A stretch of DNA of 64,000 nucleotides from contig NC_043000.1 of assembly GCF_006345805.1 (NCBI RefSeq), positions 30,566,001 through 30,630,000 of the forward strand, read 5' to 3'. The notes below the pieces were generated by a model, which worked only from the letters and a program-made list of their open reading frames with translations, was not told where the DNA came from and ran no database searches. The stretch comes from Octopus sinensis (Eukaryota). This document shows positions 1 to 64,000 of this stretch, in pieces. Both the position numbers and the translations under genes were made by a program. Position 1 is the stretch's first letter; every line of letters begins with the position of its first letter.

Positions 1-582
1 TGAAATGATAATCGACCGCAAGAAGTATATAATTTCTCGGAAAAAGCCTCCTACAACCACAAGCAAAAGGAGATATATTAGAATTGCTTTAAAGATATAT
101 AATTTATATTTCAATTTAAATTTATTCTCTTCACTTCCTGATTCAAAATTAACGGCGATCTATGGTGATAGTTTTCAAATGTGTTCATTAAATTTCTCCA
201 CCGATCTGTCTTTAGCAATTTTCATATTTTTTAGTAAGTTTTCAATTCTTACCAGAAGTAATATAATTAATCTAAATGTGATTATGTTATGTCAATGACA
301 TACAATTATCTCAAAATATAAAAACAAGTTTTTCCTAGAAATATTTATAACTGACACGAAATATTAAAATACGGTATAATGTATTATACGTTATTGATGA
401 GAAAGAGTAAATATTCAACAAAACTTTATTCTCACTCTAAAGAGAAATCTTTTGGACAATGTTTTTCTTTTTGTTTCTGCAAACGGTTTATCCAAAAGCT
501 ACAAACACTCACACTCACACACACACACGCAGATATACATACATACATACATACATACATAAATACATACATACATGTATAT

Positions 583-863
583 ATTACCGTGATTACCGTG
601 ACCGACCAGGCTATCAGATGTTGCTACACATCGCTGGTCACAATGCGCTTCGCATTGTTTTAGCCTTCAAATGACGCCATCCCGCTAGCTAAGCGAGCAG
701 TCCAACAGAAGAAAGAGTGAGGGAAAGTTGTGGCGAAAGAGTACAGCAGGGATCGCCACCACCTCCCGCCGGAGCGTCGTCGAGCTTTAGGTGTTTTCGC
801 TCAATAAACACTCACAACGCCCGGTCTGGGAATCGAAACCGCGATCCTACGACCGTTGCGTCT

Positions 864-866
<3 letters not shown>
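583..866 (-). mobile_element. tRNA-derived SINE, family C head with tail type 1
   Basis: Reverse complement has B-box-like GGTTTCGATTCCC and the body CAGACCGGGCGTTGTGAGTGTTTATTGAGCGAAAACACCTAAAGCTC shared with 1694-2078 and 15718-16103; ends in a short TCACGGTAA repeat. Confidence 0.85.
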
Positions 867-931
<65 letters not shown>

Positions 932-964
932 TGCATATCTATCTATCTAATTATCTATCTCCCA

Positions 965-1071
965 AGGTGCCAATGCGTAACACCTTGGACAAGTATCTCG
1001 GACCGACCAAAGCCTTGTGAGTGGATTTAGTAGGCGGGAACTGAAAGAAGCCCGTCGTATATATATATGTG

Positions 1072-1112
<41 letters not shown>

Positions 1113-1338
1113 TTGTGTATATTTTTGTGAGTCTGTGTTTATCCCCCCAACATCGCTTGACAACCGATGCTGGTGTGTTTACCTCCTCGTAACTTAGCAG
1201 TTCGGCAAAAAAGGCCGATAGAATAAGTACTAAGCTTACAAAAATATAAGTCCTGGGATCGATTTTCTCGACTAAAGGCGGTGCTCCAGGATGGCAACAG
1301 TCAAATGACTAAAACAAGCAAAAGAGTAAAAGAGTAAA
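965..1338 (+). mobile_element. SINE family B (CORE-like, internal microsatellite), 5' truncated
   Basis: CACCTTGGACAAGT CORE-like segment, internal (TA)n/(TG)n, tail GGCGGTGCTCCAG...AAAAGAGTAAAAGAG; many copies in the window. Confidence 0.85.
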
Positions 1339-1626
1339 ATAGTATATATGCAAGAGTACTATGGGATCAACTGCATCGTTAAAACTAGAAGTCAAAAATG
1401 CTTCTGTGCTACGGAGTAGTTACAAAGCTTGTACAAGCATGATAGGAAGAAATTCCAGTGAAAAATATATTTGTCTTTTTTTTCTCTGCTAGGTCAGCAA
1501 AAGTAATGCTGGTAAAGATGATATGATTTCGAATTTAGCACCAAACGGAGCTTGATTCTCGTCAGCCAACAACTCCTAAAATTTACGCCTACCATGCTTG
1601 CAAGTTTGTTTGAAGAGGCCAATCAC

Positions 1627-1660
<34 letters not shown>

Positions 1661-1693
1661 CACATATATATACATATACATATGTATCTATAT

Positions 1694-2078
1694 GTGGAGG
1701 AGCAATAGTCCAGGGGTTAGGGCTGCGGACTCACGGTCGTGGGATCACGGTTTCGATTCCCAGACTGGGTGTAGTGAGTGTTTATTGAGCGAAAACACCT
1801 AAAGCTCGACGAGGCTCTGGCAGGGGGTGGTAACGAACCCTGATGTACTCTTTCACCGCAACTTTCTCTCACTCTTTCTTCCTCTTTCTGTTCTACCTGT
1901 ATTTCAAAGGACCTGTCTTGTCACACTCTGTGTCACGCTGAATCTCCCCGAGGACCAAGTTAAGGTTACACGTGTCTGTGGAGTGCTCAGCCACTTGCAC
2001 ATTAATTTCGGGAGCAGGCTGTTCCGTTGATCGGATCAACTGGAACCCTCGTCGTCGTAACCAACGGAGTGCCACGAC
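1694..2078 (+). mobile_element. tRNA-derived SINE, family C with tail type 2
   Basis: tRNA-like head with GGTTTCGATTCCC; colinear with 15718-16103. Confidence 0.88.
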
Positions 2079-2577
2079 AATCTACATACATATATGTGCG
2101 TGTTGTGTGTGCTTGTGTGTATATGTGTGTGTGCTTGCGTGTATGTGTATATGTGTGTGTGTCTGTATATGTTCAAATTAAAATGTAATAGCTACTTCAC
2201 TTTGTTACACCTTTGTATTATGAGTTCATTTACCTGCATATTCATCATTTGTCTTCCCTTTTTTCGTTTATACTTGTTATCAGACCAATCACCTTTCCGG
2301 CTGCACATCCGGATGGATGTTCCAGCTGATGTGAGCACAATACATTACATCGTGTTTTATGTATCGTCAAACATTGTTCCTGACAGCCATATTGACATGT
2401 CTTATATTTGTATGAAATAAAATCAGAATTCTTCACACGTCTTTATTTTTCCTTCCTTTGGACATCTTAATGTTTCTAAAATGTTTTCCAGGAAGTGTCA
2501 TATTGACAGGCGATAACCTTAAAAGGTTAAGACCGAATTCATTATTCCACAGACATATTTGTATTTTATTAATATCT

Positions 2578-2766
2578 AGGTGCATGTGTGGCTGTCTGGT
2601 ACGTATCTTGCTTACCAACGTCATGGTTCTGGGTTCAGTCTCACTGCGTGGCACCTTGGCAAGTGTCTTCTTCTATAGCTTCGGGTCGATCAAAACTTTG
2701 TGAGTGGATTTGGTAAACGGAAACTGAACGAAGCCCGTCGTATATATATATATATACATACATACA

Positions 2767-2815
<49 letters not shown>

Positions 2816-3052
2816 ATATGTGTGTGTGTGTGTGTGTGTGTATGTCTGTGTTTGTCCCCCACCATCGCTTGACAACCGATGCTGGTGTGTTCACATCCCC
2901 GTAACATAGCGCTTCGGCCGAATAGGCCGCTAGAAGATGAACTAGGCATACAAAGAATAAGCCCCGGGGTCGATTTACTTTACTAATGGCGGTGCTCCAT
3001 CATGGCCGCAATCAAATGACTGAAACAAGTAAAAGGATAAAAGAATAAAAGA
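2578..3052 (+). mobile_element. SINE family B, near full length
   Basis: Head TGTGGCTGTCTGGT...GGTTCAGTC, GGCACCTTGGCAAGT, internal (TA)n(TG)n, A-rich short-repeat tail. Confidence 0.85.
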
Positions 3053-3112
3053 ATATATTCTGAGTAAGAACGTTGTTGCTACAACTAAACAAGGAAGACT
3101 GCAGCTCACTTC

Positions 3113-3149
<37 letters not shown>

Positions 3150-3808
3150 GTCTGTCTGTCTGAATGTCTGTCTGTATTTATATCTGTATCTCTCTTTCAT
3201 AAACTAAAATATTTATTACTATCGTTTATCTCTCTTTTTATTCTTCTACCTGCTTATTTCATAGAAACGGTTTTCTGTAACGTTTACAAACATTTGTGAT
3301 CCAATCAGGTTTTCTTCCATTTACACAGCGAGACCGGGAATGAGTCAAAACGATCAAATCTACCCCCATTGCATGGTACCTTGGGCAACTGTCTCTGACT
3401 CTAGCCCCGAACCGACAAAAACATTGTAAGTAGATTTGGTAGACGGAAACTGAAAGAAATTCGTCGCGTGTGTGTTTGTGCTCGTCCGCCACCATCGCTT
3501 GACAACCGGATTTGGTTTCTATACCTCCATGTTAGTGATTCGAGAAAAAGAGACCGATGTAATAGTACAGGGGTCGATTCATCCGAATAAAATTTCTCCA
3601 AGATGGTACGAAGCATGGCTGCTGTCTAAGGACTGAAGCATGTAAAAGATAAAAGATTAAAAACTGGTGAGAAAAAGCAAACGTTTAAATCTCGTTTTTT
3701 AATATTTTGAACCATTACACACTTTCACAACACCACTAACAATATATTCACTGTCAGTTCCAGAATTTTTCCAAATGTTTGAAGAATATTAAAATTTATT
3801 TCTTCTAG

Positions 3809-5877
3809 TTTGATTTTCATCAAAGCAAACGCATAAAATCTTTAAAGGATTTAAATACCGATTGTAAACAAAAAGGAAAGTGTTATGTTGTCACTTTATT
3901 GGAAACTCTGAAGATTTAATAAGAGACACAGAATGGTATTGACATGAAAATTGGTGACAAATGAAGCATCTGTGAAAGTGTAGTAAAAACAGGTATGAAA
4001 ATAACGAAACGAAATAGCAAAAATGCTCTTTGCATAAACACCATGCTTATTGTTAGTTACAGCAAATGCATGCTAACTACAAATGTGATAATAACATGAC
4101 GAAGACAACGGTAAATAATGTCCAGAAAAATATAACAAAAATTACAGAAATTAGTAAACGAACTGATGACAACAAAAGTAAATGCCATGTAACAAGGGAA
4201 ATTTCAGAAGTCGAGAAACAATAAAGTATATACATCGAGACACTTCAGAAAATATTTTTGACAGACGCAAACATAAGCATATGGCGAATAATATAATTTT
4301 CTCACAAGTTATAGCTGTATCGATGGAAACAGACTTGAATCATAATGGAATAAGGCACTCTTTATATAATATCAACAAAAACAATGGAACAAAAATTGTA
4401 GAACAGAGAATTACCAAAACCGAAATATATCTGCTTATACAGTAAAAATAGAAATAAAGCGGTAAAACATAAAAATGAAAATGTGAACTTTTTCCTTTTT
4501 CTAGAAACCAAAGAAAAATATAAAATAGATGATGTGACAGATATATCGGATAAGTCTGCTTAATATGGGAATATTTTTCTCAAGAGAATTCTGTCTTTGA
4601 AGCAAATACAAATAATAAGTCACAATAAGAAAAGAAATAAATCATCGTGGTGATGGCGAAAACCCAATGTTTAACAAAAGTCAAACATATTTGGAAAGCA
4701 AATGGCGTCAAACAATAGAACGTAAGAAAATTTTAGAAGGAATAACAACAGCAAAATAAAGCATAATGAAAGAAATAATAGATTCAGTTATAAGCCATAC
4801 AGAAGTTATATAGCAGCTGAAAAACATACCGAACTTGCAAATACATTCATTTCTCTGGTTAAAATTGTTGATCACTGCAGAATACACAATAGAAAAGGTT
4901 TTCAACAATGCACTGGTATCAAAATCCAAGAATTTATTAAAATTGACAGCAGAGAGAAATGCAGGAGAAACTATGAACAAATGCCGCAGATTTGTTCTCG
5001 GTTGGCTTGTTGGGTTTTGCTTATCTCCCTTGCTCAATATGTTGAATTTTTAGTAAACGGTATTTGGGTTACATTAAGGAATTTACTTTTAAAATAAACG
5101 GAAAAATTTATCACAAATTATTAGAAATATTACTATAAAATTAGTATTATAAAGTCTGTTACTAATTACATATTTTAGAATGAAGTTATAAATTTGCAAT
5201 CCGAGCTAAATTCCAATATTTATTTTGGAATAGAAATAATTAAAAAATCTAAGGATATGAAACAGCTTTTGTATGAATATCTAACAAACAATGCAAATTT
5301 GTGTGTGTACACCAAGGAAGAACTTATATTAAGGTACGGTTCCGACTTAAAACGTGGGTACCCTGGGCTGTATTTCGGAGGCCCAACAGATATAAGGGCG
5401 CAAGTCTTCTCTACGTAAGCTGTCAATAAATAAATGCTACAGGGCCCAATGCAAAAATAACCGTGGTTGGAACAAGTGAAATGAAAAAGAAATAAGAATA
5501 TGAGGCATTAAACGAATGTGGAACTCCAAAACGTAGAGAATAATTTTGGGGGAAGAAATACCAATTTATGGCGTTTATCGAGCACAAACGACAGAAAGTT
5601 CAAGTTATTGTGACAAACAGCAATAGTATCGAAGATTTGGCTTGAAGGCAAATATAGAGAGTTTTGTTCAGCTGCCTGATGTGAAAACCTCCATTATGGA
5701 ACACCAAATTAATTCACTAATCAAGAATATATTCTTAATTCCAGGTTGGATATTCATCAATCTAATTTTTGGCTTCTCAGTCCACATAAAGATGCAATAT
5801 ATCACCTGGCATTACCTGATAGGGAGCTGAATTCATTAGCTAAAATGGCGGTACGTTTGCATCAAGAGAGAAGTTAA
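3809..5877 (+). pseudogene. Decayed coding-like sequence, product unknown
   Basis: Long stop-poor frames broken by isolated stops and frameshifts, e.g. 4726-5097 (about 124 open codons) and 5179-5418 (NEVINLQSEL...LKRGYPGLYFGGPTDIRAQVFST); no microsatellites; AG acceptor-like sites precede 3809 and 5179. Confidence 0.4.
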
Positions 5878-5894
5878 TTGATATATCGACGCAC

Positions 5895-6590
5895 TTAATT
5901 CTTCATACACCTTACACTAACAAATACAATCCAAGTCCCTATCTTTCCGTATAGACAGTATCTGACCCAAACCTTATACAAATCATCAGATTTCGACATA
6001 ATGTAACACAAAACATTCTGTTGCATATCCTTCGGGATAAATATCCTGCTCGGGGCCATAGTTAGAGATATATTTCGTTCTAGATCATTCAGTTCAGATA
6101 ACTGTTGATCATGTAGTGGCACGCTTATGGGTATTTTACTGAGTACACGTATCTACCATTGTTGGTCCATTCTTGTCAATGTTAAATTTGATACCTGATT
6201 TCATGCAATATGTTCCACTAAATAATTTTTAATCAAACACCTCTAAAACAGCAAACATTTTGCAAGCACATCTTTAAAATAACTCATGTAATTTTTTTTT
6301 TTTTTAAGAGCTGAATAGAAAATGCAAATATGTTTGCCTTTCTTCATTAAAATATGAAGAAAAACACGGAAAGCTTCAGGTTTAAATGAAGTTGTTAATG
6401 CTTCCCGCAGCTTCTCAACACACAACAGCACTGATTTATACAATATGTGGGATAATAGCAATGGTCCCAAATCGATTGTAGCAATATCATTCTCCAAAAA
6501 TATTTGGTCGTTTTCTTACCGGCAAAATCTATTTTACAGCAGCAAACTCTTGACATAACGCAAAAACGAGATCTAGTTTCTAGTAACAAA
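5895..6590 (-). pseudogene. Decayed coding-like sequence convergent with the previous block, product unknown
   Basis: Protein-like frames 5895-6122 and 6243-6497; the first continues upstream through isolated stops (LTLTRMDQQW*IRVLSKIPISVPLHDQQL). Confidence 0.4.
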
Positions 6591-6689
6591 TAAGGTTTGG
6601 AGAGGGCAGAGGGAACAACGATATTTGCTGCTCCTGAGCCTATTGAAATGATAATAACTATTACAGTATAAATGCCAAATGTCTTCAGA

Positions 6690-6822
6690 TAGCACGCCGG
6701 GCGAAATGCGTAGCCGTATTTCGTCTGCCGTTACGTTCTGAGTTCAAATTCCGCCGAGGTCGACTTGCCTAAAGGCGGTGCTCCAGCATGAAACAAGTTA
6801 AAGAGTAAAAGAATAAAAGAAT
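6690..6822 (+). mobile_element. Chimeric short SINE: family A head joined to family B tail
   Basis: AGCACGCCGGGCGAAATG...GAGGTCGAC followed within a few bases by CTAAAGGCGGTGCTCCAGCATG...AAAGAGTAAAAGAA. Confidence 0.7.
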
Positions 6823-8455
6823 ATATATACAGAGAGAGAGAGAAAGAGAAATGTATAGAGAGATTGACTTATACATGTGTGTGCGTGTATATATATATAT
6901 ACGTCTATGTAATTTATAGGATATTATATTAATCGTATTGCGTTATACATGCATAAAAGATAAGATACCTCTGTTAAAAGATGTTAAAATATTTAAATTA
7001 TAAAACATATTTGACAGAAAATTGTACGTCATATGATGGGCAGGAAAACTTTATTGCATTCATGTAATAAAAAATAATAATTTGTATTCTATTCAAAGCA
7101 ATTACTTTCATTTAAGTTTTAAGAAGGTGATTATATGGACCTCTTACATTGTGTGTACCTAGATTTTTTTTATTTGCTCCCAAATTTAAGATTTTTTAAG
7201 ATAGTTAACAATGCCCCCAATCTTGCAAATTTTTCAAAAATTCAAAAATTATGAAACATGTAGCCTATCTTGTGATTTGTATTGAAATATAGTTCTTCAT
7301 CTTGTTATGTGAAATTATACACAACCTTGTAATTTCAATTGCTAGATAGAATTACCATTTTTGAAAAAAAAAAATGATGATCATAGAGAAAACAAAAGCA
7401 GGAACTGACAAATCATAAAAAATATCAATAAATATTCTTTGTTAAATTGAATATTTTCTTTCGACAACTTGCCAGATTTATATTTTAGCAGACATATACA
7501 ATATCCTCAAGCTTCCAAGTGGATATTAATTCCACAAACGCAAAAAAAAGTTAACTTATGGAAAACGGCTGCAATCAATTTTTTTTGCCGCAATAATTTA
7601 CTGCAGGGAATAAAATCTGGTTGTAAAACATAACCAATAATATATTCGCTATATTTAAAAGAGATGATTGGAAAAAGAACGAATGTAAGGATACAAGCTA
7701 TCTTATTCTCTCCTTCTCTCGTATACCATCACTCATTCATTCACTCTCTCTTTCTCTCTCACTGTATCTATCTCCACGCTATCGCTCTCTTTCCCTTTCC
7801 CTTCCACTATCACACTCTCTTTCACACACAACCCTATCGCTACATCTTCCCACTCTCGCTCTTCCGTTCAATCTCCCTCTGTTTCTCTCTCTCTCTCTCT
7901 CTCTGTTTATCATTAAGTACCTCTATTTTCTCCCTATCTTTGTGACAAAATATCTTTTTATTTTCTCTCCTCTCTACCTTCTCCTACACTCTCCTTCTCT
8001 TCACTCCCTCGGCCTGTCCTTCGCTCTCTCCTTCACCCCTTCTCTTTCTCCTTGTGTTTTTTCACTTCGTATCTCCCTCTCTCTCACTGAGTATTCCTGC
8101 ACATATACATAAAGATGTATTATGACTAAGACAGGAAGAAATTCAGAAACATCAACGACCACAATACTTTACAAAGGGAAGTTACGTCCTTTTAAAGACT
8201 TCATGCGTCTTCTTCGAAAGGCGTATTCAACGGTCATCTCAGGGTTAACAAACTACAACATTTCGCTTTCCTCCAATGTGAGGAATATCTCACCATTTAT
8301 ATATTTATATACCCAGACGTATACAAAGGCAATCTATTTTAATCATAGGGAATCAAAGGCCCTTTCAGCGTTTCCGAGATTTTTAGATAAAAATTTAATA
8401 AATATACGCAGACATATTTATACACATACATACACGCGCGCATACACACACATAT

Positions 8456-8581
<126 letters not shown>

Positions 8582-8584
8582 TGT

Positions 8585-8840
8585 GACAATTAGTTGGTTG
8601 TCATAATAAAATTCAGTTTCTGATGCCGGGGCTGAAGTCTGCTCCGGCATCTCATCTGTTATTAAGACAAACGCTATCTTTTGTCTAAAATAATTGATGA
8701 GATGCCGGAGCAGACTTCAGCCCCGGCATCCGAAACTCTGAGTTTTATTATGACAACCAACTAATTGTCCCATATTATATTTATAGAGAAATTCCTGTAT
8801 TTTACATAATATAGAGTTCTCATTCATTATTTTGCTGTCA
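8585..8840. mobile_element. Penelope-like LTR/retrozyme-type element; 185-bp hairpin (8585-8769) with a hammerhead motif on each strand
   Basis: Near-perfect inverted arms; + arm AATAA TTGATGA GATGCCGG...CCGGCATC C GAAA CTCTGAG TT TTATT; - arm core reads CAGATGA; (TA)n on both sides. Confidence 0.75.
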
Positions 8841-9017
8841 TATATATATATATGTGGGGGGATGTGGGGGTGCGTGTGTGTGTGTGGTCGCATGGTTTAG
8901 TGGTTAATGTGTTGCACTCACGATTGTGAGATCATGGCTTCGATTCCCAGACCGGGCGTTGTGTTGTGTTCTTAAGCAGAGAACTTCATTACACGTTGCT
9001 CTGCTATCAGTTCGTTA

Positions 9018-9063
<46 letters not shown>

Positions 9064-9064
<1 letters not shown>

Positions 9065-9470
9065 TAGGTTGGTAAGAAAGTAATGTCGGTTTCTTAGTGT
9101 GAAATAAAAGTCATTTTATTTTCATACAAAAAATTAACTTTAATCACTTGTATATTTTTCATTTTGTTCGATGATCTTTCTGGCAACTTCAGGATTCCGC
9201 GCTCATAGAAATTTTGGTCCTTATCAGCCAAAACTGAAGCAAGTGCGATTTGATGTCCCCATCATTATTGAAAGTTTGCAAACTTCGAGATAAATGGTAA
9301 TCTGATGGTGCAAGGTAAGAGCTATATGGTGGACGTGACATCACTTCCCAACAAAGATCCAATCATTTTTCACGAGTTAGGAAAAGCATGACTGGTCTCG
9401 CGTTGTCATGGCACAACACGATTCCTTTACGATTTGCCAATTCTGGCAGTTATTTTTTTATTGCTTGAAC
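9064..9470 (-). mobile_element. Mariner transposase 3' remnant with terminal repeat
   Basis: Minus translation PELANRKGIVLCHDNARP...WEVMSRPPYSSYLAPSDYHL (HDNARPH and YSPDLAPSD motifs); terminus TA|TTAGGTTGG. Confidence 0.9.
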
Positions 9471-9659
9471 CCCTTGAAAAATGGATTTTCTACAATAACA
9501 TCAACCGAAAACGATCGTGGTTCAAGGGTCAAAGAAAAACTTCACAGAAATAAGGAACATATTCTCAGCTGTTCAAGTGCTTATTTCATAAATGCGGGGG
9601 AGCTGGTTACTGCTGAATGGAGTTAACTGCTAGAGCATAATGGCTGGCAGCTTTATAAT

Positions 9660-10135
9660 GACTGGCACTCGTTCGGTTACAACGACGAAGGTTTCAGTTG
9701 ATCCGAACAACGGAACATGGAAGTGGCTGAACACTCCATAGACACGTGTACCATTCATGTATTTCTCAGCGTAATACAGAATGTGACAAGGGTTGTCGTT
9801 TGATAGGCGGCGAGCTGGCAGCAACGCTAGCACTCCGGGCGAAATGCGTAGCCGTATTTCGTCTGCGGTTACGTTCTGAGTTCAAATTCCGCCGAGGTCG
9901 ACTTTGCCTTTCATCCTTTCGAGGTCGATAAATTAAGTACCAGTTACGCACTGGGGTCGATATAATCGACTTAATCCGTTTGTCTGGCCTTGTTTGCCCC
10001 CTCTGTGTTTAGCCCCTCGTGGGTAGTAAAGAAATCAGGGTGGTCCTTTGAATTATAGGTACAACTCACTCAATCTTGCCAGCTGAGTGGGATGGAACAA
10101 CATGAAATAACGTGCCTTGCTCAAGGATACAACGC
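9660..10135 (-). mobile_element. Older family C-type SINE remnant interrupted by a family A SINE
   Basis: Tail type 2 sequence on both sides of the insert; imperfect 15-bp TSD AGGGTTGTCGTTTGA (9789-9803) / AGGGTGGTCCTTTGA (10037-10051). Confidence 0.7.
9806..10035 (+). mobile_element. tRNA-derived SINE family A
   Basis: GGCGGCGAGCTGGCAG head, GAGTTCAAATTCC B-box, core GTCGACTTTGCCTTTCATCCTTTCG.GGTCGATAAA. Confidence 0.9.
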
Positions 10136-11178
10136 GGGCTTGCAGCTACTGATCGATGAATGTTGTTCAATAAGGATGCTGCGTTTTAATTGTAGAATCG
10201 ATGATCAGCGACTGAGGAACGATGCCGAGTGGTTTCCTTTATTCTGATTATAAATCTGGGTATTCGGAGTAAAATCGACGGCAGATTTTAGACGATTATA
10301 AGAATGTTCGTGCAGCTGTCGCTGTGGAAATTTTTGATTATTTTTATCAAAGATTCGAATAATTAGCGTTAAAGTATTGTGAGTACATTACGGTTTGGGA
10401 GTGTATTTATCTGTAAACTGTTTTTGAGGATTAATTACAGTGCGAAATTGCGTTTAAAGCCGAAACTTGATACGGTAAATTAATATTTTAAATTAAAATT
10501 AAGGTGCAAAGAGTAAAAATATAAATTATAACTGTTATGTGAAAACCTCTATAATTCTTTATATGAGGGAAATCTATTTACCTTATTGTTCTCTCTTTTC
10601 CCCCTCCTTCTCCATCTCTCTGCTGCACTCTCCCTCTCTTCATCTTCTCTCTCTCTTCTTCCATCTTCTTTCCTTTCGCCCTCTCTCTTCAGCTCTTTGT
10701 TTTCCTCCGCCTGACTACGTTCCCTCTTGCGATTCCAATACTTTCTTCCCCGATTCTACAGTTGATGCTCTTGCTAGAATATTAATTTTAATTCTCCATT
10801 CATTGTAAATATATTTCTGTATTCATATCTGTGTTTTACTGAAAAAGAAATCAATATATAAAATAAATATAAAATCACACTTTTGTCATAAATTTCCCTT
10901 TATCTACACAATTACTTGTAGAATAAATATATGTATAAATATATCTATTGTAATGATGTTAAATGTATTAAATTAAGTGTTTTATCACATGAATATCCGG
11001 CCAGAATAAATACTGCTGAAGTTGTGTTACCTTTGAAAACCCGTGTTGGGTTAACGGATAAAATAAAGAAAGTGAAAATAAGGTTTATGTAGATACACTT
11101 TATACGTGAGAAGATGCAAGCCATATGACTTTGTGACCAATTGATAAACACACACACGTACATACATACATGCATACA

Positions 11179-11399
11179 AGGCGGCGAGCTTGCAGAACCG
11201 TTAGCACGCCGGTCGAAATGCGTAGCCGTATTTCGTCTGCCGTCACGTTCTGAGTTCAAATTCCGCCGAGGTCGACTTTGCCTTTCATCCTTTCGGAGTC
11301 GATAAATAAAGTACCAGTTTCGCACTGGGGTTGATGTAATCCGTTTGTCTGTCCTTGTTTGTCCCCTCTATGTTTAGCCCCTTGTGGGTAATAAAGAAA
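11179..11399 (+). mobile_element. SINE family A
   Basis: Same head and core as 9806; CATACATGCATACA direct repeat on both sides. Confidence 0.9.
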
Positions 11400-11806
11400 C
11401 GCATACATGCATACATGCACACAGGGAACACATGCATGCGTTTATACGTAAATATACTATACGTAAATATATCTATGTATAAACATGCATATATTTAAAT
11501 CCCTCACACTATTTTGTGAACAACGTTTGCCATTTCTTTCTCGTGAAGAAGGAAGCTGGTCTTATGGAAATATCTATATGCGACCATTTACCCATGGCGT
11601 TTTGCACGTTCTCTCTGCTAATTATGAACATCACGATTATTGTGTAGTTCCGAGCTTCCAGAAGTGGCTGGCGGGTTAAAAGCATTATGCCTTCTCTCCT
11701 TAGTGTACTGCATTTTTACTCCCTATGTAAATTTCCCGCTCTCTCCCTCTGTCTGTCTGTCTGTCTATATGTGTGTCTTTTTCTGTCTCTGTCTGTCTTT
11801 CCTGTA

Positions 11807-11907
<101 letters not shown>

Positions 11908-12037
11908 GTGTGCGTGTATGTGTGTATATATATACTTATATAATTATCTATATGCTTGTATTCATCTAAATATATTTAGTTATATACATATATATCTTAC
12001 TCTCTTTCTGTTTCTCTCTCTCTCTCTCTCTCTCTCT

Positions 12038-12113
<76 letters not shown>

Positions 12114-12304
12114 ATATATATATATATATAAATCTATGTATTATGTATTTATATATATATAAGCACTGTGGCCTTCCACACCGTTTCCGTCTGCTAAGAT
12201 CCATCGCAAAGCATTGGTCAGTCCGGGATTATAATAGGCTTAGCTAATAAATGTGAATTTACGTGTACATGAATGTATGCATTGCTACTTGACATCCTGT
12301 TACT

Positions 12305-12380
<76 letters not shown>

Positions 12381-12616
12381 TGTGCGTGCGTGCGTGCGCG
12401 CATGTGTGTCTTCCCCTCGTCGCTTGATAATAGGTATTAATGTGTTTACGTCTCTTAAAATTAGCGTTTCGATAAAATAGGTGTTCTGGACATGAAATAG
12501 ACATTATAAAAGTGTTGGGGTTGATTTGTTTTACCTTCACTGTAGTGCTCCAGTGTGACCACCATTCCACTGACTGTACACGCCAAACTACTCCACAAGC
12601 CTATACAGCTAGAATA

Positions 12617-13016
12617 AGGCGGCGAGCTGGCAGAATGGTTAGCACGCCGAGCGAAATGCTTAGCGGTATTTCGTCTGCCGTTATGTTCTGAGTTCAAATT
12701 CCGCCGAGGTCGACTTTGCCTTTCATCCTTTCGGGGTCGATTAAATAAGTACCAGTCACACACTGGGGTCGACATAGTCGGCTTAATCCGTTTGTCTGTC
12801 CTTGTTTGTCCTCTCTGTGTTTAGCCCCTTGTGGGTAGTAAAGAAATAGGTATTTCGTCTGCCGTTATGTTTTGAGTTCAAATTCCGCCGAGGTCGACTT
12901 TGCCTTTCATCCTTTCGGGGTCGATAAATTAAGTACCAGTTTCGTACTAGACTCGATCTAATCAATTGGTCCCCTTCCTCAAAATTTCGGGCCTGGTACC
13001 TAGAGTAGAAAAGAAT
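12617..13016 (+). mobile_element. SINE family A tandem dimer
   Basis: Full unit, then restart at GGTATTTCGTCTGCCG (about 12849); imperfect TSD TATACAGCTAGAAT / TATGCAGTTAGATT around the whole dimer. Confidence 0.85.
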
Positions 13017-14369
13017 ATGCAGTTAGATTGGCCTCTTCGATTAGAGTATAAATGTATGTAAGTAATGTCTCTGTTTAAAGACGCATGGCTTACTGACTTG
13101 GATATTCGATTCACAATCATAATGTCATAAGTTCGATAGTCGGCGGCGAGTTGTGACCTTAAACAAGATATTTTATTTCGTTATGCTCCCGTCAGCTCAA
13201 CTGGCAAAAATGAATTTTACATGTAATTCAAATTCCCAGTCTTGTTACATTCTGTGTCACGATGGATCTCCCCGAGGACTGCGTCATACTCAGCCACTTG
13301 GATTAATTGGAACACTCGTCGTTGAAACCGGCAAGGTTCCACTTTCTCCTTTTGTGTCTCTGTGTAAAAAGAGAGACGAGCGAATGTCTTCATATTTTCA
13401 AACAAAAACATTATATTTGCAGCTCAACTCATTGCTCTATGCAAAACACGATCGTAATCTACAACTGAACATCCATAACTATTAACATATTTAAGAAAAT
13501 CATAAACATATATATTAACACCACAATTATATTTTTTTCTGTCAGACATTCCTAAGTTTTATTGCTTTGCAAAGTAATAAAGTTAATTAGTCAAAGAAAC
13601 ACATCAAAATTGACTTCACAGCTGCTGATATGATTTTTTTATTTTTATATGCAAGAAAAACGAAAATGAAATCATCTCAAAGAAGAATGGAAATATGAAA
13701 ATAAATGTTGATTGTTACAAATCCACTGCCGGTTGTTTCTGCATCAAATTATTCCGTTTTATAGATTTATTTAGATGTCAGACATTTGTATTTAGTATAT
13801 CAATGGAGGTGCATGGCTTTGTGGTTAGGGTGTTGGGCTTAGGAATATGAGGTTGTGGCTTCGAATCCTGGACCGGGTGACGCGTTGTGCTCTTGAATAA
13901 AAATACCCAAAATGTCATTTCACATTGCTTCTTCCTTCCACTCAGTTGATAAAAGGGTGTGTTCTTGCGACAAGATTGGCTTCCGTCCTGGGAGGGATAT
14001 AAATGCCAGAGAAACCAGGAAACCGGGAATATGCACTTGAGCATAGTCACGTGGTGAATTGGCAGAGCATCAGAGAGAATGGTTTAAAATATTCTTTTCG
14101 AGTTTCTGCAATCTAAGTTCAAGTTCTACCGACTACAACTTTGTCTACTCCAAAATCGCTGGACAATGTATCACACAAATATCGCATTCGATATATCCGT
14201 TTCATTCTGGAATATACAAAATCTACGGGTTTTGTTCGACGAGTTTTATGTTTCGTTTTTTAGGGACAACTTTTAGCATTGGAGAACAGTCAACGGCATT
14301 GGAGATCATGAAAGATTATAGTTATAGTTGAGAAAAGTTAGCTGACATAGAGGATTGGAAGCCATCTGA

Positions 14370-15120
14370 ATATTGGAAAAGATTTACATGTATCGTGATG
14401 ATTTTTTTGTTCCTTCTCCAGCCACGCCTGGCTCATAAGGGCCGGTTTCCCAGTTTCCTTGGTGCATACGTTCCTTACCTGGACGGGACGCCGATCCGTC
14501 GCAGGGGAGCTCCATGATTCAGGAAGAAAGAGTGAGAAAAAGTTGTGACGAAAGAGTCAGCAGAAGTTCGTTATTACCTTCTGCCGGAGCCGCATGGAGC
14601 TTAGGTGTTTTGCTCATAAACACACACACCGCCCGGTCTGAGATTCGAACCCGCGATCCCTCGACCGCGAGTCTGCTGCTCTAACCACTTGGTCATGTGC
14701 CTCCACTGTCGTGATGATTCACGCCTGGCATCGAAATGCCGACAGCATGACTGGTCCTCAATGCACGGTGGATATTGTAAAGGCTGTAAGACAATGACAT
14801 GGACAGCTGCAACGGAGGCTACGAAGCCGTGACGAACGGGAAGGTACGCAATGTGCGTCCCGACAGCCTACGCACACCAGAATTCATACCTGCATCCATG
14901 AACAAGGCACTTAGGCTCTATTCAGACGGCTATGTGAAGCTGCTGGAGACTGTGGATGAATTCTGGCTGGAGAAAGTTACAGCTGGAAGGCCATGTATGT
15001 AGCAACGAGAATGGGTTGCTGGCCATATATGCCTCTGGAAACAGACAGAAGTGGTTGTTGGAGAATTTCTTCGACCTAACAAGTCTAAATTTCTCTTCTT
15101 TTATCCCTCCACCGATTTAG
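14370..15120 (+). mobile_element. Internally deleted Tc1/mariner-superfamily transposase remnant interrupted by a SINE
   Basis: Fragments DMDSCNGGYEAV...RTPEFI and LRLYSDGYVKLLETVDEFWLEKVTAGRPCM*Q...QKWLLENF resemble N-terminal and catalytic parts of DD37D-like transposases. Confidence 0.6.
14405..14706 (-). mobile_element. SINE family C with tail type 3
   Basis: Head GTGGAGGCACATG...GGTTCGAATC; TSD TCGTGATGATT at 14393-14403 and 14709-14719. Confidence 0.85.
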
Positions 15121-15135
15121 TGTGTGTGTGTGTGT

Positions 15136-15174
<39 letters not shown>

Positions 15175-15717
15175 TGTGTGTGTGTGTGTGCGTGTGTACA
15201 TATTTCTTGCGGCTATCACGCACATCCCTCGCACTGACACAGAAGTCAATTACAATGTAGTATAATATAAAAAATCCATGCAACTATAAATCCAGAAAAT
15301 CCGGGGAGTGAAGCTGTTCGGTGGGAAATATAAAAACATTAAGTCAGGAGGTATGATGGACGAACTTACGTAACTTCAACTGACTCTAAGATTAGGTCAT
15401 AAGAATTAATAGGCTTTAGTGAGAACGTGGTAGAATTCTGATGTGAACCCTGGAGCAGGATCTCGAAGTAGATATGAAACTATAAATAATAGCATGTAAA
15501 TATTTCATGTATAAAGACACATATATATATACATATATATATATAGGTGTATATGTGTGTAGGTGTATGTATATTGGCATATATACATACACACACATAT
15601 GTATATATGTGCTTATGCATGCATGTATGTATGTATGTATATTTATGAAAGAGAACGACAAATGCCGAGGCATAAAAAGCTTCTCAATTAATATTCATTA
15701 TTTTATATCATTCTTGT

Positions 15718-16103
15718 GTGGAGGCGCAATGGCCCAGTTAGGGCAGCGGACCCGCGGTCATAGGATCGCGGTTTCGATTCCCAGACCGGGCGTTGTGAGT
15801 GTTTATTGAGCGAAAACACCTAAAAAGCTCCACGAGGCTCCGGCAGGGGATGGTGGTGATCTTTGCTGTACTCTTTCACCACAACTTTCTCTCACTCTTA
15901 CTTCCTGTTTCTGATGTACCTGTATTTCAAAGGGCCGGCCTTGTCACTCTCTGTGTCTCGCTGAATATCCCCGAGAACTACGTTAAGGGTACACGTGTCT
16001 GTGGAGTGCTCAGCCACTTACACGTTAATTTCACGAGCAGGCTGTTCCGTTGATTCGGATCAATCGGAACCCTCATCGTCGTAACCGACGGAGTGCTTCC
16101 ATC
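15718..16103 (+). mobile_element. SINE family C with tail type 2, full length
   Basis: GTGGAGGCGCAATGG head; TSD ATATCATTCTT on both sides. Confidence 0.9.
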
Positions 16104-16204
16104 CATATCATTCTTAAATTTATTGAGGTCTTCCAGCTGTTTCTGATATATCTCAAGTCATAGGCGATTAAGTATGAATATGGGGTTGGCGAATAACTCT
16201 CCCT

Positions 16205-16487
16205 TTTACTCTTTTACTTGTTTCAATCATTTGACTGTGGCCATGCTGAGGCACCGCCTTTAGTCGAGAAAATCGACCTCCTAACTTATTCTCTATAAGT
16301 CTAGTACTTATTCTATCGGTCTGTTTTGCCGAACGGCCAAGTTACGGGGACTTAAACGGCAACGAGAAACTCAGAGTAACAGATTTTGTTAAATTTTCTG
16401 CTGCTTTAAATAAAGCATATTACTCTACCACTGGTATTTGAGTACTCTTTTTTCCACCTTGTTTCACATTTATGTGTTTACTCCGGT

Positions 16488-16550
<63 letters not shown>

Positions 16551-16707
16551 TACGAAGGGCTTCTTTCAGTTTCTGTCTACCAAATCCACTCACAAGGCTG
16601 TGGTCGGCCCGAGCCTATAGTAGGAGGTACTTGCCCAAGGTGCCACGTAGTGGGACTGAACCCGGAGCCATGTGGTTCGTAAGCAAGCTACTTAGCACAC
16701 AGGCACT
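16205..16707 (-). mobile_element. SINE family B carrying a foreign insert (16357-16489) next to its internal (TA)n
   Basis: Tail and head match 31558-31957; the middle is replaced by GGCAACGAGAAACTCAGAGTAAC...CCGGTAG. Confidence 0.8.
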
Positions 16708-16766
16708 AAATTCACTTACTCAACGTACCTATTCATTTAGAACACCAGTGAACTAAATCCCCGTAT

Positions 16767-16798
<32 letters not shown>

Positions 16799-16870
16799 CA
16801 CATATTCCTATAATATATATATATATATATACATGCATACATATATATATATATATATACATACATATAT

Positions 16871-16977
<107 letters not shown>

Positions 16978-18244
16978 TGTATGGTGCAACTGCGTGGATA
17001 ATACCGTACTAAACTCTGGTGCCTCAAGTTAAGTACCTAATTCATCTGAATCTATATTTTGCCTATATGAATGTATACATATATATGCATACGTATATAT
17101 CAATATCTATATATATATATATATACGTCTACATATATATATATATATATCCATATATAAATATCTATATATATGTGCGTGCGTGTGTGTGTATGTCTGT
17201 ATATATGTAATATACACACTATATATTTCTCCGTGTGTTTGCTCATTTGTGTGCATCCGTATGCACGTGCTTCACCAGAGGTGTATATGTGTGGGTCGAA
17301 AATAACATCAGTGAGATTGAGTCGATAAGTGTTAATCGGTTTGTAAGCAAAGAGCAACACTATATATTTGACCTAGACTGTATTGATTACTGGCAATAGC
17401 AAGTGCCGTCTATAATTATATTGTTGCCGATAGAAATCAGCTACATAATTTCAGGGAAATATATTTAAGATTATCAATTGCAGATACAATCGCTCAACGA
17501 TATCTATACGAAATATAAGAATGACTAGTGACTGCGACTTAGAAGCCGTTGGCGCCAACCACTACCGCAACAATGAACTATAAAGAGAACGAAAAGTATT
17601 TAATAATAGTAATAAATGTTTAAATCAGAATCAAAGAATTGCTTAGAAAACATTCCACAGGTGAGGTTTAAAAAGTAGCTATTAGAGGAAAAGCTGATAT
17701 TCTGCATACTGCACTATTAAATAATAATTTAAAGAAAGGGGAGAAATGTTTTTTAAAAATCCGCTCGAGAACTCCGTAAAGCTTTTGGAGAAGGTAACGT
17801 GTTTCCATAAGCTGATGATGATAATGATGACGACGATGACGGCAACGATTATGATGAGGAGGAAGGAGGTGATGATGACGATGACGAGTTCGAAGATGAA
17901 AATGATGATGGTGGTGACGATAATGAAGAAGACAGTAGCGCTGTTGTTGCAGCTGCTGTTGGTGGTGGTGGTCGTTGTTAAGCAAGAAGACGGGTAAGGG
18001 TGATTAGGTGATTGTCTAGGGCTTAAGAGCAGAAGACCCCAGACCTTGGAAAAAAAAAAACATTGTTCGTCTTGTTGTAGTCGAGGGCTATTCGTTGACG
18101 CCCGACACCACTGGGAGGTGGCCCTCGAAGTCGCTGGAAATGGAGATCTCCAGGTCCAAAATTCTTCGACGGCTGTTGTTGCTGCTGCTGCTGTTGGTGG
18201 TGGTGGTAGTGATGGTGGTGCTGGTGATAGTAATGTGAAAACGT

Positions 18245-18292
18245 ATGAGGTTGTATGATATTGAACCAGAGACGCGCCTTTTCGACCGGCGG
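18245..18292 (+). CDS. Candidate first coding exon MRLYDIEPETRLFDRR, unidentified
   Basis: ATG at 18245 opens the only frame reaching the strong donor CGG|GTAAGT at 18293; CpG-richer, trinucleotide-rich upstream region; no partner exon identified. Confidence 0.25.
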
Positions 18293-18559
18293 GTAAGTAC
18301 CATCCTGTATTCCGCAAGAATAGTAACAAAGATCTGAGGTTATTCTACCGTCACCAGACCTGAGGATGGCATTCTTGTCAATTGAATTTCAACACATCGA
18401 ATAACAGCAATTCTTCACGCGAGATGCGATCTCTTTCATAAAACTTAGATTTCTCCTCGTCAGAAAAATTATTTCCTTTTTACGAGGAATGTAGATCCAA
18501 TACTTCTTGATATTTTTCTCATTTATTCAGTTTTTTCGGAAATCATACATCACGTGTTA

Positions 18560-20091
18560 GATTTCCGTCGTATCTCTTACTGAAAATTTCTGGGGAAGTT
18601 TCATTACAGTTAGCTTGCCGCTAGATGTCCCAAATAAGTTTGCAACAATTTTTCATCGATTTCATGACAACATGGAGGTGTGGCTAAATGTTGGTGGGAA
18701 TGTATTAGATCCTGTTATTGTGAACAATGGTGTCAAACAAGGCGCTATTCTAGCGCCAATGCTGCTTTCACTGTATTTTACAGTGGTGTTTGTGATGGCT
18801 TTCAGTGGATGTTCATATGGAAAAACATATCAGATTCCGTACAACTGGGAAACTTTTCAATATAAACGCTTCAGTACAGACTCAAAAGTCAAGTCCTCAT
18901 TTGCTAAGATTATTTCTCTACGCAGGTATCTGTGATCTCTTTGCGCGCACTCAAGAACACAAGCAACACATTAAGGACTCCTTTTCTGATTCACGTTCTC
19001 CGCTTGATCTGACAATAAGTCTTAAAGAGACTTTTGATATACACCATTCTGTTCCAGGAGAGTCATATTTGGAACCAAATTTCCAAGTGTAAAGTCAAAA
19101 AATTCAAATTGTAGATAGGTTTGTGTATCTTGGCAGCTCACTTAGTATTCCACGCACCGTGGCCCATAGGATCTCGATACGGATCAACAAAGCCAGTGAT
19201 ACTTTCAGAAAGGTCGAAAAGCACCAGTGCCACCCCACCCACGTGATATTTCTACTAAAACTACATACTCGTTATGTAGAATGAAGATTTATATAACGAG
19301 TGAGTTGTCCTCCATATTGTAAGCTTGTGAGTTGTAGGTAACCTACTGTAAGCATTTGAAACATTTAGAGCGCTTCCAGCAGCAGTGTCTACGTCGCATT
19401 TTGGGCTTGCTTTGGAAAATAAAGGTGAGTGATGATGAGGTCCTTGAAAAAAGTCTCTGTTGAAGTATTGAGCCAAACATTTCGCAACACTGATTCCGAT
19501 GTGTGGGTTACTTAATGAGAATGGAGAACTACAGGACTCCGAGGCAATTCTTGTATGATGAACCGAGGAATGGTTAGCGTCCATCTCATAAGCCTAAGCT
19601 GAAGTTCAAAGACTGCATATAAACATCCTTGAAGAAATCGAACATCTCGACAAAGAAACTCAATCTGCTCGGACATGATGGAGAAAAGCAAATTATAACG
19701 GAGGTAAGAACTTCGAAATAGCTCGAGAAAATGGAGAGGCTTTTTAGAAAGCGTGGGGATATGAGACTTTCAGGAAATTAGGAGACTAGAGTAAATGAGA
19801 GGCGATGAATGTGGGAGAGTCTGCTTCAGCAGAGCGGGGCTGAAAAGTGACAAAAGAAGCCATGTGCAAGAAGTCGACTTGCATTGCACCATAGACAGCA
19901 TAACAACATGACATGAATCCAGCAAGGTTTTCCTAACAGTTGTGGAGTTTGAAGCGATACATGCATGTGGAGGATGACTAAGATCAAGAGTGACATCCGT
20001 GGTGCTTCAAGTTATGGTTACACTCGAGATCAAGAAAGTGGCCTGGTGCTCCAGCATGACCAGAACTTTCAAGCTGAGACTAGTTAAAGAG
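18560..20091 (+). mobile_element. Decayed RTE-clade LINE (RT domain to 3' end)
   Basis: FHDNMEVWL...NNGVKQGAILAPMLLSLYF, IRFRTTGKLFN, FLYAG (decayed YADD), FVYLGS, C-terminal ECGRVCFSRAGLKSDKRSH zinc-finger-like motif; many frameshifts. Confidence 0.9.
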
Positions 20092-20229
20092 TTGTGTGTA
20101 TGTGTGCGTACGTATAATATATACACATACATACATATATTTAAATATGTACATATATATAGACACATATATATCATACTTACACAAACACACATATACA
20201 TCTATATATATACACACACACACACACAC

Positions 20230-20261
<32 letters not shown>

Positions 20262-20775
20262 ATGCATGTATGTGTGTGTATATATGTATGTATGTGTGTT
20301 TGCATTGTAGCTAAACTCTACCACTACAAAAACATCTTTCACAGAATAAATATTAGAGAAGAAAATAAATTTGGATCCCAGAAAACGAAATCATGAAAAG
20401 ACAAATCTTTTCATATATTATAAGCAAAAATATTTGAGTAAAAAAAAAATGAAAATATGTATTTGCTCAGCCAAACAACAAAAATGATAATAAATAGCAA
20501 CGGTTCGAATAATAAAAGTAATCTTTTAAATCTCTACGCAGTGGGAACATAAATCTTGAGGATAAATTTAGTGCAATCAAAATAAGTGAGGGTGAGAACA
20601 AAACAAAACAGTTTTATATCCCAAAATAGTTGCAGGATATCAACTAATCAAACCCGAACCGGAGATTCTGCAACGAAAATGTTAAACGCCCATGGTTCTA
20701 AGTAAGAAAATCTGAAAGTAGAGATCTTGAATTTGGCAATAATAATAAATAATAATAATAAATAATAATATAATA

Positions 20776-20844
<69 letters not shown>

Positions 20845-20846
<2 letters not shown>

Positions 20847-21300
20847 TGTTTTGTCTTGGTATAAAAGATGGGCTACAGCAAATATTCTGCTCAATACCAC
20901 AGATTTGCTCGTCAGTTGTTTGACCATAACTAGTTGACCTGGTCCCTTGGTGGCTGACGATATGTACATCTGTGATCACGAGCAGATGTAGTGGGGGAAC
21001 ATCATAGACATGTGTTGAGAGGGATTCTTTGGGGTTTGATTAATTCACCTCTGGAAACATGGGTGTTTCGTTCAACATCCTTACGCAATCCTTATTCAGG
21101 GACCTTTTGAGCGGGATGGGTTACTCGACCAGAAGAACATTTGAACTGGGGGCCACCTGCAAGGTCATGCGCTGTTTATCTTAATATGAGATCATGGTTG
21201 TAATGCATGTACCTGGTGTACCCTTATCAAAGGGGTATACTGGGCTTCGTATATTTTACCCCAGTGTCATTTTGATGGCATGCACTGCTCTCTCACTCAA
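20845..21300 (-). mobile_element. Complex-sequence repeat inserted in (AAT)n; possibly a fragment of a TAA-targeting (Dong/R4-like) non-LTR element
   Basis: 455 bp of GC-richer sequence bounded by (AAT)n on both sides; family and strand are inference only. Confidence 0.4.
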
Positions 21301-21314
21301 TAATAATAATAATG

Positions 21315-21406
<92 letters not shown>

Positions 21407-24278
21407 GAAATAGTTAAAGGAGTGAAATCAATAAATGTTTGCTTTGGACTAGTGGACAGTATAAAAATAAAATACGAATTATGTTACTAGGAATAATATT
21501 GGCTGCAGTCCAATGAGTGAAACAAGTAAAATATAAAAGTTCGAAGCATAAACATTTAACGAGTAAAAGAAAAGAAAACAACATACACAAATAGAAAATG
21601 TAATAAAATATTTCTAAGACTACATCAAATGAACAAAAAGAAAAGAACAGAGATGAGACAAATACTACGGAAATACAAGGTAAGAACAAAAACAATAAAA
21701 TTCTCGATAAACATAAGTGCCTAACAATAAATCAGCCATCTTGAAAAGCGAGAACAATTCGTTGAAGAAAACAAGTAGTTGGTCTCAAGACGAAGAATTC
21801 AGAAACACGAAATGGTATCTAAGAGAGAATGTAGTTATTTGAGTGGGGGTTTCGACATTGGAGATGTGGCAACTGACAAGTAAAACAGCAGGACAATTCT
21901 GAGAAGATATAACAAACCAATGTTAACATCTAGAGTAGTTTAGTTTAGTATGTGGACTTGAAAGAATAGAAGAGAGAAAGTAGAAGTGAACAATGATAAA
22001 CTGCCAAACATCTGGCTAAAATACGAAATTATTAACAACAAATAAATTTAAAATTGATGCCATCTACCTCACATAAAATCATGGAAGGATTTGTATACAG
22101 TACTGCACGCTAAATGCCAAATATATGAGACACATTTGCATCCCATACTTATCTTGAGCTCTGCGATGCATTAAGCTCATTATTCTGTGATCGAGGTCAC
22201 AACAACTCAGGAAAGAGACGGCAGTCTTTTGCAGGATTGAAGCCAGCAATTTTACTAGGGAATGGGGCAAGTCAATTACATCAACCCCAGTATTTGACAG
22301 ATACTTTTTTATCGATCCTGGAGGGACAAAACGCAACTTTCATGCTTGCGCGGTTTGGACTCAGAATGTAAAGTGTCGGAAAAATGCTGCTAAGCATTTT
22401 TGTGACGTGCTTAACGATTCTGCCGGCTTATACTTTTATTTGCTTCATGCTGGAGCACGGCCTTTATATGAACGAAACGACCTCTTATTCTTTGTAAGCC
22501 TAGTAGTTATTCTATCGGTCTCTTGCCAAACTGCTAATTTACAGGGACGCAAACACACCAATATCGGTTGTCAGATGATGGTGGGGGGACAAACATCGAC
22601 ACAAAGACACACAAACATATATAGAAATATATATATATTCTTTCAGTTTCCGTCTACCAAATGCACTCACAAGGCTTTGGTCGGCCCGAGGCTATAGTAA
22701 AAGGCACTTGCCCAAACTGCCACGCAATCGGACTGAACCCGAAATCATGGGGTTGGGAAGGAAGCTTCTTACCACACAGCCACGTCTGCGCCTTTGTGTA
22801 TATATTTATTTAAGGGCGTAGAAAATTGTCCACTACGGGGAAAATTTACACATTCATGGATTACGTCTAGTTTTTTTATATTTTTGCTGGACAAAAATCA
22901 GCACAAATCAAGGATTTATTAAAACAGTCATTTTCCGAACCATACCTCCGAACCGTGTTATCCGGCGCGTCTTTTCATTTAAGATGTTGTAACTTGTACC
23001 GAGATAAATCTTGTTGCTATTTCTACCTTGTTGAGCGACTGTTTACACGTTCTTTTATTTGCTAGTGGTCTGGCCAGTTATCTCATGGCATAACCATATT
23101 TAAACACCAATAAATGCATAGAGTCAGTCGCAAGAAATCGATATCAAGAACAGCAAAAAGCATGCCACTATCTGTCTTTTCTTCTAAATATAAAGCAAAG
23201 ACTGGTTTTTGATAAAATGAAAAACTAATGCAACTTAATATAAAAGCAATATTTAAATATGAACTTGTCCTAAATGTTCGATTTAGGTTAAGACAACATT
23301 TAAAATTCAATATAATGTAATTATTAAATTCATCGTAACATTAATGAGAAAAAATTTACATTTCCCTCTGTTAACTAAGAAAATAGCAAGACAAAACAAA
23401 AACAAGCCTAGCAAAACTAACTAAAATATTAAAATAGAATAATTAATAAAAACAAAATATTGTATTAAAAAAACATGAATTTTCATTTCGCTAGCCATTA
23501 CTTTTAAATTGGAAGTTTGGTTGAAAGGAGATGCTAATCATTACAAGACAGTAATTAGTTGATACATAGCAATCTTTCATACTTTAATGATTTCCGTTGG
23601 TATTACTCGCACGATTACGTTTTTAGCGAGGGGTTTCTGGTGCGCATAGTAGATTAGACTGGTCTCCACCAGACTCGTTAACAACTCTTTAAAGAACGGC
23701 AGAGGAAATGCATAACAAACTAATTTCTAAAATATTAAACTTAATATAATTCCGTCCGGCCGTATTCGTATTTGTAGCTTTCGTATGGGAAAATTACAAG
23801 ACGAAAATGGCGATATAATATGAAATGTCAAATATTACTAATGAACACAGTCAAAATTGATTATTGATTATGGGTAAGAGATTTCTCTTAAGAATATATA
23901 CATACTTATTTGTGAGTTTGTGTGTGTATGCGAATGCGTGTGTGGACGATGTTTATGCATACATGCAATCGTTATATATACATATATATATACATATACA
24001 TACATATATATATATATATATACATTTATACATATACATATATATGTATACATATACATATATATGTATATATACATATACATATATATATGTATATATA
24101 TATGTATATATATATATATATATATACATATATATGTATATGTATAAATGTATATATATATATATACGTATATGTATATTTATATGCCTACATATGCATT
24201 CTCTAGTCTTTACATGAACATCGAACATATGTGCGTATGCATGTATATATATATATATATATATAATATATATATATA

Positions 24279-24327
<49 letters not shown>

Positions 24328-26316
24328 TATATGTATGAGTAGGTTGTGATATATATAAACAGAAGAAAAATTGAACTATGTTAGAAGTAAATATACGCAC
24401 ACACATAGACATGCATGCAGACAAACACACACATTCATAATCACACACCTTCTTCTCGTCCTCCTCCTCGTCACCTTTTTCCTTTTTGCCATTTTTTGCT
24501 TCAGTCTACAATATATTTTAAACTGAGAACTTATCATGACTGTCGCTGCACAATCATATACTCTCTATTTCTCTCTGTCTCTCTCCTTTTCTCTGCCTTC
24601 CGATTTCTCTCTGTCTCTTCTCTTTTACCTTGATTCCATCACTCTATCTCTTTATATTCAAAGAAAGATTAAATTGAACACTTGTTCGCTTTCTTTTCTG
24701 TATCTCTTTATTATTTTCTTCAAAGCAACGTAGTCAAAGTATGAAAACACACTCCCTGACAGTGTAAATATATTTCCTCACCAAACTTAACAAAGTGATG
24801 GAGGCCAGAAGCTCCAAACCGTTAAAGAACATGATGACACTTCAGCATAATTGTACGCAAGATATTCGATATTTCTAATATAATTCTACCCAGTTCCACT
24901 TCATTTTATCTCAGAAGGTAAAAATAGATGCACCCCACCTAGGACAGTTTGCAGCAGTATTTCTGTTCTTACGGTATTTGTATCAACGAGCCAAAGTTGT
25001 TTCAGCCCTTTGAAAATTAATTGATGCATGGGTTCACGCTGGACTCATTTGGTGCAGTCAGTTCACAATCATCTTCAAACAGGTCTCGCTCGGAAAAACA
25101 ATCACTTCGGATGCCATGCTATGTTTTGAGGGTGGTTCGTGATAAACATAATAAACGCTTTATTCTTATGCTTAATAAATTGTAATAAATGCAATATATT
25201 CTTACTTCGGAATGTTTTACTCATGGTGAACATTAAAAAGAACTGTATTTCTAGTTTTAGGGCTGCCAAAATGTATCTTGCCTGGAACACCAACTATCCT
25301 ATCACCGGTTCTGATCCTATCTCTTTGGAAAGTTTGTGAAGAAATTTTACATTCAGCAAACTAAAATAAATAAATAAATTACATTGAAAATACATTTTAT
25401 TGTGACTTCAAAGTATTTTACTGCGACAAAATATTTATAGTGTGCAATATTAACATCTAAAGTAGGCAATATTTAATGCAATTCAATGATGCTTTATTGT
25501 TATTGTATTCAAGGGAAATAAATATAGACTCATAAAGATAGAAATTTACTCAGAGAACGTGACATTTGATAATATCGACGCATAATCTAAATAGACTTTC
25601 TTTTCAATGATTTTGTTTTGTTTTGTTTGTGTGGTCATTCTTGTTCTTATTTTACAATTTCTTCATTTTTTTATCTTGGTAAAAGTTTTCCTGTCCAATT
25701 TTAAAAAAAACTACATCGGAAGAAACGGGAATCAGGACCTAATGTTTCAATGTTAATTTGGACTAGTCTTAGTAATTGTTGAATATTTTATGCCGCTAAT
25801 GCTTACTGACGCAGCTTGCACTTCTGCATGGAACCTGTCAACAGCCAATCAAACTGATCCATTTATAATTTTCGAATTCGATAGCATGTAAAACGCACGC
25901 TTTTCAAAACAAATTAATGCAAAATTCGGCCTCCCATAAACATTAAACATTTTATCCCGAATATGTAAAGTTGAAATTGTGCGTCTTTTATGCCATCAAG
26001 TACAGTGAATTTCTTCGGCGATAGCTGTGTCTGTCATTAATTGAACAACCGGCACTTTTGCTGATACCTGGACATTGTTATCCATTTAGAAGAATCTAAT
26101 AAAATCTAGAGTCTATTATTATATTTACGTTATTATTAGTTCCAACCAGTGAGCTGTGACCATTGTCTGAAATTCCTACATTTCCCAGTTATTTCTACAT
26201 AATTCCTGAAAACAATTTATTTAATTGGAAAATGTAAAAACAAAACAAAATATAACAATTATAATAATAACAACAACAACAGCAGCAGCAGCAGCAACAA
26301 CAACAACAACAACAAC

Positions 26317-26407
<91 letters not shown>

Positions 26408-27214
26408 TAATAATAATAATATAATAATAATAATAATAATAATACTGATGATGATGGCGATCAGGATGATTATGCTCATGAACATCGAATACCTGTTTAT
26501 ATGAATTTTAATAAACCACTTCAGACATTGATATCATGTTATAACTGTCAGGAATTGTAATGGAAACTTAGTATATTTCAGATACACAATTAACCACATA
26601 AATTAATATATTGTTAAATATATTGCTCTGACTGCCATGTTTCTCAATGAAAACTTTTTAATTAAAATTCAGCTTATAATTTAAATGTTGAGACTTCAGA
26701 TATAACTAACAGCCCTTTCATATCAAAACAGATAAAGAAATGTCAGTGAATTTCTGGGTAATCAAAATTATTTAGGTCAATTTTTTTTCACCTTATTATA
26801 ATACTTTCAAATGTTAGTTAAATAAGCATGAATATTTCTTCTTTGGAATGTGGGATCTCGAAGCAGATAAGTGATAAACAATAGCGTCTAAATAGTTAAA
26901 TTATCATTGGATAGAAAACGTCGACGCTAACCGTTTCTAATATTTCCACATTATTATTTTTAGCATATGAGCTTCGAGATTCAATATTACGAGAAAATAA
27001 TTATTTCAAGTTCTATGGAAATTTATAATTCTCATGATGTGAACAACACGAAAATATTTTTATTTTAATATCTTATGGTTTTCTAAAGCTCTATTCACCC
27101 TCAAAAATGCTTGTTTATCGTTTTTGAACAGAAAATAAATTTTACCCCTTTTCAGGCAAATGGCGAACGAATTTATCTAACAACCCAACACTACGGATGT
27201 ATATATATTATATC

Positions 27215-27292
<78 letters not shown>

Positions 27293-28090
27293 TATATATA
27301 TATACATATATATAAGAAAACATTCAGACACTGAGATTTTAAATCAGATGTCACTACTGTTCATATCATCTGTGGATAAATTTTAAAATTGATGATATCA
27401 CCAGCAGTGACATAGGTGGATCGCAGGCGCAATAGCATTAAATAGCTATGAGTTATAAATTTGTACGAAGCGTAAGGATGCTTAACAAGCATCCACCTGC
27501 TAGAAGTAAAAGCTAAATTCTTAAATTAATCCACCCTACTGCACCAGATAACAGAGAAAAACAGTATGCGAGGAAAACAGAAAGGATTAAAACATTTAAC
27601 AGCACAAATAAAAATATTATGCAATTAGGGATATATGTATATATATATTATATATATATATATGGGAAATGGTATTGCTAATTATGATTTTAGACTTTTA
27701 CAAAACTTTGAATTAAATGCAATTGACGCTCAACAGAACCAGTTCTTGGTTGAAGTCTGTAAAGGGCGAAAAGACAAGAGAGGGAAATTCCAAATGATCG
27801 CAGTTCTAAGAAAGTGTTCGTTGGATAATGCTTTAGTTACAAGACTTGGACAGTGCTGCAACATATTTTCAGACACTGACACGAGATGTACCCATCCCTA
27901 TGCATTAGACACTTGTGTGTGTTTCTGTAAAGAATCTACGAAGTTTTTTTAGGCCGTATTTAACTGATAATATATGCCATTCCAACTGAATATATTGAGC
28001 GCCTCTTTCTGTCGTTTGCCTACTCATTCCCCTATATATATGTGTGTGTGTGTGTGTTGTGCGTGTGTGTGTATGTGTGCGTGCGTGTGT

Positions 28091-28130
<40 letters not shown>

Positions 28131-28432
28131 GTGCTTGATACTTGTTCTATCGGAAACTTTTGCCGAATTGTTAAGTTATAGGGAGGTAAATACACCAGCA
28201 TCGGTTGTCAACCGCAGTATCACAAACGCACAATGTCACAGTATCACGCACATAGATATAAATATAAACGACGGGCTTCTTTCAGACCCCGTCCAACAAA
28301 TCTACTCACAGGGCTTTGGTCGGCCCCGAGGCAATATAATAGAAGGCACTTGCACAAGGTGCCACGCAGTGGGACTGAAACACGAACCACATGGCTGGGA
28401 AGCAAGCCTCTTACCACATACACACTCAACCA

Positions 28433-28472
<40 letters not shown>

Positions 28473-29461
28473 ATGTATGTATGTATCTATCTATCTATCT
28501 ATCTAACTAATAAAATGATATTAGTTCTGGACCCCTTTTATTTATTCATTTATTCATTTATCTTTTATTTATTCATTTATTTATTTAATTCATAAGCCCT
28601 TGAACTGATTTCTCAGTTTCCGTGTCTTCAGCGTGACCAATATTACAACATTCCGTCTGAACTTCTGTTTCAGGGTTCAAAACCAGTAATTTTGAGTGTA
28701 GATGAGTAGCCTTTCATAGCCATCCCAGGCAACTAATTTATTTTATCGACCCTGAGGGGACGAAACGCAAGGTTGACTTCGACAGGACTTGAACAAAGAA
28801 CGTAACGAACCGGAGAAAATGCCGCTAAACATTTTGCTCAGTGAAATTAACGATTTGCCAGGTCGCCAACTAAAGAACTCTATTCTATATTATGCATCGA
28901 ATAAAATACTTCCCCTATCAATTCTGTAAATGCTTCCCCATTGAACATATACGTATTCACAGTTAAATGATGGCTGTATTTTACGAATGAAAGTAGATCT
29001 TAACTTTTAATGCGTAGAATTTATGTTCTGAGTATTTTTTTTTCTTAAATCTTCTTCGCTACTTTATTCATGATCCGATTAAATGAAATAACTAATTACG
29101 ATTTTTCTTTTAATAGCAAGATGGAATCGTCTCTCTTATTAAGAATAATTTAAACATAAATGTCTTCGTTATTGCTAAAATTGATGAAAATCGATAAAAG
29201 ATGCATGCCACATGTAAAAATATCATGTTACATTCTTCGATATGTGAACGACTGATTCGAAGATCAATAACTGTACTTTAACTACCCTGCAAGTATTATC
29301 ATTTGAGTGGCGAATAATTGTTTAGTGTATGAAGGTAAATCGCAGTGTGATTCTCATTCGGATTTGTCCAGTAGATTGGAAAATATAGAACGGCTAGGGC
29401 GAAATGTATGAGTGTGTGTTCGTGCATATACATGAGCATATATATGTTCATATATATATAT

Positions 29462-29672
29462 ATTCAAAATGTGACCGCGTGTGTACCGTTGGCGATTTTT
29501 CCCTCTGTCTTCCCTTCTCTGGATCTTTCCTTCTCCTATGTTTCCGACGAAGAACTCCGCTCGAAACGTTAAACCCTCCTTCTTTCCTTCTCTCCTGAGC
29601 CAATAATACTATATTTGTTCCACGTCCTCGCGCTGTTGTGTTTTTTTTGTGCTTTCTTGTTTGGATTAACTT
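29462..29672 (+). mobile_element. Penelope-like LTR fragment with degenerate minimal hammerhead (29540-29574)
   Basis: GTTT CCGACGA A GAAC TCC GCTC GAAA CG TT AAAC: stem I GTTT/AAAC, palindromic stem III ACGT, core U4 changed to C; flanked by (TA)n. Confidence 0.65.
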
Positions 29673-30910
29673 TATATATATATATATATATACATACACA
29701 TATATATTCTTTTAGTCTTTTATTTGTTTCAGATATATGACTGCGGCCATGCTGGAGCACAACCTTAACTCGAGTAAATCGCCCCCAAGAATTATTCTTT
29801 GTGGGCCTAGTACTTATTATATGGGTCTCTTTTGCCGAACCACTAAGTTACGGGGACATAAATACACCAGCATCGGTTTTCAGGTGATGTTAGGGGGACA
29901 CACACACAGACACAGACATACACACACATATATACGTGCATTAAGTGGTTACAGTATATTTTAAAAATGTAAAAGAAAATGAAATGTAGGGTAAACACAA
30001 CTTGTATTGAGCCCTCGTTCACCGGATTATGATACACGCACATACACAGGCGCGCATACATGCACATAAGCGCGTGCACTCTTGTCTTGTCACCAATCCA
30101 AGTCTTCCTCTGTCACATTGACTCTAACGATACTCACTCCCGCTACATATCTCTGTAAGTCTTTACATGTATGTCGTTACAATATAAGGATATGTATTTG
30201 ATTCTCATAAAATGTTACAAGTAAATGAGACTAGACGTGTACATTTGCATTCAAATATATATATGTATGTATTGATAAACACACTTATCGATATATCTAT
30301 CTATCTATGTATCTGTCTATCTATCTGTCTGTCTGTCCGTCTATGTTTCTAACACATCTATCTATATATCTTTCTGTCTACATAAAATTGTTCTGTGAGA
30401 GTGTCTGGTGTTTTGGCCCACCATGAAATGGTTTTAAGTGTCTCCTTTTCATTATGTTAAAGCGCTCAGTTTTATGTGAAATCATCTATCACTGTCGAAG
30501 AGGAAACTCTGGTGGTTGTTGATAAATTCAAATACATTAGTAGTACATTCTCCAGTTATGCTACACACGCAGCTGTATTGCTTGCACTAATGTATGTTTG
30601 CTAAACCACATGTACTGTCTGTGAAAGCTGTTAAATATTACCTAGCAAGACAAGGCCACACACATTGAAGTCCTCTCTTGAGCTGATCAACGAAGAGTTT
30701 ACACATTGCTGAAGCGATCGCAGGTGTCCTTCTTTGAATATTTGACAGACGACTACACAAAAGACTACTTACAGTGAACAGATAGAAAACAAGCGCGCAC
30801 AAGTTTGACAGAAAACGCGTTTCACAGATACTCTCAAAACCGTCCCTGAATCGCTTTCAGATCAACCCCTGATTCCTGGGAAATGGAACACAAGATCGCC
30901 CTGCCTAGAA

Positions 30911-31417
30911 ATGAAAGGTTTAGTCCACTTTGAACTTTTAAACCCAAACCAAACAATAAGAAAGGAGATCTACTACGAACAGCTTGAACGGCTTAAGTCG
31001 GTGCTAGAAGAAAAGCGACCATCTTTGGTTGCGGGACGAAAGGTATTCTACCATCAGGATAATGCTCGGCCACATACAGTGAGGATGACATTCCAAAGGC
31101 TTGAGCATTTTGAAAGGGAAACGATGCCCCAACAACCATATTCGCCGGTCATTGACCCATCTGATTATCAGTTATTTCGCAGTCTTCAAAATCATTTGGA
31201 CGGAAAAAATATGAATTCTGTAGACGAGTTCAGAACAGTACCGGAAGAGTATTTTTGGTCACAGACAAGGGAATTTTAGAAGAGGCATTGCAAGTCTACT
31301 AGAAAGATGGAAGAACATTGTAGAAAATGAAGGAGAGGATATTTTAGATTAAAAAAGAAATTAATTTTGAAAAATAAAAGAAGTATAAAAAACAGCATTA
31401 TTTATGGGATGACCCAA
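30911..31417 (+). mobile_element. Mariner (DD34D) transposase 3' remnant with terminal repeat
   Basis: KGLVHFELL...YHQDNARPH...PYSPVIDPSDYQLFRSLQNHLDGK; ends TTTATGGGATGACCCAA|TA. Confidence 0.95.
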
Positions 31418-31557
31418 TAGATGTTTTCTACTCTTTTCTGTCCTTCAACACGAAACTGTATCTTCATTTCGTCTTTGTTCAAATTCCAGGAACAAGAATT
31501 CTTTCCTTGTTAGAAACCTTTTACTTCTTCATTGGAAGGGTTTAATTCACTCTCTCT

Positions 31558-31957
31558 CTTTACTCTTTTACTTGTTTCAGTCATTTGACTGCGGCCATGC
31601 TGGAGCACCGCCTTTAATCGAGCAAATCGACCCCGGGACTTATTCTTTTGTAAGCCCAGTGCTTATTTTATCGGTCTCTTTTGCCGAACCGCTAAGTAAC
31701 GGGGACATAAACACACCAGCATCGGTTGTCAAGCAATGCTAGGGGGACAAACACAGACACACAAACACACACACGCATATATATACATATATACAACGGG
31801 CTTCTTTCAGTTTCCGTCTACCAAATCCACTCACAAGGCTTTGGTCGGCCCGAGGCTATAGTAGAAGACACTTGCCCAAGGTGCCATGCAGTGGGACTGA
31901 ACCCGGAACCATGTGGTTGGTAAACAAGCTACTTACCACACAGCCACTCCTGCGCCT
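31558..31957 (-). mobile_element. SINE family B, full length, low divergence
   Basis: Head GGCGCAGGAGTGGCTGTGTGGTAAG, GGTTCAGTCCC, GGCACCTTGGGCAAGT, tail AAAAGAGTAAAGAG; matches 38388-38887. Confidence 0.92.
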
Positions 31958-32001
31958 AATTATCGAAAATAATAAAATTACTCTTTTCTCATTCACACAC
32001 A

Positions 32002-32045
<44 letters not shown>

Positions 32046-32324
32046 CACATACAGACACTTGTATATATCTATGTCTCGATCGATTTGTCTATCGATCTGA
32101 CCATCCATCTATCTATTTATCTGCGTATCTATCTGTCTGTCTATCTATCTATTTATCTATCTATCTATCTAATAATACACACACAAGCACACACACACTC
32201 ACACGTATGTTTCCATATGTATTTGCTTGTATACACGCATATGTGTATATTTATGAGTGTTTATACTTGTTTCTGTGTATACGTATCAAAGTATATATGT
32301 ATATATACACATACACACACACAA

Positions 32325-32433
<109 letters not shown>

Positions 32434-32559
32434 TGTTTGTATATATATATATATATATATGTGCTTAACAGAGCCTGTTCACGGTGGTTGGTTGGTTACT
32501 GCCTGCAATTAGCTGCAGGCGATCCCCTTACGGCTTACTCATTAATCGCTGCGGGAAAT

Positions 32560-32830
32560 GACAGGGTGTAAAACTGCCAGCAAAACGCAAACTGTTCCAA
32601 GCAGTGGCAGTCCCTTGTGAATTGCATTTGACTGAAGGCAAAACGCTGTCTTGATGGTTTGCCAAAATGACGATAGTTTTCGCCATTTGTGCCTTGTACA
32701 ATCTATAATGAATACTTCTTGCCGTGTACATTTCTCCAAGAGGTCCTGCAGCGTGTAAAAGTGTGTAGCATTGATTCTAGTCAGTTTGAATCACAGATAC
32801 CCTGTGTGAGAAATTTGAGCCAAAAAAATT
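32560..32830 (-). mobile_element. Possible hAT-like transposase remnant
   Basis: DLLEKCTRQEVFIIDCT...QSNAIH.../HCLEQFAF loosely recalls the hAT DxxGQxYD to CxxH region; heavily decayed. Confidence 0.25.
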
Positions 32831-33410
32831 AATCTCAGATCTGCAAGGTTGTCTATTTACAGCGAGTTCAATTTTGGTAACCTGCGAATAGACTTCCCGA
32901 AAACATATTAGGTTGTCATCAAATGCTATCTCAATTAAGGTGATGTTATGACTGCTACTCTGCGTTATTCCAAGAGTATTCTAGAATATCTGTGTTTGGG
33001 ACTATGCGTATGAAACAGCAACACTAAGAAAAAACCCTAAGCTCCACGAGGCTCCAGCAGGTAGTGGTGGTGAACCCCGCTGTACTCTTTCACCACAACT
33101 TTCTCTCACTCTTTCTTCCTACTTCTACCACAAAGCAGAGGAACCATGGTGTAACCCAATATGGTGTGGTAAACTTTCAGACCCTAGTCTAGATTGCGAA
33201 TCTACTGTACCCCAGGATGGTTCAGCTCTCCACCCGTTAAAAGCCACCGTTTACGGAATGAGGATAACAACGTAGCTTTTGCGACCGTGCAACCGCCAGT
33301 CTATCGCGTGTGGTGTGTGTATTTTCAAGTTGCCACAAGCATTCTTAGTAGCTTAGAGTAGACTCGAATTAGAGATTATTCTTTGTGGCTAATGGCGTGA
33401 GTCCTGATTG

Positions 33411-33577
33411 GAAGAAGAAGAAGAAGAAGAAGAAGAAGAAGAAGAAGAAGAAGAAAAGAAGAAGAAGAAGAAGAAGAAGAAGAAGAAGAAGAGAAGAAGA
33501 AGAAGAAGAAGAAGAAGAAGAAGAAGAAGAAGAAGAAGAAGAAGAAGAAGAAGAAGAAGAAGAAGAAGAAGAAGAAG
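33411..33577. repeat. (GAA)n microsatellite, about 165 bp
   Basis: Directly visible pure-purine tract with two phase slips. Confidence 0.98.
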
Positions 33578-34903
33578 ACAGCAACACATCATTGAAGACA
33601 TTTCTCATTATATTTGAAAACAAGAAAAATGTCTCCTCTCGAGCCACAGATTCATGCACGATTACGATTATATGCTTGGGTTCAGGAGGAATTACAACCG
33701 TGTTTCGTGGTCTGCAACTACAACAGCTCGTTTATAGGATCCAGTTAGCTCAAGACATCATCAGGAGGAACCACGTCCGGTTTCGGCCCCTACTTCTCTA
33801 CCGTTTTGACGTGGCGCCCCCCCCCCTTCCGGGGGTGTCTTCAGCTCTGGTGTTGAGTGCATGTCTCCTTTCTTCTTTCTTCTGTTACCTGGCCTCTTCG
33901 ATGTAGCGTCAACGAGTGCCAGCAGGCGATTGACTGTCTTGTCAATTTTTTTCCCTTTAAATACCTACTGCAAGGCTCCAGTAGGCAGCCCCAGCAAGTT
34001 GTCACGTGACACTGTCTCAACTTTAACTGACCAACGAAGGAGCGTAGTCTCAGCCCACGCATTCTCTAAACGATACCGTTATCTGTCAATCAGCGAAGCT
34101 AAGTCAGTGTTAGCTTGTCTCATCTACTGATGTTATCTTCCGCCGGCATTTTATGACTTTCAAAAAGCGACAATTTTCACTGGTTTACTATACTGTTAAT
34201 TCTGGTCTATTATCCAAATATTTAGAGCTGCAACTCTATCACATCTGTTGTTTCTAATGTTAATTTTCTTGTAGCAAATTTTGCTCAGATGATGAGCAAC
34301 AAGTACAACTAGTTGGAAATATGAACCGTTATAACTTTGCTAACGTTGTTTTTCTCTTGGGAACTTCAATTCTACGAATATATTATGATATAAAGCTAAT
34401 ATTTTTGATTAGTGTTAAAATTGGTGCTCTGTAGAAGACCTATTATCAGACGCATTACAACATCTATCCTTTCTCTTTTTCAGGCATAATATCATCACTA
34501 CGGTTACGTTTCCTTAGATGATGTTTTGTTTAGTGCCTTAAAACGTTGTGGCCATTAGATAACATGCATGAGAAAGATTCGACTGTTATTTCTAGCAGAT
34601 ATTTTGACCAATTGAAGGAATTCTTTTGTGACACGTTTTTCGTCAGTTCTTTTCGATTCATTACTATAAGTCTTTGACTTAATTGAAATCCTGAATTAAT
34701 TTTCTTGTCTTTTGGTTATAATCTATAGCTTCTGTATTAATCTAAGCAGTCGGGTAAGAAATATGACGCAAGATAAAGTAATGGAAGTCTTCATATAATT
34801 CAATAATTCTATGGATTATATTTAGAGACGAACCCCAGAGTTATCACGTGGCCATTCATAATATTGCATTGAGTCAAAGGTTTAGCTATATTTCGTAAAA
34901 TTA

Positions 34904-35118
34904 AGGCGATTATCTGGCAGGAACGTTAGTACGCCGGGCGAAATGCTTAGTGGTATTTCGTCTGCTGTTACGTTCTGAGTTCAAATTCTGCCGAGGTCGA
35001 CTTTGCCTTTCACCCTTTCAGGGTCGATAAATTAAGTACCAGTTGCGTACTGGGGTTGATCTAAACTACTGGCCCACTTCTCCCAAATTTCCGGCCATGT
35101 ACCTAGAGTAGAAATGAA
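34904..35118 (+). mobile_element. SINE family A (alternative tail)
   Basis: Family A head and core; TSD ATATTTCGT(A/T)AAATTA. Confidence 0.88.
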
Positions 35119-35139
35119 TATTTCGTTAAATTATACAGC

Positions 35140-35574
35140 AGCTGCAGCGGATGTATGCTATACCGAGCATTAGCTAACACAAAGCGAGCTCTTCGGCAGC
35201 AAGACCACTCAAGACTTCATACCGCTCGAATGACCCGGAATAAACCCCTGGAATTTGAAGAAACCGAACTTATGGCACATCCAGCATATAGATCGAACCT
35301 AGCTCTCTCGGAGGAATATTTGTTCCGATCCATGGCTCATTTCTTGCGCTCGTGGCACTTCATCGACCAAAAGTTGGTGGAAGCTTCATTGAAGTTCCTC
35401 ACCTCGAAGGGCAACAAGTGGTATCGGTATGGGATCAAAGAATTTGCAGGAATCTGGCTTCAGAGGATGTAACATGATGGCTTCTACATTGAATGCAGGC
35501 TACTTCCGTTGTAATTTGACAAATAAAAGCAAATAACTTACCGATATATTGCAAAACTTTTGAGTCAACAAAAT
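35140..35574 (+). mobile_element. Mariner transposase 3' remnant
   Basis: QQDHSRLHTA...HPAYRSNLALSEEYLFRSMAHFL (decayed QDNARPH and YSPDLAPSDYHLF). Confidence 0.85.
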
Positions 35575-35625
35575 AATTTACTAAATTTCCCTTGTATATA
35601 TTTAGATTTAAACGTTTAAATTCTA

Positions 35626-36162
35626 CGAGGGTGAGTCAAAAAGTAATGCCATTTTGTTTAGGACAGGTAAAATTACCAACACAGGAACATGTATCATACA
35701 TCAAAATGAAGCTGATCCTCTGTGGATCGCATACGTATTTCTCAACATAGTCACCGTTTCTGTCAATAGCAATGTTCCACCTTCAAATGAGAGCATATAT
35801 CCCTGCTCCGTATGATTCTGTTGACTGTATTTAAGCCACTGCTTCACTACAGTTTCCACTTCCTCGTCACTGGACTATCATCACTTCGGCCCCGTGAAAG
35901 AGGGTTTGAAAAACAAACATATTTCCAGTGACGAGGAGGTGAAAACTGTAGTGAAGAAGTGGCTCAAAGAACAGTCAACATAATTTTACGTTGCAAGGAT
36001 ATATGCTCTCATTCGAAGATATTGACAGAAACGGTGACTATGTTGAGAAGTAGGAATGTGATTCACAGAGGATCAGCTTCATTTTGATGTATGATACGTG
36101 TTCCTGTGTAGGTAATTATACCTGTCCTAAACAAAACGGCATTACTTTTTGCCTCACCCTCG
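35626..36162. mobile_element. Fold-back mariner MITE with about 250-bp inverted arms and TA TSD
   Basis: TA|CGAGGGTGAGTCAAAAAGTAATGCC ... GGCATTACTTTTTGCCTCACCCTCG|TA; right part encodes DYHHFGPVKEGL...SSDEEVKTVVKKWLKEQ...DRNGDYVEK. Confidence 0.93.
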
Positions 36163-36993
36163 TATAATCTACTGAAAATATATACTTCATCAATATAGAA
36201 TCAAATTCTCACTAACAAATACCTTTGGTAACTCATTATACAAAATACAGGAATCGCCCTTTGCAGTATGAAAGTTGGAATGTAGTTTACAATTTTAAAT
36301 TGAACATTTGTACGGATTTTCAATTTTCTCATGACTTGAAAAAATAAAATGTCTAATGAAAGGAGAAAAATTATTAATATTCGCCAGCACTACTGGATAT
36401 GTCATCTCAATTGATAACAATATAAAATGCCGGGAGACGAAGAGGATGTTACGAATATAATTAATAGTTGTAAAATAGCTGTAATTAGATCGACACGTAC
36501 TTTTTTCTTGCACTCTAGTTCAACATATGCGCCAACGATAAAACGTTTTCGTTTTTATCATCAGCAGTTCTCCAACATTAAATTTAGATATTCATAATAA
36601 TGAACATGATGTGTTCAATGAGAATACAAAAACAAAATGGTAAATATTGAGTCAGGAAACACTCAGGTACCAAAAGATTTTAACTAGCGACATTTTCGGA
36701 TTTATTTTATGTTGCCAAATTTTATATGCGTTTATCTTTCACGTGCTCCAGTCATTGGATTGCAGCCTAGCCTTCAAGTAATGTAATCGAACAAATCGAT
36801 TCCAGTAACTTTTGTTAAGAGTCAGGTACGTATTCAACCGGTCCCTTTTGCCGATAGGCTAAGTTGCATGGACGTAAACAAACCAGCACTGGTTTTCAAG
36901 TGTTAAGAAATAGTCGATATAGACGGACACAAATATACACGTATCAAACACACACTCACACACACACAAGAGCGTGCATATATACATATACAT

Positions 36994-37036
<43 letters not shown>

Positions 37037-37310
37037 CACATATATATATAACTTACTTGGAAATGGTTGCGTGGCGTTCAGTTAAATAATAATATGAATA
37101 ATATATATATATATGTATATATGCACACACGCACACACATATATGCATATATGGGTACAGGACGTCACCAACAGTAAACGACATGAAATACGAAAACAAA
37201 TGAGTTCAATATGCAACGAGAGAATCAAATGGGAAACAGGACAAGTAACATAAAGAACGACCCTTCGTGAGTTGTCGGCTGTGTATCGACATCATGTACC
37301 CATATATGCA

Positions 37311-37342
<32 letters not shown>

Positions 37343-38387
37343 TGTGTGCGTGGGTGTGCGCGTGTGTATATGCATATATATATTATTTGTATTATATTTA
37401 TTTATTTATTTATGCATATACGTATACACACGCACACACACACACACGCACTCACAGACAGACAGACAAGCACACACACATATGTATATATGGAGTGACA
37501 ACACTAAGCATTGACGTATATAAATGCAATCTTGTAACCTGTTCAAATATGGTTGAGGCACTTTCGATCCCGCAGGGAAGCCATTCAGTCTATTTTGTCA
37601 TGTAGAAAATTTCTTTCAACAAATATGGCGTAAATACACCAAGTCAGTTCACAGAAGCCCTAATTGCACTGTTGGATGCATGCATTTCGGAGTAGTTATA
37701 TCCTCTTCAGTGACAGAGCCCGCAAAAACGGATGCTGCGAACCACTAGTACGTATTTCATGTAAATCGAAAGAATGAAATAAATAGATTCGACCTCGAAG
37801 AAATTTGATGTTGATTGGAATATTGATTGTTTTTAATTGACAGCAAACTATATTATATTAATATATCCCTAAGTCCATTAACGATTTTATCGAAGCACAA
37901 CCCTAACCCTATTTGCTGACTAGAATACATATGTCAAAGGATTGTCTCAGAATCAAAAAGTTGGACTGCAACGAGATGGCATTGCAATCAAATGAAATGA
38001 AGTATCATAAAGAATATTTTCCATATTGATGCCTAGTATGTGTATTGTTCCCCAGAATAGCCTACTTCTTTTTTTCCTTTTTCCAATTGATGCTTGATTT
38101 GATTAACTCTTCTTTCAGCTAGGGAAAACTTTTAATTAAATGTATTTTAAATAATTCATACAAAATCATTATATTATCTCATTTGAAATACTTGACAATT
38201 TCTCTGATTATCTATAAAAACTATACACACTATACTGTAATCAATTATAAATAAACAAATTTTAGACATTTACCCGAGAGAGATATATACATTGATTCAA
38301 CTGTACAATATGAGCTTGTAAACTGCACCAGTTACAACAAAAATTGATGTTTTAAACAACGATAACAGCGTTAACCAAAATAGTTAG

Positions 38388-38561
38388 AACAGGAGTGGCT
38401 GTGTGGTAAGTAGCTTGCTTACGAACCACATGGTTCCGGGTTCAGTCCCACTTCGTGGTACCTTGGGCAAGTGTCTTCTACTATAACCTCGTCCCGACCA
38501 AAGCCTTGTGAGTGGATTTGGTAGACGGAAACTGAAAGAAGCTCGTTGTATATATGTATAT

Positions 38562-38594
<33 letters not shown>

Positions 38595-38887
38595 GTATAA
38601 TATATATATATATATATATATACATACATATATATATATGTATGTGTGTGTGTATGTATGTGTATATATGTTTGTGTATCTGTGTTTATACCCCCAACAT
38701 CGCTTGACAACCGGTGCTGGTATGTTTTCGTCCCCGTAACTTAGCAGTTCGGCAAAAGAGACCGATAGAATAAGTACTAGGCTTACAAAGAATAAGTCCT
38801 GGGGTCGATTTGCTCGACTAAAGGCGGTGCTCCATGCTGGAGCACGGCCACAGTCAAATGACTGAAACAAGTAAAAGAGTAAAAGAA
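38388..38887 (+). mobile_element. SINE family B, full length with expanded internal (TA)n
   Basis: Colinear with the reverse complement of 31558-31957. Confidence 0.92.
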
Positions 38888-39294
38888 TTGTAATCAACAG
38901 AATTACTGTCTTTCGTTATTGCGAGGGACGTTATACAACGGAAAACCACTGAGATGACGAGAACTATATGGTTCTGGGTTCAGTCCCACTGCATATCACT
39001 CTGGGCAGGTGTTTTCTACTATGGCCATGGGCGTGCAGAGCCTTGTGAGTATAATTAGTAGACGGAAACTAAACAAAGCCTGGCTTATACATACACACAT
39101 ACACACATTTCGTATCTTTGTGTTTGTGTTCCTCTACCCAAACCGCTTCACAACCGGTGTTGTTTTGTTCACGTTCCCGTAAGGTAGCGTTTCGACAAAA
39201 GAAATCGATAGAATAAGTATAAGGCTTGAAAAAAGAATAAGTATCAGTATCGATTCGCTTGACTGAAAATTCTTCAGCATGAAATAAGTAAACA

Positions 39295-40520
39295 ATGCGT
39301 GCGCGCGTCTTTTGGTATGTTTGTCGCCCATCACTGCTTGACAACCGGGTTCGGTTTGTTTACGTCCTCGTATCTTAACGGTTCGGTTAAGGAAACTAAA
39401 TAGAATTAGTAGGCAGGCTTAAAGGATAAGTACTAGGCTCTATTTTTCCCACTAAACTCTTCAAGTCACTGCTCCGCCATGGCCGCAGAGCAATGACAGA
39501 AACAAATAAAAGGTAAACGATACAATACACAGCATGCAGTGGGATCCAACATGAAGTCACGAGATTCCGAAGTAAACATTTTGATCTCGCAGTCCAAAGA
39601 AAGATGTAAGCTGATACGTGTAATATCTGCACAGTGGTGTATTTTGTAAGAGTTATAAACTAGCATTTTCAGGAAGCAACTGTTATTTAAAGGGAAATCT
39701 TAATATTTCGTTCTTTTTAAGGAATTACTCCAAGCTAACACTATCCACCTACCGTCCACAATTATACGTAATATAGATGGTGGTGAGAGTCATAAACAAG
39801 TACACATCCTTTATCAGTTTGCTCTCATATTTTTTTCGGTAGTTTCTGTAGACAGGAAATAAACAGAATTATGATTTCTTACATCTGGCTGTAACAATCG
39901 TCTACATTTACAAGCTATGTTTTCAAGGAATGTACAAGTCGGCATCAGCAGAGCCTTCAGCTGAGTGTGTCGCAAGAAACCATATTTGTTTTCCTAATCA
40001 ACGGCCTCTACTTTACTATTATCTGTGGGACTTGAAATTTCCTGTCAACCCATCTCATTCCAGCAAACACCAACACCCTTACTAACAACTACAATGTTCT
40101 TCAGGATGATTTGAAGTCTTCTTCATTCTTGATTCTGCGTATTAACGACGTTGTTCATAACTCTTACAAAATACACCACTGCGCAGATGTTACACGTATT
40201 CAGCTTCTATTTTTCTTTGGACTGCATGATCAAAATATTTACTTCGGAATCTCGTGACTTCATGTTCGATCCCACTGTGTGATGTTTACTGTAGATTTTA
40301 CCTTTTATTTGCTTCGATCATTGCTCTGTGGCCATGGCGGAGCAGTCCCTTAAAGAGTTTAGTGGAAAAAGTACAACCTAGTACTTATCCTTTAAACCTG
40401 CTACTAATCCTATTAGTTTCCTTAACCGAACCTTTAAGATACAAGGACGCAAACAAACTGAACCTTGTTGTGAAGCGGTGATGGGCGACAAACATACAAA
40501 AATACACACACGTGCACGCA
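39295..40520. repeat. Inverted duplication, about 360-bp arms (39295-39660, 40152-40520) and about 490-bp spacer
   Basis: e.g. CAGTGGTGTATTTTGTAAGAGTTAT vs ATAACTCTTACAAAATACACCACTG; CATGAAGTCACGAGATTCCGAAGTAAA vs TTTACTTCGGAATCTCGTGACTTCATG. Confidence 0.92.
39860..40110 (-). mobile_element. Possible C-terminal remnant of a Cys-finger DNA transposase (Academ-like)
   Basis: VGVCWNEMG*QEISSPTD...PTCTFLENIACKCR/VTARCK; weak resemblance only. Confidence 0.25.
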
Positions 40521-40534
40521 CACACACACACATA

Positions 40535-41306
40535 GATAAAGTAACGATTTTTTGCTAACCTAATGTGACAGTCCCATTTTGGGGCGAATGCTACTTTGTT
40601 TAGCACCAGGAGACATCATCTCCAGCTGACTACCCGACACACAATCTGTGTCCTTATATTTTCGAACAGAGGGACTAAACACAGTAGCATTATCCCCAAA
40701 ATCTTTGCATAAAGATTGGCGATACCTGCTCAGAGGCCCATGCAAGGCTTTCAAAAAGTTTTCATTGTTCTCAACACAATCAAGGAGATCTTCAGCAACT
40801 GAATTCCATCGTCTTTTGGGTCAGTTGAAAGGAGTTTCGGCACAATCATGAGACACGCGTCTCATGCCCAAATCTTCAGCGGTAATGAACTGAACTGAAC
40901 CGTAACTAATCTGCACATCCTCTGATAACTCACGGAGGGTGATTTCCCCTCACAGCTTCACACACACCTGTGATGTTTTCCTCAGTTCTGCTGGGTGCGG
41001 GTCTTCCAGAACATTCTTCAATATCAACATTCTTTTGGCCATCTAGGAAATGTCTGAACCACTCGTACACTTGTGTGCGGCTCATACAGTCCTCTCCATA
41101 CGCTTACTACAACTGAGCGTAGGCCTCTGAGCAGGTATCGCCATGACAACTTTCTCTGTCATGGTCAATACGACGATCACATGCTACACACCTTCCTTCC
41201 AAGAAATGCGCAAATCAGCGGAATTGAGGCAGAATGTTAAAACTTAGTACGCATGTACAACAGAGATTAAGGTCAATTTTCTGCCCGGATACTTATTGAT
41301 CAGACG
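40535..41306 (-). mobile_element. Mariner 5' (HTH) remnant with an inverted second 5' piece
   Basis: Minus GDTCSEAYAQL**AYGEDCMSRTQVYEWFRHFLDGQKNVDIEECSGRP...TLRELSEDVQISYGSVQ; plus strand CIKIGDTCSEAHARL near 40705-40750. Confidence 0.85.
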
Positions 41307-41329
41307 TATATATTATACGTATATATATA

Positions 41330-41890
41330 TTTCGCTTTTGGATTTGGTTTGCAAGATTCTTTATGTGAGTTCGTGTGTTGATGCACATTCTGTTGTGTCA
41401 GGGGAGAGTCATTCTCTTTTTGTGCCTTATAATTTAACACACCCACCGGTAAAATTTCCACTTATTTCTTTTTTATTTTTTTTTATTTTTCTAAAAATTT
41501 TGTTGCGTCTTGCAACCTTTTCAAATTTATTGAAAAGGTAGAAAGACGCAACGAACATTTTAGAAAAATAATTTTTAAAAAAATAATATGAATGGAAATT
41601 TTACTGGTGAGTGTGTTAAATTATAAGGCACCTAAAGAGAATGACTCTCCCCAGACACAACAGCATATATATAAAATATAAATTGGAGATAAAACCACTA
41701 TTATGTTTTATAAAAATATATAATATTTGTTATTTATGTATTGGTTTAAGTCTATCAATGTTTGAGTTGCATAATAGCGGTTTTATCTCTAATTTATGTT
41801 TTATATATTTATACTGTGAAATTTGACTTAATAATAAATTGAATTTTTCCCTATAAGTTTGGAGTTATACTCCCTAATATTATTATTATT
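41330..41890. mobile_element. Cluster of Penelope-like LTR fragments with a 280-bp hairpin (41388-41666) and hammerhead-like motifs at its apex
   Basis: Arms CTGTTGTGTCAGGGGAGAGTCATTCTCTT / AAGAGAATGACTCTCCCCAGACACAACAG; apex consensus TTGAAAA G GTTGC AAGAC GCAAC GAAA; second inverted pair 41668-41704 / 41770-41808; TA-rich flanks. Confidence 0.6.
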
Positions 41891-42566
41891 ATATATATAT
41901 ATATATATATACTATCCACTCTCTAATTGTTTTAGTATCAGCACATTGTCTCAGATCAAATCACTTACTAGACAAATAAGAGTCTGAAAACAAATTGAAG
42001 CAATTTATTTGAATATGAACTACTCCAAATCTAAGATATGAAGGTTACTTTGCATATTTCGAAACGTGAAAGCGATTTTAATAGGTGTAGAAGTGAGATT
42101 AACTTCGGAAAGTAGTTTCTCTGCCTCTAATATGTTATTGATGTGAAACAGAAGGGAAAATGTTTGAGGCAGTTAATATCAGTAGCAAATTGTTAAAGTT
42201 ACACATGAGTGGACTGCATTAACTTCCTACACGGAAAACTCTTCTTTCCTTGTATTAGCTTTTGGTCGCTTCATTAAATTATGAGCACATGAAAGGTGTT
42301 ATAAGTACCTGAGCGGTATTGTTATATTATACTGTATACGAAAACGGTGGACAGTTTTCTGTAACTGGTGAATTACCGAAATATCAAAAGTGCCCTCTAG
42401 CGACGGTCAACATTTATTAAGATAAATCTTTCATTTCAAGGATACTCAAAGAGTCTTACCTCTCTCGCATTTATATGTATCCGGTATATAATAAATAGAT
42501 CGATAAGGAATATAGCGCTACCAATCGTTTTCTCTCTACTTCTTATAAGTAGGTATGTGTATGTGC

Positions 42567-42611
<45 letters not shown>

Positions 42612-43230
42612 TCTGTGTGGATTGTGCGTGTGCAAACGTGTATATGTCCACACACATTCATATATATATATTCATATATATTGACATATACAAATTTAGA
42701 TATGAAAGGAAAATGTACGGCTTTGTGTGTAACTGTTGTGATATATAAGCGTGTGTGCGCATGTTTGTAGTGACGTCATGGCCAATATATTATCGTTGTC
42801 AAAATATACACATATGCATAGACACAAACACACATGCGCCCTCTATCTCACACACACAAACACATACACAAATATATGTATATATATATAACATACATAT
42901 ATATTTCATTATTACATATATACACATATAGATGTGAAAGTTCATGGCATGGTGGTTAATGTGTTGTACTCACAAGAACAAGAACAAGATTTCGATTCCT
43001 AGACTGGCGGTGTATATTCTTGAGCAAAACACATTCTTTGATTCTGCTCCTGTCCAGTCTGCGATGGACTGGCGTTTCGATCAGTGGTCGTGTTGGCCTA
43101 CCCACCTAGCCACCTAGATTGCAGCATTCGGTTGCTACAACAATGTGAGGAAAAACATGAGAACATCCGCGTATAGCTTTCTGATAGCCCGGTCGATACC
43201 GTGATGATAGTGACATATATATGTGTCAGG

Positions 43231-43621
43231 AAGGCGGCAAGCTGGCAGACACGTTAGCACGCCTGGCGAAAAGCTTAGCGATATTTCGTCTGCCGTTACC
43301 ATTCATGAGTTCAAATTCCGCCGAGGTCAACTTTGCCTTTTATCCTTTCCGAGTACGCACTGGGGTCAATATAATCGACTTAATCCGTCTGTCTGTCCTT
43401 GTTTGTCCTCTCTGTGTTTAGCCCCTTGTGGGTAGTAAAGAAATAGGTATTTCGTTACGTTCTGAGTTCAAATTCCGCCGAGGTCGACTTCGCCTTTCAT
43501 CCTTTCGGGGTCGATAAATAAAGTACCAGTTTCGCACTGGGGCCGATGTAATCGACTTAATCCCTTTGTCTGTCCTTGTTTGTCCTCTCTATGTTTAGCC
43601 CCTTGTGGGCCATAAAGAAAT
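43231..43621 (+). mobile_element. SINE family A tandem dimer
   Basis: Restart at AAAGAAATAGGTATTTCG; perfect 15-bp TSD ATATATATGTGTCAG (43215-43229, 43622-43636). Confidence 0.9.
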
Positions 43622-44225
43622 ATATATATGTGTCAGTGCGTGTTTAGCTGTGGGTGCGTGAGTTTGTTTTTTCTCGAATATGGCTGCCCATTGTAGTCTC
43701 CGTACAGAAACGAATATATAATGAGGATAGAAGTTTCGTAGAGACCAATTACCAGCAAATAATTCACATGACAATCCTTGATTATTGGACCTCCCTCAAA
43801 GCACTGAAATTCCATTTTCTCCAAAATCGCTGTGAATGCTATATATATTTGTACAATGTGGAAACTAATCTACAAATATTATACGAACGATGTTGGTATC
43901 GAGTATAGGACTTACCTAAAGTATAGCTCCTGTACCTTACCTCCCCACATAAGTCAAGTTCACATCATATCAGAACATTGTGATACACACTATTTTCTTT
44001 TTGTTTTGTTTTTGTTTTCTTTTAAATGTTCTTGTTTTATTTGACGTTATGCTGAAAGAAATTAAAATTGTAAAAAGACCCCCACACCATTCAAATTCCT
44101 GCAAGAAGTTCCAGATAATCTACCAACGTCTCAGCCAACAAATCCTCTTTGCTCGAGTGGCCTATATTGTCCCGAAACATTCTTTATATGTATATATGTA
44201 TGTATATAAACATACATACACACAT

Positions 44226-44294
<69 letters not shown>

Positions 44295-44380
44295 ATATAT
44301 GGTGGATGTCAACTCCTAATGTACTTGTACTTACGCCATAAATCCACCATGGCGTCTGATGTGGCTTTTTAAACCAGAAA

Positions 44381-44459
<79 letters not shown>

Positions 44460-45774
44460 CATACACACATGCACACATAAATAGATAGACAGACATGCAT
44501 ATATATATATACGTACATGTATGAGCTATAAATATATATGTGTGTGTGTCCTCTGGCTTCAGTCTGTACCCCACCAACACGTTTGAAAATCAATGTTGTG
44601 AGTGAAATTAAAATGTAACCTCATTTTTTCTATGCCGTTGATTGGATGAAGTGGCTGTGTATGTTCTGCGCAAGAGGGTTCCGTTATATTTGTATATGAC
44701 TGTAAATATCCCTCGCGTTCTTTACTAGCTTAAATAATTTTTTTACGAATAAAAAAAATGGCCATAATCTTTTCTACTTTCGCTTGAAGAAATTTGAACC
44801 TTGACATGACTACCAGATTTTAATATCATAGTAGATCTGTTTTTATATTCGTCAATGACGTTTTCGTTTTTCTCTCACTAATCAACCTCAGGGAAAATCA
44901 TACTGTTTTAAACATACTTTAAAGCTGTTGTCGACATAAATTCGTGTATTCCCTCGAATAGTCTGGGAATATTATTTTTATACATGTTTTATATATTTAT
45001 TTCTGATGGAGTCGACCATCTTTTGAAAGTATCAAAATGATTACATCGTTCGTATATGTTTTCAATTTTCAACCGTCATGGTTTCTATTATTATTAATTG
45101 TAACAATACAGTGGTAACAAACAAATTTATTTGCTCAAAACACCCAACGCGTCTGATTTTCATAAATCAACAAATAAAAATTATCGAAATTTTAAATATA
45201 AATTATCAAAACTCATAAAATGCACTGACGAAACCTTTTTACACAGAAACTGATAGCAATTACTAATATGGAAGTGGGTATATTCCTTTTATAGTTAGCA
45301 AGTGATAACACATCCTGGAAATAGAAAATATCGATGGTAATTGGATTCTTGATCGTACACAACAAACACATTATTTAACAATTTGTAAATCTGAGATCTT
45401 TAAGCTTAGAGACGTGGATTTAATCTAAAAGTCTAAATATCTCTTTCCTATCTGATTATGCAAATTAAGTCACTTTCCGAACAGGAATATTGATTAAATA
45501 TATTCTTATCTTTGCTACTTTAACGGATGATAGTGGTGGAATTTACTAAGAACATTTATTCAATGCTTAACACTTTCAAAGTCTTTGGATGTCTGCAGTT
45601 TACCGATTATTCGCAGAAATCTATTAAGAGTGATTTTGGATTTTATTTCCACAAAATTGTTGGTATAAGAACAATTCAAGTTTCACGAATGCAAGTAAAA
45701 GATTACTATCGAAAATTACACATATTTTATACACGTCAAACACATGGGCTGTATAATATGTGTATAATACTATA

Positions 45775-46300
45775 CAGGAGCTGGACAACATAATGGAAAC
45801 CGCCTTCTTAAATAAAATTCTTATTAATTAATATAGAGTTGGTCCAATTTTGACATCAGAGACAACTTTAAGACGTGTAGGAATTAACTGGTACAGTTTG
45901 TGAATGGTTGTTAGAGGTATTTTGAGCCATTCTTCAAGAAAAACCTGTTTTCAACGACGATGACAGAAGGGGCTCCTCAGTTGCTGCTCTATAAATAATA
46001 ATAATAGGTGCTCGATCGTACTGAGAACCGATGATTAGGTTGGGAGGCCAACTGAATTATTCCCTTTAGTGCTGTTCCTACCAGGCTTGAATATCATTAG
46101 TCATGTGAATCTGCTCCTAGTCGTCTGGAAGATTGTGTAAACATCAGAGAACAGTATTTGTAGCAAGAGATGGTCATGATTAGTCAAAATACTCAGATAA
46201 TCTTTGGGATTAACTTTTCTTAGAGTCATGAGACTTCTGCGATACGGTTGCCCAAATCATCAAGATAGGAGCAAAACAATACAGAGTTGAATGCTACTTT
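45775..46300 (-). mobile_element. Tc1-like transposase 3' remnant
   Basis: TA|CAGG terminus; minus fragments LMIWA, DYLSILTNH...TIFQ, FLEEWLKIPLTTIHKLYQLIPTRLKVV...GPTLY*. Confidence 0.75.
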
Positions 46301-47628
46301 GGGCCGTTTCAAACCATAAAGCCACCCCGAGGTGGAAAAGGGTGAATCAGATTGTTCTCTTAATCCAATCACCACTTCTGATAATCTAGACACCATTTTC
46401 CCGTCTTATAACCAAGGATGGTGGACAGTAAAGATTTAGCAAACGTAGCCCTCCCCGCTTTGTATCCAACATCTTTTGAAGATCACGGCGATGGATCTAA
46501 GTGTAGCGTATGTATAAAAGAACACAAGTGGAGCTTAAAATTTCCAACGGTGGATGGTGGATTCTTTCCCATGATGACATCTATAAATGCATCAATAAAA
46601 AATGCTGTCGAAACAGCTGCTGAGAATTTTCAACCTCATTTCTGTTTTGATGTGGGTATACATATCTTTATACACACATATCTATATATATATACAGATA
46701 TGTGTGTACATACGTACACATAGACACACACACACATACACACACACATGCACATATATATATATATATATATAAACTTATGCACGCACAAAGCCCGAAA
46801 TTTTTGGTGAGGGGGCCAGTCAATTACATCCATCTCAGTACCCAACAGGTACTTAATCATCGACCCCGAAAGGATGAAAGGCAAAGTAGACCTCGGCGGA
46901 ATTTGAACTCAGAACCTAAAGACGGTCGAAATATCGAAAACAAACGGGCAGGTATTGGTAAATATATATGTGTGTGTGTGTTTGTGTGTATGCACCTATA
47001 TATATATATACATATGTGTGTGTGTGTGTGTGTTTGTGTGTAAAATAGACACATTTACACATATATACATTTTTAACTAAACATACATCCACTATGTCGG
47101 TAAATAAAGACGACGTAGTTATGCTGGGAAAGCTTTTATTTTCGATCCGGGTTTTCGTGGCTTAATATACAAAAACATCGACAACAGCAACAACAACAAC
47201 AACGACAACAGCATAGCGATATAATCAGAAGACATTAGTGTTGAGTTCAAAGGTTATTTAATTATAAATAAAGTGTAATTTTATAATCAAATAGAATTTC
47301 AATTGTCTGCTTGTAATATACGAGAGGGGACTATGTTTTATATAACAAAGTAATATGCTCCAAAACTGGTAATATCATTATAAACACATTTTCGCCATAG
47401 CAATACGCATAAAGCAACTCATTTCTCAATAACTTATTGCATACAACATTAATTTTACATTTGAATGAACATCAGGATTTGCTACTTATATTATGCAGAA
47501 TCACCGAGTTAAATCGACTACACCATTTCGTATGTACATATATGAATATATAACGATGAGAAATAAAGATGGAATGAAATCTGTTTCCGTACATTGCTAA
47601 TTATGCTACAACAGACCAATATGTGCGA

Positions 47629-47669
<41 letters not shown>

Positions 47670-47773
47670 GAGAGAGAGACACACACACACTAACACGCAA
47701 ATACAAATATATATATATAATATATATATAAGTATGTAAATGTATGTGTGCATATATACATATACATATATAC

Positions 47774-47856
<83 letters not shown>

Positions 47857-47868
47857 TGTATATATAAT

Positions 47869-47995
<127 letters not shown>

Positions 47996-48259
47996 CAAGA
48001 TTGAGAGAAGACAGTGAGAGAAAGAGAGAGAGATTTAATGCATCTAAATGAAATATTGGTTTCTAATTTTGGCGCCAAACTGCTACTTGTTTTACTGACC
48101 TCCTTAGATTGAAATCAAACTCAGCCCCGACTGAATTCGTACTCAAATCGTGGCACACGTCCAGCAATTTTGGGGGAGGTGTAAGTGGATTAGATCGATT
48201 CCGGTGTCCAACTGGTACCTGTTTTATCGAAACTTGAAGGATGAACTGCAAAGTCGACC

Positions 48260-49000
48260 TTAGAAATATTGTGACTTGGATTGTCTGCAGTGTCTTTGAT
48301 CTGGTTTATCACGGTAAAGTGTCCAGCAATAGTTAGCCAGCGTACTGTCATTCCAGATGCCTTGGCACAGTTTCTCCATAGCACTAATGTCCTGGTGGAA
48401 TCTTTCACCATATTCATCAGACACTACTCTGAGGTTATCGGCGAAGAAATCCAGATGGAAGTCCAAGACGTGAACTTTCAGTGACATGCGGGAACCCATT
48501 GCAGAGTAACATTTCAGAAGATCCTTGATGCAATCCTCGTAGTCCACTGCCTTCTTGTTGCCCAAGAAATTCTCAAAGATCCATTGACAGTATTCCCGAC
48601 AGGCAGTTCCAGTTTATCAAGGGTTGTCTTGAAACTGGCATCTTTGAGTACTTTTCTAATTTGGGCTCCGACAAAGATACTCTCTTTCAAATTTGCCTGT
48701 GTGATGTTGGGAAACTTTTCTACAATATACTCAAACCCTCTGTTATTTCTCTTCCCTAGTGTCATTACAAGCTGTTTCATCAGTCCAAGCTTTATGTGCA
48801 AAGGAGGAAATAGGACATTACATGAGGTGTATTCTTGATTCTCGACAGTCCTGGCTGGTATGATGATCTCGGCTGCCAGTTTGAATCCAAATAATGTCTC
48901 TCAGTTGCCCGTCTATCCCATAGACACAAGAAACAACAGTATTTTGTGAAACCTGACTGCATTCACATTAACATTCCATTGACTTTTCGAGCAGCACGCT
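48260..49000 (-). mobile_element. Frameshifted DNA transposase, probably Chapaev3-like
   Basis: QSGFTKYCCFLCLWDRRA, LHIKLGLMKQLV, IFVGAQIRKV, MSLKVHVLDFHLDFF, VSDEYGERFHQDI, ANYCW; the motif series is clear, the superfamily name is from recall. Confidence 0.8.
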
Positions 49001-49237
49001 TAAGTTCTTCATGCTAAATACGTGCACTTTCAAAAGTGTCGACACCCTCCTTAGCCTTCTTCCTCCATCAGTGGTGATGATAGGCATTGATCATCCAGTC
49101 AGTCTTCTGCATATCACAGGCCTTTAATGAGGACTTCACACAGTCCTATATCGCAGCCTTGGTTTCTGTCGGGGTCTCTTTCCATTCACAAGTTCCCCTT
49201 AGGGATCCCTCTATCCTTCATTCTAATATATAATATA

Positions 49238-49605
49238 TGTGTGTGTGTGTGTGTGTGTGTGCGTGCGTGCGTACTTGCGTGCGTGCTTGCGTGCGTGCGT
49301 GCGTGCATGCGTGCGTGAGTGCGTGCGTGCGTGCATGTGTGCGTGCATGCGTGCGTGCGTGCGTGCATGCGTGCGTGCGTGCATGCGTGCGTGCGTGCGT
49401 GCGTGCATGCGTGCGTGCGTGCGTGCATGCGTGCGTGCATGCGTGCGTGCGTGCATGCGTGCGTGCGTGCGTGCATGCGTGCGTGCGTGCATGCGTGCGT
49501 GCATGCGTGCGTGCGTGCATGCGTGCGTGCGTGCATGCGTGCGTGCGTGCATGCGTGCGTGCCTGCGTGCCTGCGTATGTGTGTGTGTGTGTGTGTGCGT
49601 GTGTG
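49238..49605. repeat. Compound (GT)n/(GCGT)n/(GCAT)n array at the internal microsatellite position of a family B SINE (3' half 49600-49820)
   Basis: Directly visible. Confidence 0.95.
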
Positions 49606-50433
49606 CCTTTGTGTTTGTGTTTGTTTCCCAACACCGCTTGACAACCGGTTTTGGTATGTTTAGGTTCCCGTAGACTAGCGATCCGGCGAAAGAGTCTGGT
49701 AGAATAAATAGCAAGCTTACAGGAAATAGGTACTGGGATCGATTTATTTGACTTAGAAATTTTTCAAGACGGTGCCACTGCATGCCCGCAGTCCGACAAC
49801 TGAAACATGTAAAAGAGAAAATATAAAAAAGAAAATCAAAATTATCGGTTGGTAGGTTTCGTGTAGCTGACCAAATGTCGACGGTAGATAAGAGTGCAAC
49901 AAAGACGTTTATCGCTGTCCATGATAACATGAAATTGTTACAATGAGCGATGTTGTTGTAAATCAGAGTCGTTATATATAAAAAATAATAATAAATGTGA
50001 TATATTTTCTTATTAAGAATTACTTTACAATTGAATGAACATCAAGTTACATTTAGTTCAAATCTCATTAAAAATTAATCCCAGTTTAAATGTCAAAAAT
50101 TATAGTTCGAAAATAGCGATCTAAACTTGAAACCACCACCACCATCAACACCACTACCACCACCACCAACAGCACTACTACTACTACTACTGCTACTACT
50201 ACTGCTACTACTACTACTACTACAACTACTATTGCTACTACTACTACTACTGCTGCTGCTGATGATGTCACTGCTACTGATGTAGTCGATGTCATCGACG
50301 TATTCGATGTTTGTGGTCGAAGTCTCCTCATCATAGCTGCTGTTGCTTCGCCTCATCGTCATTTTTGTTGTTAATATTGCTTTTGTCATTGAAGTTGATG
50401 TTGATGTAGTTGTTTGTGATGGTGTTGGTGGCG

Positions 50434-50528
50434 TCATTGCTGGTGGTGGTGATGCTGTTGTTGTCTTCTGTTGTTATAGTGGTTGTTTGTATTCTTCAAT
50501 GTTTCTTGGCTCTTATTCAATTCTATTT
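50434..50528 (-). CDS. Candidate terminal exon (x)IELNKSQETLKNTNNHYNNRRQQQHHHHQQ*
   Basis: Strong minus-strand acceptor TTTTTTTTCTTTCGCAG; only the phase-1 frame stays open; followed by trinucleotide-rich UTR-like sequence; may be non-coding. Confidence 0.3.
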
Positions 50529-50998
50529 CTGCGAAAGAAAAAAAATTATTGAAATAGAAAATTGAGATTTTGTTTTATTTATTTAAAAACGTAAAATATG
50601 TACGGATTTACTCCTCTAATTAGAATTTTATATATTGTTATATATATATATATTTATATAATATTTTTATATAAATACTTATATATATTGTTTACTTGAT
50701 TTATACATATTTGTGTAAATGTTTACCTTCTTTCTGAAAATTTTTATGTTTTCATAGAAAGTTTTCTATCTTAAAAATGAAATCAAATGTTTTAAAATAT
50801 TATATAAATTATTTTGTTTTCTTTCCTGCTCTGAATATTCGAAGCTAGTACAATGAGAGTTTACTTAAATATTTCATTGAGCTCTACATGTAATGGTATA
50901 GCTCCTGCGTTTCTCTTAAATACTTTATTAATTATTCCACGATTCCATGTTTTTAAGCAATATTTATTGGGTATTACACAACCATCTATTCAGCTTCC

Positions 50999-51006
50999 AT
51001 TATTAA

Positions 51007-51067
<61 letters not shown>

Positions 51068-51131
51068 TATTATTATTAGCATTATTATTATTATCATCAT
51101 CATCATCATCATCATTATTATTATTATTATA

Positions 51132-51165
<34 letters not shown>

Positions 51166-51269
51166 GATATTATTATTATTATTAGCATTATTATTATTAT
51201 CATCATCATCATCATCATCATTATTATTATTATTATTATATTATTATTATTATTATGATGATGATGATC

Positions 51270-51301
<32 letters not shown>

Positions 51302-51303
51302 CA

Positions 51304-51367
<64 letters not shown>

Positions 51368-51456
51368 CATAATCAGCAGCATCATTATTACTATTATTAT
51401 TACTACTACTACTATTATTTTTATTACTATCATCATCATCATCATCATCATCATCA

Positions 51457-51539
<83 letters not shown>

Positions 51540-51550
51540 ATCATCATCAT
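50999..51550. repeat. (ATT)n/(ATC)n compound trinucleotide array
   Basis: Directly visible. Confidence 0.97.
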
Positions 51551-53670
51551 TTCCATTATTGACGTTTACGACGTATCATTTTCAGTTGTGGCTCTGAAAA
51601 AATAAATATCATTCCTTATGATTTTCTTTTCTTGAACTAAAATGAAATCGTCAGAACAAATTACTATATTATATTCACATTTTATTATTTTAGTAGCATA
51701 TAACCAAAACGCAACACAAATGCAGTGAGATGTTTTGTCGCTATCATATGATAATCGTAGAATTCATTACTGAATTCCATACAGTTTGAAAAACGTGAAA
51801 CTAAGCAATCTAACCTAAATAATTGATATAGCTAATATTCTCAAGTAATCGATAAAACAATCAATTTCCAAATTCGAGCTTAATTTGCGAAAGACAGCAA
51901 ACATTAATTCTTCTTACTTTCATTCTTTGTGAAGGCGCGATAGCCTACCGTTTAGAAGTGTGACAATCATGATTAAAGCATCGCTGTTTCGATTCCCGCT
52001 CTGGACGGCGCGCTGAGTCCTGGAACAAAACATTTCACATCGTGTGTTCTTTATGAAAGCATTTCATTTGCACTCTATTGAGCTGTAACTGTGATCCAGT
52101 AACAGACGGCAACTTAATCCTGCGACGTACTAGTGTTCCTTTCGGGGAGAGTGTTGTCATCTCTGTCACTTTTACTTCATGAAAATCAGATTAAGCTCCA
52201 GCCCTTTCAGTCCTGGGACTCAAGACACCCGAGTACGTACTTAAATTTATTTGAGCTTTTTGTAGTTTGACACTCCCTTTACTCGAAGCTATACGTCTGA
52301 GACCTATGTAACGTAATAATCAGCTTAAGACTGTAACTGGTCGTGACTGATGTTGCGCTGTGTATTTGAAAATTTCAGTTAGCTGCTCTAAACCGATTAA
52401 TATTTAGTCGAAACGGCTACACAAATAGTTTTCCATTTGCACATATAATGTATACTACACTATACGAGTGTGAAGCTAGATAAACGGGTAAAAAGAATTC
52501 ATGAATAACATTATGTTATAAATCCATACCTACGGGAACAGTATTACTTTTTGTCGCTTCTCCACAACCTATTCCAGAATATCTTTTTTGTGACTGTCTA
52601 ATGACAATCCGTTTTAGTTGTTACTAAGAAAATTGATGTATGATAGGACCCACCTACATTTAAAGCGCTTTTAATAGTTGGGCAATGGAGACGGCGAGCT
52701 GGCAGAAACGATACCACACCGGAAAAAATGCTTAGTGGCATTTCTTCTGACTTTACGTTTTATGTTAAAATACCGCCAAGGTTGACTTTCCCTTTCATCT
52801 CTTCGAGATCAATAACATAAGTACCATCTGAATACTGGGGTGCATGTAATCGACTTATCCACTCCCAGAAAATTACTGGCATTGTGTCAAAATTTTAAAT
52901 CAGTAATGTGTTGTAGATGTCCCGATGTTTCCATGAGAAACGCGTTCATTTTAGTTTGCCGCAGTTTACTATGCGAATAATTGATAGTGCTCCAATTATT
53001 AACTCCTTGATTTTCTGTCAGAGAGGGTAGTTGGAAGCCCAATGGATTTTCTATGCCTTTTCGTATCTTCATAAGTACCTAAATTTATTATCGAAAGCAT
53101 CACACATGCTACCGGTTCTTACTCGCTTAAGGGTGATCACGTATTTTTAATATTAATATAAATTTGAAAGAATTCATTATCTTTCAATTAAGACAGTATA
53201 ATAGGGATTCAACAATGTCTTACATCGGGAGAGGAGTAATTTCTTATAGTGTCTACAGCAAAGAATAAGGAATTTCTAGTTACTCTTTCTTTAATTGTTA
53301 TGCATTATCACCGTATAATATTTTGATACCATGCCTACTTCACTTTTCAATTTCAACCTTTCTAGGTTGATAAAATAAAGTACCAGGCTTTTACAGATGG
53401 CTATAATACACTATACCCTTCCTCCATATTGGTGATGTGCTTCCAAGACCAGAAATCAATATTCACATAGAACATATCATATCTGCTAAACATTTTATTT
53501 GCAGAAATAGGGCTCTTGCACTTTTTATCTTAATAAGATACTGCAAAGATATTCGATAATTGCGTAATTCAAAATTATAGTTATGAATACAAATCTATAA
53601 TACAGATTCCGCAAACCAATAATTCTTTTTATTATTCAGAAATGTTCCTGCTGATATATTTTTCACTTAC

Positions 53671-53729
53671 ACATGTAATGGAAAAATAGAAACACCACCA
53701 CCAATAGCAATAAATATTTTCATACGACT
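53671..53729 (-). other. Candidate 59-nt exon
   Basis: Acceptor TTGTTTTGTTTTTCTTTTAG and donor GTAAGT both near consensus; reading frame unresolved. Confidence 0.4.
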
Positions 53730-55021
53730 CTAAAAGAAAAACAAAACAATATTTTATGCACGAGTGTACATATGCTTATACAGATTTATACACATGTATC
53801 TTCCCAGGCTTTTAAAGTAGGGATTATGTTTTTCTTGGTGTAGAGAAAGCCTTGATAGAATTTTGTATAATATATCGACTTCTCATAATATACAGATTTC
53901 CTATCATATAAATAATCTCTGAAGCATTGCCTTCATAGATTGCAACGGATCATGCCACAGATTGATATAGAATACTTTTAAATGTTACGTCACTTGTCGA
54001 AAATATATCGATAGATTCGGATGTTTTATAGGAATTCTTATTAAATGAAAGAACGACGGTGTAAAAATGCCTTATTCAAGTATTATGCTAATGTGAATTA
54101 ATTTGCATCAAATAAGTGAATATCGAAATCGATTAATCACATTTATTTGGGTCTTTCTTTGTTAAGTCAATGACTGGTAGTTACTCACATGAGACACAAT
54201 ATATTCAAGTATTGATTTCCATAGCAATAGTTTTACCAAATTAATCTGAGTACACATTCGGGTCGTATGCAGTGCAATATATATTGAAAATATGCATTAA
54301 TCGCTCCACAGTGTTTATCTTTATTATGTATTTAGTCGGACATTGTATTTATACCTGTGATCAATAGCGTCTCTATTCTGTGGCACGAGAACAAAATTTA
54401 CAGGCAAGGCAATTTCATTTTCCATTTTGCACTAAAAATAATTACATCACCATTGCTCCGATCGTTATTTCTGATAAATAAGATCGATTACTATCGTCTA
54501 TTACATTCGTAGTAGAAGTGCAAACGTTAGAGAAAGGAATTTATATCGGAAATTCAAATGCTTTATTTCGTTTACAGGATATCTCACAATCATCGGGAAC
54601 GTTTCAAAACCTAAATATCTAGGACAGGCACAATTACGGGAGACTACCCACCGTCTTATAAATTATAAATAGAATGTGTCCCATCATTTTGAGGCATCCT
54701 GAATATATTTGTAGATGTTTTGGTTAGTTGTTTTCGTCTTAGGGCCAAGGTGAAGCTGAAGTACAGCTTTTAAGCATTTAGTCTATTGTATCAGTCATGG
54801 AACTTAAGTAGTTTTTAACCGCTAGTCCAAAAACAAGGATATGGATCAGGCGTATAAACAAACCATCAACTCGTGCCAAGCCTCATGAAGAGACAGAAAC
54901 ATAAAACCGCATAAACACAACGATGCACACTCACACACACGCCGTTCGCAAATACACGTGTGTGCGAGTGTATACAGTGTATATAGATATATATACATAC
55001 ATTTGCATACAAAACAAGGTG

Positions 55022-55053
<32 letters not shown>

Positions 55054-55059
<6 letters not shown>

Positions 55060-55477
55060 TAAATTAGGGTATCTACGAGATACCGCCATGCTGAAAATAT
55101 CAGCCATGATCTGACTTTAAAACCACCTAAATTGTTCATATATCAACACGAAGAGAAAACACAAAGAGACAAGATGAAACTAGTAAAAAATTACTGGATA
55201 ATTCTAGATCCGAATTTTTGGCTTTGCATTTATGAATGCTTTGCCTCGTCAGTAGAATACACACAGAAGATAAGCATAAATACATATATATATAAATACA
55301 ACATACGAATACTTACATATACGAACGTATACCAACATATATATGCACGTATGCATCATGGCCAGTTCAAAATGCCCGCCGTTTCATTCCATGTGAGATA
55401 TGGTCAAAATATCGTCGCAGTAAATATAGTAGGAAATAAATATAATTCATATAAATAGGGTAAGATCGTTAATTTAA

Positions 55478-55480
<3 letters not shown>
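55054..55480 (-). mobile_element. Hammerhead-bearing Penelope-like/retrozyme element, same family as 60801-61258
   Basis: Minus ATTCTA CTGACGA GGC AAAGCAT TCATAA ATGC AAA GCC AAAAA TTCGGA TC TAGAAT (55201-55258); body homologous to 61021-61165; (TA)n flanks. Confidence 0.75.
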
Positions 55481-55547
<67 letters not shown>

Positions 55548-55634
55548 CGATAAGATCGTTAATTTAAATATATATATATATATATATCTAGTAAAAATAT
55601 TTTCCCTGTAAGTTTGGATTTATTCCCTAATATT

Positions 55635-55670
<36 letters not shown>

Positions 55671-55674
<4 letters not shown>

Positions 55675-55820
55675 AGTAATTTTTACTAGATTCATCTTGT
55701 CTCTTTGTATTCTCTCTGTGTTGCTATATGGACACTTAAGCTGGTTTTAGAGTCAGATCATGGCTGCTATTTTCAGTATGGTGGTATCTCGTAATGCCTT
55801 TATTTGTAATTTTGATAATT
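55671..55820 (+). mobile_element. Inverted partial copy of the same element
   Basis: ATCCAGTAATTTTTACTAG...AGTCAGATCATGGCTG...GGTATCTCGTA is the diverged reverse complement of 55054-55200. Confidence 0.8.
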
Positions 55821-55887
55821 ATATATATGTAATTACTTACTTCTCGTTATATAAGGTCTTAGCAGCATAGCAACATCATATCTATAT

Positions 55888-56339
55888 CGTAGCAGAACGT
55901 TTAATCACCATATTTTTATTCCTGGATCAGAAGATCATAACGTTGTAACTTGTACTCATTACGTTTCGATGTATTTGCACTTTTTTAATGAATGTAAACA
56001 CCAAAATCATCTATGAAACTAGATATTGGCGTCGCACCTAGTCGCTTTTTAACAGGCATTCTTACTGTGATTTTAAATAAATTTATCCAAATTCCCTTAT
56101 TCCAACTTCTGATAACAACTGAGAGACTAAGAGAATTTGGATATGTTTGTTTAAAATCTTAGTAAGATTGCTTGTTAGGGAGCGACAATATGCCACTCCT
56201 GTATCTATTTTGATAGAAACATTTGATGCTTGCGCTCATCAAAAAAGTGCAAATACATCGAAACGTAACGAATACAAACTACAATGTTATGACGTAATGA
56301 TTTAGAAATAAAACTATAGTCAATAAACATTCTGTTACG
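55888..56339. repeat. About 450-bp imperfect palindrome (fold-back/MITE-like)
   Basis: TTACGTTTCGATGTATTTGCACTTTTTT vs AAAAAAGTGCAAATACATCGAAACGTAA; ATCCAAATTC vs GAATTTGGAT near centre 56115. Confidence 0.85.
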
Positions 56340-56910
56340 CTGAAAATCACATGAAAATATTCCGTTTAGTTTCTATGTTATAATAATGTGATTATTTATC
56401 TCAATTTCCACTTTAGATATTCATACGAATGGTGTGAATGCCATAGAGTTGAATGCTCCTTACAATATAATGCAAGCCTAAAGAAAACATTATTATCTTC
56501 CACGAAGAGCAGTAGTCTTTTTTTATGGATGCTTTCATTTCAGGATTCCTATTTTTATTGACATATCTTCCAGAAATAAGTAGCACGAAATAACTAAGTT
56601 CTGGTGACATTATATTTAAAACTGTACTAGAGTACCTCTGTTTTTCTTCCGGGGATAACTCACTTAATGTTTAAGAAATAATTACTTATTTCAGTTGGAC
56701 TGAAATAAATCTGTGTTGCACTTGATGGTAAAGATAATTCTGCCCAGTGTATATAAAGTAGGTTACAGTACGATATGATCACAATATCCATGTACAAATT
56801 CGATTATTTAGATGGGTTGCTTTGCGTAATTTCAGTACAGAGAAATAATCGCTTTATGATAAAGTCGGATCAAAGGAAATGGAAGAGATTATACAAACTT
56901 CTTATTCATC

Positions 56911-56924
56911 GTTGCTATGGTAAC
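56911..56924. promoter_or_regulatory. RFX X-box-like motif GTTGCTATGGTAAC
   Basis: Matches GTTGCCATGGCAAC-type consensus at 12 of 14 positions in repeat-poor sequence. Confidence 0.3.
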
Positions 56925-59019
56925 GTTCTCTTACAGGAGCTTATCTTAGACAACGGTTAACATGATGACAAGAAAACATATAAATTCGCTTTCATCTGAT
57001 TGATTAGTTAGTGGGTGTTATGGACGGGATTTCAATGCAAGAACCCTATTTGATGATAGAAATGAATGCCTTGATGGAGTTACTAAAGGATTCTTCCACA
57101 CCATTTTAGCAATAAGATTTGATTATTCTTCTACAGCTTCACGCCTATAGAATGCTGCCTGAGATGTAATCCTGCCTATATCACAGAAGGAAACTTAAAT
57201 TAGTCTTTCAAAATGGCGCTTCACAATCCAGTCTGATAATGTGTAGTATTGCCAATCATAGACACGTTTAAAAATTTCGATTTAATATTGTGTCCAATAA
57301 AATAAATATTAGCAGATTTGCAAAGATTTTTATGTGTTTAATCCCTTTCTATATCTTGTTTACATTAAGTAGCTGGACCGTATATTCTCATAAATTATTC
57401 CAGAAATCTTTAGATCCTTGTAAAACATGAATGCTGCACAGTTGTCTTTTAATGTTTACGAAATATGAGGTGGTAATAAATTAAGTTTTAACTGTTATAA
57501 TAATAATTATGAAGTAAATGATGAAATTTGTGTAAATTGAGTTTACATGGAGGAAATACGAAAATATAAATATTTGAGGGTTAATAAAAGTTTTGCTTAA
57601 AATGTATTTTTGCAACCAAAGTAAATCTACACCATTTCATGATTATAATAATGAGGATGCCTTTCCTTAGCCTTTCAAACATTCTCTTTGGATACAAACC
57701 AAACAAATATGTGTGAGCAGTAATACTATAGATATGCAGTTGACTAGATTGCTGTAATATTCTTTTCCAGCTCTCTATGAATACACAGTTAAAAACAATT
57801 ACAAGTTAATATGTTGTGATTCCAATAAATACATGTGGCTTTTGTTTCTTTTCAACTAACCTCAAGTGCTCGGTATTTAGGGATTACAGAACATTGTTTT
57901 TAATGCTTTCATTTAAAAGAATGGTCTGTGTCTTTATTCTTTGCATGTCAAGCCAGATACAAGCCGATGGCCACAGATAGACATGGAATGGTGGGATTGC
58001 GATATGGAGAATAGAAGAAACGAATAATGTAGAATCTGGAGCATTGGAATAATATGGGTGGTGAAAGGAGGAAAAACGGATCAAGAAAAATGGCCGAAGT
58101 AGAATTGAAATGAGACCAGTTTCATTCTCAAATGAATGCATCCATAAAAACAGGGCTGCTTTCGTGCAAAGTTATAATGTTTTCTTTACACCTGCATAGA
58201 ATGGTAGGGAATATAAGACTCGATAGGACCCATATCTTCCGTATTAATATTAGATATGTCAAATGAGAAAAATAATGACATTCTGTAAAATAGGAGCTAA
58301 ACAAAATATTTTGAAGTAATTAGAATGCGACTTGTCAGACGCTGAACGTTTCTCTTTCGATAACAGCAGAGAGAATCAGGTAATTTAGATGGATTTCTTT
58401 ATTTAACATTGGGGCAAACATGTTTCACCAACCTAAAGAATGACAGTGACTAACAGCAGTGGAAGAGATTTAACGAGGAAACAACACCTTTGTAGACGAG
58501 AGCTTGGAGTGTTTTGCAGAGAGATTTCACGAAATTCAGATGGGTTGCTATTTATCGATACATAAATATTTATATTGAAACTTATTTTCTGCTTTGTGTT
58601 CTTATTGGTCAAAATTCTCTCCTTGATATTAAAGTCTAACATGTGTGTAAACAAGAATCACGTGGAAAACAAGGAGTGTTTGTTATTTCTGCCATGTAGG
58701 ATAAAAGGTACATATTAATATCTTTATAGATTTCATGTATGAAAACAAGAGAAGATATTTACCTGTGAAATACAGTAAAGTGTTTAAAACGCATATACCT
58801 GAATATGCGCGTATAGAAGCCGGAAGCTAAGAATTGTATACACACACAAATTCGTTGTGAGTTGAATATTAATAATTATTATGGTGTTTATATATCCATG
58901 TGGATTCTATGAGCCTAAACAGTGTGAATTGCTAAATTGGTGATACGTGTCATTCAATTGTATTTTCAAAAACTGAGTTTTACGTAAACGTTGCACCACC
59001 ATATCCAGCTGAACGATAT

Positions 59020-59235
59020 CGGTTTCAAATTTTGACACAAGGCCAGCAATTAAGGCTCATGGGATGAATCATTTACATAAACACCAATGCATTACTAGTA
59101 CTTGTTTTATCCACCGCGAAATGATGACAGGCAAAGTCGACCTCGGTAGTATTTGAATTCAGAACGTAAAGACAGACGAAATGCTGCGAAGCACTTTTCC
59201 CGACTCGCTAACGATTCTGCCCAGCTCGCTGCCTT
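59020..59235 (-). mobile_element. SINE family A, older copy
   Basis: Head and core on minus strand; TSD ATCCAGCTGAA at 59003-59013 and 59237-59247. Confidence 0.85.
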
Positions 59236-59265
59236 AATCCAGCTGAAAACAATATCAACAATATA

Positions 59266-59502
59266 CAGTAATCCCTCGAGTATCGCGGGTGTTACATTCC
59301 CAAACTCCCCGCGATAGGTGGAAATCCGCGAAGTACAAACAGTACTGTACTGTATATACTTTAAAATTATTTTTATAATTTGTATATATTTATTTTATTA
59401 TAAATGCAAAACAACATCACTGTAGACTCGACGTAATCTTAAATGATAATCCGTGATAGATGAACCGCGATAGGTTAACCACGATATGGCGAAGAATTGC
59501 TG
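59266..59502. mobile_element. pogo/Tigger-like MITE
   Basis: TA|CAGTAATCCCTCG ... CGAAGAATTGCTG|TA; subterminal CCGCGATAG repeats. Confidence 0.8.
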
Positions 59503-60011
59503 TATACTATTGCACATATTACATTTACTACGCAAAATACTTAACTGTTGTATAATATACTTCACAGTCAATCATCATAAATGTCCTGACCTCGAAACTT
59601 AATTTTCTAACCCAGGACTCTCATTCATTTAAGTTCTTAATGAAGTTCAAACCAGTGTCTAATAAGCTATCAAAACGATTTAAGACAGATCTCGGGGTTT
59701 GTAAATCAGTGGCATAAGTTACTGTTTGTATGTTTCGATGTGATTGTACCTGCACTTATTGTCTGTGTGAAGTTGTCACGTTAGTATTTAGGTGTGTCAT
59801 ACATTGGCATACATTTCTATGCATCATTAGATTCTATATATGTGTTTTTGTACTTGCACCCAAGCGTGTCTATATATTCCTTTAACGAATCTAATATGGA
59901 CAAACTTCGGCAAAAGTCTTACACGATTTCACGGCGCCGCTAATATATTATATTTGGAAGATGCGCGTTAGTTTTTTTGGTTTGGTCCTTCTTAGAAAAT
60001 CATGTGTGTGT

Positions 60012-60050
<39 letters not shown>

Positions 60051-60478
60051 GTGTGTGTGTGTGTGTGTGCGTGTGTGTGTGTGTGCGTGTGTGTTGATGT
60101 GGGTGTGTGTGTGCGTAAAAACACTTTTCAATATTAATGTGATCACTTTAAACCAGAGTTCAGACTCAGTACAGAATTGTTAAAGCTGTTCTTCTGTTGG
60201 GAGTACGTAAGGACTCTGAAAACACCGAGTAATATCGAGTCAATTATATATGTTGTCACCTCGAAATTTTGCTTTAAACCAATGCAAGAACTAAACATTT
60301 AATATCGGAACCACATTTGTATTTGAACAGCAAAATAATGGTAGTGTATCGATTTGCTGGATATTTTGGAATGAATAAAATATGAATAGACATCTTACAA
60401 GAAACCTATAGGAATGTGTACTTAACATGAAACAATTTGATTTTACTCCCTATTCCGATAAGTCGACTAAAGAAATTA

Positions 60479-60525
<47 letters not shown>

Positions 60526-60800
60526 TATATATTCTCTTAGGTATCGCGAGACCAATAGACAAATATCGCGGTGTAATTCTCAATGTACGTAGGTTTCAGA
60601 ATGCAAGCGTTAGCTGAGTGTAGAGCGATGATAAGAAAGAGAGATGCCAAAGGAATAAATGTTTATCATGTAAACTCCATTAGCTTGCAGCTGTTTCTGA
60701 TATCAGAAGTAGTGAACTCATGCCTGAGTGCCTGAATATCACCTTAACACTTCATCGGAGTGTGTACGTACATACATACATACATACATACATACACACA

Positions 60801-61258
60801 TATAATTTTAATAATAATTATTACCATTGAAGGTTTTTATTTCCATGCTAGCCACCTAATAAGATCGGTATTCAAATAACGATCTTATCCTTTTCTATAT
60901 AAATTTAGATATTTATTTCGTCATTGTATTCATATATCTACATTTATGTGCTATCTGAGTATATTCCACTGATGAAGGCAGAGCATTTCTTATGCAGAGT
61001 CAGAAATCCGGGATCTGGAATTATTCAGTAATTGTTTTGCTAGTTTATTTTGTCTCTTTGTCTTCTCTCCTGGTGCTGTATTAACATTTAATGTGGTTTT
61101 GGAGTCACGTTTTGGCTGCTATTTCCAGCGTAGTGGTATCTCTTAAAATACCTTAAATTATAATTTTAATAATAATTATTAGCTTTGAAGGCTTTTATTC
61201 CCATGCTGGCCACCTGATAATATTGGTATTTAAATATCGATCTTATCCTTATTTATAT
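60801..61258 (+). mobile_element. Retrozyme-like/Penelope LTR element, 358-bp unit present about 1.3 times
   Basis: About 100-bp direct repeats at 60801-60900 and 61159-61258; contains a complete hammerhead; ends in (TA)n. Confidence 0.8.
60963..61021 (+). ncRNA. Minimal type I hammerhead ribozyme
   Basis: Stem I ATTCCA/TGGAAT, core CTGATGA, stem II GGC..GCAT TTCTT ATGC..GTC, GAAA, stem III ATCC G GGAT, cleavage triplet ATC (cut after 61015); 10.1-11.1 is A-A rather than G-C. Confidence 0.75.
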
Positions 61259-61260
61259 AT

Positions 61261-61311
<51 letters not shown>

Positions 61312-61484
61312 TATAGAATGATTGTCGTCATTTCTTTCTCTTTTGCCTGCGTTGTTTGCCTTTAAGTGCTGTGGTTTTACTGGGATCTCCCTTTTAAGTA
61401 GAAAGAATAGCCATAACTCTTTGACTGCTATTTCTAAATTCGGTGTGTGGTGAGGCAAATCGTTGCTAAACCCTTAATTACTTA

Positions 61485-61539
<55 letters not shown>

Positions 61540-61567
61540 ATATATAACACATATATATATACACACA

Positions 61568-61606
<39 letters not shown>

Positions 61607-61634
61607 ATATATATATATACACATATATATATAC

Positions 61635-61722
<88 letters not shown>

Positions 61723-62320
61723 TATATATCATTACTCTTTGTAAATCTCTCAACGAGAGACATTCAGTAACCGTACTCTAGAGTAAAGATTATTTGTATG
61801 TATCTATGAATGATTATATGTATTCGTGCATATATGTATGTATATATGTATTTGTATGTTTAGGCTTCACATAAGAGCACGTGAAATTTATCAGTCAAAT
61901 GTATTTTATCGTAAATACTAAATGTTTCTACTTATAATTAATTCTTAGATTTTTGGAAAATTTCAATTCGATACCGGCAATCGCATACACCACAAAAACA
62001 TCCTTTAAAAGAATGTGGAGATTTTAGTTACTTCACTTCCTTGATGCCAATTTATTCAAATGAGAAAAGAAGTAAATAAACCTTCTATAAATAGCTTTTT
62101 TATTCAAGTCAAATGTAACTAGAGTCTAATAACACCTATTTTACGTTTACGTTTTTTTTATTCCGAACCTTCTGGATCCTGCATGGTATAGAAAGCATAC
62201 AAACAACAGTATATTGTACTTCCATTTAGCCATAATTCCTAGCCTTATATGAACCGAAAACTCATTAATCAGCTTCTGCAGTTCTTCACCTAAATGATCG
62301 ATAAAGGAAAAGCCGCTCAC

Positions 62321-62419
62321 CTTAGGGAATTGGTATCAATCTTCAATCGATATCTAAGAGATTCATTATTTATCCCCCCACCAGTTACCATACCCGGTGC
62401 CAATGCGATAGGCCATCTT
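62321..62419 (-). other. Candidate 99-nt symmetric exon (RWPIALAPGMVTGGGINNESLRYRLKIDTNSL)
   Basis: Acceptor TTCTTCGTTAG, strong donor AAG|GTGAGC, one open frame, length divisible by 3; no homolog recognised. Confidence 0.3.
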
Positions 62420-62591
62420 CTAACGAAGAATTCAATTTGCCGTCAATAGCGGAGCAGTCTTATTTCATGGAATTACGCATGTATGGCAGCATCGTCAAAT
62501 GGAATAGCTTCCTTCAATATTTATTTTCCATTTACTTCGAAGAATCAGCTGGTATTCTTTCTCTCCATACAAACACACATATGTATGTATG

Positions 62592-62625
<34 letters not shown>

Positions 62626-62699
62626 TGTATGTATGCATGTATAATGTATGTGTATGTATGTCTAGCTATATGTACACATACACTACACACGCACACAAT

Positions 62700-62747
<48 letters not shown>

Positions 62748-62752
62748 ATATA

Positions 62753-62820
<68 letters not shown>

Positions 62821-63269
62821 GTCTGTATGTGTGTGTATGGATATATATGCATGTACGTATATGTATACACATCTCTATACATGATATACATATACACCTA
62901 CACACACACACATATATATATGTGTGTGTGTGTGTGTGTATGTGTGTGTGTGTGTATGTGTGTGTTTGTGTGTGTGTGTGTTTATTTCTATACGTCTACA
63001 GTTGGCCAATTTCATTTCTATTAATACATTGCCATCGTTGATATCTTGATAAATCTGGAGGTTCTTATATTTTTACCACTTTCATGGTTTTCTTTGTGTT
63101 TTTTTCCTGCTTGCACTCAAAACCAAAATGAATTCGAACTTTTCAGGTCCAGTATAAAAGACAAATTTTTAAATTAATTTCGGAAGAATAAGTTTGAAAT
63201 TCATTATTAAATGTCAAAATGAAATTCCAATTTATTCTTCTAAATGGAATATATTTCTAACAGACGATG

Positions 63270-63530
63270 TAGGTGCAGATATGGCTGTGTGGTTAAAAGT
63301 TTGCTTCCAACCACATAGTTCCAAGTTTAGTCTCATTGCGTGGCACTTTGGGCAGATGTCTTCTACTATAGCCTCGGACCATTGCTGTTGTGTTTATGCC
63401 CCGTTACATAGCGGTTCAGTAAAAGAAACTGATAGAATAAGTGCTAACCTTAAAGATTAAATAATGTATTCGTTCGACTGAGATTTCTCAAGGCGGTGCC
63501 CTAAACTGCCCAATGTCTAATGACTGGAGC
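63270..63530 (+). mobile_element. SINE family B, old copy lacking the central microsatellite
   Basis: AGGTGCAGATATGGCTGTGTGGTT...GCGTGGCACTTTGGGCA...AAGGCGGTGCCC. Confidence 0.75.
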
Positions 63531-64000
63531 AAATATAATATTTTTTTTTATGTGACTGTGAAATACAGACAACTTTATCTCTGGATTTTTAACGGGCGAT
63601 TTTTTGGTAGATAATTGTTTCTAGTACAAAAAGCAAAAATTATAAACAGCAAATAATCTACCTTTGTGTTATCAGATACTCAGCTTGGTGGGGGTAAATT
63701 TTGATTGTCTTCGAATCCTTTCCTTGTTTGGAGAGATTCATGAAACATATTCACATTGTGCATCTGCTTGTAACAACAGCAATAGCGGGAAATCGTTTCC
63801 AGTAGAGAGAGAGGTGTTTGATGATTTGTTGTAACAACGATACGCTCAGGGTTCAAGAGTCAAGGACTAGCTGCGAAAGGGAGAACAGATGTCGCCAGTA
63901 AACTGTAAGAAGTCACTGAGAAGGCAAAAGATTACATCTGACTCTAGAGAAAGGACTAGTGGTGCAGCAAGTATTACCATTGAAAATGATAGAGAAGCCT

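Follow-up and report, generated by a model that had tools for sequence, protein, structure and literature searches.

The 185-bp palindrome at positions 8585–8769 of the window, a 64,000-nt stretch of the Octopus sinensis genome, is, on the evidence of its sequence, part of a 5′-truncated, head-to-head insertion of a Penelope-like element (PLE) bearing the marks of the Hydra clade, the clade being assigned from motifs. This copy is a mutated leftover, in which two ribozyme-bearing ends of a common Penelope-type element stand back to back. Comparison with its relatives elsewhere in the genome makes a joint account probable, in which this mutated, Hydra-marked insertion was likely primed from both ends of a (TA)n target, at two fixed sites on one RNA, with the resulting cDNAs being joined.

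The first-pass annotation had described a 185-bp palindrome with a hammerhead on each strand, and folding bears the palindrome out: 8585–8769 forms a single hairpin of −139.4 kcal/mol (z = −26.7), matched by 0/200 shuffles, although its two arms are ~92% identical and hence imperfect. The fold stands, whereas the extent does not, as the element spans ~8576–8843 and is asymmetric: shared sequence runs to ~8843 on the plus side, where (TA)n resumes, and stops near 8576 on the other. From left to right, the left (TA)n target tract (8550–8579) merges with the end of a short, untailed pLTR arm (8576–8677, minus strand), whose 5′ end lies ~20 nt before the core and whose 3′ end is end site 1. One extra base at 8678, a G on the minus strand before the short arm’s 5′ end, marks the head-to-head junction, and is followed by a long, tailed pLTR arm (8679–8843, plus strand), starting ~14 nt before the core and ending at end site 2, and by the right (TA)n tract (8840–8853). 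The tail, of 60–70 nt, is present on the plus side of the element only; placed by copy comparison between end sites 1 and 2 (8784–8843), it lies outside the palindrome as first delimited. A small AC-rich stem-loop is predicted just upstream of end site 1 (8752–8769, plus strand, in a fold of 8678–8770). In the majority sequence of the family, each end site is preceded by a similar short motif, TTGTC and then ATATT (8765–8783 and 8835–8843), and a 9-base complementarity links the stretch preceding site 2 with that preceding the site-1 stem-loop; this is not obvious in the sister family described below. No host gene around the palindrome is evident from the window’s ORF list, in which an intron would not show.

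Read outward, both arms show the type I hammerhead motif, and the details first reported, namely cores of TTGATGA (plus) and CAGATGA (minus), with an 8-bp stem II and GAAAC in each arm, are correct. On the plus strand, the motif scan and fold place the hammerhead at 8689–8749, comprising stem I (8689–8693), a core with C3 changed to U (8694–8700), stem II (8701–8708/8723–8730), GAAA (8732–8735), a palindromic stem III with a 1-nt loop (ACTC-T-GAGT, 8735–8743), U at the cleavage position (8744) and stem I′ (8745–8749). Its minus-strand counterpart (8605–8663, from the motif scan and arm comparison) keeps stem II as in the plus arm and GAAAC at 8620–8616, and is damaged: the core (8658–8652) carries U4>A, stem III has lost 2 nt and acquired a G>A change, and a C has become A before GAAA. 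When the window was scanned for cores within one mismatch of CTGANGA, an 8-bp stem II was found in these two matches only, the others listed having 4–6 bp. Rfam gave no hammerhead among the matches listed (150 of 174); its MIR166 match at the palindrome, below the gathering score, is a generic hairpin.

The core changes C3>U and U4>A would be expected to impair hammerhead cleavage. Folded alone, each arm forms stem II with a probability of at least 0.95, which becomes 0.000 on both strands in the whole element; the competition between hairpin and ribozyme that had been anticipated thus finds support, the full hairpin being predicted to abolish the ribozyme stems. Each strand also has one hammerhead only, with its own antisense copy coming first, so that a transcript of either strand would hold no tandem dimer in cis. 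Because of the core changes and the blocking antisense arms, the two hammerheads here are predicted to lack activity and to be mere passengers. Contigs placed on 7900–9500 came largely from other copies, and are uninformative on the locus, editing or cleavage.

Microsatellites dominated the repeat search of the whole window, which also holds a ~555-bp element at 35617–36171 with 152-nt inverted ends (92% complementary) and TA at both ends, which we take to be a Tc1/mariner-type MITE from its appearance. Two long inverted repeats, at 39413–40401 (202-nt arms, 585-nt spacer) and 55888–56339 (215-nt arms, 22-nt spacer), gave no hammerhead in a motif scan. By eye, frames at 30809–31279 (plus) and 48260–48900 (minus) resemble remnants of two DNA transposases, one mariner-like.

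The palindrome has many relatives. A search of the 2.72-Gb genome with the 185-nt query returned 1347 candidates, of which 40 were scored; the exact core pattern has 113 genome matches and a pattern downstream of the ribozyme 169, against 0 for reversed control patterns. Two sets of arms were assembled, neither selected on the core: 54 from loci picked by overall similarity and 65 from loci picked downstream of the core. The expected family consensus, CTGATGA, was recovered in 44/54 and 48/65 arms, respectively. As arms lie ~6% from the majority sequence, the family is old and decaying. Targets are (TA)n on both sides, leaving TSDs unreadable, and flanks of like kind occur in the sister family (27 young pairs listed).

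Palindromic and solo copies were counted from the first 100 of the 169 downstream-pattern places, which gave 82 insertions after removal of one duplicate locus and two tandem duplicates and with six of the places, at four sites, left aside. A scripted search found an inverted partner in 50/82, to which inspection added two more (L226 and L288), in a count that would miss partners farther than the flanks of roughly 1–1.5 kb. Both cores are whole in 20/43 pairs with both ends in view, so a hammerhead on each strand, while present as claimed, is a routine by-product of both truncated arms passing the core rather than a special feature. About 3 kb from one family copy (L077) is a host frame, long and made of a single exon (minus strand, 785 aa), that by eye resembles a protocadherin.

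The proposal of a Penelope-like pLTR in inverted arrangement gains its footing from longer copies, which reach upstream through a 1.1-kb microsatellite-rich UTR into remnants of RT and GIY-YIG coding sequence. In the clearest order, at L051, a tailed inverted arm is followed by an RT-thumb remnant, a GIY-YIG remnant, the 3′ UTR, the hammerhead and (TA)n; Pfam scores the GIY-YIG of this fragment at E = 0.0089, below the cutoff. Coding remnants likewise lie upstream of the same hammerhead at L049, L050, L080 and L145. A search with the L051 remnant gave 16896 candidates, the 150 scored being mostly from a young sister family at 73–81% identity, which has 2104 exact arm matches in the genome. Its unit is ~2.6 kb. 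At L129, a 717-aa open frame is flanked by two pLTRs, and partial tandems give direct pLTRs at L129, L130, L132 and L183; none were seen around an ORF in the palindrome family’s own copies. The sister ORF has RWK, DKT, CxCX5C, CxxC and CxH motifs, the last three of which are also found in palindrome-family copies L051 and L050, and the remnants are up to 87% identical to it, less in frameshifted pieces. No full-length copy of the palindrome family was found in the search, and its N-terminal motifs (RWK, DKT) come from the sister only.

Pfam assigned no family to the full sister ORF. A protein search with it gave 835 relatives, at 42–52% identity and with uninformative names among the 120 matches listed; a search with the 156-aa endonuclease fragment, confined to longer lengths, gave nothing, and tblastn with the sister ORF had no match in the 64-kb window. 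The features of an endonuclease-bearing PLE are nevertheless present, namely RT with a C-terminal GIY-YIG (as a whole ORF in the sister only), pLTRs, a hammerhead in the pLTR, an inverted 5′-truncated copy and a one-sided tail. Those given for the Hydra clade, RWK, DKT, CxCX5C, CxxC and CxH with (TA)n targeting (PMC8557442), are found as well, RWK and DKT in the sister. It is because the longer copies hold RT and GIY-YIG remnants and the sister ORF has these motifs that the element is assigned to this clade.

Between the two families, stem I shows two compensatory changes, and in the sister the stretch matching the 8784–8843 tail continues into the 5′ UTR. The sister core reads CCGAAGA in 49/50 arms not selected on the core, and in one variant pairing is possible between the core and the 3′ half of stem II; the sister family may have spread with a weakened ribozyme (L129–L218). 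Upstream of the core, the two families share a conserved block (about −55 to −17) that closes with a T-run and CATA; it is a candidate core promoter or splice acceptor, and the remainder of the UTR is not conserved between them. Near a sister-family remnant, at L148 (1106–1952), a distinct hammerhead-like motif whose core is CTGATGA occurs three times, with both orientations represented.

The evidence on how the insertions form comes from their arms, which end at one of two sites, lying relative to the core at about +85–95 and +160. Of the pairs with both 3′ ends in view, 71/75 in the palindrome family (156 loci) and 41/43 in the sister (99 loci) combine a tailed with an untailed arm, or 112/118 with the families pooled. 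Simple tailed/tailed pairs number 0, the single such case lying in a complex tandem, and untailed/untailed pairs 5, in 2 of which the tail was displaced by a later insertion. Among the 32 copies with no partner found, 17 are tailed and 15 untailed. Partner arms also share source variants: those of the sister family diverge by 0.4%, against 1.5% for shuffled partners (41 pairs), and in the palindrome family a C/T variant agrees between arms in 46/50 pairs. Arm-to-arm divergence in the latter is 10.1%, against 11.1% when shuffled, which reveals little later homogenisation.

Arm lengths in 86 pairs, read by hand with one value corrected for an internal deletion, show the untailed arm longer by >30 nt in 22, the tailed arm in 15, and the two within 30 nt in 49. 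The 5′ ends of partners fall within 10 nt in 39/86 pairs, beyond all 20000 permutations in each family, and still do so in 4/24 long-long pairs (p = 0.0007). A sharp pile-up is seen just before the core, where 31/82 seed arms start at −25 to −1, compared with 3 at −50 to −26, 9 at 0 to 24 and 9 at 25 to 50, these being BLAST ends with several bases uncertain in a T-run. No excess of 5′ ends is evident at the predicted cleavage site (+51), where the sample is thin, and no shared spliced first exon was seen by eye upstream of short arms. Neither measure of a cap-derived extra G, namely GG (in 7/68 short versus 2/71 long arms, p = 0.09) and a G before ATAG (4/20 versus 3/53, p = 0.08), reached significance.

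From these patterns we infer priming on both strands, a single template, coordination of the two start sites, run-off ~20 nt before the core and joining by short homology. In such a scheme, both cut ends of the (TA)n target would prime reverse transcription on one RNA, one at each fixed site; the cDNAs would stop by fall-off or at the RNA’s 5′ end ~20 nt before the core, and two short cDNAs would be linked through a small number of shared or added bases. An Anolis PLE protein, predicted to be a dimer, does cut and extend both strands in vitro, starting at two internal RNA sites bounding the tail, and its hammerhead mutants still insert; against coordination, the start site did not differ between strands (PMC11167929). 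Transcription beginning in the upstream pLTR, where PLE promoters lie (PMC2377424, PMC8557442), may account for the pile-up near −20; alternatives are a splice acceptor and pausing within the U-rich run. A more specific version, put forward tentatively, is that one dimeric RT-endonuclease would engage both start sites of one RNA simultaneously, one per target end, run-off from the upstream pLTR then giving the 185-bp hairpin as a ‘double strong-stop’ product. If this were true, every inverted pair would be tailed plus untailed, and short palindromes would map the promoter, with transcription starting ~20 nt before the hammerhead core.

Next in standing, though unlikely, is self-priming, in which one antisense RNA or cDNA would fold back to make its own mirror arm, copying being stopped or cut at site 1, as has been proposed for rotifer PLEs (PMC3846280). 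The variants shared by partner arms and the coinciding 5′ ends, both within 10 nt and within 30 nt, are what fold-back would give too, and several junctions fall within short palindromes. Yet fold-back predicts nested arms, and the 22 pairs with a longer untailed arm depart from this unless later deletions made them; central deletions could turn equal arms into unequal ones. At L051, ~1.8 kb of untailed arm faces 160 nt of tailed arm, and for some untailed arms no partner was found. Two-site priming on one RNA is favoured over self-priming because of the tailed/untailed pairing, the shared variants, the fact that either arm may be the longer and the 5′ pile-up.

That the palindrome is itself a non-autonomous unit copied whole, such as a hairpin SINE or retrozyme, with a double ribozyme or dsRNA hairpin serving a role of its own, is very improbable. 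Many copies are nearly equal in size, and the start of 31/82 seed arms shortly before the core would suit it; against this, palindrome centres vary from copy to copy, these variable junctions largely refuting the idea, lengths grade continuously up to kilobases, cores are decaying (with none of the 11 core bases changed in 30/54 and 36/65 arms of the two sets) and the predicted effect of the hairpin is to prevent both folds. An animal non-LTR retrozyme, defined by head-to-tail tandem repeats each with a hammerhead (bioRxiv 10.64898/2026.07.22.740005), is rejected, as the copies here are dispersed, truncated and inverted. The TIR MITE of a DNA transposon, named at the outset as a finding that would overturn the reading, can be set aside almost entirely despite the palindromic core and TA-rich flanks, as the true ends are not mutual inverted repeats (the tail being one-sided), length is not fixed, the linked coding remnants are RT and GIY-YIG, and 5′ truncation follows a retroelement’s pattern.

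Two-site priming bears on the origin of PLE inverted repeats tailed on one side, a question described as open (PMC8557442). The palindrome copy itself is ordinary, and it is the family statistics that matter, modestly. Published work already covers the clade, the inverted layout, the one-sided tail and hammerheads on opposite strands; no paper among those listed in a search of the non-subscription literature states the tailed/untailed pairing rule. The near-obligate pairing, shared template and sharp 5′ pile-up yield predictions for the published in vitro PLE assay, and a sister family of 2104 arms with a CCGAAGA core fits the view that hammerhead cleavage is unnecessary for spread. Penelope families are catalogued in an octopus repeat annotation, in passages that do not mention hammerheads (PMC13282606).

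Among the families listed by Craig et al. 2021 (PMC8557442), the nearest is Hydra-1_Obim, itself from an octopus, which matches 28 of the first 44 sister-ORF residues by eye. As in the Hydra clade described there, a C-terminal GIY-YIG, RWK, DKT, CxCX5C, CxxC and CxH (in the sister ORF) go with a (TA)n target, and the hammerhead lies near the 3′ end, with a palindromic stem III, a 1-nt loop and, as often there, U at the cleavage site; that source also gives Penelope-13_HM as an inverted truncated copy with a hammerhead on both strands. The palindrome family is nonetheless separate from Hydra-1_Obim, because the hammerhead sequence differs, Hydra-1_Obim moreover being listed without a pLTR. Its 8-bp stem II, 14-nt inner loop and 1.1-kb microsatellite-rich 3′ UTR are unlike the Hydra families listed, and its tail of ~70 nt compares with 30–40 bp given for PLEs (PMC8557442).

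PLE hammerheads described by Cervera and de la Pena are likewise type I, with a long helix II (7–8 bp), a small palindromic helix III and expected dimers, and opposite-strand pairs ~100–700 bp apart were reported there in 2014 (PMC4209133). The motifs here differ in being predicted, in having cores ~36 bp apart and, as folded, in an unpaired base at the 3′ end of stem II. In Adineta vaga, Pen2a_Av-type insertions share the head-to-head inverted pLTR, the tail at one end and the junction palindromes; antisense self-priming was favoured there and TSDs of 8–10 bp were read (PMC3846280), whereas in the octopus families (TA)n masks the TSDs and the tally of arms speaks for priming having occurred twice. 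The Anolis element Poseidon PAc is of another clade, and the sections considered in its report make no connection between its two sites and inverted insertions (Frangieh et al. 2024, PMC11167929). In vitro it nevertheless resembles the octopus elements in its two internal start sites bounding the tail, its AT-rich target and an AC-rich stem-loop near the start, and it extends both strands with the hammerhead dispensable.

Follow-up and report, generated by a model that had tools for sequence, protein, structure and literature searches.

Two diverged copies of a type I hammerhead ribozyme have kept their core-proximal base pairs within one AT-rich, microsatellite-rich stretch of animal-type sequence, the 64,000-nucleotide window of the Octopus sinensis genome analysed here, and the RNA fold was likely under selection while the family was active. 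The copies, one on each strand, are probably end fragments of a Penelope-like element (PLE), from its pseudo-LTR end, or of a non-autonomous derivative of one. This link is structural only, because a Pfam scan of 102 of the 346 long frames in the window (E 0.01) gave no reverse transcriptase (RT) or GIY-YIG match. The ribozymes and the arms of stem I in the minus-strand copy are as follows.

55201 to 55258, minus strand: type I hammerhead of copy A (motif reading, pairing, folding and descriptor search)
55253 to 55258, minus strand: 5' arm of stem I in copy A, ATTCTA, with the changed base T55254 (C60967 in copy B)
55201 to 55206, minus strand: 3' arm of stem I in copy A, TAGAAT, with the changed base A55205 (G61017 in copy B)
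60963 to 61021, plus strand: type I hammerhead of copy B, with all core letters (motif reading and descriptor search)

The first-pass annotation had described the two motifs as sisters with a compensatory change in stem I, and its letters proved correct at every place compared. Stem I is ATTCTA/TAGAAT in A and ATTCCA/TGGAAT in B (6 bp, 60963-60968 with 61016-61021), the double change between C-G and U-A falls on pair 5 of the stem (T55254-A55205 in A, C60967-G61017 in B), the free core position N7 differs (C55248 against T60973), and a GCAT/ATGC stem is identical in the two copies with a different loop. Both copies have the core C3 U4 G5 A6 N7 G8 A9 (CUGACGA at 55252-55246 in A), U16.1 and H17, the A15.1-U16.1 pair and an open 6-bp stem I. 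In copy A, stem II consists of 3 bp, a 3x3 internal loop and a further 4-5 bp, stem III is short and self-complementary (55215-55208), C17 is 55207 and the cut is predicted at 55207/55206; the predicted cut of B lies at 61015/61016. The series G12 A13 A14 A15.1 is complete in B, where G12 is G61003, and the reported decay of GAAA to AAAA in A is real, with G12 replaced by A at 55218. Since G12 is the hammerhead general base (PMC6155905), copy A has lost a key catalytic letter and its ribozyme, judged from these letters, is likely inactive.

The copies share one departure from the textbook core and differ in several other places. In both, an additional A stands between stem II and G12 (55219; 61002) and stem II does not join G12 directly, as hammerhead criteria ask in excluding insertions or mispairs beside the core (PMC3088659); the core variants described in the available part of that paper name no insertion between 11.1 and 12. 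No deletion was found at 61002 among the 12 listed rows of variants from public contigs. A further A after A9 (60976) occurs in copy B and is absent from A. In the proximal part of stem II one pair is altered on a single side, being G-C in A where B has G-U. The 3x3 internal loop of stem II reads AGA/AGA in B but AAA/AAA in A, so that opposed unpaired sites have both changed, and the sequences of stem III with its loop and of loop II are unlike. A possible distal stem I in copy A has a T.C mismatch as one of its five pairs. Neither copy stands out in folding energy (z -1.75 in A and 0.12 in B); stems I and II of A are predicted to form with a probability of 0.6-1.0, the minimum-energy fold of B is other than the hammerhead, and the predicted pair probability of stem III in the monomer is at most 0.01.

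The wider family was read from contigs of four of 24 public runs, aligned to the B monomer (60890-61247) as reference. Two of these, X1 and X4, are DNA runs; for X11 and X20 an RNA origin is no more than a guess. The alignments comprised 2640 contigs in X1, 3008 in X4, and 111 and 22 in the RNA-guess runs. Summed depth reached 143,300 in X1 and 451,300 in X4, against 7-50 for single long contigs, which suggests a family on the order of thousands of copies, as read from summed depth and not from copy number. The letters A60981, A60997 and C61000, in which A differs from B, had a share of 36-47% in X1 and in X4; should a jump in depth at 61000-61004 reflect clipped A-like contigs, they may even predominate, at up to 72-75%. 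The lack of the extra base after A9, as in copy A, also recurs in the family as deletion rows at 60975-60976. Contigs of 1691 bases (X1) and 1695 bases (X4), from differently labelled organisms, both cover 60932-61071 and are possibly one shared insertion. A 75-base stretch at 61028-61102 has intron-like ends in the family majority, but an intron there was unsupported, with no such joint among those listed. Searches for further copies gave no match for two motifs in metagenome contigs and genome contigs, and none for one motif in viral contigs.

We then weighed the retained pairing against chance. Copies A and B differ at 11 of 57 positions inside the ribozyme and at 28 of 145 outside it (3' of the ribozyme), 19% in both cases, and this equal divergence counts against selection. 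In a chance model, B was mutated at the outside rates in 200,000 trials and 16 core-proximal pairs were followed. At least one compensatory pair arose with P=0.21 among the 16 pairs and P=0.09 among the six pairs of stem I, and a single compensatory change is therefore weak evidence. On the other hand, all 16 pairs are intact when A is compared with B, against an expectation of 3.8 broken (P=0.012, post hoc), and with the distal stem added one of 21 is broken (P of at most one, 0.026); these retention P values are optimistic because the pairs were chosen with both copies in view. We regard the overall retention as moderate evidence for a selected fold, stronger than the double change; purifying selection would have preserved the pairing in master elements. 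The annotation had drawn selection of the fold from the double change; the conclusion likely stands on the unbroken pairs, but the change it cited is insufficient.

Variants in the family add detail. None of the 12 core positions appears among the common variants listed in X1 and X4 (40 of 73 rows). Five common ribozyme variants are listed in both DNA runs: three lie in loops, one preserves pairing and one is at position 61017 itself; the enrichment in loops (3 of 17 positions, against 2 of 42 elsewhere) is not significant (P=0.14). The G12>A change of copy A is absent among the variants listed (40 of 73, with one further G>A row per DNA run unlisted), and likely arose within A after insertion.

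The history of the stem I pair itself is best read from position 61017. G61017>A has a depth share of 9.0% in X1, 12.8% in X4 and about 7% in X11, and none of the X20 contigs over the site carries A. Shares of this size mean that most copies, the A-like ones included, carry C-G at this pair, and that the 3' member of the double change has either recurred or been inherited. RNA editing or strand bias was rejected as a source of the G/A excess (P=0.06-0.63 in the four runs). We favour, with some reserve, the reading that U-A is an inherited sub-lineage variant of the majority C-G pair, reached via a U.G wobble. The competing explanation, to which we give appreciable but smaller weight, is that two neutral transitions occurred independently and that U-A in copy A is a coincidence. 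The chance probability of such a pair given above and the X20 contigs would agree with coincidence, as would the stem II loop, where the joint G/G to A/A difference of opposed unpaired bases shows that paired-looking double changes arise without Watson-Crick pairing. The partner change C60967>T, moreover, is absent among the variants listed (40 of 73 rows, both DNA runs) and must be below 4% in X4, because all three C>T places at 4% or more are accounted for elsewhere; set against the share of G61017>A in the same run, this tells against tight linkage. That comparison is biased, however, because A-like contigs are under-sampled at 60967: they passed the 80% filter in 7 of 38 simulated 60-base windows at 60967, as compared with 40 of 40 at 61017. 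Coincidence also has to face the unbroken pairs and the frequency of G61017>A, which at 9-13% at a non-CpG site exceeds that of G60999>A (about 2%) and thereby suggests inheritance. The comparison of paired sites covers two full copies, family variants being unphased between 60967 and 61017, and a search for phasing through chance translations of family copies gave no candidate.

The ribozymes lie in longer element copies, which were delimited by self-comparison of the window, together with the microsatellites at their ends.

55052 to 55480, minus strand: element copy A
55290 to 55425, minus strand: stretch of about 127 bases upstream of the ribozyme, present in A and absent from B
55536 to 55570, minus strand: another short copy of the 3' end of the element, lying within the TA microsatellite upstream of A
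55670 to 55822, plus strand: copy C, inverted, 5'-truncated and without ribozyme, head-to-head with A and 86% like it
60801 to 61270, plus strand: copy B, a partial tandem of 1.3 units of 358 bp with one ribozyme only
55022 to 55055: TA microsatellite bordering A on its outer side
55478 to 55672: interrupted AT microsatellite between A and C
60765 to 60802: TACA microsatellite bordering B on the left
61250 to 61315: TA microsatellite bordering B on the right

Copy A resembles B in two blocks, at 55301-55052 with 60924-61168 (75.6% over 254 columns) and at 55480-55433 with 60869-60919 (82.7%). In copy B, 60801-60912 recurs at 61159-61270 with 86.6% likeness and a period of 358. The likeness of copy C starts six bases 3' of the predicted cut site, and this start adjoins a TA run. 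Since all copy ends adjoin microsatellites, any target-site duplication is masked. The stretch present in A alone has no other match within the window; one of its minus-strand frames reads NGGHFE, which may resemble the C-terminus of some Tc1/mariner transposases. The piece between A and C at 55586-55675 matches 41845-41918 at 88%, both ending in a TA run, and is either an unrelated short repeat or another element end.

Other repeats are also present. Directly after copy C, 55888-56339 forms a long, imperfect, MITE-like inverted repeat (74% over 312 columns), and a second inverted pair lies at 56345-56546 and 58124-58321. The window also holds at least two abundant families of short interspersed repeats, 75-95% alike, at 997-1347, 2588-3046, 9805-10035, 12616-12963, 31559-31957, 38390-38888 and other places. 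Eight of the 102 frames scanned had any Pfam match and one was above the cut-off, a mariner transposase fragment at 30809-31276 (PF01359); pieces of mariner-like appearance at 35107-35472 and 48514-48900 had no Pfam match.

The assignment to PLEs rests on ribozyme traits and on insertion structure. The traits described for PLE hammerheads are a long helix II, G10.1-C11.1, an extra base after A9 and a short self-complementary helix III (PMC4209133); copy B has all of them and copy A all but the extra base. The helix III trait is reflected in predicted self-duplexes of -9.9 kcal/mol in B and -5.1 kcal/mol in A. A dimer built on a perfect loop III palindrome was considered and rejected, the family majority matching the near-palindrome of B. 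For PLE insertions, an adjacent inverted 5'-truncated copy, partial tandems and a bias to microsatellites have been reported (bioRxiv 2021.04.23.441226), and all three were observed here in the A/C pair, in B and in the flanks. Against this reading stand the extra A before G12, the minimum-energy fold of B and the outcome of the Rfam searches described below, as well as the 358-bp unit, which is of retrozyme size.

In active elements of PLE type, tandem copies would be transcribed, two ribozymes would pair through the short self-complementary stem III into a dimer, and the tandem precursor RNA would be cleaved after C17, likely in the dimeric form. A PLE reverse transcriptase/GIY-YIG protein would then mobilise the RNA, and target-primed reverse transcription into AT-rich DNA would yield copies that are truncated, inverted and partly in tandem. 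Selection on pairing would act in master copies only, and inserted copies would decay, as the loss of G12 in A suggests. Ribozyme mutants of the PAc element still insert in vitro (PMC11167929).

The main rival to this assignment is a non-LTR retrozyme, in which two hammerheads would release a 358-nt unit from a tandem transcript, and a PLE enzyme would re-insert it after circularisation. We consider it unlikely, although the two labels are close and the rival differs by degree, because retrozymes derive from PLE pseudo-LTRs (bioRxiv 2026.07.22.740005). The 358-bp unit falls in the retrozyme range of 170-400 nt and fits mollusc retrozymes of about 350-390 bp (PMC7229834), copy B is longer than one unit, a 6-bp stem I with a short stem III is canonical type I, three end-to-start joints are listed in X1, and pieces of the family occur in both RNA-guess runs. 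Those joints have a depth of only 8-27, however, and none is listed in the RNA-guess runs, while opposite-strand joints predominate (12 of the 15 listed, of 19 in all) at scattered places. Neither locus has two tandem ribozymes, the criterion of bioRxiv 2026.07.22.740005, copy B offering 1.3 units and one ribozyme. Self-pairing of the monomer is unexceptional (z -0.85 linear, -0.78 circular; a weak test, being one decayed copy), and the upstream part of B (60902-60937) has less than 1% of peak depth. We did not take this fall in depth before the ribozyme to prove 5' truncation, since A-like flanks undergo clipping, and with inversion joints scattered the idea that copies start at the cut site was unsupported as well. 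On balance, fragments of PLE pseudo-LTRs account for the insertion structure better than a tandem retrozyme would.

Whether the motif is a hammerhead at all was addressed with a descriptor (core, stem II of at least 3 bp, stem III and stem I) that either required G at position 12 or allowed G or A. Within the window it matched B alone in the first form and A and B alone in the second, with no match in 60 shuffled windows at three settings. Rfam gave no hammerhead match at the gathering score in the 64-kb window, and none among the 29 matches up to E=10 in 54900-61400. An accidental likeness in an AT-rich repeat of another class, which the Rfam result, the unremarkable folding scores and the extra A within the core might suggest, is very improbable given the empty shuffles, the complete core of B, the pairing retained across 19% divergence and the PLE-like structure. 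Elsewhere in the window, the minus strand at 1500-1575 has an unrelated hammerhead-like stretch in which CUGACGA is accompanied by a G-C-closed stem II that runs straight into GAAA, and by what may be a stem I of 6 bp; its stem III fails the descriptor, which gives no match there, its folding z is -1.07, and it is possibly a decayed motif of another family.

The nearest known systems are the hammerheads of metazoan PLE pseudo-LTRs (Cervera and de la Pena 2014, PMC4209133), above all those whose helix III is small and palindromic. Shared features are the type I topology, a helix II of 7-8 bp with G10.1-C11.1, the extra base after A9 (in copy B), the short self-complementary helix III, and dispersed single motifs in truncated copies of high variability. 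Unlike those described there, both copies here have an additional A separating C11.1 from G12, a 6-bp helix I and a helix II interrupted by a 3x3 internal loop; loop III of B is only near-palindromic and no linked PLE frame was found. The non-LTR retrozymes of Mytilus galloprovincialis (PMC7229834; bioRxiv 2026.07.22.740005) are similar in type I topology, a length of about 358 bp and low GC, and metazoan non-LTR retrozymes also in numbering thousands of copies (PMC7229834), an order of magnitude inferred here from depth; they differ from the present family in the two-ribozyme tandem, in that inversions dominate here, and in the high self-pairing of the monomer. With Poseidon PAc of Anolis carolinensis (PMC11167929) the family shares AT-rich insertion sites and preferred ends downstream of the ribozyme, but the repeated end piece is about 90-110 bases in B as compared with a tail of 30-40 bases in PAc. 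An ATG at 60992 in stem II precedes the predicted cut by 24 bases, against 26 in PAc, and, unlike in PAc, no open frame follows it in A or B. Three A/B differences are silent in this frame, yet both copies then meet stop codons, family variants farther along are non-silent, and a coding start was rejected.

Hammerhead motifs of PLE type are already well known in animals, where their families are documented as full of covariations (PMC4209133). Penelope-like families have been reported in Octopus vulgaris, with no ribozyme mentioned in the available part of that paper (PMC13282606), and our search of the open-licence literature found no paper on cephalopod hammerheads. As it stands the finding is therefore of little significance, since PLE hammerheads with compensatory changes are documented and copy A is likely dead. 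A more far-reaching reading, to which we attach a low probability, is that the family represents an active natural core variant in which an additional A flanks the base of stem II on either side, maintained in thousands of copies. It would have spread, perhaps in the form of a 358-nt circular RNA, in a cephalopod-like lineage for which our searches found no described hammerhead, and the U-A pair would mark one selected sub-lineage. If core-intact copies do cut, the extra A before G12 would widen the known natural hammerhead core and would explain why Rfam models and strict descriptors miss so large a family.

Follow-up and report, generated by a model that had tools for sequence, protein, structure and literature searches.

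A non-coding hammerhead repeat of Octopus sinensis with Penelope-type insertion footprints and an extra base in the ribozyme core

The hammerhead motif and the repeat copy that carries it

The window analysed here is a 64,000-nt stretch of the Octopus sinensis genome (contig NC_043000.1, positions 30,566,001 to 30,630,000), and positions are counted from its first letter. The original prediction had named the parts of a type I hammerhead ribozyme between 60963 and 61021 on the plus strand, and all of them were found there in order (the numbering C3 to C17, with 10.1 and 11.1, follows standard hammerhead usage). As read from the sequence, the 5' strand of stem I (60963-60968) pairs with 61016-61021 and is followed by the box CUGAUGA (60969-60975) and by an extra A (60976) that is optional in the family. 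Stem II (60977-61001) is made of 3 bp, a 3x3 purine internal loop, 4 bp and a 5-nt loop, and contains one G.U pair in this copy. A second extra A (61002), which exact-match counts show to be family-wide, precedes GAAA (61003-61006). Stem III (ATCC-G-GGAT, 61006-61014) is self-complementary with a 1-nt loop, and C17 lies at 61015, with the predicted cut after C61015 at an AUC site. The conserved type I core, CUGANGA ... GAAA ... UH between stems I-III, is present, but the prediction of a canonical core holds for CUGAUGA, GAAA, stems I and III and AUC and fails at stem II, whose closing pair is kept from lying directly beside G12 by the extra A on each side, two bases that the original prediction did not list.

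A type I descriptor matched the window at 2 sites, where 60 Markov shuffles gave 0.07 on average; the loose core pattern alone was not above chance in the window. The other descriptor match (1513-1565, minus strand) has CUGACGA, a 4-bp stem, GAAA and a non-palindromic stem III, and may be due to chance. An Rfam scan gave no hammerhead match in the window, a result that is uninformative because Rfam also missed the hammerheads of five loci, including other Penelope-type ones from the same genome (0/5). As a monomer the 59-nt motif folds no better than shuffled sequences (z = 0.04), and the fold predicted for this copy pairs the CUGA box with GUCAG instead (-18.8 vs -7.0 kcal/mol for the monomer ribozyme). 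The pair probability of stem II is 0.22-0.26 in the window copy and ~1.0 in the family majority, while stem III, taken as a two-strand duplex, has a predicted energy of -9.9 kcal/mol.

Alignment to the family majority shows that 60801-61158 (plus strand) is one family monomer with an internal deletion of ~130 bp near 60932: it matches majority positions 1-125 and 257-481 at 93-94% identity, and the long family copies hold the ~130 bp that it lacks. Downstream lies a tail (61159-61262, plus strand), which is the start of the next monomer and stops at the second of two fixed 3' ends of the family. The first 100 bp of the unit had been reported to recur 358 bp further on, and a repeat with this spacing exists (112 nt, 87% identity to 60801-60912), but units of 358 bp do not form a tandem: the second copy lacks a ribozyme and gives way to (TA)n after ~105-112 nt. 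The 358-bp spacing results from the internal deletion, whose junction has a single match genome-wide, so a unit of this length is private to the window copy. The 5' portion of the monomer contains a self-complementary hairpin (60860-60889, plus strand), which the tail repeats immediately ahead of the second 3' end and whose family form folds at -12.7 kcal/mol. The copy is flanked on its 5' side by a (TACA)n run (60765-60802) and runs into its (TA)n target microsatellite at 61250-61315 (plus strand).

The locus is a single, likely inert copy, ordinary in itself, that has decayed and lost internal sequence; the repeat to which it belongs is non-coding and dispersed. The prediction of circles of about 360 nt finds no support in a family monomer of ~488 bp, in the one ribozyme present here, or in the rarity of multimers. 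A second family copy, of a sister subfamily, occupies 55064-55793 (minus strand) with an inverted 5' piece at 55670-55793; the G12 of its hammerhead (55201-55258, minus strand) has changed to A. Elsewhere in the window, 17682-18388 (minus strand), 18561-18935, 30809-31279 and 48514-48900 hold what we take to be a poly-Q/poly-H frame, a LINE RT fragment and DNA-transposase-like fragments.

A dispersed family with a monomer of about 488 bp

We searched the microsatellite-rich, 2.72-Gb host genome at the DNA level with the window repeat and obtained 3,123 first-look candidates, the best of them at 87-93% identity (each genome search scored the best 40-150 candidates). The majority sequence of 15 long copies measures 481 nt and, with a 7-nt junction, gives a monomer of ~488 bp, with which the spacings of dimers (487-596 bp) are consistent. 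As predicted, the unit has no coding capacity, the longest ATG-initiated ORF on either strand of a doubled monomer being 48 aa. A 20-mer from the 3' end matched exactly 1,454 times, so the family has at least 1,454 3'-end copies, while an inner 24-mer matched 321 times and an 18-mer spanning the extra A and GAAA 181 times. Since this 18-mer occurs in 12 of 39 whole ribozymes sampled without bias, the window-like subfamily can be estimated at roughly 600 whole ribozymes, some of them from one segmental duplication. The original prediction had called the class known and the family possibly new, and the family does appear to be new in the literature searched.

The second window copy led us to the sister subfamily, which is ~80-85% identical to the window-like one and often lacks the loop-3 base, leaving stem III a perfect palindrome. 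Among 65 copies placed in a tree, identity to the majority averages 95%, the closest independent pair reaches 97% and the tree is star-like, from which we conclude that the family arose in a past burst and that this sample contains no young copies. Before the tree and the 80-copy footprint counts below were made, copies from segmental duplications were collapsed to one. One block of several kb, in which a family copy and an RTE-like LINE lie together, occurs in at least 16 places at 94-98% identity, several of them near contig ends (L061-L073, L078, L080). The LINE, which stands beside many copies, was considered as a partner and rejected, since the association stems from segmental duplication of a single locus (16 of 52 exact 31-mer matches). 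Pieces of the family also occur in assembled contigs of four putative RNA runs under two organism labels; the head-to-tail junctions in these contigs exist as DNA too, so nothing follows from them for expression or circles.

An extra base beside G12 and conservation of the ribozyme

The A before GAAA is fixed family-wide: exact matches number 181 with it and 0 without it, and it is carried by 33/35 and 30/30 copies of the two subfamilies. The A after A9 (60976 in the window) is optional, with 192 exact matches that have it and 198 that do not, and 24 of 35 copies in an unbiased sample are of the short-core form that lacks it. Most family copies therefore carry a lone extra A beside G12 with no base opposite. 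An A.A pair as the family norm, an impression given by window-like copies, was rejected on the same unbiased sample. In the tree of 65 copies, those with the short core do not form one clade.

Small Penelope-linked hammerhead variants are reportedly the subject of Lunse et al. 2017. The minimal metazoan Penelope hammerheads of Cervera and de la Pena 2014 (PMC4209133) resemble the family in the CUGANGA-H core, the extra base after A9, the G10.1-C11.1 pair, the palindromic stem III and the predicted activity as dimers. In their consensus C11.1 is followed directly by G12, whereas the family has a fixed base in between; one row of Figure S3 in that paper has AGAAA replacing GAAA. Hydra-clade hammerheads (Craig et al. 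2021, PMC8557442) usually combine a 4-bp stem III and a 1-nt loop with a mismatch at the base of stem II. In File S2 of that paper the mismatch is mostly U.U, with C.A in one non-Hydra entry, while our family has A.A or, in most copies, the single A with nothing opposite. The lone-A form is not described in the available portions of PMC3088659 or PMC6765202, nor in the literature listings searched, and Lunse et al. 2017 or the supplement of PMC4209133 may already show it.

In the long-core form, a frame of 19 codons starts at the AUG within CUGAUGA (60970-61030 in the window), and short-core copies have lost it; in an Anolis element, an ORF begins at ribozyme stem II (PMC11167929).

Three unrelated families of the same genome also have an A after A9 and a purine before GAAA, in the context of different stems (46, 15 and 1 distinct matches in the loci fetched). 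The largest, with 548 exact matches, has A.A or A.G where stem II meets the core (L215, L181-L210). Wherever both are seen, GIY-YIG fragments in most cases lie ~1.0-1.7 kb upstream of its hammerhead, with RT motifs further up; the hammerhead sits within a 3' UTR of more than 1 kb belonging to RT and GIY-YIG fragments. The encoded protein is closer to Hydra-1 (E 3e-9 and 1e-7) than to Neptune-like elements (E 6e-4 and 0.46). The published Octopus Hydra-1 hammerhead motif occurs in 155 places of this genome with at most 3 mismatches.

We then compared the ribozyme between the two subfamilies. All 11 core bases and C17 are unchanged, and the differences concern N7 (which takes U, A and C across the family), the optional base after A9, a C-G to U-A change in stem I, a G-C to G.U change in stem II, the loops and the loss of the loop-3 base. 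Over the whole ribozyme, the subfamily majorities differ at 12/60 columns, no fewer than the 19/137 downstream. Pairing is kept in 95.5% of cells in 60 distinct rows (93-95% for stem II), against 15-44% in slid controls; the stem I double change, seen in 23 of the 60 rows, is one inherited event. A family consensus without the conserved core or the stem pairing had been named as the outcome that would speak against the prediction, and both are retained. A lower substitution rate in the core (2.6% vs 4.6-5.4%) was rejected as evidence of selection, the copies having been picked by core words and the rate being biased accordingly.

The ribozyme was likely kept under selection in the source elements. 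We consider it unlikely that the extra A before GAAA disables it, with the motif travelling as a passenger through protein binding or descent, an idea compatible with the explanation that we favour below. The weak predicted fold of the monomer and the preference of the window CUGA box for GUCAG would suit a disabled ribozyme, as would 5' ends that gather at the predicted cut at about the level of a flat distribution (see below) and the finding that 8 of 9 frog retrozyme dimers were uncleaved in vitro (Li et al. 2026, bioRxiv 10.64898/2026.07.22.740005). Against it stand the 11 core bases and C17, kept between subfamilies while neutral sites changed, and the recurrence of a purine in this position in three more families whose stems differ. 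We tentatively suggest that, if dimers cleave, the purine that several Penelope-type families of this genome place between C11.1 and G12 is an insertion that the ribozyme tolerates beside its catalytic G12 and that escapes Rfam and the usual descriptors. In that case each genome would contain hundreds to thousands of ribozymes that have gone uncounted. A base fixed beside G12 across subfamilies and in three further families bears on how much change the hammerhead core tolerates.

Insertion footprints and mode of spread

The 3' ends of 80 non-redundant copies fall mostly at two places: 38 at the monomer boundary and 23 at +86 to +135 nt, with 10 early, 5 in between and 4 running on. TA-rich sequence follows 44 of 66 family 3' ends, and an inverted family piece lies upstream in 31/80 copies. 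The 5' ends of 92 pieces, picked by a word downstream of the ribozyme, form a smooth gradient of truncations with no pile-up at the cut site, since 4/92 lie within 3 nt of the predicted cut and ~4 are expected by simple arithmetic (52 ends spread over 90 nt). Some 174 whole ribozymes in 234 loci include 5 same-strand pairs less than 700 bp apart and no trimers. In L011, L105 and L354, two ribozymes lie head-to-tail on one strand, L384 has two same-strand ribozymes of the sister subfamily, and L353 is a local duplication. No target-site duplication was readable in the microsatellite flanks. The footprints are thus of Penelope type, with 5' truncation, inverted 5' pieces, partial tandems, two fixed 3' ends and (TA)n targets.

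Inversions and a preference for (TA)n have been described for Penelope-like elements (Craig et al., PMC8557442), and the tail of one such element has been traced to internal starts of reverse transcription (Frangieh et al., PMC11167929). That element, Anolis Poseidon (Frangieh et al. 2024), shares with our family two fixed 3' ends downstream of the ribozyme and AT-rich targets; it is autonomous with a tail of 30-40 bp, while the octopus family has no ORF and a tail of ~100 bp. There is also a close likeness to the pLTR hammerheads of Hydra-clade elements (Craig et al. 2021, PMC8557442, File S2), which also have a type I core, a 4-bp palindromic stem III with a 1-nt loop, an unpaired stem II foot and a ribozyme ~100-200 nt from the 3' end, in elements with (TA)n targets and inverted 5' pieces. 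Unlike them, the family has no ORF and a longer stem II with an internal loop.

We propose that the ~488-bp non-coding repeat was probably copied in trans by a Penelope-like RT-endonuclease, most plausibly of the Hydra clade. A head-to-tail source locus would give an RNA longer than one unit, and the borrowed protein would nick (TA)n DNA and start reverse transcription inside this RNA at one of two fixed sites ~100 nt apart, so that two 3' ends and a tail would result. Synthesis would usually stop early or switch strand, leaving truncated and inverted 5' ends. In the source elements the palindromic stem III likely allowed the ribozyme to act in dimeric form, and cut RNA was apparently not the usual template. 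Of the original prediction, a non-autonomous hammerhead retroelement of the Penelope or retrozyme kind agrees with the footprints and the missing ORF, while the 358-bp unit and the array at the window locus fall away.

The copies could instead be pieces of the 3' end (pseudo-LTR) of an autonomous Penelope-like element, its ORF-bearing members having escaped sampling, but we consider this very unlikely. The true autonomous families here also survive mostly as short 3' fragments, and our searches return top-scoring copies, as this reading would have it. Long copies, however, contain no ORF on their course from the tail across the complete monomer to the ribozyme and 3' end, and the upstream flanks of the 80 copies share no common unknown sequence.

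Metazoan non-LTR retrozymes (Cervera and de la Pena 2020, PMC7229834; Li et al. 2026) resemble the family in their non-coding, low-GC unit of a few hundred bases, the single type I hammerhead per unit and the existence of head-to-tail copies. The family differs in consisting mostly of solo, truncated copies in arrays of at most 2 units among the loci sampled. Spread in the classic manner of such retrozymes, through cut and ligated RNA circles of ~490 nt reverse-transcribed for more than one round, seems to us fairly unlikely. Copies do often cross the head-to-tail junction, a few have two same-strand ribozymes, and smooth 5' ends are compatible with a template that, being circular, has no 5' end; axolotl retrozymes with U.U at the stem II base, moreover, cleave and circularise (PMC7229834). 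Yet described retrozymes reach long arrays (PMC7229834; bioRxiv 10.64898/2026.07.22.740005), against 5 close pairs and no triple here, and uncut RNA was the main template of the sole Penelope-like element reconstituted in vitro (PMC11167929). Li et al. define active retrozymes by two consecutive units with whole ribozymes; the window copy has a single ribozyme and a private deletion, and a few other loci have two. Those authors propose that animal retrozymes are non-autonomous Penelope derivatives (bioRxiv 10.64898/2026.07.22.740005), and copying in trans, as we favour, adds a cephalopod-type example to this recent case with insertion footprints as evidence.

The genome search suggested for copies, arrays and a linked Penelope ORF thus yielded copies in abundance and few arrays, and in the partial sample of loci covered no autonomous element sharing sequence with the family was found. 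Similarity to retroelement protein pieces appears in 29 of 234 family loci, where the cases inspected proved to be LINE pieces or independent neighbouring elements, each ending in a 3' end of its own. Pfam returned no match for a GIY-YIG fragment. Beyond chance neighbours, no DNA common to the family was present in 30 GIY-YIG loci, 10 Hydra-1 loci or 47 loci of a second Hydra-type family. The genome is rich in ORFs of Hydra and Neptune type, and several Hydra-type families lie next to family copies within (TA)n runs, the pattern expected of a common target preference. Since no partner was found at the sequence level, the Hydra link is drawn from two features, ribozyme shape and target preference.

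A Neptune-like family beside one copy (L112-L122; 14,059 first-look candidates, open frames to ~1,000 aa) was rejected as partner for its different ribozyme, which has the core CUGUYGA, A6 being replaced by U. In another Neptune-like family (L148, L167, L170) the 3'-end core reads UUGAUAA ... GAAA with a 5-bp stem II, a variant of the U3-A8 type. Hammerhead-like motifs with stem II inserts of ~30-90 nt and a palindromic stem III were seen in L060 (minus strand, near 2500), L008 (near 1200-1330) and L090/L091. Finally, a hammerhead family with the same extra purine (L126-L140; 2,794 first-look candidates) has units of ~310-355 bp and includes a trimer (L139:1511, 1866, 2197), with no long Penelope-type ORF seen nearby; it is a better retrozyme candidate than the window family.
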